UHGV virus genome: UHGV-0046228 | Reading direction: 5' to 3' (one strand) | Origin: a virus | Length of the DNA stretch: 11,963 bases | Shown here: piece after piece, positions 1-11,963 of the stretch | Numbering within the stretch: the first letter of the stretch is position 1 | Layout of the letters: the number at the start of each line of letters is the position of its first letter | Position numbers and translations under genes: made by a program | The notes under the pieces: generated by a model | What the model was told of the DNA's origin: nothing | The model's input: only the letters and a program-made list of their open reading frames with translations | Database searches by the model: none

Positions 1-385
1 CCGGAACAGCACCGGGGTTCGGCGTCTTCAGCGTGGTCGAGCTGGCAAAAGCACCGGAGCCAACGTTATAGGTGAAGGAGTAAAGCGCGGCGCGGGTTGG
101 CTCAGGGATGCGAACCTTGATCAGCGGGTCGATGGCGCTTGCCACCTTTCGCAGATCTGCCTTAAGCAGGTTGTCACACTCTTTGTCGGTATATCGGTGA
201 CCGCGGCGAATGTCGGTACCAGTGTGCCCATCGCAAACGGTCCAGACGCCGACCACATCCTGATAGGCGTAATAACGCCGACCTTCGAGTCCATCCGCAT
301 TGCCCAGCATTACTGCAGCAATGGTGATGGCTCCGGACCCGCCAACGATGGCACCCACCAGCTTATTCCTCAACGTTGGGTTCAT
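1..385 (-). CDS. SAR endolysin (signal-anchor-release lysozyme, phage 21 R-like), N-terminal 128 codons; C-terminus lies beyond the window start
   Basis: Manual reverse-complement translation from ATG at 385..383: [128 protein letters not shown]. Gly/Ala-rich weakly hydrophobic N-terminal SAR-like segment followed by a lysozyme-like E...D/C...T core; start overlaps the upstream holin by 23 nt in another frame. Absent from the ORF track because no stop lies inside the window. Confidence 0.85.
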
Positions 386-587
386 CTCGGCTCCTGCTGC
401 GGCGGTTGTCTTCGCGGATTTTGAAATAGAGATTTGTCAGATACGTCATTACGGCAATGATGATACCCACCAGCACGCCGATAGCGTTCCACTGCTCGGG
501 GCTGTAGGCATTAAGCATGCCGTTTAGGATGCTCCCGGCTGAAGCGCCATAGGCAGCACCAGTGGTTAGTTTGTCCATGCGATACAT
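363..587 (-). CDS. Class II holin (pinholin, phage 21 S-like) with dual-start motif
   Basis: 74-aa [22 protein letters not shown]...[15 protein letters not shown]; begins Met-Tyr-Arg-Met (two starts separated by a basic residue), two hydrophobic segments, charged C-terminal tail; SD GAGGTGA upstream; immediately precedes the SAR endolysin. Confidence 0.85.
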
Positions 588-621
588 ACTCTCACCTCGC
601 TTTGTGCGAGTGCTGTTGCTA

Positions 622-650
622 GGAATAAAAAAGGCCGCCGAACGGCAGCC
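622..650 (-). terminator. Intrinsic terminator-like hairpin about 35 nt upstream of the holin start
   Basis: Minus-strand reading GGCTGCC-GTTC-GGCGGCC followed by TTTTTTATT; 7-bp GC-rich stem with one G-U pair. Confidence 0.5.
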
Positions 651-848
651 TTGTATTGATTGATAGTTTCCGGAGCTTCTTTCTCGCTAGGAAAGCAAAA
701 AATTAAACAATCCTTAAGAATAGCCAGTTGATGCAAAAAATAATTAGCTTTTCAAATAGTTTTTAGCTGTTACCATTTCCACTAAGTTATGGCTTTACCT
801 CTTTGTGGATAAAAGAAAGACAAGCGGGTATGAGATTGAGTCGTTATT

Positions 849-883
849 GCGGAGAGGGGTGATGTCGTTCTCCGCGTTTTTTT
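849..883 (+). terminator. Plus-strand intrinsic terminator-like hairpin within the Q-to-holin intergenic region
   Basis: GCGGAGA (849-855), 13-nt loop, TCTCCGC (869-875), then G plus seven T (877-883). On the minus strand no U-run follows, so it is orientation-specific for plus-strand transcription. Confidence 0.45.
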
Positions 884-910
884 GGCTCGAAGCGATTTAG
901 GCCACAAAGA

Positions 911-942
911 AATAAAAAAAGCCCAAGGCGTTAACCTCGGGC
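911..942 (-). terminator. tR'-like intrinsic terminator downstream of the late promoter
   Basis: Minus-strand reading GCCCGAGG-loop-CCTTGGGC (8-bp stem with one G-U pair) followed by TTTTTTTATTTCTTT; about 120 nt downstream of the Q stop. Confidence 0.6.
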
Positions 943-959
943 TTGAATTTTTTTGGCTT

Positions 960-1065
960 CGGAACGACTGAACGGATTCCCAGCGTTAGAGATGAATCTA
1001 TCCAGTTTTTCCGCGAAATGCAATACCTATTTCCTATATATTTTCAACATTAGGGAAAATTATTT
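960..1065 (-). promoter_or_regulatory. Inferred late promoter (pR'-like) and Q-utilisation region
   Basis: AT-rich non-coding stretch between the Q stop (1066-1068) and the tR'-like terminator; minus strand has TTGAAA (1047..1042) and adjacent TATATA (1040..1035), but no clean -35/17 bp/-10 pair was found. Placement rests on position. Confidence 0.35.
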
Positions 1066-1875
1066 TCATCTCGTTACTTTTGAGAGAATGGAATCAGCCA
1101 TAGACTCCTGTTTATGGCATTCGGCGACCAACTCCTCAAATAGCGGCTGAAGTTGCTCATATGCCGCCGTTTTCTTTATCTCCGCAACAGTATTAACGCC
1201 CTCAATTACCGTTGAGAACTTAAGCCTGGCGTAACCTCTACCACCGCAGCGGTCGCAGGCTTTCATTACTGGAACGCCCTGGCGATCGCTTTCTGCCTTG
1301 TCCAGCACCTTACCTTTGCCATGGCAGCGACACGAATTGCTGATAACGCCTTTTCCGTTACACGGCTTGCACTTAACTCGCACCACCTCACGCGCCTGTG
1401 TCCAGCTCTCCCAGTCGCTTGGGCGAACGGCACGCGACATTTTCGACCAGTAAGGCGGTTTCCCCCATGGGTATGAGACCTTGTTGGTAAACACTTGCGC
1501 CTCTGTAAATCCGCCACCATCACAGCAATCACATTTTCGAGTGCTGGCAGCACTTCTTGAATAATCCTGGTATGCAAAAGCGCAGAGAACCTTAAGCACG
1601 CCTGACCGAGCTGATTCATCGAGTTCAGACAGTGCTCTGAATTTACCTGATAACTTACGTGCCTGCTCATAGAGTCTCTCCAGTGCTATATCTGGGCTGC
1701 TAATGCCGATTTTCGAGAGGTAAAGATCGAAACCAAACCCGCACTTGTGGCCAGCAAGGCCAAGCGCCGCCATAACGTCAGTGCCGGTGAGACTGTCTGA
1801 TGCGGTTGCGCGAGGAGAGTCACTGAACATCGGTGATTTAGGCGCAAAGTATTTAGCGATTGATTCGAGGTTCAT
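1066..1875 (-). CDS. Late-gene antiterminator Q-like protein
   Basis: 269-aa ORF directly upstream of the late promoter/terminator and lysis genes and downstream of nin genes; C-terminal half carries paired Cys motifs (KCKPCNGKG...CRCHGKG, CDRCGGRG) typical of Zn-binding Q-family antiterminators. Family assignment is from recall. Confidence 0.7.
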   Translation of the reverse strand: MNLESIAKYFAPKSPMFSDSPRATASDSLTGTDVMAALGLAGHKCGFGFDLYLSKIGISSPDIALERLYEQARKLSGKFRALSELDESARSGVLKVLCAFAYQDYSRSAASTRKCDCCDGGGFTEAQVFTNKVSYPWGKPPYWSKMSRAVRPSDWESWTQAREVVRVKCKPCNGKGVISNSCRCHGKGKVLDKAESDRQGVPVMKACDRCGGRGYARLKFSTVIEGVNTVAEIKKTAAYEQLQPLFEELVAECHKQESMADSILSKVTR

Positions 1876-1991
1876 TATGCGGCTTCCTTCTGTGGCTGGT
1901 GGGTTTTGGTCTGGCTGTGCTTTACTATTGGCGGCATGCTGGCGCGCTTAACGCTTTCGGCCTGGTATCGGGTTATCTCGTCTCTGGTCAT
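1875..1991 (-). CDS. Small hypothetical protein (38 aa), translationally coupled between lar and Q
   Basis: Manual translation MTRDEITRYQAESVKRASMPPIVKHSQTKTHQPQKEAA; ATG at 1991..1989 preceded by GGAGG with a 6-nt spacer; ATGA overlap with the Lar stop and TAATG overlap with the Q start. Not in the ORF track (below size cutoff). Confidence 0.4.
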   Translation of the reverse strand: MTRDEITRYQAESVKRASMPPIVKHSQTKTHQPQKEAA

Positions 1992-2194
1992 GATGGCCTC
2001 CGATTCCAGGCGCGAATTGCATCGCGCTTTGTTGGATAGGTGTCAGTTATCGGCTTAATCAAGCATTGCTTTGTTGAACAACCGGCGTAGACACCATCAC
2101 CATCAGAAAAAAGTTCTGCGCCGCCGCCACAGAACGGACACTCAAGCAGAAAAGCCCAATGAGGTAGCTTGAGATCGAATATCATTGGTTTCAT
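1988..2194 (-). CDS. Lar-family restriction alleviation protein (anti-restriction)
   Basis: 68-aa ORF with CPFCGG...AGCSTKQC zinc-ribbon-like cysteine pairs and C-terminal AIRAWNRR, matching my recollection of Lar/RalR-family proteins of Rac-type prophages; ATGA overlap with the ninG stop. Confidence 0.55.
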   Translation of the reverse strand: MKPMIFDLKLPHWAFLLECPFCGGGAELFSDGDGVYAGCSTKQCLIKPITDTYPTKRDAIRAWNRRPS

Positions 2195-2832
2195 GCTGCC
2201 TCCCGCTGTTTCAGTGCTTTGAGCTTGTCGCGGTACTCATCCCGGATCCGGATGAAGTCTTCACGGCGGTAGTTGGTCATTTCGTGGGGGCCGTTGAGCC
2301 AGTCGACGTATCCCTGACCGTAACGAGCGACCAACCCAGCTTCGTATTGCTGCGCCACGGTCGCCTCTTTGGCGGTGTACTTGCCAGCTCCGGCATTACA
2401 GGATTTGCACTGCTTATGGGCGTTGCGTTCTTCAAAGCGCAGTTCAGGGTAAGCACCTACTGTCTTGAAATGGCCGCAATCCCACTGGCCACCATGCAGA
2501 TCAGGCGGATTGGTCTCGCCGCAGCTGATGCATGGCAAATCGGCGTCGCGCGCACGGATAAAGGCGTTGAAAGCTTTCTGAGCCTGAGCCTTGTAGTGTC
2601 CGTCTGGCCTGAGCTCGTCCAGCCGCTCCGTGCGGCGTTTGCGCCCGTCCTTCTCAGCCTCGTTTTGCTCCTTGATGCGCTTAGCCGCGTCTTTCACCTT
2701 CTCCTTCTTGCGTTCTTCCATTGCGAGGATTGCGCCGTGTTCCGGGCAGCACCAGCGGATCCGGATGTCGTGGAATTTCGGCACGAAGTATTCACCGCAT
2801 ACTTTGCACTTACGGCGGGATGGTTTACGCAT
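2191..2832 (-). CDS. ninG: NinG (Rap) recombination-associated protein
   Basis: Translation from the internal Met ([16 protein letters not shown]...) parallels lambda NinG as I recall it ([17 protein letters not shown], ERNxHKQC motifs). The track start at 2910 would overlap the upstream phosphatase by 85 nt, so ATG 2832..2830 is preferred. Confidence 0.85.
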
Positions 2833-3493
2833 GGGCACCACCTTGAACCTGTACCAGCGTGAGGCTTCCGCAGAACACGGCCCCCGTATCCATGTACATC
2901 TGGTTGGCATACTTCAGGGGCTGGCGCGCAGGGGTGTGGCCGAAGATAAACAGATCAGCACCAGCTATCGGCGAGACAATGCCGTCCTGAGCGTCGCTAA
3001 CCCGTTCACGATTCCAGATGACCATGTCTTTCGGGACCGGCTTGTCGAACGCATATTCGTTATGCGGGTAGTCAGCGTGGCAGATAACGATTTTACGTTC
3101 AGCGGTAACCAGCTCGATGACGAATGGCAGGCTGGCCGATTTATGAACCAGAGCCTTAGCCAGCACCTCTTTGTCATAGTCGAGATTGAAGAACCAACCG
3201 CCACCGTTTACCAGCCAGTGATTGACGTTCCCATACTCCGATAGCCCATCAATCATCATCTGCTCATGGTTTCCGCGCACCGCCCGGAACCACGGCATAG
3301 TAATAAGCTCCAGGCACTCGACGTTTTCCGCGCCGCGGTCAACAAGGTCACCAACCGATATCAGCAAATCATGCGCCGGGTCGAACGAAACTTTTTCGAG
3401 CTCATTCATCAGCAGCGTGTAGCACCCATGCAGATCGCCGACGACGAAGATATTGCGCCAGTCAGCGCCATTAATGCGTTGATACATGCTCAT
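2825..3493 (-). CDS. Serine/threonine protein phosphatase (lambda PPase / NinI-like metallophosphatase)
   Basis: Metallophosphatase motifs GDLHG, GDLVDRG, GNHE and strong co-linearity with lambda PPase ([35 protein letters not shown]). Start taken at ATG 3493..3491 (MSMYQRING...) with AGGAG 9 nt upstream; ATGA overlap with the ninE stop. Confidence 0.9.
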
Positions 3494-3660
3494 GCGGATT
3501 TTCTCCTCGCTGCGAGACGCAGCCATTTCTGATCCACCAGGCGGGCGGTGTAATCTTTCAGGGTCGGAATGTCGGACGGCTTAATCGCTGGCTTACGCTT
3601 GCGGCGCACCGGAACGCGGAAGATTTCGTTTGTGATGACGCGAGCGAGAGGGCTAGCCAT
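3490..3660 (-). CDS. ninE: NinE-like small basic protein (56 aa)
   Basis: Manual translation [56 protein letters not shown]; resembles my recollection of NinE of lambda/DLP12 (RKRKP...WLR...ARR); TAATG overlap with the ninB stop. Not in the ORF track. Confidence 0.6.
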
Positions 3661-4097
3661 TACGCAACCCTCCCGAAGTAATCACCTGAGTAGCGAACTT
3701 CACGGAGTTGCACGCCGTTTTGCACAGCAAATGCCTGGCTGTATTCGATGAGACTGGTCATGCGACGGATGCCCATCTTCGCAGTGCTTTCCCGGATGGC
3801 GCAGAACTCCCCTTCCAGACCCGGCACCACTTCACCAGGCTTACCGGTGGCAATGGCATGGCCTGAGACATACAGGACTTTCCATGAAGCGAGGTCGCGC
3901 GACTTGCCAGCCCATTGCAATTGCTTCGCTGTATCGCCACAGAGAGCGTGGAAGAGGTCGTTTTGGGCGAGAGTGCGGTCAGCCTCAGAAAACTTCACCA
4001 CGAGCGGCAGAGCGTCGTTAACGGGCAGCTTCCTGATGTAGTCGATGAGGTTATCGCGAACGCGTTCGTCGCGGAGGTAGAAAACAGGCTGTTTCAT
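3660..4097 (-). CDS. ninB: NinB (Orf) recombination mediator
   Basis: Translation from internal Met (MKQPVFYLRDE...) is 145 aa and co-linear with lambda NinB as recalled (QN..L...GD......W.G, SWK core); GGAGGTGG SD 6 nt upstream of ATG 4097..4095. Confidence 0.85.
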   Translation of the reverse strand: MKQPVFYLRDERVRDNLIDYIRKLPVNDALPLVVKFSEADRTLAQNDLFHALCGDTAKQLQWAGKSRDLASWKVLYVSGHAIATGKPGEVVPGLEGEFCAIRESTAKMGIRRMTSLIEYSQAFAVQNGVQLREVRYSGDYFGRVA

Positions 4098-4129
4098 ACG
4101 CCACCTCCGAGAGGTAACGCAGAATACAG

Positions 4130-4243
4130 AAAATCGCAGGTGCATTTCTGCATCTGTGACAAGGTGAGAAGTTCATATTGTGGTCGCATTTAAGTCCCCT
4201 TAAATGCGAAGAAGTCTGCCAGGGTTGTTCAGGCCGCTGGCAG
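4130..4243 (-). other. Structured RNA element: three consecutive hairpins ending in a U-rich tract (tR2-like terminator, leader or small RNA)
   Basis: Minus strand: TCTGCCAG-14 nt loop-CTGGCAGA; CGCATTTAAG-GGGA-CTTAAATGCG (10-bp perfect stem); CAGATGCA-GAAA-TGCACCTG (GNRA-type loop) followed by CGATTTTCTGTATTCTG. Confidence 0.35.
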
Positions 4244-4247
4244 ATTT

Positions 4248-4276
4248 ATTATGGCTCGTTGATAGTGTTTTATCAA
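4248..4276 (-). promoter_or_regulatory. Candidate sigma70 promoter upstream of the hairpin element and ninB
   Basis: Minus strand TTGATA (4276..4271), 17-nt spacer AAACACTATCAACGAGC, CATAAT (4253..4248). Confidence 0.45.
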
Positions 4277-4317
4277 ACGTTGCTTGACGTTTAGTTATGC
4301 GTCGAATGGGTTCTGCA

Positions 4318-5070
4318 TCACTTCACCTTCCACTGCGGTGCTGCTGCAATCATCGCGCGGTATGCAGCCTGCATGTCGTTGTCATCATCGTCTGTGTACG
4401 GAGCCGAATCCCATGCTGCACGCATATCCGGAGTAAGCTCAACCGGCACCATCACCCAACCATCAGGAATCACCGGAGAGTTGCCACCCTGAACAGTAGG
4501 CATATCCGGACCTTTGCGAATCGCCCTGGCAAGATCGATTTGGTCGTCGTACAACCAGTCACCTGTTTGCGGATGATTGGCTTCTGCCAATTGTGCAGCC
4601 CACTCCAGGCCGTCTTTGTGTCCTTGCAGATAGTCCAGCGGTAACTCATCACTATTACTTACAGGTTCGGCCTGAAGCATGGCGGCGCGATAGGCGTTCC
4701 AGCCGACAGCTTTTCCGTGTTCAAACGCGCTGTCAAAGTCATCATCAATTTCCATCGCAGCGGGCACAGATACCGGCGCTGGCGGGGCGGTGTAGAGCGG
4801 CATTACCTCAATATTGAAGATATCCCCCTCGCTTGGACACGCCTCTGCGCTACCGTAAACCCAAGGGTGAACGACTCCGTTACGCTTGTTGATTAATCTG
4901 TGCGCCCACGCCACAGGCTCCGCTTCGAGCGATGCCAGCGCGATACGCGCATTATTAATCAGGAGGCTATCAGCAGGAGATAAAACAACATGAGCGTTAC
5001 CCTCCGCATCAATTTCAGAATTCGTAATTTTTCTGAACAGCTTTGCCAGTTCTCTGGTAATAGTGCTCAT
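4318..5070 (-). CDS. Hypothetical phage protein (250 aa), acidic
   Basis: Long ORF with ATG at 5070..5068, GGAG 8 nt upstream, ATGA overlap with the upstream ORF stop; acidic runs (EIDDDFD, YTDDDDNDM); no family recognised. Confidence 0.7.
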   Translation of the reverse strand: MSTITRELAKLFRKITNSEIDAEGNAHVVLSPADSLLINNARIALASLEAEPVAWAHRLINKRNGVVHPWVYGSAEACPSEGDIFNIEVMPLYTAPPAPVSVPAAMEIDDDFDSAFEHGKAVGWNAYRAAMLQAEPVSNSDELPLDYLQGHKDGLEWAAQLAEANHPQTGDWLYDDQIDLARAIRKGPDMPTVQGGNSPVIPDGWVMVPVELTPDMRAAWDSAPYTDDDDNDMQAAYRAMIAAAPQWKVK

Positions 5071-5345
5071 GGGCGAATCTCCGTCCTGCCACCAAGTAAG
5101 CGGATTGCCACTCGTTCCCGGAAGGTAAGCGGTCGATGGTGTCCGCGGGCATTAACAATTTCAGGCTTTCCATTAGGCGGATAATTGACCCTGACCGATT
5201 GACCATCTAGCGCGTGAGAAGCCTCGAGTAGTGCTGACTTTAAGTGCGCAGGGCACTCTTTCTGCACCCGCTCGCCGTCTGAAATGACACCTGCAATCCC
5301 CTGAAGCATGCTGGCTAAATTGCTGAGATAATTTTTCACATTCAC
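5067..5345 (-). CDS. Hypothetical protein (about 90 aa); start uncertain
   Basis: ORF-track start at 5345 is a GTG only 1 nt after AAGGAG; GTG at 5339..5337 has better spacing (7 nt). Stop overlaps the start of the 250-aa ORF (ATGA). Confidence 0.5.
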   Translation of the reverse strand: MNVKNYLSNLASMLQGIAGVISDGERVQKECPAHLKSALLEASHALDGQSVRVNYPPNGKPEIVNARGHHRPLTFRERVAIRLLGGRTEIRP

Positions 5346-5692
5346 TCTCCTTTACCGGTGCCATAGGCAGATAAGCACTCTTCAAATCCAGCCTGATTAT
5401 CCGTTTGACCTAAACTGAAGCCATGCTGAAGACCATGACGAAATGCGCTATCTTGCAATTTATCTGCGCTATCGAGCTTCGCTTCCAGTTCAGCAATCCG
5501 CTCCTCATACCGAGCGCCAACGGAAACGGCTTTATGGAAGGCTTCGCACCATTTGGACGATTGCGCCTGCATCTTCTCCAGCTCATCCAGCAGCTCCAGC
5601 ACGTCGCGAGTGGGAACCATGAAGTTCGGAATGAAGTTATCTTTCGCTTTCTCTGCTGTTAGGCGCAGCGCCTGTTTGTCGATGTTGCTCAT
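5342..5692 (-). CDS. Hypothetical protein (116 aa) with central coiled-coil-like segment
   Basis: ATG 5692..5690 overlapping the stop of the upstream ORF (ATGA); charged heptad-like region ERIAELEAKLDSADKLQD; no family recognised. Confidence 0.6.
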   Translation of the reverse strand: MSNIDKQALRLTAEKAKDNFIPNFMVPTRDVLELLDELEKMQAQSSKWCEAFHKAVSVGARYEERIAELEAKLDSADKLQDSAFRHGLQHGFSLGQTDNQAGFEECLSAYGTGKGE

Positions 5693-5949
5693 TGGGCGGC
5701 TCCTTCTGTGCGATACATCATGATTGTCAGATCGCCTTTAGTCGCCAGGCGCACCGTTGTTCCTGGTTCGATGCTGGACAGGTCAAACGCATCGTAAAAT
5801 TCGTTTACTGCCTTCTGTCTACGAGATAGCTTTCTACGCTTATCCCACTGCTTTAGCGCAATGGAGATAAACCACTGGCCCGTTTTGAACATGATGAATA
5901 ACCACCCCATCAGAGCGAGACCAGTGTTTAGAATGTCCAGAATGCTCAT
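5689..5949 (-). CDS. Hypothetical small membrane protein (86 aa)
   Basis: ATG 5949..5947 with AAGGAG 7 nt upstream; N-terminal hydrophobic span LALMGWLFIMF followed by a basic stretch. Confidence 0.6.
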   Translation of the reverse strand: MSILDILNTGLALMGWLFIMFKTGQWFISIALKQWDKRRKLSRRQKAVNEFYDAFDLSSIEPGTTVRLATKGDLTIMMYRTEGAAQ

Positions 5950-6041
5950 GACTGCACTCCTTTGCGAAGCTGTGCGGCGATGTCTTCGAGTACTCCATCA
6001 GCGAAGGAGCGATCAAAATCCCCCTCTGGCGCATCAGCCAT
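5946..6041 (-). CDS. Small acidic hypothetical protein (31 aa), translationally coupled
   Basis: Manual translation MADAPEGDFDRSFADGVLEDIAAQLRKGVQS; stop TGA overlaps the ATG of the 86-aa ORF (TCATGA); no obvious SD, so it rests on coupling only. Confidence 0.3.
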   Translation of the reverse strand: MADAPEGDFDRSFADGVLEDIAAQLRKGVQS

Positions 6042-6044
6042 AAA

Positions 6045-6569
6045 CTATGTAGATGTGAGAATCATCCGTGCGATGTCTGCCGAGATCTTCGCAGTATCAT
6101 CAATAAAACCAGCTTCCCAGGCAGCCAGCATTCTGTTAGACACAAAGTAAGCGCCCTCCTTGCGTGCTTCAGTCTTCACTTCAGCCAAGAAAGCGTCGGT
6201 GGCTGTGGTTCGCGGCATCCTTCCATCTATTGCGCAGATATACGCATCAGATAGTTCACCCTGCTCGCCGTCAAACACGTAGCAACTCTGTACGATAAAT
6301 TTATTCAGCCCCGCATTCTCCGCCGCCAGCTCCCTGCACTTGCTCTCGGCGTTAGCGAGCTGTACTGCCATGTCTGTGACTTCGGCTTCAAGTTTTTCAG
6401 CATATTCAATCAGGAGATCGATTCTTTCCGGCGTTACGGTTTTAACGTATTTGCAAATCGATGACGCATAATTATCATCCTGGAGTGTGCCAGCCAGGCC
6501 ATTACAAAATTTGCGGTTCCCTTTTGTCGCCTTGATATCGGCGATGATTTTTTTAACATCTGGTTTCAT
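6045..6569 (-). CDS. Hypothetical phage protein (174 aa) with coiled-coil-like centre
   Basis: Preferred start ATG 6569..6567 (MKPDVKKIIADIK...) making an ATGA overlap with the ren stop; the track's longer N-terminus would overlap ren. Confidence 0.6.
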   Translation of the reverse strand: MKPDVKKIIADIKATKGNRKFCNGLAGTLQDDNYASSICKYVKTVTPERIDLLIEYAEKLEAEVTDMAVQLANAESKCRELAAENAGLNKFIVQSCYVFDGEQGELSDAYICAIDGRMPRTTATDAFLAEVKTEARKEGAYFVSNRMLAAWEAGFIDDTAKISADIARMILTST

Positions 6570-6865
6570 GCTGACACCCTCCCGTAAAACGCCAGTACAC
6601 GCTGCATCGCCGGACTGTTTCGGCACTCCTGAAATATTCCGTTGGTGCAGCTACGCGCGGTACCAGCCTGCTCTTCCGGCGTAGCCAGGCGATAAGTCAC
6701 CGTTCGCCAGACCTTGCTCACCCGGATAATTTTTCGAGACTTTTCCAGATCGATAGCGTTCTTCGTGATGCAGTTGATGGTCATGCCGCACTCTGTGGCC
6801 ACATCCTTCGCGGTGAAGGTCCGGTGCGTTTCGAGATAACGCAGAATTGCCTGCTTGCCTTTCAT
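6566..6865 (-). CDS. ren: Ren-like protein (lambda Ren, resistance to Rex exclusion)
   Basis: 99-aa translation MKGKQAILRYLETHRTFTAKDVA...KVWRTVTYRLATPEE...FQECRNSPAMQRVLAFYG is co-linear with lambda Ren as recalled; ATGA overlap with the P stop; sits directly after P as in lambda. Confidence 0.8.
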   Translation of the reverse strand: MKGKQAILRYLETHRTFTAKDVATECGMTINCITKNAIDLEKSRKIIRVSKVWRTVTYRLATPEEQAGTARSCTNGIFQECRNSPAMQRVLAFYGRVSA

Positions 6866-7656
6866 TGAATAAGCCCTCTCTCTTTCCCGCGCTGATACTC
6901 TTCCCAAAGCCATTGGGCCGGGGTGAGAGCGCCGAGAGTCGCCGCATTTGGCATGCACCCGAAGCTTTTTCCTTCCGGGTGATAACCGGCCTGACGGCTC
7001 ACGTGATTTGTCGGGATCACTTCATCAGAATTCTCGAGCGCCAGGACGGGGGATGGTATTTTTTCCCCACCAGCAACTTTCAGCGCCCATTCCTCAAGTT
7101 TTTTTGACGCGTATTTTTCAGTTTCAGCCTCGCTCAGCTGGCGCTGGTACATCGCTCTGCGCGTATCGGTCACAATCCAGTACATGACGTCATGAGACCA
7201 CGGGAAAGCTTCTGCTCCGCCGGTATGCAGCCCTTTTTCGCGGCTATACCGATGGAACTCATTCATCACATCAGCCAGGCCAATGCCAAGTACCGTGCCG
7301 CTATCCTTGCACCATTTGATGAATTGCCCCGGAGAAGGCCAGAAGGGTGATTCACTGGCGCGGGCATGCCGTACACCTGCGGAAAGTTGTTCGCGGGTGC
7401 GGATCCCATTCTCTGAAAACGCTGCGATCCACTGACGCTTTGCCGTTTTCTCGTCTGCGTCAGTTTTCAGGTTTGTCTGCGTAGACGCAGGGAAAATCTG
7501 CTTCAGCTGCCGAAAGAGAGAATCAACGAGGCTTTCCGCTTCGGGATTTATTACCTTCTGCTGGTCGGCGTTTCCGTTAGCCATTCTGGATAGCAGTGCC
7601 CCGTCACGCCCGTTAACTGCCTGCACAAGTTGGTTATTCACAGGAAGTCCTCCCAT
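6862..7656 (-). CDS. P: Replication protein P (DnaB helicase loader)
   Basis: 264 aa, co-linear with lambda P as recalled (FPAS, RRQWIAAFSENGIRTREQ, PFWPSPGQFIKWC, YWIVT); start overlaps the 3' end of the O-like gene. Confidence 0.9.
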   Translation of the reverse strand: MGGLPVNNQLVQAVNGRDGALLSRMANGNADQQKVINPEAESLVDSLFRQLKQIFPASTQTNLKTDADEKTAKRQWIAAFSENGIRTREQLSAGVRHARASESPFWPSPGQFIKWCKDSGTVLGIGLADVMNEFHRYSREKGLHTGGAEAFPWSHDVMYWIVTDTRRAMYQRQLSEAETEKYASKKLEEWALKVAGGEKIPSPVLALENSDEVIPTNHVSRQAGYHPEGKSFGCMPNAATLGALTPAQWLWEEYQRGKERGLIQ

Positions 7657-8372
7657 CCCTCGCGGCTGTTCCAGTGAGGCGTTTCCTGCTCAGCACGTCC
7701 ACGTTTAGCCAGCGGGTTAACCCTGGCATTCCGGATCCAGACTCTGAAAGCCGAATTCCAGTCGATTAGCTGCGTGCCACGGGAAAGGTGATAGTCCCGG
7801 AAGTTCAGCAGCTCAGTTTCAATGCTCACCCCCTTCTCGGCAGCCATAGCAATGTGATCTGCCGACGGCTTAAACAGGGGCGGGAATGGAATCTCCCCGT
7901 TTGGTGAAATCCCGATCCGCCGCTTAGCGGCTTCGCTCATAAAACCATCGCGCCCAGAGAGAGAGTTAGGTTCAGTGACTGGTTCAAAAGAGTGACTGGT
8001 TCTGGTGCCATCTGGTGGCACAGGGGGTGTGCAATCAGATGGCATAGGGTGTGCTTCTTCGTGGCATACCCCTGTGCAATTTAATGGCATAGGGGTGGCA
8101 TCTAATTTCAGGTAATACACATTTGACGTGTTACCTTTTCCGTTGTTGACGCCAACACGGTTCTCACGCCTGATAAGCCCCATTTCTTCAAGCGCATCAA
8201 TATGGTTACGAACAGCCGTTCTGCTGCATTCGCATTGGTCGGCGATATGTTGATACGAAGGCCAGCATTCGCCTTTATCGTTGGCGTTATCGGCCAACTT
8301 AATCAGGACGAGCTTACGCAGTGAGTTTCCCACTTTGACCCCCATTGCTTTCGCCATAAGTGACATGCTCAC
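7638..8372 (-). CDS. Replication initiator, O-like (N-terminal winged-HTH, ori iterons in the coding sequence, C-terminal P-interaction-like domain)
   Basis: 244-aa ORF; N-terminal HTH-like segment (SRTAVRNHIDALEEMGLIRRE); iteron repeats fall in a Pro/Thr-rich linker; followed by P. GTG at 8372 with GGAGGT 5 nt upstream, alternative ATG at 8366. Confidence 0.8.
   Translation of the reverse strand: MSMSLMAKAMGVKVGNSLRKLVLIKLADNANDKGECWPSYQHIADQCECSRTAVRNHIDALEEMGLIRRENRVGVNNGKGNTSNVYYLKLDATPMPLNCTGVCHEEAHPMPSDCTPPVPPDGTRTSHSFEPVTEPNSLSGRDGFMSEAAKRRIGISPNGEIPFPPLFKPSADHIAMAAEKGVSIETELLNFRDYHLSRGTQLIDWNSAFRVWIRNARVNPLAKRGRAEQETPHWNSREGWEDFL
8003..8100. repeat. Origin-of-replication iterons inside the O-like gene
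   Basis: Four related units spaced about 22 bp: TGGCACAGGGGGTGTGC, TGGCATAGGGTGTGC, TGGCATACCCCTGTGC, TGGCATAGGGGTGGCA, preceded by inverted repeat GTGCCA...TGGCAC and flanked by an AT-rich tract (8101-8130). Confidence 0.6.
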
Positions 8373-8389
8373 GTGCTACCTCCGGTTTG

Positions 8390-8418
8390 TTTACTCTCTT
8401 CGATTTACTTGGCATAAT
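8390..8418 (+). promoter_or_regulatory. Candidate promoter for an OOP-like antisense RNA
   Basis: Plus strand TTTACT (8390-8395), 17-nt spacer, CATAAT (8413-8418), in the intergenic region between the YdaT-like gene and the O-like gene, pointing opposite to them. Confidence 0.3.
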
Positions 8419-8423
8419 TGCCT

Positions 8424-8500
8424 CGCAATTGACTGACGTTTATTGCACCAGAAAGCTGTTGGTGTTCGAGCACCACAGCTTTCGCCATTTCTGTTGTTCT
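8424..8500 (+). ncRNA. Candidate OOP-like short antisense RNA (about 70 nt)
   Basis: Predicted start about 7 nt after CATAAT; ends at a 13-bp hairpin (GAAAGCTGTTGGTG / CACCACAGCTTTC, 8451-8483, one bulged T, 6-nt loop) followed by T-rich GCCATTTCTGTTGTTCTC, abutting the YdaT-like stop. Confidence 0.3.
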
Positions 8501-9042
8501 CACATAACCCCCAGCATCGATGTCACCATCGTCATCAGCGGCCCTACCTGCTCCGGCATGAGGCGAAACAATGACGCTATGCCCTCGCTTACCTCCTTCA
8601 TTTTCTGGTGCTCAGGCGCGTTCAGGAGAACGGCTTGCTTTGCTTCTGAACATTCCTTCATGGCAGATGCGATCAGCGACATGGTGTCGTTCTGCTGCGC
8701 CAGGCGTGTACGAAACTCAACAGGAAGAACAGACATGATTGCCGGGGTCAGTTCTCTAACGTTCTCGCGGTACTGATCGGAGTCGACGCGGTTATCCAGA
8801 AAGCGCAAAGGATTCTGGCGAGCCCTGCTGATGTCTTGCAGGAAGCTGACGGCGGTACCGCCCTGCTCCCGGTATTCGTTGATGATCAGCGCTGACACTA
8901 CGTCCTGATTGTCCAGGGACGACGACCATGCACGGACCGCATCGCGGATTTTGTCGTGACCTGGCTCCGCCTTAGGTTGAGCGCGGTTTATCATCGCTCC
9001 CGGGTGTATTCCGGTATTGTGTTGATACGCAAGTGAATGCAT
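8500..9042 (-). CDS. YdaT-like protein (Rac-type; occupies the CII position)
   Basis: 180-aa ORF downstream of the cro-like gene; segment IINEYREQGG...ELTPAIMSVLPVEFRTRL parallels E. coli YdaT as recalled; AAGGGA SD 5 nt upstream of ATG 9042..9040. Confidence 0.65.
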   Translation of the reverse strand: MHSLAYQHNTGIHPGAMINRAQPKAEPGHDKIRDAVRAWSSSLDNQDVVSALIINEYREQGGTAVSFLQDISRARQNPLRFLDNRVDSDQYRENVRELTPAIMSVLPVEFRTRLAQQNDTMSLIASAMKECSEAKQAVLLNAPEHQKMKEVSEGIASLFRLMPEQVGPLMTMVTSMLGVM

Positions 9043-9072
9043 TGCTTTCCCTTTCGTGGTTAGAGCCGCCGG

Positions 9073-9294
9073 TTAGGCGGCAAAGATACCTGGATATAGA
9101 ACTTCGCGAGGAAGTCCGGTTACTTCTTCGTATTTACGCATTTTTGTTACTGGAAGGCTGCCACCTCGCTTTTTAAGCATATTGATGGCCTGAGGCGTTA
9201 CGCCGACCTTTTCAGCAAGCACCTTTTGAGAGCCGCCCACTGCATTAATGGCTTTCTCAAGCGGGGTGCTGGCGTTGGATTTTTTGTTGATCAT
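9073..9294 (-). CDS. Cro-like DNA-binding protein (YdaS / Cro-CI HTH family)
   Basis: 73-aa ORF with HTH segment GGSQKVLAEKVGVTPQAINMLKKRG; divergent from the repressor gene; GGAGC SD 5 nt upstream. Confidence 0.8.
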   Translation of the reverse strand: MINKKSNASTPLEKAINAVGGSQKVLAEKVGVTPQAINMLKKRGGSLPVTKMRKYEEVTGLPREVLYPGIFAA

Positions 9295-9314
9295 GTTTTG
9301 CTCCGCTCATGTGT

Positions 9315-9386
9315 AATCAACACCATGTTAATTCATGGCGTGGATTAAATCAACATTATGGTGATGGAAAAAATCCACATGTTGTT
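9315..9386. promoter_or_regulatory. Divergent operator/promoter region (OR-like) between cro-like and cI genes
   Basis: Three related sites: AATCAACAccaTGTTAATT (9315-9333), AATCAACAttaTGGTGAT (9348-9365), AATCCACAtgTTGTTT (9372-9387). Candidate pR on the minus strand: TTGATT (9353..9348), 17 nt, TAACAT (9330..9325), overlapping sites 2 and 1. Confidence 0.5.
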
Positions 9387-9411
9387 TACCATGCATGGAG
9401 CGGAGGGTTTT

Positions 9412-10131
9412 ATGAGCAGCATTTCTGAAAGAATTAAATTTTTACTGGCAAGGGAAGGCTTGAAGCAGCGGGATTTGGCTGAGGCTTTGTCGACTAGCCC
9501 ACAGACCGTCAACAACTGGATAAAAAGAGACGCGTTAAGTCGTGAGGCGGCGCAACAAATATCTGAAAAATTCGGTTATTCTCTTGACTGGTTATTAAAT
9601 GGAGAGGGTTCTCCAAAGAAGGATCTGGAGAGCAACATCCCGCCAGAGTCTGAGTGGGGAACTGTCGACGCTTGGGACAAAAATACCCCCCTACCTGACG
9701 ATGAGGTGGAAGTACCGTTTCTGAAGGATATCGAGTTTGCGTGTGGTGATGGGCGTGTTCATAGCGAAGATCATAACGGCTTTAAACTGAGGTTCTCCAA
9801 GGCAACGCTTCGCCGGGTAGGAGCTAACACAGATGGGTCTGGCGTTCTGTGTTTCCCGGCAACCGGTGACAGCATGGAGCCAATGATTCCAGATGGAACC
9901 ACTGTGGCTGTGGATACAAATAACAAACGCGTTGTCGATGGAAAACTTTACGCTATTGGACAAGGCGATGGTGGTGAAGGGCAACTAAAAAGAATTAAGC
10001 AGCTCTACAGGAAACCAGGCGGAAAGCTAATTATCCGCAGCTACAACAATGAGGCCTACCCTGATGAAGAAGCTGACATTGATGATGTTGAGATAATCGG
10101 CCGCCTCTTCTGGTACTCGGTATTGCTGTAG
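9412..10131 (+). CDS. CI-type prophage repressor (N-terminal HTH, C-terminal S24 LexA-like autopeptidase)
   Basis: Start at ATG 9412 (MSSISERIKF...) with GGAGG 5 nt upstream; HTH LKQRDLAEALSTSPQTVNNWIKR; S24 catalytic motifs GDSMEP (Ser) and LKRIK (Lys). Confidence 0.9.
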   Translation: MSSISERIKFLLAREGLKQRDLAEALSTSPQTVNNWIKRDALSREAAQQISEKFGYSLDWLLNGEGSPKKDLESNIPPESEWGTVDAWDKNTPLPDDEVEVPFLKDIEFACGDGRVHSEDHNGFKLRFSKATLRRVGANTDGSGVLCFPATGDSMEPMIPDGTTVAVDTNNKRVVDGKLYAIGQGDGGEGQLKRIKQLYRKPGGKLIIRSYNNEAYPDEEADIDDVEIIGRLFWYSVLL

Positions 10132-10235
10132 CGGTGGCCTGAAGAGACGTTTGGTTAAGGCCAGCAACGGATCACAACAAACACATGGGGCGGCGGATTA
10201 AGGGTGATGGAGAATCGAAATAAGTTGAGGTCAAC

Positions 10236-10391
10236 ATGAACACGTTCAGCATAATCGCGATACCTTTTTTTGCCCTTTCAGTGGTTCTGTTGACTCTTGG
10301 CGCTACCAGGAAGAACCAAGCCAGCTTCATCGTTGGCGGCGTGTTTATGGCGTCATGCGTGGTTAATGCCATTATCGGCATGTCTCTTTGA
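10236..10391 (+). CDS. Small two-helix membrane peptide (51 aa), immediately downstream of cI
   Basis: Manual translation MNTFSIIAIPFFALSVVLLTLGATRKNQASFIVGGVFMASCVVNAIIGMSL; two hydrophobic spans separated by RKNQ; GAGG SD 5 nt upstream; no convincing terminator between cI and this ORF. Confidence 0.5.
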   Translation: MNTFSIIAIPFFALSVVLLTLGATRKNQASFIVGGVFMASCVVNAIIGMSL

Positions 10392-10583
10392 GCGCTATGA
10401 GATCAGGCATCCTCGTTACTTTGTCATGTGTGACAGCCTGGTATGCACTCTGCGAGCTTTGATGTGGTTTACCACTTTAATAGTCACCGTATCACTAAAC
10501 TGATTAGCTTTACTCATACTCTTGTGGATTCGCTATTTCTGATGTCAATGCAAAAAAATACTAAGGAAACAAAAAGGATACTT

Positions 10584-10850
10584 ATGTCAGATAACACTAT
10601 TAAAATCATACCTCAGCACATGACCGCCACATCAGTTCTTATTACGCCTGATCGTGCTGAAACAATCATTACTTTTCACCGCCATGAATTTGAGCATCAC
10701 ATGCAGTCTGATGAGCAAGGAAAGAATAGCTTCCAAGTAAAAGTTGAGTTGACCCCTAACATGTCAGTCTCAATGAGCCCGGATCAAGCTGTTGCATTAG
10801 TAAAATCATTACAGGTAGCTCTCAGGGATAATGGGCTATGGAAAGACTGA
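10584..10850 (+). CDS. Hypothetical protein (88 aa), first gene of the AT-rich module
   Basis: Preferred start ATG 10584 (MSDNTIKIIPQHM...) with AAGGA 5 nt upstream; the longer track ORF (from 10443) lacks an SD. His-rich segment FHRHEFEHHMQ; stop overlaps the next gene's start by 13 nt. Confidence 0.5.
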   Translation: MSDNTIKIIPQHMTATSVLITPDRAETIITFHRHEFEHHMQSDEQGKNSFQVKVELTPNMSVSMSPDQAVALVKSLQVALRDNGLWKD

Positions 10851-11488
10851 AGCCAGTTTCTTCAGTTCAACCTACCTCAGGAACAACATCATCAGTTCTT
10901 CCAAGTATTATAGTTAGTGCAACCCTAGCAGCGACAACCGTTTCTCCTTATGGGGATCCATCTCAGTACCAAAGTATTGGTATTGATGCTAAGGTATCAA
11001 ATAGAGTTTCATACGCCATGGACGAAACGGGTTTGCGCCCAAGTAAGGAAGATGTAGCGATGAAGAGTGATACCCTGGAGGTAAGCGTGAGCGGAATGTC
11101 CAGAGAAGAACTTGACGCAAAGCTTTCACAAAACAAATCAGAGGTAGAGTCTATTGCTGCGGAAATGCGTCGCGAATCAGCTGACTTTAAAACCTATTAT
11201 ACTCAGCAATTTTCTTCTATTGAGAGAGGTATTGCTGAAATTAAAGGTGAAATCGGCGGTTTGAAAACGGGACTTACAACGACTCAGTGGGCGATGGCCG
11301 TTGGCTTGACTTTAGTTACTGTGATTCTGTCTGGCGTGATGTTAGCCTCAAGTTGGATTATCTCCGGCAATGACAAGTCACCATCAGTAACCAGCCCGGC
11401 TCCAATTATAATACAGGTACCGACACAGCAACCATTAACGAGCGCTCCAACTAACCAATCGTCATCACAACAAGCTCCTAAGCAATAA
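10838..11488 (+). CDS. Coiled-coil protein with C-terminal transmembrane anchor and Ser/Thr/Pro/Gln-rich tail (216 aa)
   Basis: Charged heptad-like region (SREELDAKLSQNKSEVESIAAEMRRESADFKTYY...ERGIAEIKGEIGGLKTGL), a single ~23-residue hydrophobic span (WAMAVGLTLVTVILSGVMLASSWII) and a low-complexity tail; AT-rich codon usage unlike the flanking phage genes; intrinsic terminator directly after the stop. Confidence 0.6.
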   Translation: MERLKPVSSVQPTSGTTSSVLPSIIVSATLAATTVSPYGDPSQYQSIGIDAKVSNRVSYAMDETGLRPSKEDVAMKSDTLEVSVSGMSREELDAKLSQNKSEVESIAAEMRRESADFKTYYTQQFSSIERGIAEIKGEIGGLKTGLTTTQWAMAVGLTLVTVILSGVMLASSWIISGNDKSPSVTSPAPIIIQVPTQQPLTSAPTNQSSSQQAPKQ

Positions 11489-11490
11489 AT

Positions 11491-11517
11491 AAACCCGGCC
11501 ACCGCGCCGGGTTTTTA
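11491..11517 (+). terminator. Rho-independent terminator after the AT-rich module
   Basis: AAACCCGGC-CACCGC-GCCGGGTTTTT: 6-bp GC stem extendable by three A-U pairs, T5 run, 3 nt after the TAA stop. Confidence 0.7.
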
Positions 11518-11963
11518 CTGCCCTACTCTTCCCTCAGCATCAGCACATCCAGTGCCAGCTCTACTGCCAAACAACCATCACCAAAAACAAAACGTAAAAT
11601 AAATATACTTTAAGTTCATTGACTTACATTTAAATGAACTATTGCCAAATTAAAAATGTCCTTTTGGTTCTTTACATTGATGAACCATTAGTCAATTTTC
11701 ATCTCATCCAAACAACAACGTTGGCGCCGGTGATAGGTAACAACGCTCCGTTAGCCGCGATAAGGCAAAGGTGAAGAGATGATCCGCGAAGAAGCCAAGC
11801 CTGCATGGCGTAGTTTTTGGTTAAAGGTCGTTCCGTTTTTGGTTGCTGTCCTTTTTTTTAGCTTCGCTTGCTGGGGTGGAAAATGAGCAATCACGCCCTT
11901 CCTTCCCTGATTTACTGCCTGCTCGTTTGAGGCGTACTCTGGGACGTATGGGTTTTACAAATT

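Follow-up and report, generated by a model that had tools for sequence, protein, structure and literature searches.

Does the pair of overlapping lysis genes at the left end of UHGV virus genome UHGV-0046228 (a stretch of 11,963 nucleotides, hereafter the window) encode a pinholin together with a SAR endolysin, or a lysis system of another kind? A preliminary description, made from the letters alone, had read the pair as a pinholin with a dual start and a membrane-tethered lysozyme. Our analysis supports this interpretation at the sequence level, and we consider it highly probable that the window opens on the start of a phi80-like late lysis cassette in which an S21-type pinholin and a SAR endolysin would carry out lysis in the style of phage 21. 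Within this reading, gene structure, family membership, the number and character of the hydrophobic segments, the catalytic motif, the conserved double start, and the synteny are direct results; the pinhole size, the use of both holin starts, the exit of helix 1, and the release and activation of the enzyme would follow from homology to phage 21.

Organization of the lysis genes and relation to phi80

Both lysis genes lie on the minus strand, which the preliminary description had not named. Their layout in window coordinates is as follows.

592..598, minus strand: Shine-Dalgarno GAGGTGA, 4 nt 5' of the first holin ATG (sequence)
363..587, minus strand: holin gene read from Met1, giving the longer, 74-aa product (putative antiholin), which starts M1-Y-R-M4 (100% identical to phi80 gp18; PF04971; phrog_20)
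363..578, minus strand: holin from the second start, Met4, 71-aa putative active pinholin, counterpart of S21 68 (ATG at 578-576)
395-391, minus strand: endolysin Shine-Dalgarno AGGAG, 5 nt before the lysozyme ATG and within the holin gene (sequence)
363..385, minus strand: overlap of 23 nt between the holin 3' end and the endolysin 5' end (ORF coordinates)
1..385, minus strand: SAR-type endolysin (T4-lysozyme-like muramidase), first 128 of ~164 codons (PF00959, phi80 gp19, RrrD, PDB)

The holin ORF comprises 74 codons and a stop codon at 365-363, with ATG codons at 587-585 (Met1) and 578-576 (Met4). The lysozyme ATG is at 385-383, the nearest in-frame stop lying 18 codons upstream with no start codon in between. 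Since the lysozyme frame stays open to base 1 without a stop, the gene is cut by the window edge with ~36 codons missing, and its stop is expected ~110 nt beyond the left edge of the window. The 23-nt overlap of the two genes (385..363) was correctly called from the outset; phi80 (JX871397, 42627-42649) and six other loci share it, and a Klebsiella phage has almost the same DNA across this stretch. In DLP12 the corresponding overlap is 1 nt, a difference explained by the longer holin tail here.

The first 1100 nt of the window are 98.5% identical to coliphage phi80 (JX871397), in which gene 18 is annotated as holin and gene 19 as lysozyme, and DH5alpha, DH10B, TOP10, and other strains carry the same DNA, also at 98.5% identity. 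The likeness to the 18/19 ('LysN') locus of phi80 (Lula; JX871397 / NC_021190) extends to the same Q gene, the same pR', both terminators, and the 23-nt overlap. Because only about half of the 12-kb window matches phi80, the element is a mosaic phi80-like lambdoid prophage and not phi80 itself. Its other genes encode a cI-like repressor, Cro/YdaS-like, YdaT-like, O-like, and lambda-P-like proteins, NinB, a phosphatase, NinG, Lar, and Q.

Two further stretches of the window were noted on the way. The region from the P-like replication gene to NinB (4318-6626, minus strand), which has no phi80 match and marks a mosaic region, holds ORFs of 250, 92, 116, 86, and 193 aa, mostly without a Pfam match, the exceptions being DUF4752 and a weak Ead/Ea22 match. 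Past the cI-like repressor (10443-11488, plus strand) lie ORFs of 135 and 216 aa without a Pfam match; the product of the 216-aa ORF, which has a hydrophobic stretch (AMAVGLTLVTVILSGVMLASSWII) near its C terminus, could be a membrane protein that the lysogen expresses.

Late control region upstream of the holin gene

The order in phi80 is gene 17 (Q), pR', the Q site, two terminators, holin, lysozyme, and Rz. The control elements that precede the lysis genes in the window are the following.

1066..1875, minus strand: Q-type late antiterminator driving the lysis cassette (PF03589, E 1.3e-34; phrog_127; phi80 gene 17)
911..1023, minus strand: late promoter pR' and first terminator (phi80 annotation transferred onto 98.5% identical DNA)
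623..652, minus strand: second late-leader intrinsic terminator, just 5' of the holin gene (9-pair stem and T run; annotated in JX871397)

Within pR', the -35 element TTGCAT occupies 1023-1018, the Q site 1016-1010, and the -10 element TAGATT 1000-995, and a terminator scan placed the first late-leader terminator at 944-919 followed by a T run and the second at 652-631. The two terminators are separated by ~260 nt of AT-rich DNA (653-918) in which no gene is annotated in phi80. No tRNA and no Rfam family was found in the spacer between Q and the holin gene; Klebsiella phage ST13-OXA48phi12.5 carries a tRNA-Asn and a tRNA-Ser (1624-1869) at the inter-terminator place.

Two-helix structure and phage 21 S family membership of the holin

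The resemblance of the holin to phage 21 S, proposed earlier from the translation, was confirmed. By sequence it is a clear member of that family, matching PF04971, 'Bacteriophage P21 holin S', in Pfam with 87.6 bits against a cut-off of 26 bits (E 5.4e-25, profile positions 1-62/64). It is assigned to phrog_20, holin, in PHROGs, and is 100% identical to phi80 gp18 and 55% identical to DLP12 EssD. Neither the holin nor the phi80 spanins are represented by a model in NCBIfam, and a PDB match of the holin to a designed repeat protein was rejected as spurious, no stretch passing alone. A tblastn search of the phage records with the holin matched 9 records, phage 21 not being among them; since phage 21 was not found in this collection, EssD and RrrD of DLP12, the cryptic prophage of K-12 (MG1655), served as the phage 21-type reference. 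Three parts of the holin can be told apart.

507..569, minus strand: TMD1, residues 7-27, weakly hydrophobic, charge-free, and SAR-like (hydropathy)
423..491, minus strand: TMD2, residues 33-55, strongly hydrophobic, with G37xxxG41xxxA45 and TYLTNLYF (hydropathy, homologues)
366..422, minus strand: charged cytoplasmic C-terminal tail (sequence)

The preliminary description had named a holin with three transmembrane domains as contrary to its reading; a hydropathy scan found two segments, like in EssD. The charge-free segments are exactly two (residues 7-30 and 32-55; in EssD likewise 7-28 and 31-58), and a third transmembrane helix is impossible because all sequence past residue 55 is charged. 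The best 19-residue window of TMD1 (residues 7-25) has a mean Kyte-Doolittle value of 0.82, 63% Gly/Ala/Ser/Thr, and no charges, comparable with TMD1 of EssD, while that of TMD2 (residues 35-53) reaches 2.13; the Hessa values in the hydropathy script are approximate and serve as a rough second scale only. The net positive charge in the membrane-proximal part of the tail fits a location of the C terminus inside the cell, and the overall charge distribution suggests an N-in, C-in orientation.

Conservation among homologues is concentrated in helix 2 and its flank. Among the 120 homologues listed (66-100% identical), the GxxxGxxxA motif is conserved in 108 and TYLTNLYFK in 112. The juxtamembrane block is identical to that of EssD, and the N-terminal block is also common to both proteins. 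Altogether, the pair S21 (68/71)/R21 of phage 21 and the pair EssD/RrrD of DLP12 (PDB 3HDE, 3HDF, 4ZPU) belong to the same Pfam families as the window pair and share the two-helix holin, at 55-57% identity to EssD/RrrD. The differences from these relatives lie in both helices: in the aligned columns of helix 2, EssD has GxxxSxxxG where the window holin has GxxxGxxxA, and helix 1 is 3 residues shorter than in S21 and EssD, without the YWFLQW patch. This form of helix 1 (507-569), which also contains two Asn residues, is that of the phi80-type holin in general. The YWFLQW aromatic patch of S21 68 contributes to stable pores (10.1101/2021.04.20.440580), and the shorter, patch-free, Asn-containing helix 1 of the phi80 type may therefore behave differently from that of S21.

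Could the gene instead encode a canonical class II holin that opens large holes and is merely paired with a secreted endolysin, so that the membrane is permeabilized non-specifically and not by nanometre pinholes? The size of a hole is not readable from sequence, and the departures of helix 1 from S21 (the missing aromatic patch and the 3-residue deletion) leave some room for this view. We nevertheless regard it as very unlikely, because the protein is a clear S21 family member (PF04971), because its helix 2 and juxtamembrane block is identical to that of EssD and a small-xxx-small-xxx-small motif is conserved, and because its partner is a SAR-type lysozyme in all related loci compared. Moreover, electrophysiology showed that TMD2 of S21 68 is necessary and sufficient for conductive pores (10.1101/2021.04.20.440580). 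Pinholes of about 2 nm, which depolarize the membrane yet hold back a cytoplasmic endolysin, are a feature defined by experiment for S21 68 (PMC9636201).

Double start of the holin gene

The Met-Tyr-Arg-Met dual-start motif that had first drawn attention to the gene is present as M1-Y-R-M4, and its arrangement is conserved in relatives. In 105 of 120 homologues listed, a (D/E/K)K motif is preceded by two Met codons spaced two or three codons apart, and in 99 of those 105 the Met codons flank an Arg or Lys; where the spacing is three codons, Arg occupies position 3 in 96 of 99. Position 2, on the other hand, is variable and can be any of seven residues (Y, L, I, H, N, F, or S). That Met1, Arg3, and Met4 are conserved while position 2 varies argues for selection and not mere relatedness.

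With EssD and S21 the window gene shares an M-x-x-M double start with a basic residue in between and the same Shine-Dalgarno spacing. The Shine-Dalgarno/start block GCGAGGTGAGAGTATGTATCGCATGGA is unchanged in a Klebsiella phage that has diverged in the upstream DNA, and the layout GCGAGGTG-N5-ATG-N6-ATG is also found in DLP12 essD, whose product begins MKSMDK; the basic residue is Arg3 here and Lys2 there. RNA folding around the double start was no better than in shuffled sequences (z 0.48), so that no lambda-like sdi stem-loop can be claimed.

In phage 21, S21 68 and S21 71 are the products of such a double start, the extra positive charge of the antiholin altering its topology (PMC9636201), and a mutational study found that N-terminal positive charge delays the flipping of TMD1 (10.1101/2021.04.20.440580). 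By comparison, the dual start of the window gene would yield a longer putative antiholin with an extra Arg, and both starts are probably used.

A SAR-type endolysin downstream of the holin

The lysozyme fragment matches PF00959 in Pfam (97.6 bits, E 8.5e-28) and is 96% identical to phi80 gp19 and 56% identical to DLP12 RrrD; NCBIfam lysozyme matches remained far under their cut-offs. Its closest solved structures are PDB 4ZPU (RrrD; E 6e-37) and PDB 3HDE (E 3e-36), which we take to be phage 21 R and to which RrrD (4ZPU) is nearly identical across the aligned stretch. Both alignments begin at residue 1 and span the hydrophobic N terminus of the lysozyme, in contrast to that of PDB 2ANV (a 146-residue chain), which begins only at query residue 34. 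Two features within the fragment bear on its type.

296..361, minus strand: SAR domain, residues 9-30, with R6 and K8 before it (hydropathy, published criteria)
239..286, minus strand: catalytic triad E34-X8-D43-X5-T49 (translation, alignment)

SAR endolysins are recognized by an E-X8-D-X5-T triad and by 2-3 basic N-terminal residues followed by ~20 charge-free, weakly hydrophobic residues, the definitive test being release by a pinholin (PMC9239132). The window enzyme has R6 and K8, then a segment of 22 charge-free residues (mean Kyte-Doolittle 1.71, 55% Gly/Ala/Ser/Thr), and the E34, D43, and T49 columns are invariant in an alignment with phi80, a Klebsiella phage, and RrrD. The claim of a Gly/Ala-rich, SAR-type N terminus holds up, both by these published sequence hallmarks and by the alignment with 3HDE/RrrD from residue 1. 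A soluble N terminus, which the preliminary description had listed as contrary evidence, is not what hydropathy indicates: the maximal mean Kyte-Doolittle value in the first 35 residues is 2.09, compared with -0.24 for the cytoplasmic lambda R used as control. The Klebsiella and DLP12 homologues also retain the SAR-type segment.

The same segment might be read as a cleavable Sec signal peptide cut after G28-N29-A30, in which case the lysozyme would be secreted in soluble form and would be subject to a different kind of control. With G at -3 and A at -1, the site does fit the signal-peptidase rule, and the holin-free lysis by gp19 described below is compatible with either model. In phage 21 R, however, the SAR segment remains uncleaved and refolds into the active enzyme, which we count against cleavage here. 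In addition, the hydrophobic stretch of 20-22 residues reaches the putative site without a polar c-region, the catalytic Glu34 would come to lie four residues from the new N terminus, the entire N terminus aligns with the full-length 165-residue chain of 3HDE, and both the Klebsiella and the DLP12 homologues have kept the segment. Processing by signal peptidase thus appears extremely improbable, and an uncleaved SAR domain is the reading that we retain.

SAR endolysins are divided into a refolding type and a disulfide-caging type, and the modification of P1 Lyz works through a Cys in its SAR domain. Unlike P1 Lyz, the window endolysin has no Cys in residues 1-30, and its C51 and C70 are invariant columns common to RrrD. 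Judged on these positions, the enzyme would be of the refolding type without a SAR Cys and not of the disulfide-caging type of P1 Lyz, the SAR domain of which is modified by the periplasmic Dsb system (PMC9239132). It shares with P1 Lyz and Mu gp22 a weakly hydrophobic anchor at the N terminus that is free of charges and follows basic residues, and with Mu gp22 the E-X8-D-X5-T triad (PMC9239132); Mu gp22 requires a releasin, Mu being without a holin (PMC9239132). R21 and RrrD are likewise SAR lysozymes, have the triad and the two Cys positions in common with the window enzyme, and precede Rz/Rz1.

Lambda provides a comparison from outside this group. Its lysis genes also follow Q and pR', use the double-start principle, overlap, and are followed by Rz/Rz1. 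The lambda holin S105 is a three-helix class I holin that makes micron-scale holes (PMC9636201), and in the S105/S107 system the R transglycosylase is cytoplasmic and without a hydrophobic N terminus, unlike the window lysozyme. A lambda-type pair of class I holin and cytoplasmic endolysin was rejected for the window genes, since the holin has two segments only and the endolysin N terminus is hydrophobic.

Functional data exist for the phi80 enzyme. When phi80 gp19 ('LysN') was produced from pBAD without other phage genes, it lysed MG1655 and BL21(DE3), both given as strains without the phi80dlacZ prophage (PMC6715736); lysis by gp19 alone is the behavior expected of a self-exporting endolysin. 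As far as searched, the paper makes no mention of a SAR domain. It also places potential RacR-binding motifs upstream of phi80 gene 19 (lysN) (PMC6715736). The stretch listed there as carrying these motifs differs by 2 synonymous mismatches from window 502-557 (minus strand, in the holin gene), which suggests a possible internal promoter giving endolysin without holin.

Variant patches in the endolysin gene

Relative to phi80, the window carries six synonymous changes in the SAR stretch and five amino acid changes in the last 12 residues. The latter belong to window bases 1-35 (minus strand), where 7 substitutions fall within 27 nt compared with every relative examined, resulting in five amino acid changes in 9 residues (TLKTPNPGA versus LLKKLNSGD). 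The positions concerned are conserved from phi80 to DLP12, reading STLL(K/R)K(L/I)N-GD in phi80, a Klebsiella phage, and RrrD, so that the last 12 endolysin residues in the window set this copy apart from all relatives at sites that are otherwise conserved. The changes may reflect low sequence quality where the contig ends, a private allele, or decay.

A second patch, in the SAR-coding DNA (308-332), holds six substitutions in 25 nt compared with phi80, all of them synonymous, a pattern that resembles recombination with a different allele while purifying selection acted. For the 46-, 35-, and 26-mers of both patches, no exact match was found in the genome, viral, and metagenome contig collections; among E. 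coli complete genomes, the closest was 96.5% identical over window 1-400.

These observations raise the question of whether this copy of the cassette is decaying, with an endolysin damaged near the window edge and a prophage that is no longer lytic. The five changes that fall within 9 residues, at sites otherwise kept all the way from phi80 to DLP12, would fit such a loss, as would an allele that was not found in any collection scanned. Against this, the reading frame runs uninterrupted to the window edge, the intact holin does not differ from that of phi80, the endolysin gene outside the edge stretch differs from phi80 by synonymous changes only, and clustered changes at the end of a sequence are also typical of low-quality contig ends. 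We therefore consider decay quite improbable.

Spanin genes expected beyond the window

The preliminary description had expected Rz/Rz1-like genes just beyond the window start. By synteny only, Rz/Rz1 are expected ~107 nt to the left of the window. Rz (PF03245; 152-154 residues) starts 4 nt before the lysozyme stop in phi80 and in six distinct loci with an identical holin, and the order Q, holin, lysozyme, Rz is found in 7 related loci. The phi80 annotation places Rz at 43118-43576, after the lysozyme, with Rz1 embedded at 43338-43523, and phi80 is listed among the embedded two-component spanins (PMC6139136). The spanin arrangement of Klebsiella phage ST13-OXA48phi12.5 (2757-3968) is unlike that of phi80: the gene after the lysozyme (116 aa) is annotated as hypothetical, and a separate 'Rz1 lytic protein' follows ~700 nt further on.

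Proposed lysis pathway and significance

We propose the following model, based on the pinholin/SAR mechanism described in review PMC9636201 and on the phi80 annotation. Transcription from pR' on the minus strand would yield the late transcript through Q-dependent read-through of the two terminators. Translation from Met1 would give the form with the extra Arg (putative antiholin) and translation from Met4 the active holin, both helices being initially in the inner membrane by analogy with S21; the two holin forms and the tethered lysozyme would build up there. The weakly hydrophobic helix 1 would then exit the bilayer, allowing helix 2 to oligomerize into small pinholes that would depolarize the membrane and collapse the proton-motive force. 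Meanwhile, the signal-anchor of the lysozyme would direct its export by Sec, leaving the enzyme tethered and inactive on the periplasmic face. Upon depolarization, the SAR domain would leave the bilayer, and the enzyme would refold and cut the murein, after which the Rz/Rz1 spanins would break the outer membrane.

A variant of this model, which we put forward tentatively and hold to be rather unlikely, is that the phi80-type holin represents a distinct pinholin sub-type whose helix 1 is never stably inserted or exits much faster, with timing shifted to the Arg3 antiholin; and, separately, that the endolysin could be produced alone from a promoter at 557-502, in line with the RacR activation reported for phi80dlacZ strains.

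The two genes are already known: GenBank lists them as holin and lysozyme of phi80, and the mechanism is that of phage 21 in the textbooks. Extending the pinholin and SAR endolysin labels to phi80 gp18 and gp19 is a routine step; in the papers examined that mention both phi80 and pinholins, we found no explicit naming of the two proteins as such, phi80 appearing only in spanin family tables in one and only the unrelated phage phi80-18 in another. The call of a pinholin with a SAR endolysin, originally made from sequence only, was sound. The cassette serves as a marker for the late-gene end of a phi80-like prophage; the assignment matters mainly for correct annotation. Beyond this, gp19 acting as a self-exporting SAR lysozyme may explain the toxicity of its stray expression (PMC6715736) in the widely used cloning strains DH5alpha, DH10B, and TOP10.

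Follow-up and report, generated by a model that had tools for sequence, protein, structure and literature searches.

The interval between the late antiterminator gene Q and the holin gene of a phi80-type prophage probably contains a gene of its own. On balance, we favour the reading that positions ~781-883 of the plus strand form a self-contained RNA gene of ~100 nt, antisense to the leader of the late operon and shaped like an Hfq-binding small RNA. The window, that is, the whole 11,963-nucleotide stretch analysed here (UHGV-0046228), is a prophage of phi80 type: the 478-bp gap between Q and the holin gene (588-1065) differs from phage phi80 in a single base, and a 541-base query spanning the gap (560-1100) is 99.8% identical to phi80. 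The gap has a GC content of 37-45%, compared with 52-59% in its flanks. In the GenBank record JX871397 the holin gene is followed by lysozyme and spanin genes; the holin itself begins with MYRM, a possible dual start. The region is also present in the cloning strains DH5alpha, DH10B, TOP10 and JM83 as part of their phi80 remnant, and in NC_010473.1 the place of the predicted RNA is on the minus strand, from ~1367224 down to 1367122. The features of the interval are collected in Table 1.

Table 1. Coordinates of known and predicted features of the Q-holin interval and its flanking genes.
Feature	Positions	Strand	Basis
Class II holin gene, phi80 gp18	363-587	-	Pfam PF04971, E=5.4e-25; JX871397 annotation
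Conserved holin leader ending ACAGCACTCGCACAAAGCGAGGTGAGAGT, including the ribosome-binding site	588-624	-	Sequence comparison
Conserved noncoding module in the cargo slot between tR' and holin, ~280 bp	620-898		Homologue alignments
t2 intrinsic terminator, 9-bp stem 652-631, T6	625-652	-	Terminator scan; JX871397
Conserved block reading CTTAAGGATTGTTTAAT on the late strand, 50-80 bp 5' of the predicted antisense promoter	701-720		Invariance
Predicted antisense-RNA promoter, extended -10	735-776	+	Position-weight scan of 36 aligned homologues
Predicted antisense small RNA, ~100 nt	781-883	+	Fixed spacing of -10 and hairpin; covariance-model match by construction
Plus-strand intrinsic terminator	848-883	+	Folds and conservation
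tR' intrinsic terminator, 11-bp stem 944-919, T-run to ~912	912-944	-	Terminator scan; JX871397
Predicted short pR' leader RNA, ~75 nt, Q-independent, ending at tR'	912-987	-	pR'/tR' geometry
Late promoter pR'	995-1023	-	JX871397 features mapped onto the window, with sequence reading
Q late antiterminator gene, phi80 gp17 type, 269 aa	1066-1875	-	Pfam PF03589 Antiterm, E=1.3e-34; JX871397 gp17/Q

The late strand of the gap has the composition of a lambdoid Q-dependent late region, with Q adjacent to a sigma-70 promoter that carries a Q-binding element, followed by a terminator and the lysis genes. The promoter pR' consists of a -35 element TTGCAT (1023-1018) and a -10 element TAGATT (1000-995) separated by a 17-bp spacer, inside which lies the Q-binding element TCGCGGA (1016-1010; annotated in JX871397, with binding predicted). 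Seven Klebsiella phages show 92% conservation over the surrounding block (909-1032). Placement of the -10 element suggests the start of the leader RNA given in Table 1; the motif TAACGCT, a possible -10-like element for sigma-dependent pausing, can be read just 3' of this predicted start. The leader folds at -26.7 kcal/mol (z = -3.2 against shuffles), and the tR' hairpin within it reaches -17.6 kcal/mol with a d-score of 39. An A7 tract 3 nt upstream of the tR' hairpin means that tR' may also weakly stop plus-strand transcripts. Short pR' RNAs are known from phi80 and other lambdoid phages (PMC7547250).

The second minus-strand terminator, t2, has a fold with z = -4.2 against shuffles and a d-score of 21. 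A pattern scan for terminators found three in total, against 1.9 +/- 1.3 in shuffled sequences, so that the count as such is not above chance; both minus-strand terminators are kept in relatives. A terminator is found 35-40 nt 5' of the holin ribosome-binding site in nearly all related lysis cassettes, whatever cargo they carry, and t2 is thus not peculiar to this phage. A terminator at this distance is a general design feature of these cassettes, where it presumably shields lysogens from lethal holin expression off cargo promoters. The holin leader itself is common to 26 of the 33 genomes with a phi80-type holin, and also occurs with a second type of holin.

An earlier sequence-only reading of this DNA had described an AT-rich gap of ~480 bp, a tR'-like minus-strand terminator ending a short Q-antiterminated leader, and a further minus-strand terminator just before the holin. 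All of its features recur in our analysis at the same positions or a few bases off: the base composition agrees, both terminators are recovered by the scan, by folding and in the JX871397 annotation, and the leader between pR' and a tR'-type terminator is supported by the same annotation and by the published short RNAs (PMC7547250). Since pR', the Q-binding element and both minus-strand terminators are annotated in JX871397, they represent known biology. What is new is the hairpin on the plus strand with its T7 run, together with the unannotated conserved unit to which it belongs.

The plus-strand hairpin consists of a stem (848-856/868-876), two inner base pairs and a UGAUG loop, and is followed by T7 (877-883): a G+C-rich stem-loop with a U-tract on one strand only, as expected of an intrinsic terminator. 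When the minus strand is read, AATAACGA follows the hairpin and a T-run is missing, which makes the signal strand-specific, in agreement with the earlier reading. The pattern scan missed this hairpin because its loop exceeds the 8-nt limit of the scan. Its folding energy is about -15 to -18 kcal/mol, and at -15.4 kcal/mol (9+2 bp) it has a d-score of +11. At z = -1.6 the folding energy alone is not significant, and the case is carried by conservation. A run of 5-7 T follows the hairpin in 41 of the 41 unique units, compared with none of 39 in the late-strand reading, and both stem and loop are near-invariant across homologues that are only 72% identical elsewhere. The T-run of most relatives is only 5-6 long and starts one or two non-T bases after the stem; these relatives receive negative terminator scores with the formula used, which leaves the strength of the terminator uncertain. 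No covariation supports the hairpin, as its stem never varies. The loop is invariant too, more than termination would require, a hint that a different or further constraint acts on it. All groups have a late-strand terminator facing the hairpin.

A predicted extended -10 promoter precedes the hairpin on the plus strand. It comprises an A/T tract (735-746), a weak -35 element TTTTCA (749-754), a 16-bp spacer, TG at 768-769 and a -10 hexamer TACCAT (771-776). The motif TGTTAYYAT (768-776) is present in all 41 unique units (41/41) and varies only at hexamer positions 3-4, which are the least critical ones. According to a position-weight scan of 36 aligned homologues, TGnTAYYAT is the sole promoter-like site conserved on either strand; within the module, the same scan yields no conserved candidate for a late-strand promoter, which could have made t2 the terminator of a second small RNA. 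The distance from the -10 element to the hairpin is constant at 70-72 nt in 41/41 units. The -35 element is poor, and a standard promoter scan makes no call at 768-776. We estimate that TGnTAnnnT arises by chance ~0.3 times per 150 AT-rich bases, and the argument therefore rests on the invariance of the site and on its fixed spacing. The sequence-only reading had deduced a converging transcript from the plus-strand terminator without being able to name its source. The deduction stands, and the conserved extended -10 motif 70-72 nt upstream now offers a likely origin. With this motif and the hairpin on one strand, the earlier description of the gap as having no obvious gene is probably wrong.

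Alternatively, the hairpin and T-run could be a mere insulator against stray leftward (plus-strand) transcription through the lysis genes, with no dedicated small RNA. Possible sources of such transcription are leftward genes beyond rha or the host flanks, and the protected elements would be pR' and Q. We consider this explanation unlikely. The plus-strand specificity of the hairpin fits it, and from phi80 gene 63 to the lysis cassette a simple scan found no strong terminator of leftward transcription, making long antisense transcripts conceivable. However, an insulator has no need of the ~230 bp of conserved noncoding sequence that accompany the hairpin, an invariant extended -10 element at a fixed distance would be superfluous to it, and about half of the near-identical lysis cassettes have no such hairpin.

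The hairpin and the predicted promoter are parts of a larger unit. Comparison with the Q-lysis intervals of related prophages, which the earlier reading had proposed as a check, reveals a conserved noncoding cassette where Klebsiella relatives have tRNAs. The module is found at 72-89% identity in ~45 viral contigs and in phage PHB10. It occurs in 41 distinct versions, each directly 5' of a holin gene of one of two types. The module is present at 38 of the 80 loci whose holin is ≥95% identical, and the rest carry other cargo, such as tRNAs; Klebsiella relatives that share Q, pR' and tR' have two tRNAs in its place. The flank upstream of the module differs from group to group, and the module itself contains several 1-nt indels. 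Judging by these alignments, it is a separate, facultative piece of cargo. Its matches across 5,426 E. coli genomes are confined to phi80-type places. A covariance model recovered no divergent family members in 57 loci without the module, and a further scan of the collection with the hairpin left free to vary yielded one more close member; five 18-mer matches from the first scan proved to be chance hits within unrelated coding sequence.

No homologue falls below 72% identity, and conservation may therefore be due in part to recent common descent. It is conceivable that the module is a decaying, functionless remnant of some cargo whose apparent conservation stems from recent spread among close prophages. 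The lack of any distant member among the known copies agrees with this, as does the dispensability implied by the half of near-identical cassettes that do without the module. We nevertheless regard decay as very unlikely, given that conservation is strongly uneven, ranging from 0.67 in some 10-nt bins to 0.90-0.92 in the promoter and 0.92-1.0 in the hairpin, and that the spacing of 70-72 nt has been held despite indels.

The differences between homologues indicate that the module is noncoding: they include the 1-nt indels, in-frame stops in one group, and mostly nonsynonymous changes in the longest ORF. The earlier reading had found neither tRNA nor toxin gene in the gap and no ORF longer than 12 codons. 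ARAGORN likewise finds no tRNA, and alignment to a tRNA-bearing Klebsiella relative detects no leftover similarity past tR' that would point to a tRNA remnant. The limit of 12 codons is correct for ATG starts, but ORFs of 23-56 codons exist when GTG and TTG starts are admitted. None of these is conserved as coding across homologues, where they display indels, stops and mostly nonsynonymous changes; we accordingly rejected protein cargo or a small toxin. A related proposal is a tiny plus-strand peptide, MSFSA(F/L)F..., that would act as a small toxin or leader peptide. A GGAG located ~7 nt before the ATG (862-864), where it would serve as ribosome-binding site, is invariant in the hairpin, and a plus-strand ORF with a GTG start (805-900, 31 codons) is open in several groups. 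Against this, any residues past MSFSA(F/L)F fall beyond the module and are not the same from group to group, the upstream codons show mostly nonsynonymous differences along with stops and indels in one group, the T-run would terminate the RNA ahead of the stop codon, and the product is too short to span a membrane. A peptide is thus an extremely unlikely explanation.

Some features of the module raise the possibility that it acts on the late strand or as DNA, either as an element for processing or stability of the late leader or as a protein site, and that the promoter motif is coincidental. The inverted repeat GCGGAGA-N13-TCTCCGC would be a possible protein site for tuning lysis-gene expression. 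The module always lies immediately 5' of the holin and is co-oriented with it, its hairpin loop is invariant beyond what a terminator requires, and conserved blocks such as 701-720 fall outside the predicted RNA. The latter block is invariant both in the set of homologues ascertained by the hairpin and in the set ascertained by the 701-720 motif itself. We still judge a late-strand or DNA role improbable. The invariant A5-7 before the hairpin has no obvious function on the late strand but is exactly a U-tail on the other, and t2 is the sole late-strand structure to emerge. Moreover, phi80 CI operators are matched in the gap by a half-site resemblance only, and no Rfam cis-element matches.

The architecture of the predicted plus-strand RNA looks like that of the Hfq-binding class: a mostly unstructured A/G-rich body, a U-rich stretch, a hairpin and a U-tail. 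No structure is conserved in the body (781-847); the consensus fold keeps the terminator hairpin only. Within the body lies a conserved purine-rich block, GGATAAAAGAAAGACAAGCGGG (807-828). Immediately 5' of the terminator hairpin is UUAUU, which reads (A/U)UUAUU(A/C)AU in relatives, and the window thereby contains the 3' module of an Hfq-type small RNA (U-rich stretch, terminator hairpin and U7). The predicted RNA is antisense to the late leader and falls wholly within the part of it that separates tR' from t2. Neither strand of the window or of a divergent module homologue has a gathering-score match or a convincing E-value to a known RNA family in Rfam 15, including STnc100, IsrK, AsxR and AgvB. 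Predicted duplexes of the RNA with phi80 translation-start regions are no stronger than those of shuffled RNAs: the best trans-target reaches -35.9 kcal/mol, inside the shuffled range (mean -33.9, sd 2.7). Searching the rest of phi80 for sequence complementary to the hairpin loop returned inexact matches only, in an uninformative pattern.

We propose that the gap is a phi80-type late regulatory region with a small-RNA gene inserted in the opposite orientation in its cargo slot. Transcription from pR' would be constitutive and, without Q, would stop at tR' to give the ~75-nt leader. Q loaded at its element between -35 and -10 would carry polymerase past tR' and t2 into the holin, lysozyme and spanin genes, and t2 would act as a generic insulator that halts polymerase unmodified by Q. 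On the plus strand, the extended -10 element would direct an RNA start near 781-784, and this RNA would end at the hairpin and U7, face to face with tR', so that the two convergent units do not invade each other. In the lysogen, its own promoter may drive synthesis of the RNA. Full complementarity to the late leader would let the RNA pair with transcripts escaping tR'. Once the prophage is induced, the Q-dependent late transcript, which is abundant, would collide with the RNA and titrate it. Its main role might be cis-antisense control or trans-regulation of other mRNAs.

An extension of this model, which we put forward as a rather unlikely one, is that the RNA is a lysogeny-specific, Hfq-dependent regulator of host or phage mRNAs with a built-in off switch. 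Its own promoter would be active while the prophage is quiet, and upon induction Q-driven converging polymerases and the complementary late leader, serving as a sponge, would remove the RNA. If so, one short cassette would couple a regulator to the transition from lysogeny to lysis, and might set the timing of lysis. The common cloning strains DH5alpha, DH10B, TOP10 and JM83, with their remnant of this classical phage, would express an unannotated prophage small RNA should the prediction be correct.

The phi80 region resembles the late control region of lambda (pR', Q-binding element, tR' and the '6S' leader) in its layout, with the lysis cassette after the leader. In lambda, the holin gene S comes soon after tR', whereas phi80 has a leader of only ~75 nt, a second terminator and ~280 bp of noncoding cargo between tR' and the holin. 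Another lambdoid counterpart, the lambda OOP RNA and its phi80 equivalent M3, is like the candidate a short, antisense and convergent RNA with an intrinsic terminator and its own promoter, which in the candidate is predicted. OOP and M3 lie between cII and the replication genes (JX871397 36229-36288) and overlap the 3' end of a coding sequence; the candidate lies in the late leader, overlaps no coding sequence and shares no sequence similarity with them. The M3 RNA was considered as the converging transcript and rejected, as the oop homologue at JX871397 36229-36288 has no match in the window.

Closer in position are the small RNAs of the Q-lysis interval of lambdoid prophages. StxS is an Hfq small RNA made from pR' in Stx-type and related prophages (PMC7547250), and PasD/STnc100 is an Hfq small RNA of a Q-adjacent late leader (bioRxiv 10.64898/2026.05.13.724894); STnc100 lies between Q and the module in module-bearing relatives. 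The candidate shares the interval with these RNAs, which are expressed in lysogens. They are encoded on the late strand as by-products of antitermination, while the candidate is on the opposite strand with a predicted promoter of its own. PasA and PasC are Hfq-dependent small RNAs adjoining the holin-lysozyme operon in EPEC/EHEC prophages, and PasA is reported to be processed out of a longer transcript (PMC8550237; bioRxiv 10.64898/2026.05.13.724894), an origin that would place it on the late strand. They have no detectable sequence similarity to the candidate, but match it in occupying the slot just before the holin, in size (80-100 nt compared with ~100 nt) and in their 3' stem-loop and U-tract. 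If the predicted RNA is real, it would join StxS, PasA/PasC and PasD/STnc100 as an opposite-strand member in the Q-holin interval, and would strengthen the view of this slot as a nursery for regulatory RNAs.

The gap between the Q late antiterminator gene and the class II holin gene (588-1065) has a GC content of 37-45%, compared with 52-59% in its flanks. Bases 560-1100 (541 bases) match two E. coli chromosomes at 100% identity, and both phage phi80 (JX871397 / NC_021190) and the phi80 remnant in DH5alpha, DH10B, TOP10, JM83 and other laboratory strains at 99.8%; the sole difference from phi80 within the gap is at position 975. The whole window is a phi80-like mosaic: 1-3642 align with phi80 43011-39370 at 98% identity, and its replication region differs. 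Megablast matches to phi80 (JX871397) are found only at 1-3642, 4121-4809, 4906-4941 and 8498-9956; the window is not phi80 itself, and its replication-gene region is replaced relative to JX871397 (compared stretch 3643-8497). The phi80 M3/oop RNA has no match anywhere in the window.

The late promoter pR' and both late-strand terminators of the gap, tR' and t2, are already known: they are annotated in the phi80 GenBank record, from which we transferred positions by subtracting 941 from the locus coordinate. The two minus-strand terminators proposed by the sequence-only reading were recovered by a pattern scan as stems 944-919 and 652-631, each followed by a T-run. With 3 hits against 1.9 ± 1.3 expected, the scan total does not exceed chance; the fold of each of the two terminators does (z = -3.2 and -4.2). 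The same reading had envisaged a short Q-antiterminated leader, which agrees with the annotation of pR', the Q-binding element and tR' in phi80 and with the short pR' RNAs reported for phages 21, phi80, 82 and P22 (PMC7547250). Their Stx-phage equivalent is StxS, an Hfq-binding regulator (PMC7547250). Assuming a start ~7 nt past the pR' -10, the predicted Q-independent leader is about 75 nt long. Seven Klebsiella phages share the pR'-tR' block (909-1032) at 92% conservation, and the late control region follows the ordinary lambdoid Q / pR' / tR' design. In the phi80 record the gap carries no leftward feature; M3, the oop homologue and sole non-coding RNA of that record, is located outside it.

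Features of the Q-holin region. L-numbers are related viral loci in their own coordinates; terminator scores are of d'Aubenton-Carafa type
Feature	Position	Strand	Remarks
Q gene	1066-1875	minus	PF03589, E=1e-34
pR' -35 (TTGCAT)	1023-1018	minus	annotated in phi80 GenBank record
Q-binding element	1016-1010	minus	annotated in phi80 GenBank record
pR' -10 (TAGATT)	1000-995	minus	annotated in phi80 GenBank record
tR'	914-942	minus	'putative rightward terminator' in phi80 GenBank record; score 39
t2	627-650	minus	'putative rightward terminator' in phi80 GenBank record; score 21
Class II holin	363-587	minus	PF04971, E=5e-25
A/T tract	735-746		
Predicted weak -35 (TTTTCA)	749-754	plus	16-bp spacer
Predicted extended -10	TG 768-769; TACCAT 771-776	plus	
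Plus-strand terminator, window	848-883	plus	score +11
Plus-strand terminator, relatives with T5-6 2 nt from stem			score about -20
MMREGYYWIQYNGSRQIAYY... / MEEGFYWIQHNG... ORF	2245-2439 (L011 and L022 context)		similar in L005, L009, L074, L150, L159

Between tR' and the holin lies a conserved noncoding module. Escherichia phage PHB10 has, directly upstream of its holin-like gene, a stretch that matches window 641-888 at 79% identity, and two collection scans with different conserved words found the module at 72-89% identity in ~45 viral contigs, from which 36 unique sequences were aligned. In a holin-based sample of 80 loci, which was not ascertained on the module, it is present in 38. The usual order in relatives is Q-like gene, often a 64-codon cargo gene, late-strand terminator, module, holin, endolysin and spanin. 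Because the upstream sequence varies between groups, we place the start of the module at the A-run with the hairpin. That the module encodes a protein is ruled out by one-base indels, by in-frame stops seen in one group and by differences that are mostly nonsynonymous. Of 5,426 complete E. coli genomes, 62 contain the module, exclusively within phi80-type prophages and under no annotated feature. A covariance model and a further scan yielded no more distant members.

The sequence-only reading's plus-strand-specific terminator was confirmed: 848-856 pairs with 868-876, with two inner pairs and a five-base loop (~-15 kcal/mol), followed by T7 at 877-883, and the minus-strand reading has no T-run. 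By energy alone the hairpin does not stand out (z = -1.6). When every aligned homologue was scanned for sigma-70 promoters with position weights, one promoter-like site proved to be conserved on the plus strand, with its -10 within the invariant block TGTTA(C/T)(C/T)AT, and none on the late strand. The block matches a predicted extended -10 element (TG, one base, TAYYAT), in which TG, -12 T, -11 A, -8 A and -7 T are invariant and variation is confined to the two least critical positions. All 41 unique units combine this motif with an interval of 70-72 nt between its end and the hairpin, and with a run of 5-7 T past the hairpin; a T-run in the other orientation was seen in 0 of 39. Scored in 10-nt bins, conservation is highest at the hairpin (0.92-1.0) and promoter (0.90-0.92), and parts of the body fall to 0.67-0.75. 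In every group a late-strand terminator opposes the plus-strand one, an arrangement matching that of convergent transcription units. The stem is invariant; the invariant loop is unnecessary for termination, which suggests that another constraint acts on it. In the RNA the loop could serve for pairing or protein contact; alternatively, it may have a role in the late strand or at the DNA level.

The opposing terminator is part of a conserved, unannotated candidate antisense small-RNA gene, with a predicted RNA of ~100 nt (~781-883, plus strand). The earlier description was accurate, and its interpretation is partly supported. The terminator hairpin is the only conserved structure of the predicted RNA, which also has a conserved purine-rich block (807-828), UUAUU immediately 5' of the hairpin and a U-tail after it. 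A U-rich stretch of the UUAUU type, a hairpin and a U-tail form the usual 3' module of Hfq-binding small RNAs. In a scan for duplexes with the full set of phi80 translation-start regions, nothing rose above shuffled controls. The module's ATCCACAAAGAGGTAAAG (797-813, minus) resembles the true holin leader GCACAAAGCGAGGTGAGAG (592-608, minus), so that in the window the predicted RNA could pair across the holin ribosome-binding site (~13 bp, 2-nt bulge); this complementarity is not kept in other groups and was given no weight. A tiny ORF from the loop, MSFSA(F/L)F... (GGAG ~7 nt before ATG), crosses the U-tract into non-conserved sequence and is very unlikely to be real. The claim that the gap holds only ORFs of 12 codons or fewer stands for ATG starts (none longer than ~12) and fails for GTG/TTG starts, which open ORFs of 23-56 codons.

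The gap is a cargo slot. As previously proposed, the window's gap contains no tRNA, nor any Rfam family. In Klebsiella phage ST13-OXA48phi12.5, with Q, pR', tR', holin and lysozyme as in the window, tRNA-Asn and tRNA-Ser occupy the tR'-holin interval. The 33 genomes with the phi80-type holin have in common no more than the final ~55 nt ahead of the start codon (560-616), in some cases together with t2, and many of them carry tRNAs upstream of this segment. Nearly all of 80 viral contigs with a second holin type (at least 95% identical) have a late-strand terminator 35-40 nt before the ribosome-binding site, then ACAGCACCCGCACACAGCGAGGTGAGAG, independent of the upstream cargo (tRNAs, a methyltransferase-like gene, other cassettes). 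Since nearly all loci have a terminator there whatever the cargo, t2 is a generic pre-holin insulator; we infer that it halts any polymerase lacking the Q modification, and that Q overrides it.

Other occupants were observed in relatives. STnc100 (RF02076) scores above gathering in L163:480-909, L167:892-1097 and L189:1085-1287, single or two in tandem, between the Q-like gene and holin, and the module too is present in some of these relatives; the window's phi80-type leader has no STnc100 match. Module-less L203, L204, L195, L221, L239 and L241 hold another conserved cassette, CTAACGCGTACGCAAAAACTATCGTAACCTGTTAAGAGTGGTTACTT..., followed by two tandem late-strand terminators and located ~100-200 nt before the start of the holin (1501). 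It has no Rfam family at gathering score and looks like another small-RNA-type cargo. Many relatives have a conserved 63-69-codon ORF (MMREGYYWIQYNGSRQIAYY... / MEEGFYWIQHNG...) that separates the Q-like gene from the module; the window lacks it.

At the start of the holin (576-612, minus), the N-terminus MYRM may represent a dual start as in holin/antiholin pairs, and a 5-bp stem, CTCGC/GCGAG, overlaps the ribosome-binding site in the window; relatives do not keep its pairing (CCCGC or CTAGC). RacR, a protein of the Rac prophage, is reported to raise transcription of the phi80 lysozyme gene ('lysN') more than 4000-fold (PMC6715736). The probe used there, -235 to +7 of 'lysN', corresponds to window 385-620, that is, the holin gene and the start of the gap, and that work left the terminators and pR' out of account (PMC6715736).

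The pR'/tR'/module/t2 layout, its conservation and the strand-specific promoter and terminator motifs are directly established. In a lysogen, pR' would give a short leader and the plus-strand promoter a discrete ~100-nt RNA, the two units converging on a 27-bp spacer with terminators insulating each from the other; the A7 tract of tR', 3 nt upstream, may reinforce the ending of the plus-strand RNA. Transcripts passing tR' would meet converging polymerases and complementary RNA and stop finally at t2, keeping the holin silent. After induction, Q-modified polymerase would ignore tR' and t2, and the abundant late leader may pair with the small RNA and remove it. The main role of the candidate RNA may be this control in cis, or it may be regulation in trans.

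The candidate RNA is absent from Rfam and shares no detectable sequence with OOP/M3, PasA/PasC, StxS or PasD/STnc100. In geometry it is like OOP/M3. PasA/PasC adjoin holin-lysozyme (PMC8550237; bioRxiv 10.64898/2026.05.13.724894), and the candidate occupies the corresponding position. StxS and PasD/STnc100 arise close to its position, STnc100 being located between Q and the module in relatives. Unlike the leader-derived RNAs, the candidate lies on the opposite strand and has its own predicted promoter.

Follow-up and report, generated by a model that had tools for sequence, protein, structure and literature searches.

A known Lar-family gene and a Q-linked micro-gene between ninG and Q of a phi80-type lambdoid prophage

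The Lar/RalR protein of the Rac prophage (E. coli K-12 b1348; 64 aa) is the founder of the families PF14354 and TIGR03655, and its function is disputed between restriction alleviation and a DNase toxin. For the restriction-alleviation phenotype the source is King and Murray (1995), as cited in PMC4041452. Guo et al. (2014; PMC4041452) described RalR as a DNase toxin that "does not inhibit restriction modification". Ral of phage lambda alleviates restriction and enhances modification by type IA enzymes (review PMC12707154). In phage phi80, gene PHI80_56 is labeled "restriction alleviation protein, Lar family" in GenBank record JX871397. A further, uncharacterized system is the YlcG family (NF033498, phrog_2705; ylcG of DLP12), a micro-ORF of ~45 aa that ends in ..GAA and occupies the slot between RusA and a phi80-type Q, overlapping both.

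The window analyzed here, a stretch of 11,963 nucleotides from virus genome UHGV-0046228, is overall a phi80-related mosaic, with 18 differences from phi80 in ninG plus other modules elsewhere; positions 1000–2289 are 100% identical in nucleotide sequence to phi80. All genes at the locus are on the minus strand, in the order ninG, Lar gene, orf38, Q. The gene ninG/rap, for a junction-specific endonuclease, occupies 2191–2832 when its start is placed as in the phi80 annotation; the open frame itself extends to 2910. The Lar-family gene (1988–2194; 68 aa) was recognized from the ORF list, its identity to phi80, and a match to PF14354, and orf38 (1875–1991; 38 aa) from the ORF list, a PGAP call, and its intact state in 36 of 36 loci. 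The gene at 1066–1875 encodes a late antiterminator Q of the phi80 gp17 type (269 aa; PF03589, phrog_127).

The Lar gene is nothing new, being an annotated gene of phi80 already. It is identical to PHI80_56 and to RefSeq WP_048813386.1, with the same nucleotides, the same protein, and the same neighbors (rap/ninG and gene 17/Q), and this stretch shows no difference from phi80. Common cloning strains, DH5α, DH10B, and TOP10 among them, also carry the phi80 Lar gene. The product of orf38 is identical to RefSeq WP_085903671.1, a hypothetical protein, and orf38 is absent from the JX871397 annotation; PGAP annotates both genes. The locus is composed of a known Lar gene and an uncharacterized, Q-linked micro-protein gene. 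We consider it likely that the two are distinct small genes belonging to a phi80-type lambdoid prophage: an accessory cassette for a Lar protein that would modulate type IA restriction-modification, and orf38, a genuine micro-gene tied to Q whose peptide would have its own function.

The original prediction held that the Lar gene is embedded in the delayed-early operon through ATGA overlaps, and such overlaps were found where the ninG stop (TGA) meets the Lar start (ATG; 2191–2194) and where the Lar stop meets the orf38 start (1988–1991). It also gave the 38-aa ORF a strong Shine-Dalgarno sequence and overlapping stops on both sides. This proved correct: GGAGG lies at 1997–2001, 5 nt 5' of the orf38 ATG and within the 3' end of the Lar gene, and the ATGA on one side is matched on the other by a TAATG in which the orf38 stop overlaps the Q start (1873–1877). 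The likewise strong Shine-Dalgarno sequence of the Lar gene, GGGAGG (2199–2204), is 4 nt 5' of its ATG and within the 3' end of ninG, and that of Q, AAGGAAG (1883–1889), is 7 nt 5' of the Q ATG and within the last orf38 codons; all of these elements are read from the minus strand. The Lar gene and orf38 would both be read as part of the delayed-early operon (pR, nin region). Overlaps of 1 nt and 4 nt are standard along the entire nin operon, and therefore overlaps alone are no special mark of either gene. Inside the Lar coding sequence there is a terminator-like hairpin followed by T6 (2113–2135, minus strand; ΔG −10.5 to −11.9 kcal/mol). Terminator-like sites numbered 2, compared with 3.1 expected in shuffles, and the ET245 Lar allele lacks the hairpin, which is of uncertain status and probably incidental.

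The 68-aa product of ORF 1988–2194 contains the pattern CPFCGG...C....C and ends in AIRAWNRR, as had been described. It matched PF14354 (Lar_restr_allev) with 40.5 bits (gathering score 28.6; E = 3.3e-10), residues 16–66 aligning with positions 3–57 of the 58 in the model, and phrog_599 ("Lar-like") with E = 8.7e-11; in a Pfam scan at E ≤ 1, PF14354 was the only match. The founder RalR scores 53.5 bits against PF14354. Direct comparison with Rac RalR gave 26% identity over 54 aa by BLASTP (E = 5e-4; about 26–28% overall) and a probability of 94.6% by hhalign (E = 6.8e-8). TIGR03655 (anti_R_Lar), the model named in the original prediction as a check, did not accept the protein: the score was 26.5 bits (E = 5.8e-6), below the curated cut-off of 39.6, compared with 28.6 for a 65-aa homolog and 55.3 for RalR. 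The RalR equivalog model NF007260, which gives the founder 166 bits, had no match to the Lar protein at E ≤ 1. The proposed Lar/RalR membership therefore stands at the level of the superfamily, by PF14354, phrog_599, and hhalign, and falls for the RalR equivalog group. We conclude from these sequence comparisons that the protein belongs to a divergent branch of the Lar superfamily (PF14354) and is not a RalR equivalog.

Cysteines C19, C22, C39, and C44, together with W63, N64, and R66, were invariant or nearly so among 17 homologs, and the C-terminus is predicted to form a helix carrying AIRAWNRR. An AlphaFold2 model, of low confidence (pLDDT 60.7), has a β-hairpin at 25–39, a strand at 46–48, and a helix at 56–64. 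The best Foldseek matches to this low-confidence model were zinc ribbons, none of them significant (E > 1) and given no weight here, and a sequence search of the PDB gave no significant match. The protein is a four-cysteine protein of predicted zinc-ribbon type. It shares with Rac RalR the CPFCG of the first zinc knuckle, the second Cys pair, and the C-terminal A..(R/A)WN(K/R)R helix. The second knuckle is CxxxxC in phi80 Lar, whereas it is CxxC in Rac RalR, and the motifs DGDGVYAGC and IKPIT are conserved in the phi80 subfamily only. The genes also differ in position: that for phi80 Lar is in the nin region, within the pR operon, whereas that for Rac RalR adjoins recET/xis. Lambda Ral, like phi80 Lar a small protein of a lambdoid phage, is an early protein with the function presumed for phi80 Lar, but it is encoded in the pL operon, and no sequence similarity between the two was detected in the Pfam scan at E ≤ 1.

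The original prediction had the Lar gene inserted between its neighbors. In agreement with this, a phi80-like prophage (L009) that encodes an identical Q protein has the order NinG-orf38-Q, without Lar. Lar homologs in Yersinia, Proteus, and Pectobacterium occupy other positions in the nin region, each with its start 4 nt before the upstream stop and with no orf38-like ORF downstream. Because the same Q occurs without Lar and Lar homologs occur elsewhere in the nin region, the Lar gene is, as judged by gene order, a dispensable accessory cassette of ~200 bp between ninG and the Q-proximal genes.

Phages were searched for orf38 homologs by tblastn and GTDB genomes by a pattern scan, and HMMER was run exhaustively; the comparison set consisted of 36 loci in Enterobacteriaceae. 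In every one of them orf38 was directly 5' of Q, with an overlap of 1 nt or 4 nt in 35; the exception, with 11 nt, is an unverified record (L006). The downstream Q proteins were of types PF06323 (20 loci), PF03589 (10), PF06530 (5), and phrog_753 (1). Upstream there was NinG in 12 loci, RusA in 11, Lar in 4, and other genes in the remainder. The original prediction had treated the Lar gene and the 38-aa ORF as coupled; this did not hold, since orf38 was present without Lar in 32 of the 36 loci and the Lar homologs of three genera lacked orf38. A role of orf38 as partner or antitoxin of Lar was ruled out by the same distribution. Across this set orf38 is seen to be independent of the Lar cassette and to travel with Q, preceding Q proteins of four unrelated families. 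The same Q families are also found without orf38, one with YlcG in its place and another with a 98-nt gap; therefore, Q does not need orf38.

The orf38 protein (MTRDEITRYQAESVKRASMPPIVKHSQTKTHQPQKEAA) is basic and hydrophilic, with a mass of 4.4 kDa and a pI of 9.8. It had no match in Pfam, NCBIfam, or PHROGs and no significant one in the PDB, as expected from the earlier statement that it has no recognizable family; its 90% cluster is found on at least 1000 contigs. AlphaFold2, run on the single sequence, placed a helix at residues 3–18, so that the basic peptide is predicted to be helical at its N-terminus and to have an extended tail. The frame was intact in 36/36 loci (36–44 aa), with indels of 1–6 codons that were all in-frame, whereas the other two sense frames were open in 0/36 and 2/36. 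In divergent pairs dN/dS was 0.14–0.35; in close pairs it was ~1 or above, on very few changes. The conserved core is RYQAESVKRAxxPPVAKH. We conclude that orf38 is, on this comparative evidence, a genuine protein-coding micro-gene. Apparent purifying selection on the core RYQAESVKRA..AKH implies that the peptide is functional in its own right.

How orf38 might act was considered in relation to Q. With the Q Shine-Dalgarno sequence within the last orf38 codons and the stop overlapping the start, ribosomes finishing orf38 would be delivered to the Q start codon, and this delivery would tie Q translation to translation of the nin operon. The coupling of orf38 to Q is not special in itself, overlapping starts and stops being generic in nin operons. 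Because the Q families differ, the peptide probably targets a component of the host, or one shared in some other way, and not Q itself. The slot is filled in a similar way by YlcG: in one prophage (L038), YlcG stands between RusA and a phi80-type Q, overlapping these neighbors by 4 nt and 1 nt, and scores 90.6 bits against NF033498. The resemblance of orf38 to YlcG is in position only, with no detectable sequence similarity. At E ≤ 1 orf38 had no NCBIfam match, NF033498 included, and its homologs had no match to phrog_2705. A relationship to YlcG was ruled out by this HMM evidence. There is a natural orf38-YlcG chimera (P0068). Nothing relevant was found in the literature on YlcG or on small ORFs before Q. 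We offer, as a tentative proposal in which our confidence is low, that orf38 represents a new micro-protein family whose coupling to Q in enterobacterial lambdoid phages is obligatory and extends to at least four unrelated Q families, that it acts at a shared step such as translation reinitiation at Q, or on a common partner in the host, for example RNA polymerase or the ribosome, and thereby sets the timing or level of late-gene activation, and that YlcG is a non-homologous analog in the same slot.

It is unlikely, we think, that orf38 is conserved mainly as DNA, that is, as a short homology "linker" that also carries the Q ribosome-binding site where mosaic segments join and that encodes a functionless peptide. 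Several features of the locus fit such a role. The 3' third of orf38 (CCA CAG AAG GAA GCC GCA) is almost invariant, third positions included, and contains the Q Shine-Dalgarno sequence; AAGGAAG there corresponds to the K-E-A codons of the C-terminus, and its nucleotides are nearly invariant across loci. The first seven codons vary with the neighboring module, mosaic breakpoints lie within or beside orf38, and there are chimeras, one joining orf38 to a YlcG C-terminus (P0068) and another joining a different gene to orf38 (P0069). The close pairs with dN/dS near or above 1 are also what a linker would show. Against this, the reading frame was held in all 36 loci despite the indels, and third codon positions had an entropy of 0.775, twice that of the other two (0.38 and 0.37). 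Several invariant residues were encoded by two to five different codons (five for R16, three each for V14 and A17, and two each for Y9 and H25), and divergent Klebsiella homologs kept the peptide core at 43–60% identity.

Somewhat less probable still is that orf38 is a cis-acting leader, in which the nascent peptide (for example, M-P-P-V-A-K-H) pauses the ribosome, sets reinitiation at Q, and so tunes the lysis clock. The peptide is small and conserved, an unrelated micro-ORF, YlcG, fills the same slot in other prophages, and orf38 is immediately upstream of Q, mostly overlapping it (35/36), before four unrelated Q families, which fits an action on translation and not on the Q protein. As to an arrest motif, the core RYQ.ESV.RA..AKH is conserved, but wider-family members P0075 (KQKAVAKH) and P0077 (FLKPIAKH) have lost Pro-Pro. 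The fold of the orf38 mRNA (1860–2010) was not unusual (z = −1.36), leaving no significant structure for a pause to remodel; the core is ~45 nt from the Q Shine-Dalgarno sequence, beyond the footprint of a paused ribosome; and overlaps are generic in the nin operon.

For the Lar protein, the most likely role by homology with Rac Lar is to modulate a type IA restriction-modification enzyme of the host that resembles EcoKI, reducing restriction and accelerating de novo methylation, with the outcome that replicating unmodified phage DNA would survive and the progeny would be modified. The searchable literature yielded no experiment on phi80 Lar. That the protein is not an anti-restriction factor appears improbable to us, and the case for it comes from the founder: for RalR, Guo et al. 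(2014, PMC4041452) reported DNA cleavage in vitro, toxicity, neutralization by the sRNA RalA, and no inhibition of restriction-modification. In addition, the changes that reduce RalR toxicity (positions 49, 51, and 52) fall in ERWNKR, which aligns with the conserved RAWNRR of phi80 Lar. Phi80 Lar is, however, only 26% identical to RalR and is not matched by the equivalog model NF007260 that scores the founder so highly. Unlike for Rac RalR, no RalA-like antisense partner was found: there was no sigma-70-like promoter on either strand from 700 to 3000, none of the inverted repeats within 700–3600 had an arm inside Lar (1988–2194), and Rfam gave only weak chance matches from 900 to 3000. The downstream orf38, present without Lar in 32/36 loci, does not form a dedicated antitoxin locus with it, and a non-specific DNase would be oddly placed in an operon that leads to Q and is read through in each lytic cycle.

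Neither ORF is a chance ORF, the Lar ORF because of its PF14354 match at E = 3.3e-10 and orf38 because it was intact throughout the 36 loci while the other sense frames were almost never open. There is next to no likelihood that orf38 is a chance open frame in the 113-nt Lar-Q spacer, a reading suggested by its short length, its lack of a family, and its omission from the GenBank phi80 annotation, but refuted, as far as comparative data allow, by its conservation and codon-position bias, the PGAP call, and the cluster on at least 1000 contigs. A gene antisense to orf38 was also rejected; that frame was open in 30/36 loci, as expected opposite a coding frame, and had no promoter. A structured RNA or terminator as the cause of orf38 conservation was dropped because Rfam gave nothing credible on the region and the RNA fold was ordinary.

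The anti-restriction role presumed for the phi80 Lar subfamily concerns a divergent group whose founder has a disputed function. The micro-gene orf38 offers a clear example of a conserved 38-codon gene, unannotated in GenBank, at the decision point of late-gene expression. Because phi80 is a tractable phage, the role of a micro-ORF before Q is directly testable with simple alleles, and the question applies equally to YlcG. If orf38 tunes Q, it would be an added layer in how lambdoid phages control the timing of lysis.

Every gene in this part of the window lies on the minus strand. The transcription order is ninI/ppp (2825..3526, PF00149), ninG/rap (2191..2832, in a frame open up to 2910; PF05766), the 68-aa ORF Lar (1988..2194, PF14354), the 38-aa ORF orf38 (1875..1991, no family), and the late antiterminator gene Q (1066..1875, PF03589). 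The ORFs and their overlapping junctions were found as originally predicted: on the minus strand, ninG and Lar share an ATGA at 2191−2194, Lar and orf38 share an ATGA at 1988−1991, and orf38 and Q share a TAATG at 1873−1877. The Shine-Dalgarno (SD) sequences are GGGAGG for Lar (4 nt ahead of the ATG), GGAGG for orf38 (5 nt ahead of the ATG), and AAGGAAG for Q, the last within the final codons of orf38. Overlaps of 1, 4, or 8 nt are usual throughout the nin operon, both in this window and in related prophages, and are no sign of a special relationship between genes. Ahead of the start that the phi80 annotation gives it, the ninG frame stays open for 26 more codons (window 2832−2910, minus strand; 239 vs. 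213 aa), and this extension overlaps the 3' end of ppp/ninI; because the Pfam NinG match starts at residue 27, the shorter form is favored.

The whole window is a phi80-related mosaic. Positions 1000−3000 are 99.1% identical to coliphage phi80 and, equally, to the prophage form of it carried by DH5alpha, DH10B, TOP10, and further cloning strains. There are no differences from 1000 to 2289; thus Q, orf38, and Lar are the phi80 alleles. All 18 differences are confined to ninG (2290−2891), which, together with the identity from 1000 to 2289, suggests recombination with a breakpoint close to 2290, within ninG; they produce 11 amino-acid changes. Lar is not a new gene: GenBank JX871397 lists it under PHI80_56 as a "restriction alleviation protein, Lar family" and leaves orf38 unannotated. 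RefSeq/PGAP calls both, Lar as WP_048813386.1 (Lar family) and orf38 as the hypothetical protein WP_085903671.1. Both exact sequences occur in a large protein collection, where at least 1000 contigs carry each of them. Sub-threshold Rfam matches at 909−1004 (minus strand) to the trpB motif (33.2 bits) and isrJ (23.8 bits) coincide with a strong terminator hairpin at 919−944, the site that the phi80 annotation calls a putative rightward terminator downstream of pR'; these matches are probably due to chance, driven by the hairpin.

The membership of Lar in its family was confirmed by Pfam, with 40.5 bits against PF14354 (gathering threshold 28.6; E = 3.3e-10), but not by the stricter TIGR03655, the model named in the original prediction, against which it scored 26.5 bits, below the cut-off of 39.6. 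Lar also matched phrog_599, "Lar-like restriction alleviation protein", and gave no match to the RalR equivalog model NF007260. For calibration, RalR, the Rac prophage Lar that founded the superfamily, scored 55.3 on TIGR03655, 53.5 on PF14354, and 166 on NF007260. Direct comparison of RalR with Lar gave 26% identity over 54 residues (E = 5e-4), and a profile of 17 Lar homologues aligned to RalR with a probability of 94.6%. The homologues found were all from Enterobacterales, with 62–94% identity; C19, C22, C39, and C44 are invariant in them, and the DGDGVYAGC turn, the IKPIT motif, and the C-terminal AIRAWNRR are retained. A low-confidence AlphaFold2 model (pLDDT 60.7) has a beta-hairpin with a third strand and a helix at the C-terminus, a topology that would look like that expected of a zinc ribbon with a helix; searches of the PDB by fold and by sequence gave no significant match. 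We conclude that Lar is a member of a divergent subfamily of the Lar superfamily, not a RalR equivalog.

Comparison with other prophages shows Lar to be a dispensable cassette. One prophage of E. coli, L009, encodes an identical Q protein (WP_001047620.1) in the order NinG, orf38, Q, with no Lar. In Yersinia, Proteus, and Pectobacterium prophages, Lar homologues occupy different positions in the nin region, preceded by a DUF551 protein or small unassigned proteins and followed by NinE, NinB, or Q, never by orf38; each begins 4 nt before the upstream stop. The earlier description of Lar as inserted between ninG and Q is therefore fair. In an alignment of window 1992−2204 with L009:1490−1710, the single NinG 3' end and SD-ATGA of L009, GGGAGGCCGCATGA, matches both of the similar SD-start junctions that flank Lar, GGGAGGCAGCATGA and GGAGGCCATCATGA; such short repeated joints may be exchange sites of nin-region cassettes. 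Inside the Lar coding sequence (2113−2135, minus strand), the codons for FCGGGAELFS build an 8-bp, GC-rich hairpin (dG between about −10.5 and −11.9 kcal/mol) with T6 after it, which resembles an intrinsic terminator in the delayed-early operon just upstream of Q. Terminator-like sites in our scan showed no excess over shuffles, and the ET245 Lar allele (GAACTGGTCGCC) has no such T-run.

The family name goes back to work on Rac Lar (King & Murray 1995, cited in PMC4041452), which described the phenotype known from lambda Ral: restriction is alleviated and modification enhanced. By contrast, Guo et al. 2014 (PMC4041452) reported that RalR is a non-specific DNase toxin neutralized by the sRNA RalA, and that it "does not inhibit restriction modification". 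A search for a RalA-like partner of the phi80 Lar found none: there were no promoter-like sites on either strand of 700−3000, no inverted repeats touching the gene, and no Rfam match in the Lar region. A literature search for experiments on the phi80 gene likewise found none. Because the Lar operon is read on every lytic cycle, anti-restriction seems the likelier role.

Homologues of orf38 were gathered by tblastn against phage genomes (HK639 and Enterobacter and Klebsiella phages), by blastn (additional E. coli prophages), and by a pattern scan that took one genome for each GTDB species and added 24 loci in Enterobacter, Escherichia, Citrobacter, Lelliottia, Leclercia, Kluyvera, Raoultella, Klebsiella, Huaxiibacter, and Pseudescherichia. 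All 36 loci have an uninterrupted frame (36–44 aa) whose start shares 4 nt with the upstream stop (ATGA, GTGA, or TTGA), and orf38 is the last gene ahead of Q in each; its stop shares 1 or 4 nt with the downstream start, with the sole exception of the unverified record of Klebsiella phage Kpn_R1. The Q genes that follow belong to four unrelated families (PF06323 in 20 loci, PF03589 in 10, PF06530 in 5, and phrog_753 in 1). The preceding gene encodes NinG in 12 loci, RusA in 11, and Lar in 4, and in the remainder a phrog_1621 protein or small unassigned proteins. Lar is the upstream neighbor in only 4 of 36 loci, and L009 has orf38 without Lar; orf38 is a real gene that travels with Q and not with Lar. 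The family is small: when 1.84 billion cluster representatives were scanned exhaustively with HMMER, 14 matched (E ≤ 0.001). As predicted, orf38 has no recognizable family, with no match in Pfam, NCBIfam, PHROGs, or the PDB.

Several relatives were unusual. In Klebsiella phage Mulock (L007:1626-2270), the orf38 homologue is followed by a 214-aa "hypothetical protein" with no Pfam match; it matches phrog_753, "anti-termination protein Q-like" (E = 3.3e-53), and a terminator and four tRNA genes come next, so it is an unannotated Q of the fourth family. P0068, from the search of cluster representatives, is a natural chimera of the N-terminal two thirds of orf38 (MNHTDFLRYQAESVKRASMPPIAKHSQTKANQPK) and the C-terminus of YlcG (NFVRIYQTLGETA), a micro-ORF family (NF033498); evidently these unrelated micro-ORFs of the pre-Q slot recombine with each other. 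P0069 (106 aa) is a fusion in which a short "LQAE" microhomology joins the central part of a protein homologous to the window's 250-aa protein (4318..5070, minus strand; …APPAPVSVPAAMEIDDDFDSAFEHGKAVGWNAYRA…) to the core of orf38; it looks like a deletion product joining two distant nin-region genes. Probable frameshift artefacts are P0061, a 102-aa Lar-orf38 fusion from a Logan contig, and the Kpn_R1 homologue (L006:1501-1632), in which 4 additional nt close to the 3' end carry the ORF 11 nt into Q.

At its 3' end, orf38 carries the ribosome-binding site of Q, and its stop codon overlaps the start of Q. A rival reading that we consider unlikely is that orf38 is a pure DNA linker with a ribosome-binding site at a mosaic joint. 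Comparison of the loci showed that orf38 has been conserved as a coding sequence, with evidence of selection on the protein. The mean column entropy is 0.38 at the first codon position, 0.37 at the second, and 0.78 at the third; invariant residues are encoded by several codons (five for R16, three each for V14 and A17); dN/dS falls to 0.14–0.35 in divergent pairs; and of the other two sense frames, one is open in none of the 36 loci and the other in 2. RNA folding is ordinary (z = −1.36). Even less probable is a cis-acting leader peptide: a Pro-Pro pair could hint at ribosome pausing, but its loss in some family members weakens this idea. The peptide is basic (pI 9.8) and hydrophilic, therefore not a membrane peptide, and a single-sequence structure model has a helix at residues 3–18 and then an extended tail.

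For orf38 as a translated gene, we infer that ribosomes ending on it would reinitiate at Q, tying Q synthesis to translation of the nin operon, and that the conserved RYQAESVKRA..AKH core has its own function. Since the Q genes behind orf38 come from four unrelated families, its target would more likely be a common host component or the translation step than Q itself. Counted against a special role are the generic coupling in the nin operon and the occurrence of Q genes of the same families without orf38. In one comparison locus (L038), the unrelated YlcG occupies the slot before Q, and a Pectobacterium prophage has a 98-nt gap there. Literature searches found no paper on the strict linkage of orf38 to Q across Q families, on its independence from Lar, or on its positional equivalence to YlcG. 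The role of orf38 poses a simple, testable question in a tractable phage.

Follow-up and report, generated by a model that had tools for sequence, protein, structure and literature searches.

A conserved promoter and four-hairpin leader ahead of ninB in lambdoid prophages, with a probable role in gating the nin genes

We analyzed an 11,963-nucleotide stretch of the virus genome UHGV-0046228 (the window), which represents a lambdoid prophage of phi80 immunity with its early genes on the minus strand. Its operator region is identical to that of phi80. The minus-strand gene order runs cro, cII, O, P, several small genes of no assigned function and a 250-aa gene of unknown function, and continues after a 220-nt gap with NinB, NinE, NinI, Rap, Lar, Q and holin. 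The genes used here as landmarks are:

9358-10131, plus strand: cI
5070-4318, minus strand: the 250-aa gene upstream of the gap
3660-4097, minus strand: ninB/orf, 145 aa, the gene served by the leader (Pfam NinB, E=5.5e-39; PHROG 72)
1875-1066, minus strand: Q

The gap holds a conserved cassette at positions 4098-4276 of the window, minus strand, placed in the pR operon between the replication-side genes and ninB; positions 4277-4317 fall outside the conserved element. Its features, in the direction of transcription, are:

4259-4276, no strand assigned: palindrome TTGATA-N6-TATCAA over the -35 hexamer and spacer, a possible operator, with covariation at the sixth position
4271-4276, minus strand: -35 hexamer TTGATA, the first conserved base of the module, TTGAT being more than 90% conserved
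4248-4253, minus strand: -10 hexamer CATAAT, with ATAAT nearly invariant among 128 aligned unique promoters
about 4241, minus strand: predicted transcription start, placed by comparison with the K-12 homologue, 7 nt past the -10 hexamer
4215-4244, minus strand: hairpin 1, a 5'-terminal stem-loop with the conserved loop CCUGAACAA (-15.1 kcal/mol, z -3.8)
4210-4214, minus strand: start of the conserved linker, consensus GACUUCUGCGC, more than 90% conserved
4184-4209, minus strand: hairpin 2, 'IR4' in the phi80 record (-14.6 kcal/mol, z -6.5)
4094-4189, minus strand: leader ORF of 31 codons (MRPQYELLTLSQMQKCTCDFLYSALPLGGGV), homologue of K-12 ylcH, whose TGA overlaps the ninB ATG (AUGA)
4161-4183, minus strand: variable, G-poor and C/A-rich spacer within the leader ORF, differing in sequence and amino acids by lineage
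4133-4160, minus strand: hairpin 3, with a GNRA tetraloop and the core CAGAUGCA-GAAA-UGCACCUG at 4156-4137, the segment of the element that varies least
4121-4133, minus strand: U-rich tract after hairpin 3, terminator-like by a simple scan
4098-4120, minus strand: hairpin 4, enclosing the ninB Shine-Dalgarno sequence GGAGG at 4107-4103 (-13.7 kcal/mol)

The module, about 190 bp long, is present in phi80, HK639, the DLP12 prophage and 1204 of 5426 complete E. coli genomes; in these 1204, the segment from promoter to start codon matches that of the window at 76-99% identity. Exact-motif scans of viral contigs and bacterial genomes added more than 150 loci, from Enterobacter, Citrobacter, Lelliottia, Trabulsiella, Huaxiibacter, Scandinavium and Escherichia. 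The gap in phi80 is nearly identical to that of the window: phi80 DNA matches at 99% from inside the 250-aa gene through position 4121, beyond which the two split into different Orf-family genes. In K-12, the copy lies in the DLP12 region ahead of ybcN, and the ylcH stop codon overlaps the ybcN start. The gene downstream of the element almost always belongs to the Orf/NinB/YbcN family, with very different subtypes represented; the window NinB and K-12 YbcN are 23% identical. All 35 close relatives of the window NinB carry the element, and four distant relatives are without it. The flanks are mosaic on both sides, and in several phages an insert is bracketed by two copies. No description of the element was found in the literature on ylcH, ybcN, nin-region promoters and prophage small RNAs.

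The minus-strand, near-consensus promoter that the original prediction had read from the sequence, TTGATA-17-CATAAT, is present at 4276-4248. It is of the sigma-70 type, with a 17-nt spacer and matches at 10 of 12 consensus positions. This match alone is not significant, because shuffled sequences give as many (mean of 1.1 comparable matches per 1.6 kb vs one such site observed). We call the promoter real because it is conserved and because its start site was mapped in the K-12 homologue. The -35 hexamer, the 17-nt spacing and the -10 hexamer are kept across 128 unique variants. The fraction of sequences that share the commonest base rises from 0.32 over the 60 nt upstream to 0.82 across the promoter and 0.83 across the leader, and drops back to 0.62 in the gene that follows; conservation of the module starts exactly at the -35 hexamer, and the sequence further upstream is unrelated. 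At some loci, a non-homologous extended -10 promoter (TGTTATAAT) occupies the equivalent position.

The K-12 start is located at NC_000913.2:571542 and was supported by 247 reads (Kim et al. 2012, PLoS Genet, Table S1), a number comparable to that for talB or carA in the same table. It lies 7 nt past CATAAT and 49 nt before ylcH. Both this start and the 3' end described below were mapped in the DLP12 homologue, whose identity to the element is about 78%, and the corresponding start in the window is predicted to lie at the foot of hairpin 1. The palindrome over the -35 hexamer and spacer covaries at its sixth position (TTGATA/TATCAA vs TTGATT/AATCAA); some variants are longer, extending to TTGATTTT..AAAATCAA, and one-sided breaks are also seen. 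Two candidate controllers of the palindrome were rejected. The phi80 CI operator shares the AATCAAC half-site with it, but in the opposite orientation, and the element is also found with other immunities; CI control was rejected on these two grounds. The half-sites also fit FNR, yet FNR needs N4 spacing between half-sites and the palindrome has N8, so that FNR was rejected as well.

The whole 220 nt folds at -70.3 kcal/mol, compared with -46.1 ± 4.3 kcal/mol for shuffled sequences (z -5.6; 0 of 200 shuffles as good). All three stable hairpins that the original prediction had announced were recovered: its perfect 10-bp stem with a 4-nt loop is hairpin 2 (GGGA loop, 4209-4184), and its GAAA-loop hairpin leading into a U-rich tract is hairpin 3 (core 4156-4137). 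The total is nevertheless four, as hairpin 4 (4120-4098) had been missed, together with the 31-codon leader ORF (4189-4094). We built a covariance model and aligned 105 instances to it, of which 103 distinct sequences were scored; this model-based alignment replaced MAFFT alignment A2, in which hairpin 2 was misaligned and two chance matches were present. In the model-fitted alignment, which by its nature favours structure, 96.0% of paired cells on the 103 distinct sequences were able to pair vs 27-44% with partners slid. Compensatory changes, which the original prediction had proposed to look for in related prophages, were abundant in the same structure-favouring alignment, with 26 of 33 pairs changing on both sides vs 7-10 in slid controls. 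None of 500 shuffles reached the observed values of pairing and covariation, and RNAalifold recovered the four helices. Since G:U pairs are frequent, the fold belongs to the sense RNA. Searches of Rfam returned noise only, both for the whole window at the gathering threshold and for the region at E<=10.

The hairpins differ in what is kept and what is free to vary. More than 10 different stem sequences were observed for hairpin 1, all of which pair in independent single-sequence folds; each of its 7 pairs shows two-sided changes, and G:U pairing is common. The consensus GACUUCUGCGC that follows covers the last bases of hairpin 1 and the first bases of hairpin 2. The perfect 10-bp stem of hairpin 2 grows to 11 bp if a U:A pair is counted, and 10 of its 10 pairs change on both sides (alignment A5), with the GGGA loop retained in every stem variant. 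A Shine-Dalgarno-like GGGGA sits at the loop region, and the leader start codon lies within the 3' arm. The phi80 record annotates this hairpin merely as a repeat, and the name IR4 reportedly goes back to Rotman's 2012 phi80 genome paper. Hairpin 4 exists in three versions of unrelated sequence, each able to pair, and two-sided changes affect 5 of its 6 pairs.

Hairpin 3 is nearly invariant, also in sets chosen by other anchors; as the pattern of the first scan presupposed the core, this invariance was tested again, once with another anchor and once on loci anchored by NinB. The loops observed, GAAA, GAGA, GACA and GCAA, are all of the GNRA type. Compensatory changes convert CAG..CUG into CCG..CGG and the closing A:U pair into U:A, and the most divergent variant (L234) has a rewritten stem that includes G:U pairs. 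Directly after the core stands AUUUUCUGUAUUCUG, and the U-rich tract can alternatively pair with the 5' arm of hairpin 3 in a 15-bp helix, which is the lowest-energy fold (-13.1 kcal/mol) once the tail is included. This helix showed no covariation beyond shuffles (129/500), and a switch based on it, although predicted by folding, was rejected for want of covariation. The invariance of hairpin 3 exceeds the needs of a simple hairpin and suggests a sequence-specific partner beyond those in the model favoured below. The conserved loop of hairpin 1, the invariance of hairpin 3 and the TTGAT-N8-ATCAA palindrome leave room for a protein partner or for an action on RNA polymerase like that of put or nut.

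The leader ORF starts inside the 3' arm of hairpin 2, at the same place as K-12 ylcH, which is annotated as a hypothetical 33-aa protein; PGAP also calls the ORF. Of 147 unique variants, 145 have an ATG or GTG in frame and at a constant distance from hairpin 3, and the leader stop overlaps the start of the next gene (ATGA or GTGA) in 136 of the 147, before several different genes. Leader lengths differ between lineages by multiples of 3 in nearly all variants; the spacer likewise stays in frame in its length despite the lineage differences in its sequence, and the L234 leader is still in frame. Substitutions that create a stop made up 1 of 132 events, compared with 4.6% of those possible (P=0.015); this avoidance was confined to the leader frame, with none in the other two frames. 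In most hairpin-2 variants, the GGGGA loop lies 5-6 nt ahead of the AUG or GUG in the manner of a Shine-Dalgarno sequence.

The amino acids themselves are poorly kept. Synonymous changes in the leader frame showed no excess, their fraction equalling expectation, which makes a functional leader peptide unlikely, and the peptide has no Pfam or NCBIfam family. Its N-terminal half is rewritten between lineages (PQSELLTL, TYNPNSLLP, QTTIRTPFNQ, NTKSTSHHL), and swaps of the hairpin 3 loop turn QKC into LNG with the stem kept. The loop-swap variants and L234 lack the two Cys codons, and the leader holds no regulatory codons for one amino acid, the peptide varying between lineages. As stops are avoided and amino acids are not conserved, it seems to be translation of the leader, rather than the peptide, that matters. 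Judged from the alignments, an open frame with a free peptide seems to be the signature of an ORF that acts by its translation in cis.

Term-seq placed a K-12 3' end at 572349/572350 in two conditions, with a low score (Adams et al. 2021, supplementary files 1 and 3). This end lies 5-6 nt past hairpin 1 and 98 nt past the ybcM stop, and its equivalent in the window is at about 4209. The Term-seq data list no 3' end after hairpin 3 in K-12, and the vicinity of the locus has no Rho-termination entry. Because K-12 has no 3' end there and its U tract after hairpin 3 is poor and degenerate, a terminator at hairpin 3 is a conjecture. The start and the 3' end, taken from two separate datasets, suggest an RNA of about 31 nt in K-12, but this 3' end may instead reflect RNA decay or mark where a transcript reading through from ybcM stops. 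The rusA gene lies 1 kb further on and is read in the same direction; it is normally quiescent, and its expression requires an IS insertion (PMC1636454). Since rusA is quiescent, transcripts from the DLP12 promoter do not carry far; this K-12 observation also bears on the reach of the promoter towards Q.

In our view the cassette is, with fair probability, a promoter followed by a leader that is translated, attenuates transcription and so controls entry to ninB and the nin genes. Already seen in the window or in a homologue are the promoter, the set of four hairpins, the maintained leader frame, the overlap of the leader stop with the downstream start, and the masking of the ribosome-binding site. 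Transcription would start about 7 nt past CATAAT at the sigma-70 promoter. In hairpin 2, the Shine-Dalgarno-like loop would be exposed and the AUG held in a weak stem, an arrangement that may set how frequently the leader is translated. A ribosome on the leader would then melt hairpins 3 and 4, and melting of hairpin 4 would free the ninB ribosome-binding site, where the ribosome could terminate and re-initiate at AUGA in a case of translational coupling. Transcripts that go untranslated would keep hairpins 3 and 4, leaving ninB silent and the RNA prone to an early stop, at hairpin 1 or at hairpin 3 with the U-rich tract, possibly with Rho acting on the G-poor spacer. The cassette would thus be an attenuator: in spite of an active promoter, nin gene expression would stay low pending a change in conditions. 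Transcripts reading through from pR would carry the leader too, so the same gate should apply to them. Suppression of a terminator by nearby ribosomes is a known effect (PMC4824070). The attenuation step specifically is the more tentative part, and we give it roughly half the credence of the whole. On balance, we favour the view that the element is a self-contained unit of promoter and leader, standing at the head of the nin block in lambdoid prophages of the phi80/DLP12/HK639 type. An internal promoter for this block was among the roles offered by the original prediction and is the best supported of them, by the conserved hexamers and by the K-12 start with its 247 reads.

Another of these roles was that of a tR2 equivalent, in which the main task of one or more hairpins would be to end pR transcripts where the replication genes give way to the nin genes, and an antiterminator (N in phi80) would read through. 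The position fits, since the element lies where tR2 lies in lambda, between the replication-side genes and ninB. Hairpin 3 with AUUUUCUG scored as terminator-like, the K-12 3' end after hairpin 1 could end an upstream transcript, and the downstream rusA is quiescent. Beyond position, the equivalence does not hold up well: the element bears no resemblance to lambda tR2, a simple GC stem with a U run, and the sole mapped 3' end in K-12 follows hairpin 1 rather than the GAAA hairpin. No hairpin has a canonical U run, and shuffled sequences hold as many such sites; hairpins 1, 2 and 4 are without a U run, and AUUUUCUGUAUU follows a mismatched hairpin 3 stem. No nutR-like site was found in the window. 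A terminator, moreover, has no need of a conserved promoter, a maintained ORF or a hairpin over a ribosome-binding site, and phages that differ in their means of antitermination, phi80 using N and HK639 being known to use put RNA, carry the same element. We therefore regard a role chiefly as tR2 as unlikely.

Less probable again is that hairpin 1, perhaps with hairpin 2, works in cis as a promoter-proximal RNA, either recruiting a factor to RNA polymerase or modifying the enzyme, in the manner of put, nut or qut. Were this so, the cassette would be a second, pR-independent point from which regulated read-through could proceed in the direction of Q. The K-12 RNA of about 31 nt would then be the unextended product, and the invariant hairpin-1 loop (CUGAACA) and hairpin 3 would mark recognition sites. 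A boxB/nut reading of hairpin 1 was tried and rejected: the phi80 nutL boxB (CACGUAAACGUG) is unrelated, and a nutR-like site is absent from the window.

A free-standing, trans-acting small RNA, either a hairpin-1 RNA of about 31 nt or one of about 117 nt ending at the U-rich tract, we hold to be improbable to a still greater degree. In favour of such an RNA are a dedicated promoter, whose start signal in K-12 is strong, and a K-12 3' end about 31 nt downstream of the start; the conserved loops (CUGAACA, GNRA) could serve as recognition surfaces. Against this, the element has no Rfam family, no canonical terminator and a low Term-seq score, and the window contains no second copy or complement of the loop motifs. 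The original prediction of an independent small RNA of about 100 nt founders on the maintained ORF, which runs through the element and into ninB and is physically coupled to it. The element is also tied to one downstream gene family, and it is therefore a cis element.

The leader product raises a further candidate, ranking below the small RNA, in which the small protein (YlcH family, 31-33 aa) is the functional product and the hairpins are incidental. The annotation of the ORF in K-12 and by PGAP, the open frame and the Shine-Dalgarno-like motif ahead of it would all agree with a protein, but the absence of an excess of synonymous changes and of a family match speaks against one. So do the rewriting of the N-terminal half by lineage and the QKC to LNG loop swaps, which spare the stem, and the C-terminus is dictated by the ribosome-binding site of the next gene. 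Least probable of all is a DNA-level element, with inverted repeats as protein sites or a conserved 'linker' for exchange of lambdoid modules, for although both flanks are mosaic (phi80 homology stops inside the leader at 4121), two copies flank an insert in several phages and the TTGAT-N8-ATCAA promoter palindrome is operator-like, the compensated stems contain many G:U pairs, which would be A-C mismatches on the other strand, the GNRA loops are retained, and a linker role, which may coexist with an RNA function, leaves the structure unexplained.

Roughly one complete E. coli genome in five carries the cassette, as do prophages of Enterobacter, Citrobacter, Lelliottia, Trabulsiella and others. 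It stands at the entrance to the nin genes and Q, which set the timing of the late-gene switch. The element is widespread and conserved; it is known only as a hypothetical protein (ylcH) or a repeat (IR4) and is absent from Rfam. If the promoter-leader model holds, it would explain how the DLP12 promoter is active yet rusA and its neighbours are quiescent, and a translation-gated leader would be added to the textbook control of nin entry by terminators and N alone. The cassette would also be a compact natural promoter-attenuator-coupler, directly testable in K-12.

The nearest comparison by position is lambda tR2, which occupies the same place in the early-right operon, directly before orf/ninB; the element may likewise limit nin transcription. 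Within its 73-bp gap, tR2 itself has one GC-rich hairpin and a U run but no promoter or ORF, whereas the element spans about 180 bp with four hairpins. The covariance model found nothing at lambda tR2, its best score of 6.9 bits falling elsewhere in the locus. Going by these sequence comparisons, the element is a positional counterpart of tR2 and not a homologue.

The lambda pR'/6S RNA and HK022 putL resemble the cassette in having an active promoter followed by stem-loops, and the short K-12 RNA would correspond to a terminated or paused product. In HK022, putL comprises two stem-loops in about 70 nt starting just after the promoter (PMC9378689); hairpins 1 and 2 of the cassette cover about 60 nt from +1. 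The stems of put have bulges and a triplex, whereas those of the element are plain hairpins, and the element lies before the nin genes rather than at pL, pR or pR'. No antiterminator is known to act on the cassette.

In leader attenuators of the pyrBI type, a ribosome overrides a terminator inside or just after a leader ORF. The cassette is similar in that a short leader ORF runs over a hairpin and U-rich sequence and in that the peptide is apparently unimportant. It differs in that its terminator is weak and putative, it has no regulatory codons and its leader is coupled to the next gene. This coupling resembles known cases in which a ribosome-binding site is masked, as hairpin 4 masks the ninB Shine-Dalgarno sequence in every version and the genes overlap at AUGA; here, the upstream ORF apparently exists solely for coupling and has its own structured initiation site in hairpin 2. 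The true homologue of the element is the ylcH-ybcN arrangement of DLP12 in K-12 (ylcH, b4588), which shares the promoter, the hairpins, the leader ORF and the stop-start overlap; at about 78% identity, the two copies differ in the stem sequences of hairpins 1, 2 and 4.

The leader of the cassette, the promoter-leader element 5' of ninB, contains a mosaic joint when the window is compared with phi80.

window 4120-4121: mosaic joint within the leader, window versus phi80

The two sequences are 99% identical as far as the U-rich tract and diverge beyond it. On the 3' side of the joint they carry different versions of hairpin 4, and the Orf-family gene that follows encodes NinB in the window, whereas that of phi80 is of the YbcN type.

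Some phage contigs (L124, L031, L032, L097, L109, L116, L177 and L132) carry two copies of the cassette, which flank an insert and lie about 2.3 kb apart. In L124, the insert contains ORFs of 147 aa and 241 aa, and the leader of the first copy continues into a small hydrophobic ORF (MMSWPKVVATVGAVIVVVVIIAPPICKG).

L124 505-660: first cassette copy
L124 2968-3123: second cassette copy

The cassette may be a portable expression unit or a recombination joint.

The invariant core of hairpin 3 is matched exactly by a spacer (TTGTCACAGATGCAGAAATGCACCTGCGATTT) in a CRISPR array of Enterobacter sp. BIGb0383, whose repeats we take to be of type I-E.

L141 5416-6186: CRISPR array, repeat length 29 nt (CGGTTTATCCCCGCTGGCGCGGGGAACAC), period 61 nt

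The strain therefore targets the part of these prophages that is most strongly conserved.

In one transcriptome study, RNA of ylcH, the homologue of the leader ORF in the K-12 DLP12 prophage (L005:7369-7470), was increased under microaerobic compared with aerobic growth (log2 2.03), and ybcLM was also increased, but less than ylcH (PMC8910356, Table 2). The rise in ylcH RNA hints that the promoter or leader is regulated. Hairpins 2 and 3 are separated by a spacer (window 4161-4183) that, like its homologues, is C/A-rich and almost devoid of G, with no G in the 32 nt of the K-12 version, a composition resembling that of a Rho loading site.

The annotation of the phi80 record (L247, phi80 31500-35400) includes N and a putative nutL, with boxA TGCTTTTTA and boxB CACGTAAACGTG, but no nutR. 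Within positions 1-9300 of the window (minus strand), no site resembling phi80 nutL was found downstream of pR. Two hairpins lie around Q, the second of which is probably the tR' counterpart.

window 2113-2135, minus strand: terminator-like hairpin with a U run, within the lar gene, upstream of Q
window 919-944, minus strand: canonical terminator (11-bp stem and U7), approximately 120 nt after Q

The promoter itself contains a palindrome whose inner positions covary.

window 4259-4276: palindrome TTGATA-N6-TATCAA within the promoter, consensus TTGATTTT..AAAATCAA

This palindrome looks like an operator. It shares a hexamer with the phi80 CI half-site AATCAAC, but in the opposite orientation.

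Follow-up and report, generated by a model that had tools for sequence, protein, structure and literature searches.

Several groups of accessory genes are known from the early operons of lambdoid phages. The ea region of P22 has the gene order eaE, ORF45, eaF, eaD, eaI and eaA and lies in the early-left operon between abc2 and xis. The Ea22 protein of lambda and the Stx phages (PF13935 / IPR025153) is a pro-lysogenic product of the exo-xis region. Ea22 is a coiled-coil tetramer whose C-terminal domain varies; when ea22 is deleted, the latent period is shorter, the burst larger and lysogenisation less frequent (PMC10834534, PMC7093339). This pro-lysogenic phenotype is known experimentally for the Ea22 proteins of lambda and Phi24B only (PMC7093339), and ea22 is non-essential in lambda (PMC10695390). 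The Ea22 family is mosaic: its C-terminal domains, DUF551 among them, can be swapped (PMC10834534). In phi80, the gene for gp52 ("similar to N15 gp45") stands alone between the replication genes and the nin region, while E. coli prophages have genes for proteins named "DUF551 domain-containing" in the same slot, between P/ren and ninB/ybcN. Escherichia phage Dewey (BASEL collection) has a longer set in its leftward operon after RecT/Gam, where CDS0032 to CDS0027 run from an EaE-like gene through an EaD-like gene and a gene for a 90-aa protein to an EaA-like N-terminal domain.

The locus described here comes from a viral genome (UHGV-0046228) of which a stretch of 11,963 nucleotides, termed the window, was analysed. 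Five accessory genes of the P22/lambda ea type, delayed-early in class and grouped as a portable cassette, very probably occupy the minus strand at 4318-6569. By homology the order is EaE-like, DUF4752, short EaD/Ea22-like, 90-aa and EaA-like. The genes belong to long-catalogued ea families (P22 EaE/EaD/EaA, Ead/Ea22-like PF13935, DUF4752 PF15944 and several PHROGs) and, judged by these matches, are already known and not orphans; public databases already hold proteins that are 98-100% identical. Upstream is a Ren-like gene (6566..6865, minus strand, 99 aa) that matches phrog_142, the Ren-like exclusion protein (E=1.6e-34), in a PHROG search and whose product is 94% identical to the RefSeq "protein ren" of E. 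coli ABWA45. Downstream, genes for NinB, NinE, a NinI-like phosphatase and NinG occupy 2191-4097, beginning with NinB (3660..4097, minus strand, 145 aa; PF05772, E=5.5e-39).

The ORF listing fills the interval between the Ren-like gene and NinB with six successive minus-strand ORFs, and a sequence-only reading had taken these as six consecutive genes. Their positions stand, but the gene number falls to five because the 31-aa ORF is the C-terminal part of a 207-codon eaE-like gene that also includes the 174-aa ORF. The same reading described the genes as translationally coupled, without assigned function and mostly joined by ATGA overlaps, and the sequence bears this out. There are four such overlaps (ren/ORF1, where the ren stop overlaps the cassette start, ORF2/ORF3, ORF3/ORF4 and ORF5/ORF6), and the ORF4/ORF5 junction is TGAatGTG. 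Coding by the five genes is not due to chance, as judged from sequence comparison, because four have pN/pS values of 0.06-0.5 against relatives and the fifth (86 aa) matches the DUF4752 family of Pfam at E=2.5e-41; all genes that could be tested appear to be under purifying selection. None of the five proteins matches a Nin family in Pfam or PHROGs, which agrees with the view that no lambda nin gene is present. The suggestion that the junction of replication and nin genes is a mosaic hotspot also held up, as its content varies across the window, two E. coli prophages (L001 and L002), phi80, an Enterobacter locus (L010) and a further contig (L012).

The spacer between the cassette and ninB (4098..4317, minus strand) is non-coding and is predicted to form a strongly structured RNA (-76.1 kcal/mol, z=-5.7 versus shuffles). 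It includes the hairpin annotated as IR4 in phi80 and is probably a tR2-type terminator region. No Rfam family was matched in the window.

The cassette resembles the P22 ea region in several respects. Both have an EaE-like gene, small gene(s), an EaD-like gene, a small gene and an EaA-like gene in the same order, and both are tightly packed with stops overlapping starts. They differ in location, since the window cassette lies in the rightward operon from ren to ninB while that of P22 is in the early-left operon. The window also has DUF4752 in place of ORF45/eaF and the 90-aa protein in place of eaI, its EaD-like coiled coil is much shorter (116 versus 197 aa), and its EaA-like protein has other middle and C-terminal modules. 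Cassettes of this kind are found at two sites, either after the recombination genes in the PL operon or between P/ren and ninB, as here, in phi80 and in E. coli prophages. Cassette genes were in the rightward operon in L001, L002, phi80, L010, L012 and a sister metagenome contig (L020), and in the leftward operon in Dewey, P22, L008, L013, L014 and the Comamonas locus L011. Dewey is closely related in part, with DNA 97% identical over about 4671-5704 of the window and a 90-aa protein that is 100% identical, but it carries an HNH endonuclease insert and an EaA-like gene shortened to 130 aa. The phi80 gp52 is a homologue of the 250-aa protein, and the phi80 DNA is 98.9% identical over the aligning parts of 4200-4941, about 26% of a 2.5-kb query. 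Searches of NCBIfam with the cassette proteins returned nothing, sequence and profile searches of the PDB with four of them gave nothing meaningful, and a literature search on eaA, eaD and P22 found nothing relevant.

The eaE-like gene (5946..6569, minus strand, 207 codons) spans the ORFs listed as 174 aa (6045-6569, minus strand) and 31 aa (5946-6041, minus strand), which are in the same frame and separated by a TAG and one further codon. A GGAGG Shine-Dalgarno sequence lies upstream of the start at 6569; none was found ahead of the 31-aa ORF. The TAG (6045..6047, minus strand) is codon 175, where all homologues have Glu (GAG or GAA). In tblastn, P22 EaE, Dewey CDS0032, Bas81_0094 and an E. 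coli prophage all align right through the TAG, and the 31-aa ORF aligns with the C-terminal tails both of P22 EaE and of intact 207-aa homologues, which are 87-98% identical to the eaE-like product over the full length. The similarity to P22 EaE is 65% identity over residues 75-207, and the N-terminal 74 residues differ, consistent with a mosaic head. The P22 tail (...TSTEFMADAPEGDFDRSFADGV.EDIAAQLRKGVQS) is colinear and 97% identical, the sole break being the TAG at the Glu position. In every homologue the 31-aa part is fused to the upstream part to give about 165-235 aa in total (exactly 207 aa in five), and a 174-aa product is recorded for this contig alone. The pN/pS of the gene is 0.09-0.33 against its closer relatives (L001 and L003-L005) and about 0.5 against the approximately 53%-identical L013 and L014, tail included. 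The name "ead/Ea22-like" comes from the RefSeq name of an 87-89%-identical homologue and from shared PHROGs; the repaired 207-aa protein has no Pfam match even at E<=10, PF13935 included, and does not align with lambda Ea22.

These alignments identify the 31-aa ORF as the cut-off end of the eaE-like gene. The TAG probably stems from an error of sequencing or assembly at low coverage, because it is one of six clustered variants at invariant residues, five of which are T calls, in a contig covered only 3.6x. The comparison is with the sister contig L020, which is 99.77% identical over 4.7 kb, has the gene order P-Ren-207-86-116-90-250-NinB and has an intact first cassette gene. Six of the 11 differences between the window and L020 lie in one 165-nt stretch of the eaE-like gene (6047, 6083, 6085, 6138, 6140 and 6211), and all six are nonsynonymous changes at residues that are invariant in five intact homologues. 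The other five lie where the alignment reaches a recombination boundary, at its ninE end, and the remaining 4.5 kb or so is identical. It is possible, if rather doubtful, that the TAG is instead a genuine amber codon in a decaying or subfunctionalised gene. The EaE-like protein would then be truncated to 174 aa, and re-initiation might supply the 31-aa tail. The TAG is, after all, present in the assembled contig, an ATG is located 4 nt past it, and ea genes tolerate inactivation, as illustrated by the frameshift in orf109/eaD of phage L (PMC8022706). The concentration of the six differences, the five T calls among them, their position at invariant residues, the identity of the surrounding DNA to that of L020 and the low coverage all argue against an amber codon, as do the otherwise intact tail beyond the TAG and the ATG itself, which is the conserved Met of a TSTEFMA motif and is not preceded by a Shine-Dalgarno sequence. 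Programmed readthrough and recoding were also weighed as accounts of the TAG but dismissed, since intact alleles have Glu and the neighbouring odd substitutions point to error. That the block consists of six separate genes, one of them coding for a true 31-aa micro-protein, is very improbable. The 31-aa ORF does have an ATG, and its stop forms an ATGA overlap with the next start, but that overlap is where the full-length gene ends, as L020 shows. Given the shared frame, the missing Shine-Dalgarno sequence and the fusion in all homologues, the separate 31-aa gene proposed by the sequence-only reading is refuted by the homologue alignments and by L020.

The second cassette gene (5689..5949, minus strand) encodes an 86-aa protein that matches PF15944 (DUF4752) with 140 bits against a cut-off of 27, over positions 1-82 of the 84 in the profile, and it also matches phrog_667. 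One N-terminal hydrophobic span (residues ~1-32) is followed by KQWDKRRKLSRRQK, in keeping with its earlier description as a predicted membrane protein; this small protein is predicted to cross the membrane once and to have a basic tail in the cytoplasm. Its gene has its own AAGGAG Shine-Dalgarno sequence along with the ATGA overlap, and the adjacency of an eaE-like gene and a DUF4752 gene is also found in Salmonella phage SPN1S. No papers on the DUF4752 family were found in the literature search.

The third gene (5342..5692, minus strand; pN/pS 0.06-0.26) encodes a short EaD/Ea22-like coiled-coil protein of 116 aa. Its match to PF13935 (Ead_Ea22) is borderline at 27.5 bits against a cut-off of 27 and spans residues 30-80, the coiled-coil part. 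Lambda Ea22 (44% over 48 aa) and P22 EaD both align with its N-terminal head, and its last 52 residues share 65% identity with P22 EaD. The protein shares with lambda Ea22 the head (MSxIxxQALR...) and the coiled-coil signature, although the two genes differ in genome position. This fits the Ead/Ea22 plan of a short N-terminal head, a predicted coiled coil and a variable C-terminal domain (PMC10834534). Neither the 116-aa nor the EaE-like protein had any PDB sequence match at E<=1, and their C-terminal domains differ from that of lambda Ea22, for which an NMR structure has been solved.

The fourth gene (5067..5339, minus strand; pN/pS 0.08-0.14) was listed as an ORF of 92 aa (5067-5345) and had been left with a choice between its first GTG and a later start. 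Comparison with relatives settled the start at GTG 5339 because relatives have an ATG at that position and one has no upstream GTG. The 90-aa protein matches phrog_14964 (E=7e-63) and has no Pfam match, even at E<=10. Its family contains 62 clusters from several enterobacterial genera, nearly all of 90 aa, and a scan for related loci with this single protein found four. AF2 modelled the protein with a mean pLDDT of 80.5, and a fold search with this model gave no convincing match.

The last gene (4318..5070, minus strand) encodes a 250-aa EaA-like mosaic protein that is strongly acidic (net charge about -20, pI 4.45) and carries the run DDDDND, as the sequence-only reading had noted. It has at least 7973 related clusters and conserved cores at residues 41-103 and 128-199, flanked by a swappable head, insert and C-terminal modules that are exchanged at "PDGW". 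Only the N-terminal ~100 residues align with P22 EaA (35% identity, E=9e-6), and one database source calls a relative "Eaa protein". Its relatives include a protein of an E. coli 1218KP prophage that is 99.2% identical. RefSeq names 99%-identical relatives "DUF551 domain-containing", and many E. coli relatives do end in a true DUF551 domain (PF04448; ...W.S..ERMPE...THWMPLPEPP); they share residues 1 to about 206 and diverge after "PDGW". The name is misleading for the present variant because it lacks the PF04448 domain, as read from its sequence, and the protein has no Pfam match at E<=10. Its C-terminal module (4321..4488, minus strand) matches the consensus PDGW-x-VP-x-E-x-T-x-x-M ... DDDD ... 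AYRAMIAAAP of about 50 aa. The module was found in 630 representative proteins (E<=1e-3), mostly at the C-terminus and sometimes in two or three copies, and no Pfam domain was found in ten long carriers. An AF2 model of the whole protein from a 36-sequence alignment was unusable (mean pLDDT 41.7) and was left out of the fold search; the module is the sole part modelled at pLDDT 57-82 and is predicted to be a helix-loop-helix. The DDDD run is, in this model, a short conserved loop in the module and not an extended DNA-like surface.

The sequence-only reading placed the block among anti-defence or host-takeover genes and suggested that an acidic protein might be a DNA mimic. Ren enables lambda to escape Rex exclusion, and the block lies in a variable slot adjoining ren, with a Lar-family restriction-alleviation gene in the same operon. 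The charge of the 250-aa protein and the swapping of its C-terminal module at a fixed junction among relatives, which fits an arms race, could likewise suggest an island in which one or more proteins, especially this one, inhibit restriction-modification or other immunity, possibly by mimicry. Such an island is nevertheless unlikely. The 250-aa, 90-aa and repaired EaE-like proteins match no known anti-restriction family in Pfam, even at E<=10, the other two match DUF4752 and Ead_Ea22 only, PADLOC-DB defence models matched none of the five at E<=0.01, and there was no relative among solved structures, so neither the anti-defence content nor the DNA mimic found support. Membership of the 250-aa protein in the ArdA, Ocr or ArdB/KlcA types received no Pfam match and no PDB relative, a paper on anti-restriction (PMC12373910) contained nothing on these genes, and Ea22, the sole family member tested, acts on the balance of lysis and lysogeny and not on immunity (PMC7093339). 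The mimic reading of DDDDND was rejected: the run is a loop of 4-5 residues and not an acidic surface of DNA length, and the poor model is unsuited to testing mimicry. A further reading, in which the EaA-like and EaE/EaD-like proteins are modular adaptors whose swappable C-terminal modules (e.g. PDGW...AYRAMIAAAP) are each aimed at a different host factor or immune system, is quite improbable as well. If it were true, the ea genes would make up a combinatorial toolkit for counter-defence or host takeover, and module exchange at fixed junctions would be an arms-race footprint. Prophage accessory slots often house defence and superinfection-exclusion systems, and the DUF4752 protein is predicted to be membrane-anchored, so a module expressed from the prophage has also been weighed. 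This is highly improbable: it hardly fits with genes that are closely coupled to ren, sit between P/ren and ninB within the early lytic operon, lack a promoter of their own and would be repressed in a lysogen, and whose products have no PADLOC match.

The cassette is best regarded as an accessory set of the ea type, and the likeliest mode of action, proposed tentatively, is tuning of early infection. The genes would be co-transcribed with O-P-ren in the rightward (pR) operon, by analogy with lambda, and their translation would be coupled from one gene to the next; a Shine-Dalgarno sequence for each real gene lies within the 3' end of the gene before it. Like lambda ea22, they may be dispensable for plaque formation. 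Both Ea22-family proteins would form coiled-coil oligomers whose variable C-terminal modules are presented to partners from the host or the phage, and the swappable modules of the EaA-like protein would act likewise. The proteins may then tune the latent period, burst size and lysogenisation frequency in early infection, with no specific defence system attacked. The link to the Ea22 phenotype comes from family membership, which on Pfam is borderline for the 116-aa protein and absent for the EaE-like one.

As such, the cassette is one more mosaic arrangement of catalogued, uncharacterised lambdoid accessory genes and matters little. It shows that, where a metagenome contig has low coverage, a short ORF behind an in-frame stop needs comparison with homologues before a micro-protein is called, and that the RefSeq label "DUF551 domain-containing" sits on proteins that do not have the domain. 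The ea families, including the widespread Pfam-less C-terminal module, have been assigned no biochemical function after decades, and any ea phenotype would close a gap of long standing in the biology of lambda and P22.

The minus strand of the window, a complete metagenome contig of 11,963 bp (ENA ERZ504794, NODE_1366, coverage 3.6x), carries a lambdoid early-right operon. A Cro-like gene comes first, followed by a gene in the CII position with a YdaT domain, an O-like gene (7638-8372), P (6862-7656), and a Ren-like gene (6566-6865); beyond the block at 4318-6569 lie NinB (3660-4097) and, in order, NinE, a NinI-type phosphatase, NinG, Lar, Q, and the holin. The block is very probably an accessory cassette of the ea type (early accessory genes of P22 and lambda, such as EaE, EaD, EaA, and Ea22). 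The sequence-only reading placed six coupled ORFs here (174, 31, 86, 116, about 90, and 250 aa), and an ORF scan finds all six at those coordinates and sizes. That observation is largely right in its ORFs and positions, but the genes number five. ATGA junctions link the Ren-like gene to the 174-aa ORF, the 31-aa to the 86-aa, the 86-aa to the 116-aa, and the 90-aa to the 250-aa ORF; the 116-aa and 90-aa ORFs meet at TGAatGTG, and the 174-aa and 31-aa ORFs at TAG-TTT-ATG in the same frame. Apart from the 31-aa one, each ORF is preceded at 7-9 nt by a good Shine-Dalgarno sequence that lies within the gene before it.

Rather than a gene of its own, the 31-aa ORF is, judged by homology, the same-frame tail of an EaE-like gene (5946-6569, minus strand) whose product matches P22 EaE at 65% identity over residues 75-207. 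In phrog_14548, positions 58-166 align with the C-terminal half of the 174-aa ORF, and the match runs on into the 31-aa ORF with positions 169-198. A tblastn query that joined the two ORFs, with X in place of the stop, gave a single alignment across the stop with P22 EaE, the epsilon15 Eae-like protein, Sf101, and the BASEL phages Dewey and Bas81. These homologues all read ...TSTEFMA[D/N]APEGDFDRSF..., with GAG or GAA at the position of the window's TAG. Five intact homologues have a length of exactly 207 aa and show 87-98% identity from end to end, and a Citrobacter homologue is named "ead/Ea22-like family protein" in RefSeq.

The closest 207-aa homologue (P0183) is encoded on a sister contig that was assembled from a related sample (ERZ504847, NODE_744; L020), where the order is the same: P, Ren, the 207-aa gene, DUF4752 (86 aa), Ead-like (116 aa), 90-aa, 250-aa, NinB, and NinE. 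The two contigs are 99.77% identical across 4,697 bp, with 11 differences in all, of which five fall at a recombination boundary in ninE and six are crowded into 6047-6211 of the window. Each of the six alters a position at which none of the five intact homologues varies (R120, S144, I162, S163, and the stop at 175), and on the coding strand five of them read as T. Because such changes cluster in this way on a 3.6x contig, they look like a bad read rather than evolution, and the in-frame stop is itself probably an error. It is possible that the TAG is a real private allele of the eaE-like gene; the 31-aa ORF would be the tail of that gene in either case. The probable error at 6047-6211 calls for caution over single-base features elsewhere in the window.

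Next in the cassette is a DUF4752 gene (5689-5949, minus strand; PF15944, 140 bits), whose product has a single N-terminal hydrophobic span and then a basic stretch; eaE-like and DUF4752 genes are neighbours again in Salmonella phage SPN1S. The short EaD/Ea22-family gene (5342-5692, minus strand) is barely over the threshold for PF13935. Its N-terminal head resembles lambda Ea22 and P22 EaD, and its C-terminal 52 aa share 65% identity with P22 EaD. The 90-aa gene (5067-5339, minus strand; phrog_14964) belongs to a small, length-conserved family found in Escherichia, Salmonella, Klebsiella, Enterobacter, Cronobacter, and Yersinia. Its start, which had been left between two sites, is assigned to the later GTG at 5339 because relatives carry ATG there. 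A confident AF2 model of the protein (pLDDT 80.5) has no convincing match among known folds. Close relatives lie in early accessory regions, most of them immediately ahead of an EaA-like, DUF551-type, or dATP/dGTP-pyrophosphohydrolase-type gene that they overlap. Distant relatives (48% identity, E=4e-11; L017 7001-7285 and L018 5735-6019) belong to a Mu-like myovirus tail module, where they sit between a post-sheath gene (presumably tail tube) and the tape-measure gene, the usual place of the tail assembly chaperone.

The acidic EaA-like protein of 250 aa (4318-5070, minus strand) belongs to a very large family (at least 7,973 clusters) whose members are called "DUF551 domain-containing" or "Eaa protein". 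Its alignment, with invariant cores at residues 41-103 and 128-199, alternating N-terminal heads, an optional insert, and an exchangeable C-terminus past a fixed "PDGW" junction, reads as textbook module shuffling. Many relatives end in a true DUF551, and the window's protein ends in a module of about 50 aa (4321-4488, the last 56 aa). This variant has no PF04448 domain, despite the RefSeq label "DUF551 domain-containing" on 99%-identical proteins (e.g., WP_488913577.1 in the E. coli 1218KP prophage, L001); the label appears to have been carried over from relatives sharing only the first ~206 residues. The module (consensus PDGW-x-VP-x-E-x-T-x-x-M ... AYRAMIAAAP, often including a DDDD loop) is carried by 630 representative proteins, 34-491 aa long, usually C-terminally and sometimes in two or three copies. 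Pfam has no model for it, and ten long carrier proteins lack any Pfam domain. The DDDDND run, once suggested as a sign of DNA mimicry, is predicted to be a loop between two helices of the module and is kept within its closest subfamily; the run is too short for such mimicry.

The 220-nt spacer before NinB (4098-4317, minus strand) is probably a tR2-type terminator region. Its fold (-76.1 kcal/mol) is much more stable than that of shuffled sequence (z=-5.7) and has several hairpins, one annotated IR4 in phi80 (~4190-4213); the spacer also contains a promoter-like site at 4276-4248 (10/12 matches), and no Rfam family matched. A seven-codon mini-ORF at 4295-4318, minus strand (ATG CAG AAC CCA TTC GAC GCA TAA), overlaps the end of the 250-aa gene, its ATG beginning within that gene's stop codon (TGATG), and may be a stump of a gene that follows in other phages.

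The cassette follows the order eaE ... eaD ... eaA of the P22 ea region and likewise that of the Dewey early-left block. Among the loci inspected, cassette genes occupy two positions. One follows the recombination genes and precedes xis/int (P22, Dewey, Enterobacter adelaidei L008, L013, L014, and, for the 90-aa gene only, a Comamonas prophage). The other is between P/ren and ninB/ybcN (the window, its sister contig, E. coli 1218KP, E. coli ABWA45, phi80 gp52, and Enterobacter L010 and L012). Both are delayed-early, and expression timing would therefore be preserved. Parts of the 2.8-kb combination match 1,488 of 5,426 complete E. coli genomes, yet none holds it exactly and no single place covers at least 80% of it, so the replication-nin slot is, as proposed, a genuine mosaic hotspot. 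Every family in the block had been catalogued before, and RefSeq already annotates near-identical proteins. Comparison with relatives gives pN/pS well under 1 (0.06-0.5) for the four genes that had comparable DNA.

The suggestion of an anti-defence or DNA-mimic block is unsupported. The cassette proteins have no PADLOC match, and the four that were compared with solved structures have no relatives there. Pfam gives no match of any kind, hence none to anti-restriction families, for the 250-aa, 90-aa, and repaired EaE-like proteins. A recognisable anti-restriction gene is present in the operon but outside the block: a Lar-family restriction-alleviation gene (1988-2194, minus strand; PF14354, phrog_599) between NinG and Q. 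Two overlapping genes (10443-10850 and 10838-11488) follow the CI repressor gene on its own (plus) strand and belong to function-unassigned PHROGs (phrog_26809 and phrog_5820), with no Pfam match; the 216-aa product has a C-terminal hydrophobic segment. In lambdoid prophages the slot after CI is often home to lysogen-expressed exclusion genes such as rexAB and sieB.

Experimental data for the wider family come only from Ea22 of lambda and Phi24B. This protein forms a coiled-coil tetramer and has a C-terminal domain that varies; when it is deleted, the latent period is shorter, the burst larger, and lysogenisation less frequent (PMC7093339, PMC10834534). Ea22 is non-essential (PMC10695390). The favoured reading, a tentative one, is that the cassette proteins may be dispensable modulators of early infection that would act by protein-protein contacts through swappable modules.

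Follow-up and report, generated by a model that had tools for sequence, protein, structure and literature searches.

The window, by which we mean the whole stretch of 11,963 nucleotides analysed here (UHGV virus genome UHGV-0046228), contains at 6566-10131 an early region with the gene order cI, cro, YdaT-family cII, initiator, P-type loader and ren. The cI gene lies on the + strand and forms a divergent pair with cro, while cro through ren lie on the - strand, where the YdaT-family gene occupies the CII position ahead of the initiator, the lambda-P-type loader and the Ren homologue. This region comprises the lysis/lysogeny switch and replication module of what is, with good confidence, a phi80-like lambdoid temperate phage of E. 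coli, represented here by a metagenome contig.

A phi80-type immunity module

The cI gene (9412-10131, + strand) encodes a 239-aa repressor of the imm80 type, with HTH and S24 autopeptidase domains (Pfam Peptidase_S24, Phage_CI_repr and HTH_3). The protein is 89% identical to phi80 CI and 96% identical to the CI proteins of HK225 and of the prophage in E. coli ABWA45. In the alignment with phi80, the N-terminal half, including the DNA-binding domain, is the same, and the differences are in the C-terminal domain. Using the operator annotation of the phi80 record JX871397, we found all three phi80 OR operators with 0 mismatches (9315-9333, 9348-9366 and 9372-9390) in the OR/pRM/pR control region at 9295-9411, and the ~140-nt control region shows no difference from phi80 in alignment. 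No OL operators, which an imm80 phage needs, were found within the contig. The cro gene (9073-9294, - strand) encodes a 73-aa protein 100% identical to phi80 gp30, the product of gene 30. It is followed by cII (8500-9042, - strand), whose 180-aa product matches Pfam YdaT_toxin (89.1 bits) and PHROG 163 'CII-like transcriptional activator' (7.8e-54) and is 94% identical to phi80 CII. Homology to phi80 on this side extends from 8498 to 10154, and the immunity genes show 91-95% nucleotide identity.

The initial annotation had assigned the immunity side to Rac, with a YdaS-like Cro and a YdaT-like protein in the CII position. At the family level there is indeed overlap, since Cro (HTH_3, 30.9 bits) scores 29.8 bits against YdaS_toxin, just under the cut-off of 30, and Rac YdaT matches PHROG 163 too. 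The family resemblances thus stand, but not the Rac origin. Cro is 34% identical to Rac YdaS over 56 aa and CII 31.5% identical to Rac YdaT, over partial lengths, as against 94-100% for the phi80 proteins, and RacR, YdaU and YdaV have no match among the proteins of the region. These nucleotide and protein comparisons already refute Rac as the donor and, as judged from sequence, the immunity module is phi80's. In some lambdoid phages, proteins of the YdaT family are recognised as equivalents of CII (PMC9986795, PMC5917428). By homology with phi80, CI would occupy the three OR operators, shutting off pR and leaving pRM autoregulated. Upon induction, pR would transcribe cro and then the YdaT-family CII, which would promote lysogeny.

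A chimeric initiator in a portable replication cassette

The replication initiator (7638-8372, - strand, 242-244 aa) belongs to the HTH_36 family (Pfam, 52.7 bits) and to PHROG 1032 (1.2e-60), whereas lambda O falls in PHROG 277. It has no match to Pfam Phage_rep_O, the family of both lambda O and phi80 gp15, and no BLASTP similarity to either protein, so that the label of lambda-type O proposed previously is wrong. It is 100% identical to its ABWA45 counterpart and 84.5% identical to the 'O' protein of Klebsiella phage RAH1. Its winged-HTH domain is N-terminal; after it come an iteron-encoding linker and a C-terminal domain common to other cassettes. The iterons were correctly placed within the initiator gene by the initial annotation. 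There are four in the middle of the gene (8005-8091, - strand; copies at 8005-8022, 8029-8046, 8051-8068 and 8074-8091), 18-19 bp long, spaced 22-24 bp from start to start and partly palindromic, with the motif TRTGCCA-N7-GCAC. The fourth copy, TGTGCCA-N5-TGGCAC, comes close to a perfect palindrome. Allowing at most one mismatch, the motif has 6 matches compared to 0.49 expected, a count that none of 200 shuffles reached.

Comparison of loci revealed three N-terminal types of initiator that share 28-61% identity with the window's type; at the same position, each carries 3-4 phased repeats of its own. In type B and type C initiators, the repeats at this place are unrelated to those of the window (CCCAAATTTGG and CTAGTGCA-N6-TCACTAG, respectively). 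Despite the differing N-terminal types, the C-terminal domain is 97-100% identical in most loci. The initiator is therefore a chimera, in which three N-domain types are combined with a single C-terminal domain and P, the crossover lying at the edge of the iterons. We consider this the most instructive detail of the region.

It is conceivable that the 8005-8091 repeats are a by-product of a proline-rich linker peptide (PMP..C motifs) and that the true origin is elsewhere. The repeats do encode a repetitive linker (…TPMPLNCTGVCHEEAHPMPSDCTPPVPPDG…), and there is no clear AT-rich unwinding element downstream of them: no marked AT-rich stretch follows the iterons, and the sole AT-rich patch (GC 0.30, 8100-8139) is on the opposite side. 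However, the repeats are conserved as DNA and have dyad symmetry, and with a phasing of 22-24 bp, not a multiple of 3, successive copies are in different reading frames. Moreover, the DNA repeats of types B and C change together with the N-terminal DNA-binding domain, against a constant C-terminus, and both the phi80 and lambda records annotate iterons within the initiator gene, the classical ori-in-O architecture of lambda. We therefore regard a by-product as very unlikely and the repeats as origin iterons. By analogy with lambda O/P, the HTH_36 N-terminal domain would bind the four iterons within its own gene, and the C-terminal domain would recruit the lambda-P-type loader and thereby host DnaB, following the same logic with a non-orthologous initiator. 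Because the C-terminal domain has no detectable sequence similarity to the P-binding C-terminus of lambda O, and their PHROG matches do not overlap, the putative initiator-P contact may differ from lambda's.

The loader gene (6862-7656, - strand) encodes 264 aa, or 259 aa from a GTG that overlaps the initiator stop codon. Its product matches Phage_lambda_P (196.6 bits) and PHROG 109 'P-like helicase loader' (8e-78), and is 36%, 35% and 98% identical to lambda P, phi80 gp14 and ABWA45 P, respectively. The ren homologue (6566-6865, - strand, 99 aa), which would come after P in the pR transcript, matches PHROG 142 'Ren-like exclusion protein' (1.6e-34) and is 48% identical to lambda Ren (E = 1e-28); its ABWA45 homologue is named 'protein ren' in RefSeq. 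The left edge at 6566 given previously holds for ren starting at the ATG at 6865, but not for a 130-aa ORF running to 6958, which is an over-extension. P and Ren are lambda-like at the family level but are not lambda's own genes. At least 21 public contigs carry an identical P protein. Its neighbours in the six places shown are always an HTH_36 gene and a gene of ~99 aa, whereas the cI/cro/cII and nin modules differ. Initiator, P and ren thus form a widely circulating portable cassette.

Module boundaries and the flanking blocks

The immunity and replication modules meet at the cII stop codon, where homology to phi80 ends at 8498 and homology to locus L011 and to Klebsiella phage RAH1 ends at 8493-8495. 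Ordinary lambdoid module exchange most probably joined the phi80 immunity module (8498-10131) to the initiator-P-ren cassette (about 6577-8497) exactly at this stop codon. An intergenic spacer (8373-8499) travels with the replication module. It contains a promoter-like site on the + strand (8390-8418, TTTACT-17-CATAAT with a TG extension) and a hairpin at 8452-8482 (fold energy -27.9 kcal/mol, z = -3.7), which is conserved, with two compensatory pair changes across four homologues. The spacer has no match in Rfam and is a candidate for an oop/M3-type antisense RNA.

Outside the early region, 1-3642 (- strand) is a phi80-type late-early block with ninE, phosphatase, ninG/rap, Lar, orf38, Q, the pR' region, holin and the start of lysozyme. 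It aligns to phi80 in one 3,642-nt alignment at 98.05%; Q, Lar and holin are 100% identical to the phi80 proteins, and ppp and rap 97%. Homology to phi80 stops at 3642 and restarts at 4094, the start codon of ninB (3660-4097, - strand), a true NinB family gene (Pfam NinB, 132.9 bits; 32% identity to lambda NinB) in place of phi80's YbcN-family gene, whose product gp53 has no BLASTP match to it. Downstream of cI, in the rexAB position, there is an HK97 gp49/gp48 cassette (10134-11516, + strand, 99.6% identical to HK97) with an intrinsic terminator at 11494-11516.

The resulting order, ninB-ninE-phosphatase-ninG-Lar-Q, is indeed unlike lambda's ninB-C-D-E-F-G-H-I-Q. It is neither rearranged nor altered by insertion of Lar, as had been proposed, because ninE-phosphatase-ninG-Lar-Q is native to phi80. 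This standard phi80 nin order recurs in locus L010, in ABWA45 and in Klebsiella phage RAH1. A scenario in which a Rac-type Cro/YdaT side recombined with lambda's own O/P/Ren, next to a newly rearranged nin block with Lar inserted, could draw on this order and on P and Ren being of lambda families. It is scarcely tenable, since the initiator is outside lambda O's Pfam and PHROG families, P and Ren share only 36% and 48% identity with lambda's, and the nin block, Lar included, is phi80's at 98% nucleotide identity.

The description of a mosaic lambdoid early region with joints tending to fall at gene boundaries was borne out, with 14 of 38 breakpoint clusters no more than 10 nt away from the start or stop of a gene, compared with a background of 6.1% (binomial P = 2.5e-8). 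There are ATGA overlaps at P/ren and ren/next gene, as reported, but they do not mark recombination joints: ATGA is the commonest junction type in the operon (7/17), and non-ATGA junctions are equally often breakpoints.

Could the joints instead be the work of an assembler that merged several lambdoid prophages occurring together into a low-coverage contig, at sequences they have in common? In its entirety, the window is one SPAdes-style contig (NODE_1366, ENA ERZ504794) with coverage of ~3.6x, near-identical segments at which assemblers can switch are common among lambdoid phages, and the stretch 5300-6750 is not spanned by any one complete E. coli genome. Yet independent sequences cross every joint inside or bordering 6566-10131. 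The segment 6577-10131 is unbroken in the ABWA45 and 730V1 prophages, and two finished genomes span the 8495-8500 joint, for which an artefact is unlikely. The ren/next-gene joint (6304-8005) is crossed by loci L009, L010 and L012, position 8005 by L011 and the end of cI by HK225 (9020-11524). Further left, E. coli 21AR0133 covers 3609-5300 (99.2%) and L010 covers 1877-4669. Misassembly is thus a highly improbable source of the joints, and we read the early region as ordinary phage mosaicism, a combination of known modules of other phages and prophages.

Comparison with known systems

The arrangement of the early region is already known. The window is collinear over 6577-10131, in a single alignment, with the ABWA45 prophage (NZ_CP022154, 95.8%), and 6576-10154 aligns to a prophage of E. 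coli O19:H7 730V1 (NZ_CP061764, 95.8%). The initial annotation named collinearity with a single known phage as grounds against its reading; at ~96%, these two elements show it, although both are annotated prophages in complete E. coli genomes and not phages that have themselves been studied. Among the isolated phages of the collection, none spans at least 80% of 6566-10131. The two prophages share the cI-cro-ydaT/cII-HTH_36 initiator-P-ren order, but their genes after cI and the accessory genes that separate ren from the nin block are different. The ABWA45 prophage also lacks Lar and has a YbcN-type gene instead of NinB.

Phage phi80 (Lula; JX871397 / NC_021190) shares the immunity module (cI 89%, three identical OR operators, gp30/Cro 100%, CII 94%) and, in the same order and at 98% nucleotide identity, the run of genes that begins with ninE and continues with phosphatase, rap, Lar, Q, holin and the start of lysozyme. 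It differs in having its own gene 15 (Phage_rep_O, with its own iterons) and gene 14, where the window has the HTH_36 initiator, another P (35% to gp14) and ren. The M3 RNA region of phi80 is replaced here, its YbcN-type gp53 has given way to a true NinB, and gene 40A, downstream of cI in phi80, to HK97 gp49/gp48.

Lambda (NC_001416) likewise has four phased iterons in the middle of its initiator gene, followed by P and ren through overlapping stop and start codons, and its P (36%) and Ren (48%) are homologous. In contrast, its O is a Phage_rep_O protein of PHROG 277 rather than an HTH_36 protein of PHROG 1032, without BLASTP similarity, its iteron sequence is unrelated, and the AT-rich tract after the iterons is absent here. 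The Rac racR-ydaS-ydaT-ydaU-ydaV region of E. coli K-12 also has an HTH Cro-like protein and YdaT (PHROG 163) in the Cro and CII positions, but at only 31-34% identity; the repressor here is an S24 autopeptidase and not RacR-like, and neither YdaU (DUF1376) nor YdaV is related to the replication genes here. Finally, the Klebsiella lambdoid phages vB_Kpn_RAH1, ST13-OXA48phi12.5, RothC/D and klb_E share the initiator-P cassette, together with its four iterons and the hairpin spacer upstream (79% nucleotide identity over 6860-8495, proteins ~84%), but in them it is combined with a lambda-type CII and with another repressor, Cro and post-P genes.

Immunity module and the region after cI

The early-right operon, which starts from pR on the minus strand like almost all genes of the window, has cro as its first gene (9294-9073), directly followed after a 30-nt gap by the gene in the cII position (9042-8500), with cI (9412-10131) divergent from cro on the plus strand. 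The window has all three OR operators annotated in phi80 (JX871397), each without a mismatch (9315-9333, 9348-9366, and 9372-9390), and in the OR region the alignment with phi80 is identical across about 140 nt. The nucleotide match to phi80 covers 8498-9956 at 95% identity, or 8498-10154 at 91% (megablast, blastn). At the protein level, Cro is 100% identical to phi80 Cro (gp30), the CII-position protein 94% identical to phi80 CII, and CI 89% identical to its phi80 counterpart. In the alignment, the N-terminal half of CI is exactly that of phi80 CI and all differences fall in the C-terminal domain, which is nearer to HK225 than to phi80 (CI is 96% identical to that of HK225 overall).

The initial annotation had described a YdaS-like Cro and a YdaT-like protein in the CII position, both of Rac type. 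The family assignment holds: the CII-position protein matches YdaT_toxin (PF06254) in Pfam at 89.1 bits against a cut-off of 21, and PHROG 163, which Rac YdaT matches too, while Cro reaches 29.8 bits for YdaS_toxin, just below the threshold of 30. Rac as a donor does not hold, because Cro shares 34% identity with Rac YdaS across 56 residues (E = 0.001) and CII 31.5% with Rac YdaT across 73 residues (E = 6e-7), i.e., 31-34% versus 94-100% to phi80; RacR, YdaU, YdaV, and YdaW have no match among the window proteins. Judging by these alignments, the immunity side is phi80's and not Rac's. The phi80 gene has been called cII since the original record (X13065), and in some lambdoid phages YdaT-family proteins are now regarded in the literature as functionally equivalent to CII rather than as toxins (PMC9986795, PMC5917428). 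The names YdaT_toxin and YdaS_toxin carry no toxin meaning here because the proteins are the phage's CII and Cro, and they do not imply Rac ancestry either. The CP-933P-type site TTGATT-N6-AATCAA, with up to three mismatches, has 10 matches versus 6.4 expected, none of them at the cro/cII border; since this motif belongs to one divergent YdaT-family member (PMC9986795), its absence there is no argument against membership in the family. A PDB sequence search with the CII/YdaT protein gave no match at E <= 0.01, and in NCBIfam no match above cut-off was found for the initiator, P, ren, cII, cro, and gp48/gp49-like proteins.

After cI, homologues of HK97 gp49 and gp48 (10584-11488, plus strand) occupy the position of rexAB/40A; the region of this pair (10134-11516) is 99.6% identical to HK97 and is closed by a strong intrinsic terminator (11494-11516, plus strand). 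HK225 likewise pairs gp49/gp48 with an imm80-like cI. A weight-matrix scan finds three OL operators each in phi80, HK225, and the prophage-bearing complete genomes ABWA45 (NZ_CP022154) and 730V1 (E. coli O19:H7, NZ_CP061764), and none in 11489-11963, the contig stopping 475 nt after gp48; exact and 4-mismatch scans likewise found none in the contig. OL/pL may lie beyond the contig end. Neither phi80 nor HK225 closely matches the terminal stretch 11489-11963, in which two AT-rich inverted repeats are located (11614-11639 and 11675-11703).

A replication cassette with a non-lambda initiator

Downstream of a 127-nt spacer (8499-8373), the minus strand carries the initiator gene (8372 or 8366 to 7638), P (7656-6862), which overlaps the initiator stop, and ren (6865-6566), which directly follows P with an ATGA overlap. 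The last two were rightly called lambda-like: P matches Phage_lambda_P (PF06992) at 196.6 bits (cut-off 26) and is 36% identical to lambda P across 207 aa, and the ren product qualifies by sequence comparison as a homologue of lambda Ren, with 48% identity across 95 aa (E = 1e-28) and a match to PHROG 142 "Ren-like exclusion protein" (1.6e-34). Pfam has no model for Ren, and lambda Ren itself has no Pfam match.

The initiator had been taken for a lambda-like O with iterons. While the iterons are real, the protein is not of the lambda O family. In Pfam it matches HTH_36 (52.7 bits), and its C-terminal part gives a DnaT-like match that is weak and below threshold; Phage_rep_O (PF04492), which scores 123 bits for lambda O and 88 bits for phi80 gp15, gives no match at E <= 0.01, and BLASTP detects no similarity of the initiator to either protein. 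The best PHROG is 1032 for the initiator and 277 for lambda O and gp15, and the only families matched by both the initiator and lambda O are domain hybrids themselves, such as phrog_391, in which the initiator covers profile positions 1-97 and lambda O 133-288. A PDB search with the initiator returned a single match, to a FadR-type HTH, at E 0.054. Initiators of this type are common; tblastn detects them in 234 phage records (Klebsiella, Salmonella, Stx, and mEp phages among them), where related proteins are often labelled "O" or "primosomal protein I."

Four exact copies of the iteron TRTGCCA-N7-GCAC lie on the coding strand at 8005-8022, 8029-8046, 8051-8068, and 8074-8091, phased at 22-24 bp, within codons about 94-123 of 244. 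With one mismatch allowed, the pattern has 6 matches in the window versus 0.49 expected, a number reached by 0 of 200 shuffles. Lambda O also has mid-gene iterons between its N- and C-terminal domains, which is an architecture shared by the two and not evidence of homology; an iteron-bearing gene at the "O" position need not be a lambda O homologue.

The cassette formed by these three genes (about 6577-8497) has its closest matches among E. coli prophages: identity with ABWA45 is 100% for the initiator and 98% for P, and L011, one of the related prophage loci used as comparators, is 99% identical in nucleotide sequence across 6605-8493. Klebsiella phages are more distant (79% nucleotide and about 84% protein identity). 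An identical P protein is present on at least 21 public contigs; in six contexts among these, its neighbours are in every case an HTH_36 gene and one of about 99 aa, CII is of lambda type (PF05269), and the repressors, Cro genes, and nin regions vary. Since the same P occurs in such varied immunity and nin surroundings, initiator-P-ren is a portable cassette.

The nin region, module joints, and occurrence elsewhere

Past five small accessory genes (6569-4318), the minus-strand operon continues with ninB (4097-3660), ninE (3660-3490), a phosphatase gene (3493-2825), ninG/rap (2832-2191), lar (2194-1988), Q (1875-1066), the holin gene (587-363), and the start of a lysozyme gene that continues past the contig end. 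Pfam confirms NinB, NinE, NinG, Lar, the metallophosphatase, and the Q antiterminator. This block had been read as rearranged, with Lar inserted before Q, and its order is indeed unlike that of lambda (ninB-C-D-E-F-G-H-I-Q). It is, however, phi80's own order (ninE-ppp-rap-lar-Q in JX871397): positions 1-3642, from ninE to the lysozyme start, form a single alignment with phi80 at 98.05% identity, with Q, Lar, and the holin 100% identical. The phosphatase also precedes ninG in ABWA45, in Klebsiella phage vB_Kpn_RAH1, and in the comparator locus L010. The sole local swap is a true NinB (Pfam NinB) in place of the YbcN-family gp53 of phi80 (3643-4097). Homology to phi80 restarts three bases from the ninB start codon, at 4094, and the replaced stretch extends from that start codon (4094-4097) to position 3642, which is 18 nt within ninE; the N-terminus of NinE has therefore been exchanged too (NinE is 89% identical to that of phi80). 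Between lar and Q lies a 38-codon ORF (1991-1875, minus strand) that overlaps lar by ATGA and Q by TAATG; the gene calls of the source contig and the 730V1 annotation include it, whereas the phi80 record JX871397 leaves it unannotated.

Breakpoints were defined as the ends of blastn alignments of at least 100 nt and at least 85% identity with 16 comparators. They form 38 clusters, 14 of which fall within 10 nt of a gene start or stop (background 6.1%, P = 2.5e-8) and 18 within 20 nt (background 11.2%, P = 2.9e-8). Three joints concern 6566-10131: the phi80/cassette joint at 8493-8498, against the cII stop codon (8500-8502); the cassette/accessory joint at 6576-6577, 7 nt from the ren stop/ATGA; and the end of cI at 10131-10134. 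The proposal that module joints often coincide with ATGA junctions or short intergenic hairpins was thus correct as to gene boundaries, where joints are enriched, but not as to the motif: ATGA accounts for 7 of 17 operon junctions, and TAATG, 8-nt-overlap, and intergenic junctions break as often. ATGA overlaps are not diagnostic of recombination joints. Many breakpoints are intragenic. The gene orf250 (4318-5070), a homologue of phi80 gp52 (74% identical) whose E. coli relatives are annotated as DUF551-domain proteins, is a patchwork within one gene, with at least five intragenic clusters against different comparators. Modules joined at gene borders are the classical pattern of lambdoid phages.

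A search by alignment for one known element with the same collinear order across 6566-10131, as proposed in the initial annotation, found it in two prophages. For ABWA45, one alignment of 3,555 nt covers 6577-10131 at 95.8%, and 730V1 matches 6576-10154 at 95.8%; in both, the RefSeq order is S24 peptidase, HTH protein, YdaT-domain protein, HTH protein, replication protein P, and protein ren. These are the only two among 5,426 complete E. coli genomes that contain at least 80% of the range; no isolated phage does, and no phage or complete E. coli genome contains at least 80% of the whole 12-kb window. The arrangement is uncommon but not new, being already annotated in RefSeq genomes.

In the metagenome assembly ENA ERZ504794, the window makes up all of contig NODE_1366 (11,963 bp), with contig ends on both sides, and it would be conceivable that its mosaic joints arose as an assembly chimera, given a low coverage (~3.6) and a stretch outside the range, at about 5600-6340, that is the only one for which there is no single spanning sequence. 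We consider this very improbable, since every joint in or adjoining 6566-10131, as well as the nin joints, is spanned by independent finished genomes or phages. The accessory ead/Ea22-like and DUF4752 genes at 5300-6750 are found only piecewise in complete E. coli genomes, none of which has at least 80% of them; for some pieces the match is to phage-like plasmids of about 90 kb. The contig is an ordinary lambdoid mosaic of known modules, a textbook phenomenon. What the initial annotation had right is that modules are joined at gene borders; its donors (Rac, lambda O, a rearranged nin block) were wrong. The result is a corrected annotation, with little weight as a discovery: a phage with phi80 immunity whose replication genes have been exchanged for a common HTH_36-initiator/P/ren cassette.

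Initiator types, their iterons, and the cII-initiator spacer

The cII-initiator spacer is part of the replication cassette, because homology to L011 and vB_Kpn_RAH1 extends up to 8493-8495. On the plus strand, antisense to the operon, it contains a promoter-like TTTACT-17-CATAAT with a TG extension (extended -10) at 8390-8418, whose hexamers are invariant among homologues, whereas the sequence between them varies. A hairpin at 8452-8482 shows two compensatory pair changes in four homologues (T-A to C-G and G-C to A-T), and the plus-strand spacer RNA folds with z = -3.7. The hairpin was not called in a terminator scan, its tail CGCCATTTCTGTTGTT being weakly T-rich, and an Rfam search of the whole window (E <= 1) gave three sub-threshold chance matches, none of them in 6566-10131 and none to an oop-type family. 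In position and orientation, lambda oop and phi80 M3 RNA match this plus-strand element, and a plus-strand RNA at 8390-8500 is a candidate for a cassette-borne, oop/M3-like antisense RNA. If so, the RNA would end at the stop codon of whichever cII lies upstream, making it a module-borne regulator that acts across a recombination joint. In five other comparator loci (L007-L010 and L012), the cII-initiator spacer (at about 6950-7340 in the coordinates of those loci) holds extra genes, encoding an HNH endonuclease, an ANT-domain antirepressor-like protein, or a ClpX-type zinc-finger protein, and the position appears to be an insertion hot spot.

The same five loci match the window at 93-97% from 6304-6862 (the start varies by locus) to 8004/8005, which is the downstream edge of the iteron array, and diverge beyond. 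Protein alignment distinguishes three types of initiator N-terminal domain and linker, types B and C being 28-61% identical to the window's type A, while identity in the C-terminal domain is 97-100% for most loci, with 86% for L008 and 79% for the Klebsiella phage. Phased, partly palindromic DNA repeats occupy the same position in every N-terminal type, but their sequence is particular to the type: TATGCCA-N7-GCACA in type A, CCCAAATTTGG in type B, and CTAGTGCA-N6-TCACTAG in type C. Sequence common to all types starts right after the iterons, with two GAACCAGTCACT direct repeats (7974-8002) and a CT-tract (7956-7965). By this comparison, the initiator gene (7638-8372 in the window, about 7290-8019 in loci L007-L012) is a domain chimera, in which three N-terminal types with their own iterons are set on one nearly identical C-terminal domain and P. 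Because repeats and N-domains co-vary, which is good comparative evidence, the repeats can be read as the probable cognate origin iterons; the constancy of the C-terminal domain suggests that it pairs with P.

It is possible, but on balance doubtful, that recombination has a preferred crossover just downstream of the iterons, at the conserved GAACCAGTCACT repeats and the CT-tract (7956-8002), and that the cassette also carries the oop-like antisense RNA (about 8425-8500, plus strand). Such a crossover site would let units of N-domain and iteron specificity swap onto one constant unit of C-domain and P loader. Neither the post-iteron crossover point nor the oop-like RNA appears to have been annotated for this HTH_36 initiator family. 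The three-way comparison of initiators offers a clean case in which origin specificity (N-domain and iterons) and loader specificity (C-domain and P) would have been swapped independently, an exchange that has long been established for the initiators of lambda, phi80, 82, and P22.

Follow-up and report, generated by a model that had tools for sequence, protein, structure and literature searches.

A probable replication origin inside the initiator gene of a phi80-like prophage, with four dyad iterons next to an invariant 28-bp element

Repeats that recur at a regular interval within the gene for a phage replication initiator raise the question of whether they form the origin at which the initiator acts or serve the protein, its message or the control of its transcription. 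An earlier note on this DNA had proposed a probable origin, with four ~16-bp repeats and an AT-rich stretch arranged as in lambda within the gene for an "O-like" initiator. This locus was analyzed within a stretch of 11,963 bp (the window), which corresponds to the early-right region of a temperate, phi80-like prophage. The phi80 DNA of DH5alpha-type strains matched 49% of the window at 97.5% identity, and a prophage of E. coli ABWA45 matched 65% of it. The genes of interest were as follows.

9358-10131, divergent from the minus-strand genes: CI-like S24 repressor
9073-9294, minus strand: Cro/YdaS-like gene
8500-9042, minus strand: YdaT-like gene
7638-8372, minus strand: predicted replication initiator gene, 244 aa, GTG start at 8372 (Pfam HTH_36; PHROG 1032)
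6862-7656, minus strand: lambda-P-family helicase loader gene (Pfam PF06992, E 3e-58; PHROG 109 "P-like helicase loader")

The order of genes on the minus strand was Cro/YdaS-like, YdaT-like, 244-aa initiator and lambda-P-family loader, which placed the initiator gene after the CI/Cro/YdaT-like immunity genes and before the loader. The loader gene lies directly downstream and has a 19-nt overlap with the end of the initiator gene at its stop codon. Because of these neighbours and its membership in PHROG 1032, the gene at 7638-8372 was assigned by context as a replication initiator. The database annotation gives a 242-aa product with an ATG start at 8366. An HTH_36 domain was detected at aa 20 to 67 (Pfam, E 3.7e-14) and a weak DnaT-like match in the C terminus at aa 167 to 219 (Pfam), and the protein matched phrog_1032, "replication initiation protein," with an E value of 1.2e-60 across residues 1 to 242. 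An AlphaFold (AF2) model contained a confident winged helix (pLDDT of about 80 to 88) with a beta-hairpin wing, a disordered segment at residues 96 to 160 (pLDDT below 50) and a helical C-terminal domain. Solved structures of relatives were not detected by sequence search, and Foldseek with the predicted fold returned generic winged-helix matches only; the N-terminal domain matched the transcription-factor winged helices GntR, MarR and FadR.

Relatedness to lambda O was examined with family profiles. No match of the window initiator to PF04492 (Phage_rep_O) was observed at an E value of ≤0.01, whereas phi80 gp15 matched this family at 6e-25. Alignment of the N-terminal profile of the initiator family with phi80 gp15 (hhalign) gave a probability of 7.9%. 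On sequence grounds, the protein belongs to the HTH_36/PHROG 1032 phage replication initiators and lies outside the lambda O family, and the term "O-like" applies by analogy only. The role of initiator assigned in the earlier note was thus borne out by PHROG 1032 and the adjacent P-type loader, and the implied lambda O ancestry was not. Phi80 was considered and rejected as the donor of the initiator module: the two phages have a common backbone, but gp15 belongs to the lambda O family proper and its iterons are unrelated.

Four repeats of the size and spacing first described were present in the plus strand at 8016-8100, namely TGGCACAGGGGGTGTGC (8016-8032), TGGCATAGGGTGTGC (8040-8054), TGGCATACCCCTGTGC (8062-8077), in which the centre is inverted from a G-run to a C-run, and TGGCATAGGGGTGGCA (8085-8100), with start-to-start distances of 24, 22 and 23 bp. 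The 16-mer was found to be a shifted phase of the array, in which the tail of each dyad is joined across a G/C run to the head of its neighbour. When read in the gene sense, the array resolved into four dyads of 19 bp (TRTGC-N9-GCAYM), whose starts are separated by 23, 22 and 24 bp. The features of the region are given below, with the dyads in the gene sense.

8100-8139: AT-rich patch, GC 0.30, encoding the DNA-binding-domain wing GKGNTSNVYYLKLD (codons 78-91)
8092-8101: ATGCCACCCC, an incomplete half-site of lower conservation with a C-run, at the promoter-proximal border of the array
8073-8091: dyad iteron U1, TATGCCATTAAATTGCACA, matching the dyad pattern, half-sites invariant in relatives
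8050-8068: dyad iteron U2, TATGCCACGAAGAAGCACA, matching the dyad pattern, half-sites invariant in relatives
8028-8046: dyad iteron U3, TATGCCATCTGATTGCACA, matching the dyad pattern, half-sites invariant in relatives
8023-8027: G/C run (CCCCC) separating U3 and U4
8004-8022: dyad iteron U4, TGTGCCACCAGATGGCACC, matching the dyad pattern, arms ending 2 nt before the invariant element
7976-8003: invariant 28-bp element, AGAACCAGTCACTCTTTTGAACCAGTCA, directly promoter-distal to U4
7964-7973: degenerate third repeat copy, GAACCTAACT, beside the 28-bp element

The dyad parse was preferred over the 16-mer because the spacer within dyads was constant at N9, the G/C runs between dyads varied from 3 to 5 bp (equivalent runs being CCC at 8047-8049 and GGGG at 8069-8072) and other subtypes of the family kept the dyad centre fixed, at 5 bp, with inter-dyad spacers of 6 to 9 bp. 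As it contains a G/C run of variable length, the 16-mer was disfavoured as a binding unit; the earlier unit held for its sequence and not for its phase, which straddles two 19-bp dyads. The orientation of the G/C runs flipped from unit to unit and from relative to relative. The constant N9 within dyads favours a model in which dimers would bind to the dyads. The array has a length of 88 bp and spans codons 94 to 123 of the initiator gene, between the HTH_36 and C-terminal domains and at the start of the disordered linker. The earlier description of this part of the gene as linker-coding was correct, given the low pLDDT of residues 96 to 160.

Within the window, no direct-repeat family other than the array reached three copies. 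Seven TGGCAYA words were present in the 11,963 bp, and 4/7 were confined to a span of 76 bp. Matches to TRTGC-N9-GCAYM across the window occurred only at the U1 to U4 positions, giving 7 strand-matches versus 0.34 expected, and 0/200 shuffles reached 7. A search of the 12-kb window for a second iteron-like array detected none.

The distribution of this arrangement was then examined in relatives. The initiator family comprised 4559 protein clusters (90% identity) at an E value of ≤1e-10, and among the named matches listed nearly all were labelled only "helix-turn-helix domain-containing protein." One set of relatives was obtained with an exact 24-mer located just downstream of the array, CCAGTCACTCTTTTGAACCAGTCA, which was present in at least 120 viral contigs, nearly all of which encoded the same initiator family. 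Another set, of 80 loci with one genome per species, was obtained with N-terminal peptide patterns and hence independently of the element DNA; its hosts included Enterobacterales, Pseudomonas, Aeromonas, Photobacterium, Vreelandella and Parashewanella. The family architecture consisted of near-invariant first ~47 residues, a variable recognition helix and wing, a linker variable in length and sequence, and C-terminal domains that were unrelated to each other. The window initiator has the near-invariant first 47 residues, then the dyad array and then AGAAYCAGTMACTCTYYTGAAYCAGTCA, located 2 nt past the last dyad. In relatives, the C-terminal domain switched with the downstream gene (lambda P, a DnaB-like helicase, a DnaC/IstB-like loader or a Toprim-helicase), as would be expected if one half of the initiator sets DNA-binding specificity and the other recruits the helicase.

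In 151 distinct arrays, counts were made of dyads similar to that closest to the invariant element. The mode was 4 dyads per array, with 3 to 5 dyads in 133/151, and spacing exhibited a peak at 21 to 24 bp. Dyad density per 200 bp was 3.89 inside arrays versus 0.0137 in 1.2 Mb of flanking DNA, a difference of about 280-fold. Plasmid records carrying a family gene were mostly phage-sized (about 40 to 50 kb) or larger, 46/50 were non-mobilizable, and a small plasmid with the initiator gene as its sole replicon was not found among them.

If the dyads are sites for the initiator, the recognition helix may be expected to vary with the half-site. A comparison of 161 distinct genes indicated that the class of recognition helix tracked the class of half-site almost perfectly, with the following pairs.

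helix CS(K/R)(S/T)AVR: half-site TRTGCC
helix IS(K/R)RSV: half-site GTGCA/GTGAA
helix IGRSTVK: half-site GGGGCA
helix IDRSTVR: half-site GTAGGCC

Furthermore, mosaic genomes never parted a DNA-binding domain from its own array. This association is consistent with direct recognition and falls short of proof of it, because helix and half-site are physically linked and share ancestry, which confounds the comparison. The proposal that the iteron sequence predicts initiator specificity was therefore supported at the comparative level, by co-variation and by co-inheritance.

The 28-bp element contains two GAACCAGTCA repeats, 17 bp apart, and copies of GAACCNGTCA numbered 2 to 4 in relatives. The element was detected with ≤7 substitutions in 75/80 loci that had been picked without reference to it, and its distance from the last dyad was constant in the family members examined. 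Codon usage was analyzed in 71 distinct genes, ranging from Enterobacterales to Pseudomonas (Gammaproteobacteria). In the element codons AGA ACC AGT CAC TCT TTT GAA, 1 synonymous difference versus 74 nonsynonymous differences was observed, the latter including T to I, F to S/L/I and H to N, whereas all synonymous codons were in free use for the invariant peptide RKLVLIKLADNA of the same genes. These two results indicated that the constraint acts on the nucleic acid and not on the peptide. The constraint persisted even in Pseudomonas, whose GC-rich genomes disfavour these codons. On the family average, the element was the most AT-rich 25-bp stretch near the array, yet it was only 57% AT. A programmed -1 frameshift at UCU UUU G within the element, which would lead to UGA and a product with the DNA-binding domain only, was considered because three relatives (L175, L188 and L200) read the element in another frame, and was rejected, as 28/71 genes lose the run of four U residues. 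The element, DNA-constrained and on the lambda side of the array, did not figure in the earlier account.

Breakpoints between mosaic genomes fell exactly at the two edges of the element in four independent pairs. The loci L130 and L131 were identical up to the distal edge and unrelated past it. The pairs L104/L193 and L041/L079 were unrelated upstream, where their iterons were of different types; from the proximal edge on, identity within these pairs was about 95%.

An AT-rich stretch next to the array had been likened to that of lambda. The stretch was confirmed at 8100-8139, where it abuts the array and has a GC content of 0.30 versus 0.53 for the initiator gene; the likeness in position was not, as this patch is promoter-proximal and encodes the wing. 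Third-position AT was 0.64 in the patch versus 0.44 in the gene (n = 14) and, family-wide, 0.50 in the patch versus 0.39 elsewhere in the N-terminal domain (151 genes, which are phylogenetically non-independent). The AT-richness of the patch is largely explained by the encoded amino acids. Because amino acids account for most of the AT content and third positions are somewhat AT-enriched, the patch may be kept as an alternative, weak candidate for the unwinding region, with an equivocal role. The promoter-distal flank (7964-8003) had a GC content of 0.43; neither flank was strongly AT-rich, and a high-AT tract of ~40 bp directly promoter-distal to the last iteron was absent.

The repeats could, in principle, be a tandem repeat at the level of the protein, encoding a Pro/Gly-rich linker and having no function as DNA. 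The array does encode the short repeats TPMP, HPMP and TPPVP, linkers of relatives are likewise repetitive and of low complexity, and the region is predicted to be disordered. Codon positions in 21 distinct close relatives argued otherwise. Variable third positions amounted to 0.59 in the N-terminal domain, 0.77 in the C-terminal domain and 0.29 in the linker, an about 2.5-fold-lower level in the linker than in the flanking domains (Fisher p about 1e-8), and linker positions 1 and 2 varied at 0.32 and 0.18. As these positions vary about as much as position 3, the linker has no codon phase, and this low, phase-free variation indicates that it is not evolving as ordinary coding sequence. In 19 distinct close relatives, half-sites and G/C runs were fixed and dyad centres were variable (TTAAAT, CGAAGAA, TCTGAT). 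The third unit, with its inverted centre, retained the DNA dyad yet encodes CTGVCH and not TPPVP, and G-runs flip to C-runs elsewhere. The constant N9 geometry and the tracking of half-sites with the recognition helix are likewise difficult to reconcile with selection on a peptide. Comparative evidence therefore places the constraint on the array in DNA and not in the peptide, and the protein-level explanation is highly improbable. Slighter still is the probability that the repeats act as mRNA hairpins tuning the translation or stability of the initiator and P message. The sense RNA folded better than shuffled sequences (z = -3.06, with 2/200 shuffles as good), an excess that follows trivially from the inverted repeats. 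The stems would be only about 5 bp, with loops of 9 nt, and one half-site sequence is reused in all units, as is usual for sites bound by protein but not for stems that form independently. Compensatory changes were absent, half-sites being identical across relatives and loops varying, and an Rfam scan of the whole window produced no match.

A more serious alternative, albeit an improbable one, is that the dyads are protein sites of another kind, forming an autoregulatory operator or a transcriptional roadblock for the replication operon, with the origin elsewhere. The resemblance of the N-terminal domain to transcription factors, the naming of most family members in databases as HTH proteins and the lack of a strongly AT-rich flank agree with such a function. 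Against it, the 12-kb window has no other iteron-like array, and the position, copy number and phasing of the dyads agree with proven lambdoid origins (PMC3349717). Furthermore, the C-terminal domains co-vary with helicases and loaders, and an operator would have no need of a DNA-constrained element at a constant distance. For the element itself, the main rival to a function is homogenization by recombination alone. It may have been kept as a joint for homologous recombination, uniform through frequent exchange, or as a peptide motif, with no role in the origin. The breakpoints at both edges and a recognizable encoded peptide, (T/P)RTSHSFEPV, speak for this possibility, which we consider rather unlikely. 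The single synonymous difference against 74 nonsynonymous ones, together with the free codons of RKLVLIKLADNA in the same genes, is contrary to a peptide motif. Recombination alone would require exchange to outrun mutation over thousands of lineages, including those in GC-rich hosts, and the constant 2-nt gap to the last dyad suggests that the element works jointly with the array.

In our best reading, the element would function as DNA, either as the segment for unwinding or helicase entry or as a site for a conserved factor, and would also serve as a homology patch for module exchange; the function as DNA is proposed tentatively, at best as an evenly balanced proposition. A broader proposal, made with less assurance, is that the element constitutes a universal origin core independent of iteron specificity, acting in unwinding or helicase entry or being bound by a conserved host factor or by the invariant 47 residues at the start of the initiator, and is at the same time a fixed recombination joint. 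Such a core may be common to thousands of prophages of Enterobacterales, Pseudomonas, Aeromonas, Vibrionaceae and relatives. At the joint, specificity modules (DNA-binding domain plus iterons) may be shuffled with recruitment modules (C-terminal domain plus P, DnaC, DnaB or primase-helicase genes). If true, an origin core that is sequence-specific, not AT-rich and under DNA-level selection within an open reading frame would represent a new design principle for phage origins.

Overall, these analyses suggested that the region 7964-8139 is probably the replication origin of this phi80-like temperate prophage, located inside the coding sequence of its own initiator. The probable origin proposed in the earlier note was thereby strengthened by the phased arrays of 151 relatives, the constraint at the DNA level, the helix co-variation and the pairing of initiator and loader in one module. 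From the anatomy, constraint, co-variation and module context observed here, we infer initiator binding, unwinding and firing along the following lines. Dimers of the N-terminal winged-helix domain would bind the four 19-bp dyads and, because these recur every 22 to 24 bp (about two helical turns), would all lie on the same side of the helix. The resulting nucleoprotein assembly, comparable to the O-some of lambda, would strain the adjacent DNA, with strand opening most likely at the 28-bp element (7976-8003) and less likely at the AT-rich patch (8100-8139). The C-terminal domain would recruit the lambda-P-type loader encoded by the adjacent gene, which would deliver host DnaB. The half-site sequence would set the specificity of initiator for origin and hence would also determine replication-based incompatibility or exclusion. 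Experimental evidence that initiators of this family bind their repeats, or that such repeats act as an origin, was not found in the literature searched. Full-text searches, including DNA-string and peptide queries, found no description of this origin or of the element, and an earlier description is possible in the many subscription journals outside their coverage. A paper on the replication region of Stx phages did not discuss this initiator type, and three related phage records had no annotated rep_origin feature.

Several consequences follow from this arrangement. The pairing of helix class with half-site class predicts replication specificity, cross-exclusion and incompatibility among prophages, with a reach that covers prophages of E. 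coli, Klebsiella, Salmonella and Pseudomonas and some Stx2 phages. The initiator and P together form a compact candidate replicon of about 1.6 kb for vector building. The "peptide repeats" of the linker arise as a side effect of DNA sites, a point of relevance to annotation and dN/dS analyses, and the 28-bp element exhibits an unusually strong non-coding constraint within an open reading frame, marks the recombination point of replication modules and makes the melting site of such origins a directly testable question. An embedded origin can now be recognized in a very large family whose members are mostly labelled in public databases just as HTH proteins.

Origin repeats inside the coding sequence of the initiator are a feature of the RepA_N plasmids of Gram-positive bacteria (pSK41, pAD1), in which the origin lies within repA. 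The likeness is that the initiator binds repeats in the central part of its own gene, as is presumed for the window initiator, and weak Foldseek matches to the N-terminal domains of staphylococcal RepA (4pql, 4pt7, 5kbj) were detected. These matches were of the generic winged-helix kind (E about 1e-2), sequence homology is absent, and the two systems differ in their hosts and in their partners for helicase recruitment.

Iteron plasmid origins (pSC101, R6K, RK2, P1, F) have a winged-helix Rep and repeated 13-mers in the unwinding element. Rep binds single-stranded DNA of the unwinding element (PMC4081077). The proposed window origin resembles these in the winged-helix DNA-binding domain of its initiator and in phased initiator sites beside short direct repeats, here GAACCAGTCA with 2 to 4 copies in relatives, which could be an element for unwinding or single-strand binding. 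In the window, two copies and one degenerate copy of GAACCAGTCA lie beside the array, conserved at the DNA level and only moderately AT-rich. Unlike the plasmid sites, which are direct repeats bound by monomers, the window sites are dyads presumably bound by dimers; moreover, the proposed window origin is inside coding sequence, and its candidate unwinding element is about 43 to 50% GC. Matches to the DnaA box TTWTNCACA were at the level of chance (19 versus 19.3 expected), those in the array region all having at least one mismatch, and IHF consensus matches near the array were also at chance level.

The closest likeness is to the origins of lambda and phi80. In both, an iteron array lies inside the initiator linker (PMC3349717, PMC7466680), and an AT-rich tract comes after the last iteron, promoter-distal (PMC3349717). 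The iteron array of phi80 and its promoter-distal AT-rich tract were visible in the phi80 sequence. The window shares with these origins the embedding in the interdomain linker of the initiator and the presence of four dyad-symmetric sites of about 18 to 19 bp over about 88 bp (about 87 bp in lambda). The N-terminal domain is likewise the presumed binder, the C-terminal domain is paired with a lambda-P-family loader, and N-terminal domain and iterons travel as one specificity module. The differences are that the window initiator is not detectably homologous to lambda O and that the promoter-distal 38-bp high-AT tract is replaced by the moderately AT-rich, invariant 28-bp element, the only clearly AT-rich patch being promoter-proximal and coding for the DNA-binding domain. 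We know of no lambda counterpart of this element. The logic of an origin embedded in lambda style is thus known, and what is new here is its probable occurrence with an unrelated initiator and an invariant 28-bp element.

The window (1-11963) was compared with the phi80 region of DH5alpha (L125) and with a locus of E. coli ABWA45 (L126). A phi80-like backbone was detected, comprising Q, ninG, ninE, a phosphatase and a YdaS/YdaT-type immunity region, with ~97% identity. The replication module in the window was substituted, such that an HTH_36 initiator and a different P allele were present on this backbone. As judged from sequence comparison, the window clearly illustrates mosaicism of the replication module.

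Across the initiator family, approximately the first 47 residues (window 8232-8372) were nearly invariant, with the consensus MSMxLMxKAMxxKVGNPLRKLVLIKLADNAxDxGECWPSYQHIADQCE, and this near-invariance extended over subtypes that differed in recognition helix, iterons and C-terminal domains. The codons for these residues varied freely across the family, indicating that the constraint is at the protein level. This pattern suggests a conserved partner for the N terminus; candidates include a dimer interface, some host protein and the invariant 28-bp DNA element. There was a two-codon uncertainty in the true start of the initiator. The longest open reading frame encodes 244 amino acids from a GTG at 8372, database relatives are annotated as 242 amino acids from an ATG at 8366 (MSLMAKAM…), and most of the other subtypes begin with MSM-x-LM.

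The other end of the initiator was examined at the following position:

7638-7700, minus strand, C-terminal tail region of the initiator; also examined at the gene ends of relatives L018, L116 and L041

Of the four initiators that were seen in combination with a lambda-P-type loader, three (those of the window, L018 and L116) ended in the tail W(N/D)(S/T)xE(G/A)WxDF(L/I)-stop, irrespective of iteron type or middle domain; the fourth, L041, had a different end (…SWADDLGGL). The initiator stop and P start overlapped by 19 nt in both the window and L018. The shared tail is a candidate motif for P binding.

In three relatives, L175 (Erwinia rhapontici), L188 (Pseudomonas bharatica) and L200 (Erwinia tracheiphila), the invariant element was retained along with the dyads and the DNA-binding domain, but it was read in another frame (…PEPVTLLNQS). 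The L188 and L200 proteins terminated inside or just past the element (134 and 119 amino acids, respectively), while the L175 frame continued beyond it to a total of 219 amino acids. These loci could reflect pseudogenes or errors in sequencing, or they could be naturally occurring forms with only the DNA-binding domain.

Plasmid-deposited records carrying the initiator family were chiefly phage sized and nonmobilizable. The matches included ten Arsenophonus nasoniae plasmids (H58 to H67), nine of 28 to 48 kb and one of 104 kb; H45, H47 and H41 were also among the plasmid-collection matches, with records of 41 to 45 kb from E. coli, Klebsiella and Edwardsiella. Such records may represent phage-plasmids or excised phage genomes caught in assemblies.

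Two further features were observed upstream of the initiator:

8390-8418, plus strand, sigma-70-like promoter (TTTACT-17-CATAAT preceded by TG) in the gap separating the YdaT-like gene from the initiator
8619-8632, plus strand, terminator-like hairpin ~200 nt downstream of this promoter

The promoter-like site overlaps an isolated TGGCATA word (8410-8416), and promoter-like matches in this region were at chance level (1 found versus 1.4 expected). The promoter-like site is directed antisense to the early operon and thereby matches lambda pO/oop in orientation as well as in position.

Follow-up and report, generated by a model that had tools for sequence, protein, structure and literature searches.

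The prophage locus and its genes

The window analysed here is a stretch of 11,963 nucleotides of the virus genome UHGV-0046228 and has its origin in an E. coli lambdoid prophage; between positions 7600 and 9400 it is 98.8% identical to E. coli O19:H7 730V1. The genes of the early operon are encoded on the minus strand and include a Cro/YdaS-like gene (9073-9294), a gene in the cII position (8500-9042) whose product has a YdaT_toxin domain of the phi80 cII type and whose stop codon is TCA at 8500-8502 (TGA on the minus strand), a replication gene in the O position (7638-8372) with an HTH_36 domain and a weak DnaT domain, and a homologue of lambda P (6862-7656). The CI/S24 repressor gene (9358-10131) is encoded on the plus strand, divergent from the early operon. 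The domain calls agree with the labels YdaT-like and O-like that had previously been given to the genes on either side of the region of interest, and these labels are correct. The O-like gene has its ribosome-binding site, the Shine-Dalgarno sequence GGAGG, at 8379-8383.

Starting at position 8498 and going rightward, the window shares 98.3% identity with the immunity region of phi80. The O-like gene together with the entire intergenic region up to position 8495 matches Klebsiella phages at ~84.5%. Because the Klebsiella-type match ends at 8495 and the phi80 match starts at 8498, a mosaic joint, where the O-side module meets the phi80-type immunity module, can be placed at 8496-8498, at the cII-position stop codon, and the RNA element described below travels with the replication side.

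Anatomy of the intergenic element

For the intergenic region the original prediction had proposed an antisense RNA resembling lambda OOP in position, orientation and size, read from a sigma70 promoter TTTACT-17-CATAAT, with a 13-bp hairpin about 30 nt downstream and a T-rich tract abutting the YdaT-like stop. All of these features are found on the plus strand. The -35 hexamer TTTACT (8390-8395) of this pO-like promoter is followed, after a spacer of 17 nt, by the -10 hexamer CATAAT (8413-8418), and a TG at 8410-8411 makes this an extended -10 element, TGgCATAAT (8410-8418). Transcription is predicted to start at G8425 (GCAAU), 7 nt past the -10, a position indicated both by the edge of homology to related phages and by the 5' end of the Salmonella RNA STnc1080. 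The predicted RNA folds into a 5' stem-loop, GCAAU...AUUGC (8425-8446), and a terminator hairpin of 13 bp with one bulged U (8451-8483), which begins 32 nt past the -10 and consists of a left arm (8451-8464), the loop UUCGAG (8465-8470) and a right arm (8471-8483). The hairpin is followed by the tail GCCAUUUCU (8484-8492), within which the 3' end is expected at ~8487-8492, giving an RNA of ~63-68 nt. The T-rich tract as a whole, GCCATTTCTGTTGTTC (8484-8499), reaches the YdaT-like stop codon.

The predicted RNA contains no ATG, as a check of its sequence showed, and we rejected a small protein as the product of the locus; the 30-codon 'hypothetical protein' annotated in RothC spans the variable loops and indels and was taken as spurious. 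LexA control has been reported for lambda pO. No LexA box of the form CTGT-N8-ACAG was seen by eye near the window promoter, the CTGT...ACAG of the stem being wrongly spaced.

The promoter matches 9 of the 12 consensus positions, and our promoter scan found 2 sites per 2.6 kb against 1.9 expected, which is the chance level. The tail GCCAUUUCU fails the consensus terminator rule in spite of the strong covarying hairpin that precedes it, and a consensus terminator scan gave no call at this hairpin because the spacer GCC(A) parts the stem from the T-run. With a promoter at chance level and a hairpin without a terminator call, the significance of the element rests on conservation and covariation; a case made from the window alone would be weak.

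Distribution of the family

A blastn search with window positions 8373-8499 retrieved Klebsiella and Enterobacter relatives that carry the same O-like module and keep the window-type arrangement. It also retrieved, with different neighbours, mEp237, PHB10, SPN3UB, Gifsy-1, Gifsy-2, FSL SP-016, SEN34, SW-37, Citrobacter Omnitron and IdasGreatGrand, and, among 5426 complete E. coli genomes, prophage copies in 77. Where a phage has unrelated O and cII genes, the homology begins at window position 8424 (as in mEp237, Gifsy-1/2 and SPN3UB) or 8409 and ends at 8493-8499. These edges coincide with the predicted start or the -10 on one side and with the tail on the other, so the element behaves as a discrete, portable unit.

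We further scanned the viral contigs of IMG/VR for the pattern GCACCNGAAAG-N18-28-CTTTCGCC, which leaves the inner stem unconstrained; one match (L119) was left out as a chance match. The pattern scan and the loci fetched earlier together gave at least 91 unique phage or prophage loci. The conservation of promoter and hairpin in related prophages, on which the original prediction had staked itself, is thus strongly positive. Among the loci listed, the element occurs in at least 12 O-side and at least 11 cII-side sequence contexts, in at least 26 combinations. In all annotated family members that we examined it lies between a cII-type and an O-type gene, and the families of these neighbours vary: phi80-type gene 15, 933W/Gifsy-type O, lambda-type O, YdaT-type, and D3/P22-type cII. 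The 80 loci fetched by way of the O-like protein were mostly distant, with other upstream regions, and yielded few and weak matches to the family model, which indicates that the family tracks the cII/O junction and not the O-like gene of the window. The RNA module is found near-unchanged in many heteroimmune lambdoid prophages, and two of them reside in one Salmonella cell.

None of the 4227 models of Rfam 15 matches around the element, either at the gathering score or at E <= 10. At the lambda, phi80 and Gifsy loci nothing relevant was found in Rfam at E <= 0.1, the sole match being isrB in Gifsy-2. Rfam therefore has no model for OOP, M3 or STnc1080. A literature search with the hairpin sequence returned chance matches only. 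Judged by these sequence comparisons, the element is a copy of a widespread, uncurated family.

RNA structure, covariation and strand

The alignment used for structural analysis (A2) contains 43 distinct copies. The outer five pairs of the hairpin were fixed by the search pattern and are uninformative; the eight inner pairs were free to vary. The terminator helix is 99.8% paired across the 43 copies, with both-sided changes at 5 of its 13 pairs, for example C-G/U-A at columns 41-61, G-C/U-A/A-U at 45-58 and G-C/C-G at 46-57. For covariation the score is 0.231, compared with 0.094 ± 0.008 for shuffled alignments, none of which (0 of 500) reached the observed value, and sliding the partners by 1-3 columns lowers the pairing to 36-47%. 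Two types of stem can be distinguished, type A with the arms GCCGUUGGUG/CACCGCGGC and type B with GUCGGUUCUG/CAGACCGGC; the bulged U is common to both, and both are found in otherwise identical contexts. In the 5' helix, GCAA...UUGC, the pairs G-C, C-G, A-U and A-U are near-invariant in the 43 copies and the fifth pair is unconserved; since this helix hardly varies, covariation neither supports nor contradicts it. The consensus of the tail in the family is GCC(A/U)UUU(C/U), and GCCAUUUCUG is the commonest tail type.

Several features distinguish the two strands. In 37 of the 43 copies one pair of the plus-strand hairpin is a U·G wobble, which becomes a C·A mismatch on the opposite strand; for this reason the plus-strand hairpin is the stabler one in all 43 copies (mean -19.1 versus -15.2 kcal/mol). 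The A2 covariance model scores the window with 89.4 bits on the plus strand, over the full length, and with 20.3 bits on the minus strand. An 81-nt fold of the window has -26.9 kcal/mol on the plus strand (z = -3.7, with none of 200 shuffles as good) and -24.9 kcal/mol on the minus strand (z = -2.3). Folding and covariance analysis, one of the checks that had been suggested for the candidate, is thus in its favour.

A competing explanation would assign the hairpin chiefly to the early minus-strand transcript, as a weak terminator, a processing site (for RNase III or otherwise) or a 3' stabiliser, and would regard the promoter as a relic of a translation start. The hairpin forms on the minus strand too (-17.7 kcal/mol), and on either strand the G+C-rich part of the stem has a proximal UUUC after it. 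However, the T-rich tail is solely on the plus side, and the wobble pairs, the uniformly weaker minus-strand hairpin and the less significant minus-strand fold all argue against this assignment. That the hairpin is not simply a terminator for the early transcript had been claimed before on the ground that the minus strand has no U-run. The latter point holds, as the hairpin is followed there by UGGUGCAAUAAACG, without a U-run, but the claim needs to be softened, as the proximal UUUC leaves room for a minor effect on the early transcript.

The promoter and its relation to pO

In all 35 upstream contexts with a detectable -10, one of the hexamers CATAAT, CATACT or CATTAT is located 30-34 nt from the hairpin anchor GCACC; at one further locus (L186) no -10 was detectable. 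The hexamer is preceded by TGn in 31 of these 35 contexts, and in most of them TTGAnn or TTTACn (e.g. TTGATA, TTGAAT, TTTACC) is found 17 nt upstream, the -35 being supplied in other family members by whichever O-side gene adjoins. Between the window and the Klebsiella RothC-type copies, 6 of the 17 spacer bases differ, while the 12 hexamer bases are all unchanged.

For most members, translation of the O-side gene on the opposite strand starts at the CAT of the -10, with its ribosome-binding region in the bases that follow, so part of the conservation of the -10 region has another cause. This overlap, in which CAT and CCTC represent a minus-strand start codon and Shine-Dalgarno sequence, is what would be expected if the promoter were a relic of a translation start. 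Nevertheless, the -10 and its TG extension are kept over ~10 unrelated gene starts, and the second codon of the overlapping gene is always NCA, whether the encoded residue is Ser, Ala, Thr or Pro. The TG is therefore retained through codons that do not conserve the amino acid, as selection on the extended -10 TGn predicts. In EC09 a gene for a ClpX-type zinc-finger protein starts at the corresponding CAT. In the window the minus-strand ATG that overlaps the -10 opens a frame of 33 codons only, which is not the replication gene.

The extended -10 of the window is identical to that of P22 pO, TTGGCATAAT, and aligns with those of lambda, TGTCATAAT, and phi80, TGACATACT. By this sequence criterion, the window promoter is a homologue of pO.

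A transcribed homologue in Salmonella

STnc1080, which is said to have been described originally by Kröger et al. in 2012, corresponds to the Gifsy-2 copy of the element. The Gifsy-2 table of S. Typhimurium D23580 in the supplement of Owen et al. 2020 (PMC7067206) lists cII at 1101725-1102099, STnc1080, of 62 nt, at 1102118-1102179 and the gene for replication protein O at 1102184-1103106, and over 17 conditions it gives TPM values of ~47-1750 for STnc1080 and of ~1 for cII and O. D23580 is colinear with the Gifsy-2 record NC_010393 with an offset of 1,094,126, which was checked at STM1010.1n, the CI gene's low-coordinate end, the stop of cII and the point 1100206, where the IsrB Rfam match ends. 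By this offset STnc1080 occupies NC_010393 7992-8053, within the region that blastn matches to the window (7983-8054, minus strand). Its high-coordinate end is equivalent to window G8425 and at the low-coordinate end it extends 4 nt past the stem; that is, the RNA starts 7-8 nt past the hexamer CATACT and ends just beyond the hairpin. The 62-nt annotation suggests that termination does occur there.

In strain 14028 STnc1080 is assigned to the '-' strand (Lévi-Meyrueis et al. 2014); with cII and O on the '+' strand of the colinear record, STnc1080 is antisense to the early operon. This strand assignment comes from a single supplementary table, in which IsrB-2 is also placed on '-', whereas the Rfam isrB model matches the '+' strand of the Gifsy-2 record. 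Even so, with a promoter at one end and a hairpin at the other, STnc1080 can only be oriented antisense. The 14028 coordinates place IsrJ, IsrK, STnc1380, STnc2080 and STnc1160, which had been considered as the Gifsy copy, elsewhere in Gifsy-1. STnc1080 was listed among the ProQ-associated sRNAs as a prophage-encoded RNA with a likely role in the maintenance of lysogeny (Smirnov et al. 2017, PMC5391140). Owen et al. used the name OOP for prophage BTP1 only, and our literature search found no paper linking STnc1080 to OOP.

STnc1080 resembles the window RNA in sequence (78% identity over 73 nt by blastn), in its two-hairpin structure and in its location in the cII/O slot. The folds have the same architecture (-27.1 kcal/mol for the window and -26.4 kcal/mol for Gifsy-1), and the helices are co-aligned in A2. 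The differences concern the loop (ACCCCU in STnc1080, UUCGAG in the window), two positions of the stem (a C-G pair in place of U-A and a U·G wobble in place of U-A) and the tail (GCCUUUUU in STnc1080, GCCAUUUC in the window). In addition, the Gifsy promoter is located within O itself, and the RNA begins right next to the Shine-Dalgarno sequence of O, whereas in the window the promoter occupies intergenic sequence and 41 nt separate the O-like ribosome-binding site from the region paired by the RNA. The abundance of STnc1080 as an antisense RNA in lysogens, in which the early operon is silent, is a further argument against a hairpin that chiefly serves the early minus-strand transcript, a reading that we consider, on balance, very unlikely.

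Equally small is the probability that we attach to the window prophage carrying a decayed, non-functional copy of an otherwise real family. It is true that the O-side gene that usually starts at the CAT is missing here, with only the 33-codon frame left, that the window tail has an A where Gifsy has a U, and that the RNA is 41 nt from the actual O-like ribosome-binding site. However, the copy matches the family model over its full length with 89.4 bits, and its -35, TG and -10 are intact and nearer to consensus than those of the expressed Gifsy copy (CATAAT versus CATACT). Moreover, its tail is of the commonest family type, and the same arrangement is found in the Enterobacter and Klebsiella relatives.

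Relation to the oop RNAs of lambda, P22 and phi80

Lambda OOP is an RNA of 77 nt with the promoter pO and the terminator tO. The window RNA is similar to it in having a promoter at an O-side gene start (in the window no longer that of the replication gene), an orientation antisense to the pR transcript, a location at the cII/O junction, a short length, and two hairpins, one at the 5' end and one of the terminator type. The -10 regions can be aligned (TGTCATAAT in lambda against TGGCATAAT in the window), and some family members adjoin a lambda-like O start, ATGACAAA on the O strand. The bodies of the two RNAs have no detectable sequence similarity, and the covariance model of the family does not match lambda oop. 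They also differ in their 3' parts: lambda OOP overlaps 55 nt of the 3' end of cII (Hayes et al. 2012, PMC3349717), whereas the window RNA, with its hairpin extending to 8483 and its tail to ~8492, ends before the cII-position stop at 8500-8502 and has no coding overlap. Similarly, lambda tO has a canonical G+C stem with a U6 run, in contrast to the window tail GCCAUUUCU. RNase III-dependent repression of cII is known for lambda only (Krinke and Wulff, as cited in PMC3349717).

The oop RNA of P22 (63 nt) shares with the window the identical extended -10, TTGGCATAAT, but differs from it in the 5' hairpin and the lower stem; it overlaps ~42 nt of c1 and has a canonical U-rich tail, in contrast to the absence of a cII overlap and the non-canonical tail in the window. 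The family model finds P22 oop as a weak match in the right place and on the right strand (13.4 bits, E = 0.075). Closer connections come from mosaic copies. EC09 and SEN34 carry a P22-oop-like 5' part, GAAUUGAUCCAG, with the hairpin GAAUU...AAUUC, fused to a terminator of the window type; the apex of the type-B stem, CUG-UUCCCG-CAG, is that of the published P22 oop; and an Erwinia locus with a P22-like RNA scores 29.9 bits with the family model.

In phi80, the 60-nt M3 RNA, annotated as 'homolog of lambda oop RNA' (JX871397), occupies the same slot next to the same cII allele as the window RNA. Like the latter, it stops before the cII stop codon and has a two-hairpin layout, and its promoter TGaCATACT overlaps the start of gene 15. 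Unlike the window RNA, it has a different sequence, belongs to another replication module and ends in a canonical terminator; the family model matches it weakly, again in the right place and on the right strand (12.4 bits, E = 0.13). An overlap with cII is thus true of lambda and P22, absent in the window and in phi80 M3, and hence not a class-wide property.

Exchange of RNA bodies behind a common promoter is also seen in Scandinavium L005, in which the O-like gene and promoter of the window lead, immediately past the -10, into another RNA body that ends in a canonical terminator. A hybrid of lambda and P22 whose joint lies at -19 in pO has been described (Hayes et al. 2012, PMC3349717). The picture that these sequences present is one of a shared pO core behind which several RNA 'alleles' appear to have been swapped by recombination. 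Homology of the family to the classical oop RNAs is supported indirectly, through the mosaic copies (EC09, SEN34 and the type-B apex) and the shared promoter core.

That the element acts at the level of DNA, as a linker for module recombination or a palindromic protein-binding site with no RNA gene, is extremely improbable: mosaic joints do cluster at its edges (at 8496-8498 in the window, just past the -10 in Scandinavium L005, and at ~-16 in EC09), the lambda/P22 hybrid is reported to have its joint at -19 in pO, and both stem types occur in otherwise identical contexts, but pairing is kept rather than sequence (five compensatory positions, variable loops), unlike in protein-binding palindromes, the wobble pairs are strand-specific, the Salmonella transcript has matching ends, and a role as a linker would be compatible with a conserved RNA gene and is probably its by-product.

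Identity and possible mechanism of the window RNA

Taken together, positions 8390-8492 of the plus strand probably constitute a transcribed antisense sRNA gene of the OOP class that belongs to the STnc1080 family. We infer that it is transcribed in this prophage as well and that its 3' end falls within the range given above. The similarity to OOP in position, orientation and size that had been put forward originally is borne out by the cII/O slot, the plus-strand features, the predicted length and the pO-type promoter. The orientation opposite to the early operon follows from sequence, as the plus strand carries the promoter, the wobbles and the T-rich tail, opposite to the minus-strand genes cro, cII, O and P.

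The pO-type sigma-70 promoter TTTACT-17-TGgCATAAT would start the RNA at ~G8425, and the RNA would end a few bases into GCCAUUUCU, short of the cII-position stop codon. Termination might depend on the G+C-rich upper stem followed by UUUCGCCA/U, given a 3' end of STnc1080 located 8 nt past the upper stem; the GAAAG/CUUUC pairs would then form in the released RNA only. The RNA would be fully complementary to the early minus-strand transcript between the cII-position and O-position genes. Its presumed target is this transcript just past the cII-position gene's 3' end, with the O-like leader downstream of the paired stretch. By analogy with lambda OOP, the duplex of the RNA with the early transcript may be cut by RNase III, or the transcript may be otherwise destabilised or blocked. 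Cleavage would separate the cII-position and replication genes and lower the expression of one or both, and the outcome could be a tuning of the choice between lysis and lysogeny or a damping of leaky early expression in the lysogen.

We propose this RNase III/cII-O mechanism tentatively, as a possibility that, resting on the analogy with lambda, falls somewhat short of even. By the same analogy we infer that the window RNA may regulate cII. As it has no overlap with the cII coding region, the mode of action in lambda, by overlap with the 3' end of cII, is not directly transferable. In the window the paired region is 41 nt away from the Shine-Dalgarno sequence of the O-like gene, so that it is also unlikely to block translation directly. 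In most members of the family the RNA has its 5' end directly beside the Shine-Dalgarno sequence of O, which suggests an effect on the translation of O. The high level of STnc1080 in lysogens with the early operon off points to damping of leaky expression or to action on other phages, and not to the infection-time decision alone.

Implications for lambdoid prophages

Action on other phages would make the family a portable, constitutive RNA module that works in trans as well as in cis, the resident RNA pairing with the early transcript of any co-resident or incoming phage equipped with the same module. We regard this as unlikely. If it were true, the RNA would act as a brake on the replication genes with the help of ProQ, or as a means of cross-prophage interference that ignores repressor immunity, rather than as a cII switch of the lambda style.

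OOP is a textbook antisense RNA and has been treated as a feature of lambda and P22. The window RNA is of this known kind, its Salmonella member is already known to be made, and no new mechanism is involved. What the comparison adds is that in enterobacterial lambdoid prophages the cII/O junction commonly carries an 'oop allele' that can be exchanged for others, with the pO core in front common to all; the most widespread allele is the family of STnc1080, an abundant and uncharacterised sRNA of Salmonella. STnc1080 thereby gains an identity that is plausible and, in the cII-O intercistronic region, a target that can be tested, and the covarying alignment could seed a curated family and allow such RNA genes to be annotated in prophages.

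Mosaic structure around the RNA element

A sharp mosaic joint is located at window 8496–8498, where the cII-position gene has its stop codon. The sequence on the right is a phi80-type immunity region (98.3% identity), and on the left are the OOP-type RNA and the replication module, which are of the Klebsiella/Enterobacter type. An apparent further exchange is seen in Scandinavium hiltneri (locus L005), where the O-like gene and the promoter through the -10 hexamer are shared with the window but the transcribed part (~1384–1450, minus strand of the locus) differs in sequence from the RNA of the window. The terminal hairpin of this Scandinavium RNA body has a P22-type apex (CUGUUCCCGCAG) and is followed by a canonical U-rich tail. 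Compared with the window, the RNA body of this locus appears to have been exchanged naturally behind one and the same promoter.

Reading frames overlapping the element

On the minus strand, a 33-codon frame (window 8314–8415) begins with an ATG that is the CAT of the -10 hexamer read in reverse, and in a different reading frame it runs over the start of the O-like gene. The Shine-Dalgarno sequence GAGG at 8421–8424 belongs to this short frame itself. In E. coli EC09, the equivalent ATG opens a gene for a 69-aa ClpX-type zinc-finger protein (L094 998–1207), and the frame in the window is possibly a relic, or alternatively a coupled upstream reading frame. The annotation of Klebsiella phage RothC places a 30-codon "hypothetical protein" on the early-operon strand, across the RNA element (L003 3208–3300). 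This gene call is probably spurious because the loops are variable and indels occur across the RNA family.

Gifsy-2 records

In the Gifsy-2 record (L215 1493–1580, corresponding to NC_010393 5993–6080), the isrB model of Rfam hits the "+" strand with a score of 99.3 bits. Lévi-Meyrueis et al. 2014, in their sRNA table, place IsrB-2 on the "-" strand of the 14028 chromosome, which is colinear with the Gifsy-2 record, so the sources disagree on the strand assignment of IsrB. In the Gifsy-2 prophage of D23580, gene O (STMMW_10251) is annotated at 923 nt (supplement, PMC7067206), a length that is not divisible by three, and the distance from the O start to dnaC is ~61 nt shorter than in LT2 Gifsy-2. 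Together, these two observations suggest a deletion or a frameshift in the replication gene O of D23580 Gifsy-2.

Repeats within the O-like gene

The O-like gene (minus strand) contains three to four iteron-like repeats, TGTGCAAT..ATGGCATAGGG, spaced by ~22–45 nt (window 8004–8103) and overlapped by inverted repeats, together with a perfect 12-nt direct repeat, AGTGACTGGTTC, whose copies are found at 7974–7985 and 7991–8002. These repeats resemble an origin of replication lying inside the initiator gene, an arrangement like that in lambda O and phi80 gene 15.

Follow-up and report, generated by a model that had tools for sequence, protein, structure and literature searches.

Probable phi80 operators OR1–OR3 in a mosaic lambdoid prophage, and a putative OL/pL module from a different immunity group

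Operators and promoters between cro and cI

The three repeats in the intergenic region between the divergent cro and cI genes of virus genome UHGV-0046228 are very probably (about 95%, judged from the sequence) the operators OR1, OR2, and OR3 of the immunity region of phage phi80 (imm80), carried in a mosaic lambdoid prophage. The analyzed stretch of DNA is 11,963 bp long and is referred to here as the window. The intergenic region extends over positions 9295–9411, between cro on the minus strand and cI on the plus strand, and its length is 117 bp, not the 118 bp given in the first-pass annotation. Each of the three sites is 19 bp long. OR1 (9315–9333, AATCAACACCATGTTAATT) is proximal to cro and contains the −10 element of the promoter pR inside its right half. 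The left half of OR2 (9348–9366, AATCAACATTATGGTGATG) is formed by the −35 element of pR, and its right end overlaps the −35 element of the promoter pRM by 3 bp. OR3 (9372–9390, AATCCACATGTTGTTTACC) overlaps the −10 element of pRM. The start-to-start spacing is 33 bp between OR1 and OR2 and 24 bp between OR2 and OR3, in agreement with the three related sites of the first-pass annotation.

Positions 9285–9425 of the window, which span the whole intergenic region, are 100% identical to phi80 (JX871397) over 140 columns. The phi80 record holds three features labeled "protein_bind, CI, operator" at 3316–3334, 3349–3367, and 3373–3391 (L001 numbering), and an offset of +5999 places them on OR1, OR2, and OR3. 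In the older record, X13065, the "O-R region" corresponds to window positions 9315–9395, and an "O-L region" is marked further to the right. A megablast search of phage genomes with positions 9000–10200 retrieved HK225 and phi80, and the phi80 OR is likewise carried by HK225. The 117 bp are 100% identical in the cloning strains DH5alpha and DH10B, which contain phi80dlacZ remnants, and in NEB 5-alpha, and were found in 66 of 5,426 complete E. coli genomes. The OR element is thus already known and annotated in GenBank, and there is nothing new in the OR itself. T. Ogawa and colleagues reportedly characterized the organization of the phi80 early region, its operators, and its transcription (J Mol Biol, 1988).

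The operator and promoter assignments are those of the two GenBank feature tables (JX871397 and X13065). According to the phi80 annotation, pR occupies positions 9325–9353 on the minus strand and is composed of a −35 hexamer TTGATT (9353–9348), a 17-nt spacer, and a −10 hexamer TAACAT (9330–9325). This early promoter is directed to the left in the window, toward cro, cII, and the replication genes. pRM is located at 9364–9392 on the plus strand, with a −35 hexamer ATGGAA (9364–9369) separated by a 17-nt spacer from a −10 hexamer TACCAT (9387–9392). A generic sigma-70 scan of positions 9200–9500 called no promoter, because the hexamers of pR and pRM match the consensus at 8 of 12 positions. The weakness of pRM is expected for a promoter in need of an activator. 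The first-pass annotation had placed pR over sites 1 and 2, and the pR annotated in JX871397 has its −10 element inside OR1 and its −35 element inside OR2. The resemblance to the lambda OR1–OR3 layout that had been pointed out also holds, as the region is, base for base, the phi80 OR, in which the annotation places CI operators at the three 19-mers, interleaved with pR and pRM. An Rfam scan of positions 8000–11963 at gathering thresholds gave no matches.

A weight matrix derived from five phi80 operators scores OR1–OR3 at 23–26 bits, against 12.5 bits for the best match elsewhere in the window and a shuffle maximum of 15.1. Three of the five training sites are OR1–OR3 themselves, which makes this test partly circular. 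The palindrome AATCAACANNNTGTTGATT, with three mismatches or fewer allowed, is matched in the 11,963 bp by OR1 and OR2 only, with 0.06 matches expected, and two or more matches were reached in none of 200 shuffles. The half-site AATCMACA occurs five times in the window, against 0.92 expected, and three of these occurrences lie on the same strand within the 117 bp. Of the three sites, OR1 forms the best palindrome and OR3 a poor one, with a weight-matrix score of 7.0 on the reverse strand.

It could be argued that the repeats are functionless and resemble each other by chance, the intergenic region being AT-rich. Promoter regions often contain short AT-rich repeats, and the poor symmetry of OR3 would fit such an origin. 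However, two full-site matches were found where 0.06 were expected, three half-sites share a strand within 117 bp, the sites are identical to annotated phi80 operators, and relatives with diverged spacers keep both the sites and their spacing, as described below. A chance origin is therefore extremely improbable, and we regard it as already refuted by the conservation.

Two pairs of perfect inverted repeats are present in and next to the intergenic region. The arms of the first pair are 10 nt long (TGGATTTTTT at 9276–9285 and AAAAAATCCA at 9368–9377). Those of the second pair are 8 nt long (CTCCGCTC at 9301–9308 and GAGCGGAG at 9398–9405) and extend over the Shine-Dalgarno regions of both cro and cI. 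Because the pairs are interlaced, a single simple hairpin is impossible.

Conservation of the operators among relatives

The 76-bp operator block is present as an exact copy in 23 IMG/VR contigs. Ten contigs encode an identical CI, and all ten contain the same three sites. Exact-protein look-ups with CI, the 216-aa cassette protein, the 264-aa P-like protein, and the 242-aa O-like protein identified many mosaic relatives. Diverged relatives were drawn from GTDB representative genomes, in which the identity of CI is 87% or less. Relative to the ATG codon of cI, the sites are positioned at −97, −64, and −40 in Citrobacter (CI identity 82%, spacing 33/24), at −100, −67, and −42 in Pantoea stewartii (75%, spacing 33/25), and at −96, −63, and −39 in Rosenbergiella (66%, spacing 33/24). 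The consensus of the sites is kept in all three, and the spacers have diverged. In the four-way alignment, 40 of 57 columns are invariant in the sites, compared with 11 of 63 outside them (Fisher p = 5e-9). Conservation within the immunity type, on which the first-pass annotation had made its proposal depend, thus extends to the sites and to their spacing, in exact copies as well as in diverged relatives.

The helix TVNNWIKRD is common to the four CI proteins from the window, Citrobacter, Pantoea, and Rosenbergiella. No AATCMACA sites were found in a Raoultella relative, which shares only the C-terminal domain of CI and has a different helix. The operator motif therefore tracks the recognition helix of the repressor.

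It is also conceivable that the blocks were kept only as promoter elements and that the repressor binds elsewhere, given that the −35 and −10 elements of pR lie in the left half of OR2 and the right half of OR1, and that the −10 element of pRM overlaps OR3. The conservation of these two half-sites of OR1 and OR2 could indeed partly reflect the pR hexamers, and not repressor contacts. However, the left halves of OR1 (9315–9322) and of OR3 are located outside the hexamers, yet are AATCMACA-like and conserved. Furthermore, the motif pair recurs at the left operator OL in all 26 other imm80 loci discussed below, and the motif is lost where the recognition helix of CI differs. We consider conservation for promoter function alone very unlikely, and favor the reading of the three sites as binding sites of the phi80-type repressor.

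Immunity proteins and proposed switch

The cro gene (phi80 gene 30; 9073–9294, minus strand) encodes a 73-aa helix-turn-helix protein with matches to Pfam HTH_3 and YdaS, which is identical to phi80 gp30 in 73 of 73 residues. The cI gene (9412–10131, plus strand) encodes a 239-aa repressor composed of an N-terminal Phage_CI_repr/HTH_3 domain and a C-terminal Peptidase_S24 domain (E = 2.9e-16), and the serine motif GDSMEP is present. The CI protein has 89% overall identity to that of phi80 and is 100% identical over residues 1–117, including the helix-turn-helix. The C-terminal domain is nearer to those of HK225 and other prophages than to that of phi80. Since Cro and residues 1–117 of CI are identical to their phi80 counterparts, we assign the immunity specificity of the prophage to imm80. 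The gene on the other side of cro, cII (8500–9042, minus strand), is of the YdaT type, as in phi80 (Pfam YdaT_toxin), and is homologous to the phi80 cII region.

Residues 108–113 of CI read FACGDG (window 9733–9750), and the expected self-cleavage site is a Cys-Gly bond, where LexA-like repressors usually have Ala-Gly. The CI protein of phi80 contains the same FACGDG sequence. Phi80 CI is cleaved at the Cys-Gly bond.

By analogy with lambda, CI dimers bound to OR1 and OR2 would cover the −10 and −35 elements of pR and switch off the replication genes together with cro and cII. At OR2, the CI dimer is centered approximately 42 bp before the estimated start of pRM and would be placed to activate this promoter. 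At high concentrations of CI, OR3, with its center at about −18 and over the −10 element of pRM, would be filled and cI would be repressed. RecA-stimulated self-cleavage of CI would remove the repressor, and Cro bound to the same sites would then keep pRM off. The pRM start was estimated at about 7 nt after the annotated −10 element (~9399), and the distances of −42 and −18, calculated from the centers of OR2 (9357) and OR3 (9381), depend on that estimate. OR2 and OR3 of lambda sit at approximately −42 and −18 relative to lambda pRM. With promoters taken from the annotation and an estimated start site, the positions of the operators fit a lambda-type repression of pR, activation of pRM, and repression of pRM.

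As in lambda, cI and cro are divergent and are separated by three partially symmetric sites common to two repressors. OR1 and OR2 cover pR in both systems, OR2 is at about −42 of pRM, OR3 lies on the pRM core, and CI has an S24 self-cleavage domain. The lambda sites are 17 bp long, compared with 19 bp here, and have a half-site unrelated to AATCMACA. The spacings are 33 and 24 bp, compared to 24 and 23 bp in lambda. The cI mRNA described here has a short leader that includes a Shine-Dalgarno sequence, in contrast to the leaderless one of lambda, and the cleavage site of CI is Cys-Gly instead of the Ala-Gly of lambda. Because OR1 and OR2 are 33 bp apart, in contrast to 24 bp in lambda, lambda-type cooperativity between OR1 and OR2 is not to be assumed. 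For looping between OL and OR, the window offers no cognate OL.

Mosaic structure to the right of cI

A two-gene cassette at 10443–11488 on the plus strand encodes HK97 gp49- and gp48-like proteins of 135 and 216 aa. The cassette is 99.5–99.7% identical to HK225 and HK97 and is positioned between cI and the expected place of OL, where phi80 has gene 40A. A Pfam search with the 135-aa and 216-aa proteins gave no match. In the collection, 4,278 index blocks list the identical 216-aa protein, which, among the ten places listed, is adjoined by several different, unrelated cI types. This is how a mobile "moron" behaves.

The hairpin scan identified an intrinsic terminator at 11491–11514, which coincides with a mosaic joint. 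The terminator scan called the hairpin on the minus strand. The T-run at 11515–11519 is located to the right of the hairpin, and we therefore read it as a terminator of the plus-strand cassette and list it on the plus strand. The homology to HK225 stops at 11524 and that to Klebsiella phages starts at 11492, so the two overlap in a terminator that is common to both lineages. The DNA to the left of the joint is HK225/HK97 gp48-like, and the DNA to the right is Klebsiella-phage-like. On the other side of the immunity genes, the replication genes at 6860–8495, which encode an O-like protein (HTH_36) and a P-like protein, are approximately 78% identical to their counterparts in Klebsiella phage ST15-VIM1phi2.1. 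With DNA of another lineage on both sides, the imm80 cassette (8498 to ~10155) sits in a Klebsiella-type backbone.

The 48-nt sequence of the joint and the pL variant specific to the window are absent from IMG/VR and from JGI metagenomes. None of the complete E. coli genomes covers 80% or more of positions 9000–11963. A 35-aa open reading frame at 11779–11886 has no exact protein match on record.

Search for the phi80 left operator

The phi80 OL is a pair of AATCCACA-type sites, AATCCACAAGGTGTTGACC followed 23 bp later by AATCCACATGATGTTTAAT. All 26 other imm80 loci whose right flank is long enough contain the pair: 16 of 16 from IMG/VR, counted where the right flank measures 2.9 kb or more, and 10 of 10 contigs encoding the identical CI. 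It is located 1.6–2.9 kb to the right of OR in all 26, and in 24 of them it would fall inside the window. In the remaining two, the equivalent positions are 11939 and 12230, at or beyond the reach of the window. HK225, which matches window positions 9020–11524 at 96%, has a phi80-type OL approximately 250 bp past the point of divergence.

Between cI and position 11963, the weight matrix found no phi80-type OL scoring above the shuffle maximum of 15.1. The first-pass annotation had reported no matching copies at 11560–11720, and both the AATCMACA search and the weight matrix agree. Two weak phi80-type half-sites, at 10512–10530 (10.6 bits) and 4983–5001 (12.5 bits), were dropped as candidates for OL as they score below the same shuffle maximum. 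The prophage and phi80 thus share OR, pR, pRM, Cro, and the DNA-binding domain of CI, and differ in that the phi80 OL was not found in the window up to 11963.

In phi80 itself, the OL (L001 5422–5507) contains three further AATCAACA half-sites in direct orientation, starting at 5422, 5434, and 5452. A single 20-bp annotated feature lies over the first two.

OL/pL module from another immunity group

The AT-rich segment at 11570–11699 on the plus strand is 93% identical to Klebsiella phage ST15-VIM1phi2.1, and we read it as an OL/pL module that belongs to a different immunity group. Its distal operator (11604–11618, TATACTTTAAGTTCA) is intact, and its two promoter-proximal operators (11657–11671 and 11681–11695) are degraded. 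The pL promoter of the module is formed by a −35 hexamer TTTACA (11671–11676) and a −10 hexamer AATTTT (11694–11699) and reads on the plus strand. The homology extends beyond the module, as window positions 11516–11793 match the pL region of MK448228 with 93% identity.

ST15-VIM1phi2.1 and phage 2b LV-2017 (MK448228 and KY271395) have a tripartite OR as well, together with a pL region resembling that of the window. The operator motif of the ST15-VIM1phi2.1 lineage, TGWAC-N5-GTWCA, is unrelated to the phi80 motif, and the repressor gene of this lineage is absent from the window. With at most one mismatch, the motif occurs six times in 8.3 kb of ST15-VIM1phi2.1, against 0.5 expected. Three copies are located in its own OR and three in the pL module, where they flank a TTTACA-17-CATTAT promoter. 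A second locus (L065) contains three copies in OR, two in the module, and one elsewhere. The presence of the motif in both the OR and the module of this lineage identifies the AT-rich segment 11570–11699 as an OL/pL of another immunity group. On sequence grounds, phi80 CI is not expected to bind the module. The OR sites of ST15-VIM1phi2.1 (L031 2342–2413) are spaced by 24 and 33 bp from the cro side, a mirror image of the phi80 spacings of 33 and 24 bp.

The middle segment 11570–11694 varies among phages with the flanks 11516–11569 and 11695–11942 in common, and the version in the window is present in only five loci. In the three of these five in which the OR was examined, it is one and the same OR.

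A match to TGWAC-N5-GTWCA is left in one of the three operators of the window module, the distal one, and the −10 hexamer, CATTAT in ST15-VIM1phi2.1, is changed to AATTTT. Six substitutions in 11516–11781 are private to the window, and five of them fall within the 54 of 266 columns that belong to the −10 hexamer or to one of the two proximal operators (binomial p ~0.002). The four relatives have two to three private changes each, mostly elsewhere.

Discussion

We hypothesize that recombination at the common terminator put the OL/pL of another immunity group in the place of the cognate OL. Alternatively, and as raised in the first-pass annotation, a cognate phi80-type OL may be located beyond base 11963 and form a normal, matched pair with OR. 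The window stops 2.6 kb to the right of OR, and the positions 11939 and 12230 of the pair in two of the 26 imm80 loci would be compatible with such an arrangement. However, positions 11492–11942 follow the Klebsiella-type phages, and an annotated example of that lineage has gam, bet, and exo directly after the module. The slot between the cI-side cassette and the early-left genes is filled by the OL/pL of the other group, and a phi80 OL further on would require a second recombination joint. We consider an OL further to the right unlikely. Since the right-hand DNA belongs to another lineage with its own, different OL, it is more likely that the cognate OL was replaced than that it was displaced.

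An OR/OL hybrid prophage that lacks a cognate OL is the most economical reading of the window, and we hold it to be somewhat to rather probable. Stated in full, it would be a natural heteroimmune hybrid in which a complete imm80 switch, consisting of cII, cro, OR, and cI, is joined at a common terminator to an unrelated OL/pL from a Klebsiella phage; the odds for this description are slightly better than even. In such a hybrid, the foreign OL/pL would place the leftward early promoter outside the control of the prophage's own repressor.

The operators between cro and cI were rediscovered from the raw sequence and are of a textbook type, known from GenBank and from common cloning strains. If the prophage is a hybrid, the substitutions clustered in its OL/pL module may reflect decay once the cognate repressor had been lost, or selection in favor of a quieter pL. 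The joint would then be a case of natural recombination breaking the match between OR and OL that lambdoid phages are assumed to need, and the prophage would show how such a break is tolerated, either as a defective prophage or by a silenced pL.

Follow-up and report, generated by a model that had tools for sequence, protein, structure and literature searches.

A gp49/gp48 cassette behind a phi80-type cI repressor: a candidate lysogen-expressed exclusion locus

The RexAB pair of phage lambda, encoded downstream of cI and expressed in lysogens, is an abortive-infection system that excludes T4 rII and other phages. RexA is a cytoplasmic sensor of about 279 aa, and RexB is a protein with four transmembrane helices. 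The SieA protein of P22, encoded beside mnt, is an inner-membrane protein that blocks injection. A further precedent comes from phage HK97, in which gp15 is a moron-encoded inner-membrane superinfection-exclusion protein derived from the host protein YebO (PMC3594210). DicB of the Qin prophage is described as an immunity-region protein that blocks entry of lambda DNA via ManYZ (bioRxiv 10.1101/708461). The definition of a moron by Juhala et al. 2000 includes a GC content unlike that of the neighbouring genes and a promoter and terminator of its own, and diverse functions are known for morons (both in PMC3594210). The interval between cI and N is a common moron site (PMC7067206).

The window analysed here, the whole stretch of 11,963 nucleotides from the virus genome UHGV-0046228, a phi80-like prophage, carries an AT-rich cassette directly behind a cI repressor gene. 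Two of the cassette proteins are already deposited as HK97 Gp49 and Gp48, unnamed products that are still listed as hypothetical. Although HK97 serves as a model phage, no function has ever been assigned to the genes of its rexAB slot, and a third gene of the cassette, for a peptide of 51 aa, is not annotated in its record. In the papers searched, no functional study, expression data or phenotype was found for gp49/gp48 or for the 51-aa peptide.

The cassette and its setting

The cassette occupies positions 10134-11515 on the + strand (~1.4 kb), starting 3 nt past the cI stop codon and ending at a terminator. The initial annotation had proposed that three co-oriented genes form a horizontally acquired module in the rexAB position, and its open reading frames at 10236-10391, 10443-10850 (135 aa in the longest form) and 10838-11488 are all present on the + strand. 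The region is indeed AT-richer than its flanks, as had been remarked, with a GC content of 44.4% in 10134-11515 versus 52.1% in 1-10133. Stretches of equal length elsewhere in the sequence all lie above the cassette, with a minimum of 47.4%.

The cassette, with the 51-aa ORF, matches the DNA of HK97 (gp49/gp48), HK225 and PDP110P1 at 99.6-99.9% identity; over its full length the value for HK97 is 99.6%. Of 5,426 complete E. coli genomes, 52 have prophages that carry it as well, again at 99.6-99.9% identity. In HK97, PDP110P1 and these 52 genomes the matching span is always exactly 10134-11515, giving the cassette sharp ends. It is seen behind at least three different types of cI repressor (in HK97, HK225 and E. 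coli prophages), and the window places the HK97 cassette behind a cI of the phi80 type. In phi80 itself, the slot is filled by a different and unrelated gene, 40A. Given the low GC content, the sharp ends and the different gene of phi80, the cassette is considered mobile, and its description as a horizontally exchanged accessory element in the rexAB position is supported. Measured against the moron definition, the insert is absent from the relative phi80 and has a GC content unlike that of its neighbours. The rexAB position is confirmed by the order cI, 51-aa gene, gp49, gp48, terminator and N in HK97 and E. coli prophages. Placement between cI and pL is seen in these relatives only, as pL/OL is not visible up to the end of the window, and no phi80 OL operators were found in 11516-11963.

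The repressor gene (9412-10131, + strand) encodes a cI protein of phi80 immunity with Peptidase_S24, Phage_CI_repr and HTH_3 domains, and the phi80 operators OR1, OR2 and OR3 are present in identical form at 9315-9390. The longest ORF runs from 9358, but a start at 9412 (MSSISERIK) is likely because the phi80 annotation puts pRM over OR3. Transcription of cI is presumed to be the source of read-through into the cassette. A hairpin scan from the cI stop codon (10131) to the end of gp48 found no good terminator, only two weak terminator-like hairpins at 10366-10381 and 11284-11304, neither with a good T-run. A scan of the + strand in 10132-10583 found no sigma-70-like promoter, so expression may rely on read-through from pRM. 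The cassette is closed by an intrinsic terminator at 11491-11514 (+ strand), with an 8-bp GC-rich stem followed directly by UUUUU and a folding energy of -18.4 kcal/mol. The scans thus agree with the initial annotation, which had seen no convincing terminator between cI and the cassette genes and a strong one at the end. Similarity to HK97 and E. coli prophages stops at 11515, and similarity to Klebsiella phages with a diverged module starts at 11492; from these boundaries, the terminator is also the right-hand recombination junction.

The gp49/gp48 pair and the small membrane protein

The first gene of the pair encodes HK97 gp49, a putative soluble partner of 88 aa (10584-10850, + strand; PHROG 26809, E=1e-68), and is preceded by an AAGGA ribosome-binding site. 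The start at 10584 is the true one, given that the homologues are all 88 aa long and that HK97 and RefSeq annotate it likewise. An AlphaFold2 model of low confidence (mean pLDDT 59.5) predicts beta strands and a C-terminal helix. The protein had been described as a His-rich protein of 88 aa; the length is correct, and the histidine content only mildly fits, with 5 His per 88 residues grouped in HRHEFEHH. The HEFEH at residues 34-38 is kept in 6 of 7 gp49-type proteins. A zincin metalloprotease of the ImmA-like HExxH kind was considered and rejected, as there is no peptidase match, other partner types lack the motif and the region is modelled as beta strand. A PADLOC match to PDC-S52 (E=0.0035) was likewise set aside, as it covers residues 18-86 of the 135-aa ORF and begins in the untranslated part before the gp49 start.

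The second gene (10838-11488, + strand) encodes a protein of 216 aa that is 100% identical to HK97 Gp48 (PHROG 5820, E=1e-68) and is predicted to be a tail-anchored, coiled-coil protein of the inner membrane. In its hydropathy profile a single span, at about residues 150-173, stands out as strongly hydrophobic; residues 89-142 are predicted to form a long helix, and the tail consists to 60% of S/T/P/Q. The AlphaFold2 model, of low confidence overall (pLDDT 51.6), leaves residues 1-88 disordered, folds residues 89-142 as a helix (pLDDT 85-90) and places a transmembrane helix at 148-177. Hydropathy and model therefore agree with the earlier description of a coiled-coil protein with one C-terminal membrane span and an S/T/P/Q tail. 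Residues 21-36 were rejected as a first transmembrane helix, since this segment is missing in most family members, is Ser/Thr-rich and is not modelled as helical. The two genes overlap by 13 nt at 10838-10850 on the + strand (ATGGAAAGACTGA), as read directly from the sequence and as first reported, and an overlap of the same length is found in K. michiganensis and in Klebsiella phage ST15-VIM1phi2.1. The overlap suggests translational coupling of gp49 and gp48.

A profile search places gp48 in a family of 203 clusters from prophages of Enterobacterales; only 11 of 50,697 phage records carry a member. Each member starts with a disordered N-terminus that varies, followed by a conserved helix, a stalk formed by a coiled coil, a membrane span toward the C-terminus and a tail rich in proline. 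Conservation is kept in the membrane-proximal half, where the N-terminus varies; the conserved motifs are SREELDAKLxQNKAEV..AAEMRRE in the head helix and P-I-I-I-Q-V-P in the tail strand. A small partner gene always lies directly upstream of the gp48 homologue, and at least four partner types exist, of which gp49 is one. Judged by eye, each partner type is paired with its own kind of gp48 N-terminus.

The comparison of gene neighbourhoods that the initial annotation had called for showed that the pair recurs in three slots. Copies downstream of and co-oriented with the repressor are found in HK97, HK225, E. coli prophages (with three cI types), K. michiganensis, Y. intermedia and Kosakonia. 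In HK542, which has a lambda-type cI, and in Klebsiella phages, the pair also directly follows a cI-type repressor in the same orientation; 11 of 19 diverged viral loci have this arrangement directly behind the repressor. The second slot is that of P22 sieA, flanked by an ejection-protein gene on one side and Mnt/Arc plus Ant on the other, and the third is a moron slot inside the tail genes, on the opposite strand. A copy that lies away from the immunity region must depend on a promoter of its own, and an alignment of the upstream regions of relatives did not convincingly identify one. All three slots host known lysogen-expressed exclusion genes, namely rexAB, sieA and HK97 gene 15 (PMC7067206, PMC3594210). 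Slot position alone is not proof of defence, given that non-defence morons use the same slots.

The gene at 10236-10391 (+ strand) lies behind a GAGG ribosome-binding site 5 nt upstream and encodes a small membrane protein of 51 aa. Two hydrophobic helices joined by a TRKNQ loop are evident in its hydropathy profile (Kyte-Doolittle values up to 2.36 in a 19-residue window), in accord with the two-helix peptide that had been noted. Its homologues form 36 clusters, nearly all of 51 aa and 67-100% identical, and in some genomes RefSeq annotates the peptide as WP_001091427.1. Against the chromosomal copies of Atlantibacter and Lelliottia, DNA similarity is limited to the ORF and pN/pS is 0.16-0.23; a value of about 0.2 argues that the ORF is a real gene. 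The family is mostly chromosomal and outside prophages, with ordinary housekeeping and envelope genes as neighbours, and tblastn with the peptide found it in no phage record beyond the HK97-type cassette. A spacer of 192 nt separates the gene from gp49. The K. michiganensis module has a gp49/gp48-like pair without the 51-aa gene, and among annotated or called genes none for the peptide lies between the repressor and the pair in Kosakonia, HK542 or Klebsiella phage ST15-VIM1phi2.1. The three-gene module of the initial annotation thus stands as one block in E. coli, HK97, HK225 and PDP110P1 and does not extend to K. michiganensis. Judging from these distributions, the conserved unit is the partner plus the gp48-like protein, and the 51-aa gene is an independent, host-derived unit with a distribution of its own. 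A pair with a separate third gene is therefore the better description of the module.

Possible functions of the cassette

By analogy with systems that occupy the same positions, the cassette would have a lysogen-expressed, membrane-anchored role in exclusion or abortive infection, with a rough probability of 0.4. This reading is favored because of the three exclusion slots, the lack of an internal terminator, the mobility of the cassette and the combination of a conserved core with a variable partner and N-terminus. It is weakened by the lack of defence homology and by the low confidence of the gp48 and gp49 models. Gene structure, identity, family membership, positions and mobility provide the ground on which co-transcription with cI, membrane topology, contact between gp49 and gp48, and exclusion itself are proposed.

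The cassette would be a mobile lysogenic-conversion insert behind cI, with transcripts that most likely start at the repressor promoters as for lambda rexAB, and with the gp49/gp48 pair as one unit and the 51-aa peptide as a second. The C-terminal helix would anchor gp48 in the inner membrane, with the short proline-rich tail toward the periplasm and with the coiled-coil stalk, the conserved head helix and the variable disordered N-terminus in the cytoplasm. Made by coupled translation, gp49 may bind the variable N-terminus of gp48. Phage exclusion would then occur at the cytoplasmic face of the inner membrane, where the variable partner and N-terminus could set specificity and the conserved coiled-coil and membrane part could either block genome entry or permeabilise the membrane, the latter resulting in abortive infection. 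The 51-aa peptide may be a captured host small membrane protein that acts independently, for which HK97 gp15, a host-derived small membrane protein turned exclusion factor, provides the precedent.

A broader form of this proposal is more tentative, and doubtful as a whole. The gp48 family might be the shared membrane platform of an unrecognised exclusion class in Enterobacterales prophages, a SNARE-like tail-anchored coiled coil whose variable N-terminus and swappable subunit would recognise components of incoming phages at the inner membrane. The conserved part would close the route of genome entry or collapse the membrane. In parallel to HK97 gp15, the host would have supplied the 51-aa peptide as a second exclusion factor, one that works independently. 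The family offers a testable lead in its conserved membrane-anchored coiled-coil core, its interchangeable partners and its recurrence in three slots classically used for exclusion. Should the pair exclude phages, a defence architecture built without an enzyme or a known domain would be added to those described, and position would be enough for mining the repressor-adjacent slot. Otherwise, the locus would be an example of position guiding poorly to function.

It is rather unlikely, though it draws on the same evidence of position and mobility, that the cassette is a lysogenic-conversion module outside defence, through which the lysogen would gain from changes in the envelope physiology, stress tolerance, division or colonisation of the host. 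The failure to find defence homology agrees with such a role, as do the diverse functions of morons (PMC3594210) and the chromosomal setting of most 51-aa homologues beside housekeeping and envelope genes. Exclusion accounts better for the specific recurrence of the pair in the rexAB, sieA and tail-moron slots, for the apparent limitation of the gp48 family to prophages and for the fast diversification of partner and N-terminus around a conserved core, as conflict systems are expected to show.

The tight linkage to the immunity region in most loci could instead mean that the pair serves the phage's own cycle, through induction, the lysis-lysogeny decision, anchoring of a replication complex or the timing of lysis. 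The architecture of gp48 recalls, by analogy, that of XhlA-type proteins, which are lysis-associated and combine a coiled coil with a C-terminal transmembrane helix. This is improbable, as the same cassette lies behind at least three unrelated cI types and beside different replication modules, some copies are far from the immunity region, phi80 fills the slot with an unrelated gene, and most lambdoid phages do without the pair, as its count among phage records indicates.

The gene overlap, which both examined Klebsiella relatives have at equal length, also suits a toxin-antitoxin-like addiction module, in which gp48 would be a membrane toxin restrained by co-translated gp49, stabilising the prophage, and which could overlap with abortive infection. 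The small gene lies upstream of a larger one for a membrane protein, and the partner is present in every case. The idea is distinctly improbable, given that searches of Pfam, NCBIfam and PADLOC gave no toxin or antitoxin homology for either gene of the pair, that membrane toxins do not typically join a lone transmembrane helix to a long soluble coiled coil, and that no DNA-binding domain for autoregulation was found in gp49.

Least probable is that the three genes form one obligate three-component system: they travel as one block of more than 99% identity in E. coli, HK97, HK225 and PDP110P1, but the pair occurs without the 51-aa gene in K. michiganensis and, going by annotated or called genes behind the repressor, in Kosakonia, HK542 and ST15-VIM1phi2.1, while the peptide, set apart by its spacer before gp49, has relatives alone in chromosomal, non-prophage contexts and in no phage record outside the HK97-type cassette.

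Comparison with described systems

The profile searches that had been proposed for the cassette proteins were run against Pfam, NCBIfam, PADLOC and PHROGs, and returned only PHROGs of unknown function and coiled-coil noise. In PADLOC-DB v2.0.0, 70 gp48 relatives gave only scattered coiled-coil matches and 22 partners gave none, sequence-profile searches of the PDB found no match, and the cassette proteins are not among the entries of the Tai systems or DefensePredictor supplements. With the Pfam family CCDC90-like (PF07798, formerly DUF1640), gp48 of the window scores 12.6 bits, below the gathering threshold of 33.5, and 22 of the 70 relatives have sub-threshold or weak matches at E <= 0.01 (best E=2e-7). 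The overall architecture is the same, a coiled coil with a C-terminal transmembrane helix. What is matched is a generic coiled coil, in a Pfam family for which no bacterial function is known, and the match is therefore uninformative on mechanism.

The impression that none of the three proteins is RexA, RexB or SieB was correct. Searches of the window by tblastn with RexA and RexB gave no match, and hhalign probabilities for the gp48 family were 0.3% versus RexB, 0.3% versus RexA, 1.0% versus SieA and 0.1% versus SieB, with 0.1% for the partner family versus RexA. Ren, which had been noted as present in the prophage, was found at 6581-6865 on the - strand and is 48% identical to lambda Ren; its presence carries no weight here because nothing in the cassette is Rex-like.

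DicB provides a precedent for a product of the immunity region that acts from the cytoplasmic side on entry factors of the inner membrane, although it is an unrelated protein and the parallel is purely conceptual. With P22 SieA there is likewise no homology, and SieA acts alone, whereas the gp48 relatives always have a partner. The likeness lies in the slot, an equivalent of which is used by one branch of the gp48 family, and in the membrane, as SieA is, and gp48 is predicted to be, an inner-membrane protein of the lysogen. HK97 gp15 is the closest analogue of the 51-aa peptide, as a small membrane protein with mostly chromosomal, non-prophage homologues in Enterobacteriaceae and as part of an AT-rich insert that is also found in HK97. 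It probably belongs to another family, has its own promoter and lies in the tail operon; exclusion by the 51-aa peptide would be an extension by analogy.

A close parallel for the pair is lambda rexA-rexB. There is no sequence relationship, the four transmembrane helices of RexB differ from the coiled coil and single C-terminal helix of gp48, and the size order is reversed, with the small soluble gene first in gp49/gp48, whose exclusion function would follow by analogy. Both pairs would be read from repressor promoters, as rexA-rexB is and as gp49/gp48 most likely is. In both, the same slot is occupied by two co-oriented genes, one for a soluble and one for a membrane protein, that are followed by a terminator before pL and are exchangeable between lambdoid phages (PMC7067206).

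Gene structure of the cassette and its prophage

The cassette (window 10134-11515, +) comprises three genes and a terminator, and the ORF list contains all three reading frames of the initial annotation, of 51, 88 and 216 aa. The 51-aa ORF (10236-10391, +) is preceded by a GAGG ribosome-binding site. The middle ORF spans 10443-10850 (+) in its longest form, of 135 aa from the first possible start, but the real start of this gene, the counterpart of HK97 gene 49 (gp49; 10584-10850, +, 88 aa), is placed at 10584 because the homologues are all 88 aa long, the HK97 and RefSeq annotations concur, and that ATG follows an AAGGA ribosome-binding site. The third ORF (10838-11488, +, 216 aa) corresponds to HK97 gene 48 (gp48). 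The 13-nt overlap claimed for gp49 and gp48 was confirmed (10838-10850), and translation of the two is presumably coupled.

A scan from the cI stop (10131) to the end of gp48 found no sigma-70-like promoter on the plus strand, and read-through transcription from the repressor promoters would serve the cassette. The same scan gave two weak hairpins (10366-10381 and 11284-11304), both without a good T-run, in keeping with the earlier statement that no convincing terminator lies in this interval. The strong final terminator also described there is a hairpin at 11491-11514 (+), with an 8-bp GC-rich stem followed by UUUUU (-18.4 kcal/mol). The reported AT-richness relative to flanking genes holds as well: GC content is 44.4% in 10134-11515 versus 52.1% in the remaining window, and the lowest value of any equal-length window elsewhere is 47.4%.

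Sequence comparison identifies the window as the early part of a phi80-like prophage. It matches phi80 with 98% identity across 56% of positions 1-9300, and the phi80 operators OR1, OR2 and OR3 are identical at 9315-9390; the immunity type is therefore that of phi80. The mechanical cI ORF (9358-10131, 257 aa) starts upstream of pRM, and the repressor probably starts at 9412 rather than 9358, giving 239 aa, close to the 236 aa of the annotated phi80 cI. Past about 9956, the C-terminal part of cI tracks HK225 rather than phi80. The genes in the Cro position (9073-9294, -) and the CII position (8500-9042, -) match Pfam YdaS_toxin and YdaT_toxin, respectively; by position and phi80 annotation they are Cro-like and CII regulators, and the Pfam "toxin" names are misleading. 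Ren, previously noted in this prophage, is represented by a homologue at 6581-6865 (-) with 48% identity to lambda Ren over 95 residues, and it occurs in a prophage without rexAB. In the AT-rich stretch beyond the cassette, the inverted repeat GTTCATT-N12-AATGAAC (11612-11637) is no match to the phi80 operators, and a search as far as the window end gave no phi80 OL site. An ORF at 11779-11886 (+) encodes 35 aa (MIREEAKPAWRSFWLKVVPFLVAVLFFSFACWGGK) with one hydrophobic helix. It is the positional counterpart of a 53-aa hypothetical CDS in Klebsiella phage ST15-VIM1phi2.1, relative to which it may be shortened.

Mobility, slots and architecture of the gp48-gp49 pair

By sequence comparison, the pair carried here is identical to HK97 Gp48/Gp49. 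Positions 10134-11515 match HK97 (genes 49 and 48) and PDP110P1 at 99.6-99.7% identity, HK225 is 96.3% identical over a longer stretch that includes cI, and 52 of 5,426 complete E. coli genomes carry the span with constant ends and at least 99.7% identity. At least three repressor types precede it: HK97 cI, a 235-aa LexA-family repressor, and the phi80-type cI of the window and HK225. The N gene follows it in HK97 and the E. coli prophages, so that the order cI, cassette, N agrees with the rexAB position first assigned. In phi80 itself, the slot behind cI holds the unrelated gene 40A instead; its product (JX871397 33588-34454, 288 aa, annotated "acetate kinase superfamily domain") is another uncharacterised occupant. 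To the right of the cassette, the flank (11492-11942) shares 85-94% identity with several Klebsiella phages, among them ST15-VIM1phi2.1, which carries at the same place a gp49/gp48 version with only 36% protein identity. Module versions are thus swapped between conserved flanks. The swap junctions are the cI stop codon and the terminator, the latter marking a point of recombination.

The pair, a gp48 homologue with a small upstream partner, recurs in three slots. A co-oriented cI-like repressor lies directly upstream in HK97, HK225, E. coli prophages, K. michiganensis, Y. intermedia, Kosakonia and two Klebsiella phages, and in 11 of 19 diverged viral-contig loci; HK542, with a lambda-like cI, has the pair exactly where lambda carries rexAB. 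Accessory loci, among them rexAB and bstA, are often found in the cI-N interval (PMC7067206). At a second locus (L042), the pair is flanked on one side by an SLT-domain gene, read by position as an ejection-protein gene, and on the other by an Arc/Mnt-type repressor and a KilA-N/P22_AR_C antirepressor, an interval that corresponds to the one holding sieA in P22. At a third (L058), the surroundings are tail genes, with the pair on the opposite strand, an arrangement that resembles the HK97 gene 15 moron site.

A word-indexed search for gp48 gave only 11 clusters, whereas a profile search of 1.84 billion representatives gave 203 clusters at E<=0.001 and 107 at E<=1e-10. The matches listed span 91-365 aa, except for two large coiled-coil proteins among the weak ones. 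Named members come from Escherichia, Citrobacter, Klebsiella, Kosakonia, Yersinia, Xenorhabdus, Morganella and Proteus, and every one is labelled hypothetical; PHROG 5820 (Gp48) and PHROG 26809 (Gp49) are annotated "unknown function". Family alignments reveal one shared layout. The N-terminal 40-150 residues are variable and disordered, and after them comes a helix under strong conservation, with the consensus SREELDAKLxxNKAEVxAVAxxMRxEMAxWRE. The coiled-coil stalk that follows differs in length and frequently contains KIDGxxxSLNA-type repeats. A near-invariant Gln, in most cases with Trp after it, leads into a single transmembrane helix; the tail beyond is rich in Pro, Gln and Ala, has a near-invariant Pro and frequently shows (AP)n runs and a P-I-I-I-Q-V-P-like strand. 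The AlphaFold2 model of gp48 agrees with this plan in outline, with residues 1-88 predicted to be disordered, a helix at 89-142 (pLDDT 85-90), a transmembrane helix at 148-177 and a disordered tail. Because gp48 has no N-terminal signal sequence, the N-termini of most members are highly polar, and (AP)n linkers rich in proline are a typical form of periplasmic spacer, the N-terminus is likely cytoplasmic and the C-terminus outside. Four near-identical prophage relatives (L048, L050, L051 and L053) vary solely in how many Ala-Pro repeats the tail contains (about 7 to 10), which looks like a change in length by slippage in the presumed periplasmic spacer.

In every relative examined, a small ORF ends at or overlaps the start of the gp48 homologue. 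At least four partner types can be distinguished: gp49-type (88-99 aa); one of about 84-108 aa with a common I-T/S-F strand and C-terminal helix, linked weakly to gp49 by hhalign (probability 55%, E=1e-4); a CxxC...CxxC type (118-131 aa); and one of 144-165 aa, as in HK542. Judged by eye, each is accompanied by its own kind of gp48 N-terminus, as would be expected if partner and gp48 bind, and gp49 is thus suggested to bind the gp48 N-terminus. Gp49 also contains an HExxH motif (HEFEH, residues 34-38, window 10683-10697) within the His cluster HRHEFEHH. Among seven gp49-type proteins, H34, E35 and F36 are invariant and H38 is present in six; the motif is not present in the other partner types, and the region matches no peptidase family. 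It may reflect metal binding, or chance.

Origin of the 51-aa gene

The 51-aa ORF is evidently a genuine gene, given its GAGG site, its 36 clusters of homologues (exactly 51 aa in almost every case, with 15 positions invariant across 16 aligned sequences), a pN/pS of 0.16-0.23 with synonymous sites saturated, and DNA similarity that ends at the ORF limits. The HK97 record does not annotate it (AF069529 28009-28161). In HK225 (JQ086371 33025-33177), the annotation instead places HK225_045 and HK225_046 here, both on the minus strand and one of them flagged "poor ribosome-binding site"; since purifying selection acts on the plus-strand ORF, these calls are probably wrong.

The gene is also a separate, host-derived passenger. 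Its Atlantibacter and Lelliottia relatives occupy ordinary chromosomal settings, near pmrD/lysE or RIO1 kinase/yceI; across 50,697 phage records it is confined to the HK97-type cassette; and in the K. michiganensis module the repressor is followed directly by the gp49 homologue. A close parallel is HK97 gp15, which derives from host YebO (PMC3594210).

Proposed function and known systems

The cassette has been publicly available, as two hypothetical genes, for many years. What is new is the family definition, the rule of an always-present partner, the three-slot recurrence and the finding that the 51-aa gene arose independently. Direct observations cover gene structure and identity, the architecture of the family, mobility and the preferred slots; building on them, the pair is tentatively proposed, with a probability of roughly 0.4, to be a lysogen-expressed exclusion system that works on the cytoplasmic side of the inner membrane. 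Specificity would come from the diversifying partner and gp48 N-terminus, and the conserved helix, stalk and transmembrane part would act, either by blocking genome entry or by permeabilising the membrane. The proposal rests mainly on a pattern in which a variable part for recognition is coupled to a conserved part for output, and on the three slots.

What chiefly weighs against it is that neither homology to defence proteins nor a catalytic or pore domain was found for the cassette proteins or their relatives. Lysogenic conversion other than defence is a possible, if less probable, role. An accessory function internal to the phage is unlikely, and a toxin-antitoxin-like addiction, which would overlap with abortive infection, is slightly less likely still. 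The obligate three-gene system of the initial annotation is the most doubtful reading, in that K. michiganensis has the pair without the 51-aa gene, whose relatives are mostly chromosomal, so that there are two units rather than a single module.

To a specialist in lambdoid phages the cassette is no surprise, but in a model phage it is a well-founded lead that would be cheap to test. No PADLOC model matches it. Among Pfam architectures, the closest to gp48 is the CCDC90-like family (DUF1640), a match below threshold that carries no functional information. The initial view that the proteins are not RexA, RexB or SieB was borne out: both Rex homology tests failed, ruling out a Rex system, and SieA and SieB are likewise ruled out as the identity of the cassette. 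The likeness to rexAB is instead one of position, gene number and soluble-plus-membrane make-up.

Follow-up and report, generated by a model that had tools for sequence, protein, structure and literature searches.

A probable Klebsiella-phage-type early-left control region next to a phi80-type repressor module in viral genome UHGV-0046228

The right end of viral genome UHGV-0046228 (positions 11520-11963 of the window, by which we mean the whole 11,963-nucleotide stretch of DNA that was analyzed) is, in our reading of the sequence comparisons, most likely the pL-type control region and left-operon start from a lambdoid phage of Klebsiella type. A shared terminator links it to a cI-moron unit with phi80 immunity, and the left arm is most likely a recombinant one that is probably decaying. 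What lies there is best read as a heterologous early-left promoter/operator cassette followed by the head of the left operon, and not as a toxin locus or plain spacer. Elements of this kind are commonplace; the combination is unusual and may be decayed or artefactual. The copy in the window looks degraded, with five substitutions in OL2, OL1, and the −10 element, a stop at codon 16 of the second small gene, and a 14-codon stub of a further gene.

The window covers the early region of a phi80-immunity lambdoid prophage, which runs in inverted orientation relative to the usual lambda map. Its minus strand carries a P gene (6862-7656) and an O-like gene in the same early region as P and cro, along with a YdaT-like cII analogue (8500-9042) and a YdaS-like cro (9073-9294). 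YdaS/YdaT pairs have been identified experimentally as Cro/CII analogues, and YdaT is homologous to phi80 CII (PMC8630535). The window OR consists of three phi80-type CI operators (9315-9333, 9348-9366, and 9372-9390) that are identical to the annotated phi80 OR, and the CI repressor gene (9358-10131, plus strand) encodes an HTH and an S24 peptidase (Pfam Peptidase_S24 and Phage_CI_repr). This gene shares 94% nucleotide identity with phi80 cI (gene 30), and the cro-OR-cI DNA taken together is 94% identical to phi80 and 92% identical to HK225; the exact window cI was found only on short Logan contigs, all ending before the studied stretch. Between cI and pL lies a plus-strand moron cassette with its terminator (10134-11515), comprising an HK97 gp49C-like ORF (10443-10850) and a gp48-like ORF (10838-11488) that match phrog_26809 and phrog_5820, PHROGs which are both of unknown function. 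E. coli prophages of several immunity types carry this moron cassette at 99.6 to 99.9% identity, also between cI and pL, and a look-up of the window gp48 returned ten other contexts, none of which resembles the window.

The moron cassette closes with a bidirectional intrinsic terminator, AAACCCGGCCACCGCGCCGGGTTT(TT), recovered on both strands at 11491-11514 by a terminator scan, in agreement with the first-pass annotation, which had placed a terminator ahead of the stretch. That annotation had also raised the possibility of a module boundary here, and the comparative data bear it out: HK225 and the E. coli prophages cease to match at 11515-11532, and Klebsiella temperate phages (2b LV-2017, 2 LV-2017, and ST15-VIM1phi2.1) match from the terminator onward at 90 to 94% identity. 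A few E. coli prophages also match the window to the right of the terminator, where identity ranges from 88 to 94% overall. About 28 nt at the terminator are common to HK225 and the Klebsiella-type phages, and the flanks differ on both sides. The terminator is a recurrent natural mosaic joint, occurring with many different left flanks.

The two sides of this joint each have close counterparts. HK225 (imm80, JQ086371) is 96% identical to the window over 9020-11524, a span that includes cro, OR, cI, the gp49C/gp48 morons, and the terminator, but it continues after the terminator with an intact 68-aa minus-strand gene, a phi80-type OL, pL, and a phi80-like nutL, where the window has the Klebsiella-type cassette. 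Klebsiella phages 2b LV-2017 (KY271395) and ST15-VIM1phi2.1 (MK448228), together with 46 IMG/VR contigs, share the terminator, the gene remnant described below, the cassette, and the leader with the window at 90 to 94% identity, and share ORF1 to ORF3 in more divergent form (for ORF1 of the named phages, ∼50% protein identity). Unlike the window, they have their own 240-aa CI, an OR with matching operators, a perfect OL1, a CATTAT −10 element, and a full-length ORF2. The gene order in annotated relatives is cI, variable morons, terminator, intergenic region, two or three small plus-strand ORFs, gamL, bet, and exo, and four of these relatives have no annotated N gene in the interval from pL to gam. 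The stretch thereby corresponds in position to lambda OL/pL together with the beginning of the left operon, and it is transcribed away from cI.

Immediately beyond the terminator is a non-coding 3′ gene remnant on the minus strand (11523-11567; AVELALDVLMLREE and stop), which consists of the last 14 codons and the stop of a 67-aa gene belonging to phrog_3946. Its source gene is found at 4032-4235 of related locus L001, where the translation ends in AVELALDVLMPREE before the stop, and the 67-aa phrog_3946 gene is intact in MK448234 and in E. coli ES2. The same 14-codon stub is present in every relative that has this operator cassette (46/46), and the ORF list contains no minus-strand ORF of at least 20 aa in the studied stretch.

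The promoter/operator cassette that follows (11576-11700, plus strand) is of the Klebsiella-phage immunity type. It is AT-rich (GC = 0.256), and the earlier impression that the sequence stays AT-rich after the terminator holds for this segment but not for its surroundings, since 11516-11575, 11701-11778, and 11887-11963 have GC contents of 0.49 to 0.53 (0.46 to 0.53 over the adjoining blocks in general; window mean, 0.51). In the relatives, the motif TGWAC-N5-GTWCA, searched with up to one mismatch, occurs as a triplet at OL, at −95, −42, and −18 relative to the conserved leader, and again as a triplet between cro and cI (OR) with spacings of 24 and 33 bp. Both triplets are present in L006, L007, and 37 of the 47 IMG/VR loci with this cassette (the remaining 10 have at most 2 kb of upstream DNA), so that in these 37 relatives the OL motif is that of their own OR. 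OL1 lies in the promoter spacer in the relatives, and OL2 lies at the −35 element, 24 bp from OL1.

The corresponding sites in the window are altered to differing extents. Operator-like OL3 (11604-11618, TATAC-TTTAA-GTTCA) has one mismatch, as in the relatives. Predicted OL2 (11657-11671) abuts the −35 element and reads TGTCC-TTTTG-GTTCT (relatives, TGTAC-TTTTG-GTACT), and predicted OL1 (11681-11695), between the −35 and −10 elements, reads TGAAC-CATTA-GTCAA (relatives, TGAAC-CATTA-GTACA, a perfect match), which leaves the window OL1 and OL2 with two mismatches each to TGWAC-N5-GTWCA. The predicted early-left promoter (11671-11699, plus strand) combines a −35 element TTTACA (11671-11676), a 17-nt spacer, and a −10 element AATTTT (11694-11699) that is CATTAT in 46/46 relatives. 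A promoter scan detected TTTACA-17-CATTAT in L006 and detected no plus-strand promoter at the cassette in the window, because the change from CATTAT to AATTTT takes the −10 element under the threshold. Operators and promoter alike are predictions, assigned by motif position and co-occurrence only. Both inverted repeats that had been reported from the sequence are present, and they differ in standing. The 8-bp repeat AGTTCATT (11613-11620)/AATGAACT (11633-11640), one arm of which is the right half of OL3, is kept in 46 relatives, though taken alone it could be a chance occurrence (expected number, 0.13; reached in 8.6% of shuffled sequences). The second, TTGATGAACCATTAGTCAA (11677-11695), contains OL1 and owes its TTGA...TCAA symmetry to two window-private substitutions (GTCAAT in the window versus GTACAT in 46/46 relatives).

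Downstream of the cassette, the early-left operon begins with an 80-nt 5′ leader (11699-11778, plus strand). It opens with a conserved 19-mer, TCATCTCATCCAAACAACA (11699-11717), which is found in 89 IMG/VR contigs; continues through a variable hairpin (∼11719-11745), the region in which the three main leader alleles differ; and ends with a Shine-Dalgarno sequence, AAGGTGA (11768-11774), ahead of ORF1. At least six alternative, unrelated promoter/operator cassettes precede this same leader, and the leader and the genes behind it are therefore a common unit to which control cassettes of different immunity specificity have been attached, making this a clean example of a mosaic joint at −10/+1. 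On the opposite strand, a terminator-like hairpin with TGTTGTTTGG (11729-11716, minus strand) is kept in three leader alleles.

We considered two regulatory roles for the leader RNA and found evidence for neither. A structured cis-acting element (e.g., HK022 put-like) is not indicated, as none of the 13 RNAalifold pairs among 13 leader variants shows a compensatory change, the fold of the window leader is no better than that of shuffled sequences (z = −0.87), and Rfam returned nothing credible for the stretch, only chance-level matches at a permissive threshold. An N/nut antitermination module is not indicated either: no boxA (YGCTCTTWA, at most one mismatch) was found right of 11516, ORF1 to ORF3 have no match to the Pfam N_peptide and N36 families, and the leader hairpin varies among alleles without covariation. 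The first reading had likewise reported neither a nut-like boxA/boxB nor an N-like Arg-rich start.

The first gene of the operon, ORF1 (11779-11886, plus strand), encodes a 35-aa single-helix membrane peptide, and the 35-codon ORF with one hydrophobic helix described from the sequence was exact in both coordinates and translation. Among 94 related loci, 66 have ORF1 in the same frame and always at 35 or 36 aa (14 protein variants), with the shared motif MIRE..PAW..F.[LV]KV....CWG, and tblastn located it in 19 Klebsiella phages. Neither ORF1 nor ORF2 matches a Pfam, PHROG, or NCBIfam family. Several phage records carry no annotation for either, and searching for ORF1 by exact look-up returned no called gene. 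ORF2 (11883-11963, plus strand), which is ATGA-coupled to ORF1, is a nonsense-shortened copy of a 36-aa membrane peptide gene. The 15-codon ORF noted earlier does exist at 11883-11930, but it is not a standalone gene: a TGA stop at 11928-11930 (codon 16) replaces TGC, and homology to the conserved 36-codon gene goes on in frame to the window end. In the relatives, ORF2 is 36 aa long (52/53) and overlaps ORF1 by the same ATGA (−4) arrangement (47/51), and ORF3, which encodes a 64-aa basic protein of phrog_3722, overlaps ORF2 by 8 nt (36/36). Ratios of pN to pS are 0.55 for ORF1, 0.63 for ORF2, and 0.35 for ORF3, and ORF1 has the highest pS of the three (0.335). Its conserved frame and length together with its pN/pS argue that ORF1 is a genuine, weakly constrained, and uncharacterized small membrane-protein gene heading a translationally coupled cluster. 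An ATG is present at 11948, as reported, but the ORF that runs from it off the window is out of frame with the ORF2 homology and absent from relatives (alignment with L045), and this start is probably spurious. By analogy with lambda, the cognate phages would keep pL occluded by their own CI in the lysogen; after induction, transcription from pL would pass through the 80-nt leader and three coupled small genes (for the 35-aa and 36-aa membrane peptides and the 64-aa basic protein) and then into gam, bet, and exo.

The window copy departs from its relatives in a peculiar pattern. Over 297 columns aligned with 46 relatives, it has five private substitutions, all within 11657-11699: 11660 A>C and 11669 A>T in OL2 (A in 46/46 and 45/46 relatives, respectively), 11693 A>C in OL1 (A in 46/46), 11694 C>A in both OL1 and the −10 element (C in 46/46), and 11698 A>T in the −10 element (a column that is otherwise invariant). 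ORF1 differs from its nearest relative at only 3 of 108 nt, and the 81-nt ORF2 part carries 20 to 22 differences (∼25% divergence), with 13 non-synonymous versus 3 synonymous codons in addition to the stop; no closer allele of this ORF2 end was found in phages or E. coli genomes (best match, 83 to 85%). Transitions and transversions number 0:5 in the operator/−10 patch, 0:13 at private positions from 11600 on (panel method), and 3:17 in the ORF2 part relative to the nearest haplotype, versus 137:131 for private differences in the rest of the window and 1947:2636 in pairwise comparisons of natural ORF2 haplotypes. This transversion excess fits sequence error or alteration at the contig end better than ordinary divergence.

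It is therefore conceivable, though on balance rather doubtful, that the elements are as described and their combination is artefactual, produced by an assembly chimera of an HK225-like and a Klebsiella-type phage via the ∼28-nt terminator, with the private changes being sequence errors or alterations near the contig end. Besides the transversion excess and the leap in divergence between ORF1 and the last 81 nt (3/108 to 22/81), this explanation would account for the rarity of the join: neither the junction 47-mer nor the window OL1 31-mer occurs in IMG/VR or JGI metagenomes, no record crosses the moron-terminator-remnant junction in 5,426 E. coli genomes or in INPHARED, and the gp48 moron occurs in none of the 47 loci with this OL, so that the only common sequence at the join is the terminator itself. 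Exact 26-mer and 19-mer scans of GTDB genomes gave nothing, or only chance matches in unrelated MAGs. Other features fit an artefact poorly, in that the sequence has no indels, ORF2 keeps its reading frame and a 17-nt identical core, and errors would hardly be expected to cluster in a distinct patch that coincides exactly with OL2, OL1, and the −10 element, 265 to 300 nt from the end and followed by 96 clean bases. The natural recurrence of the terminator as a joint with many left flanks also speaks against a chimera.

Three possibilities fit these data: a natural recombinant whose unregulated pL was silenced and is decaying, a chimera with low-quality bases at the contig end, and an unusual mutational process. 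The identity of the elements is independent of whether they form a recombinant or an artefact, and the biological meaning of the mismatch between OL and OR depends on the answer. The window ends at 11963, and the left arm beyond, including a possible second repressor or a phi80-type OL, lies outside the sequence. If the join is real, we would speculate that this is a natural hybrid-immunity prophage (phi80-type cI/OR with an unrelated Klebsiella-phage OL/pL) whose left operon escaped the resident repressor and was then silenced by the −10 and operator substitutions and by ORF2 decay, a snapshot of immunity-region recombination being tolerated or domesticated. Separately, and just as tentatively, ORF1 and ORF2 may constitute a new family of paired membrane micro-proteins that are the earliest products of pL in N-less lambdoid phages. 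If the join is not real, the mismatch is instead a caution on chimeric or error-laden contig ends.

A different interpretation offered by the first-pass annotation, a type I toxin-like membrane peptide locus, fares much worse. Under it, ORF1 and an antisense RNA that controls it would together form a type I toxin-antitoxin-like locus, with ORF1 as the toxin. The length of ORF1 (35 aa, below 60 aa), its one hydrophobic helix, and the minus-strand hairpin with TGTTGTTTGG kept in three leader alleles are all compatible with such a locus. However, ORF1 always heads the coupled ORF1-ORF2-ORF3 cluster in the pL operon and does not occur as a stand-alone cassette, consensus scans (which are weak tests) of the window and of L001 found no minus-strand promoter downstream of the hairpin, and Rfam had no match. 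Synonymous sites in ORF1 are unconstrained, and their divergence, at the pS given above, speaks against an overlapping conserved RNA. We consider a toxin function of this kind very unlikely.

Having set the toxin reading aside, we return to the heterologous early-left cassette and to how it relates to the repressor next to it. To score phi80-type sites, we built a matrix from the five annotated 19-bp phi80 CI operators. It gives 21.4, 21.0, and 23.9 bits at the three operators of the window OR and 22.6 to 24.3 bits at the phi80 and HK225 OL, and its maximum in 11490-11963 is 8.3 bits; there is no phi80-type operator right of the terminator. The window's OL motif is thus not shared with its own OR, as it would be at a cognate OL with one immunity specificity. 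The Klebsiella-type relatives show the complementary picture: none of the 47 cassette loci has a phi80-type operator near OR or OL, and the only match of at least 17 bits among them is a single isolated site in L089, ∼10.6 kb upstream of its leader. The CI of these relatives (240 aa; L006, 2820-3542) and the window CI share one architecture, but the two proteins are only 22% identical and their HTH helices differ. We assign 11576-11700 to another, uncharacterized immunity type, as its OL/pL cassette. Because the stretch has no phi80-type operator and the resident CI and OR are phi80-type, the early-left promoter of the window is predicted not to respond to repression by the resident CI.

These comparisons make it extremely improbable that the stretch serves the phi80-type immunity of the window as its cognate OL/pL, under repression by the resident CI. 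Position and orientation would suit that idea, as the stretch follows the cI-side terminator, points in the cI direction, and leads into early-left genes just as lambda pL does. It is at odds, however, with the low matrix scores right of the terminator, with the different OR and CI that accompany the cassette in 37 of 37 informative loci, and with HK225, which shares the window's cI and morons and has a phi80-type OL after the same terminator where the window does not. The proposal that this could be the pL/OL side of the immunity region is accordingly right in kind (an early-left promoter, three operators, and a lambda-like position), but the operators belong to another immunity type than the resident phi80-type cI/OR. 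Least credible of all is that the stretch is an ordinary intergenic spacer with chance ORFs, the case named at the outset as the refuting one, given that leader, operators, and ORF1 are conserved over 46 to 94 phage contigs with frame and length kept and that the operator triplets sit on a detectable promoter, even though the 8-bp inverted repeat alone is not significant and the leader fold is no better than shuffles.

Set beside the pL-OL regions of lambda and phi80, the heterologous cassette agrees in its position after the cI-side terminator and its direction of transcription. In its relatives it also agrees in having a predicted sigma-70 promoter (the scan match being in L006) whose −35/−10 spacer holds one operator, with another at the −35 element at a distance of 24 bp, and in the threefold repetition of the operator motif at the OR of cognate phages. 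It differs in that TGWAC-N5-GTWCA is unrelated to the phi80 operator AATCMACA-N3-TGTTGATT or to lambda operators, that no N gene and no nut/boxA follow the promoter here, that the window operators do not fit the resident OR and cI, and that the window −10 element and two operators carry private substitutions. The phi80 record itself has no annotated nutR. A precedent for mixed specificity is lambda imm(lambda.434), reportedly a laboratory-made and selected lambda/434 hybrid in which the left operator and promoter come from one immunity type and the cI and right operator come from another. The window resembles it in drawing OL/pL and cI/OR from two immunity types, but its arrangement appears in a natural-looking sequence, its non-cognate OL is of an uncharacterized type, and it is known here from one sequence. 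If real, the mismatch would be a rare natural counterpart of laboratory hybrid-immunity phages and would bear on how prophages are disabled.

Independently of the join, the comparison flags a conserved and often unannotated trio of small early genes and provides an operator consensus, TGWAC-N5-GTWCA (three sites at OR and three at OL, with 24-bp pairs), for an uncharacterized immunity type that is common among temperate phages of Klebsiella and E. coli. The third OL site (−95) is weak, and the 28-bp palindrome picked out in the first reading may be the real unit.

At least six unrelated promoter/operator cassettes precede an identical leader 19-mer (window 11699-11717) in 89 IMG/VR contigs (related phage loci L001 to L104), and the -10/+1 of the early-left promoter pL is the site of a mosaic joint. 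To the left of pL, Escherichia coli prophages carry a gp49C/gp48-like moron cassette and terminator 99.6 to 99.9% identical to window 10134-11515; these prophages differ in repressor and in the genes that follow pL (N_peptide, N36, or none). The cassette looks like a freely exchanged module with the terminator as its right boundary.

Where relatives keep an intact 67-aa minus-strand gene (phrog_3946), a promoter-like site on the minus strand, TTGCCG-18-GATAAT (L001 4372-4401), faces pL and overlaps it, with a -10 that reads as the reverse complement of the -10 region of pL. This site is a candidate that could drive the 67-aa gene divergently from pL. The leader itself carries, on the minus strand of the window, a hairpin followed by TGTTGTTTGG (window 11716-11729; L006 4651-4664; L001 4395-4407), which resembles a weak intrinsic terminator in all three leader alleles, with a stem of variable sequence; a search downstream of this hairpin found no antisense promoter.

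In some relatives an extra 53-aa ORF (MTAKKYALECNSEYLRYREK...; L005 1105-1265, minus strand; L006 4714-4875), with no family in Pfam or PHROGs, sits between the leader Shine-Dalgarno sequence and ORF1, the first small gene of the early-left operon; after this extra ORF come another ribosome-binding site and a duplicate of the ORF1 start (ATGATCCG). ORF3 (64 aa, phrog_3722; L001 4664-4858 and homologues), which lies past the right end of the window, has a modestly arginine-rich N terminus (GRAVMMRNRRTGAAW); in these phages no N gene is annotated between pL and gam/bet/exo.

Substitutions private to the window at 11660-11963 are almost exclusively transversions (transitions to transversions, 0:13, 0:5, and 3:17), unlike the remainder of the window, where the spectrum is roughly 1:1; the contig end may therefore be of low quality or have been altered. 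In window 9358-9420, the 257-codon cI ORF begins within OR2/OR3, whereas the phi80 annotation gives a CI of 236 aa, and therefore the true cI start is probably a downstream ATG.
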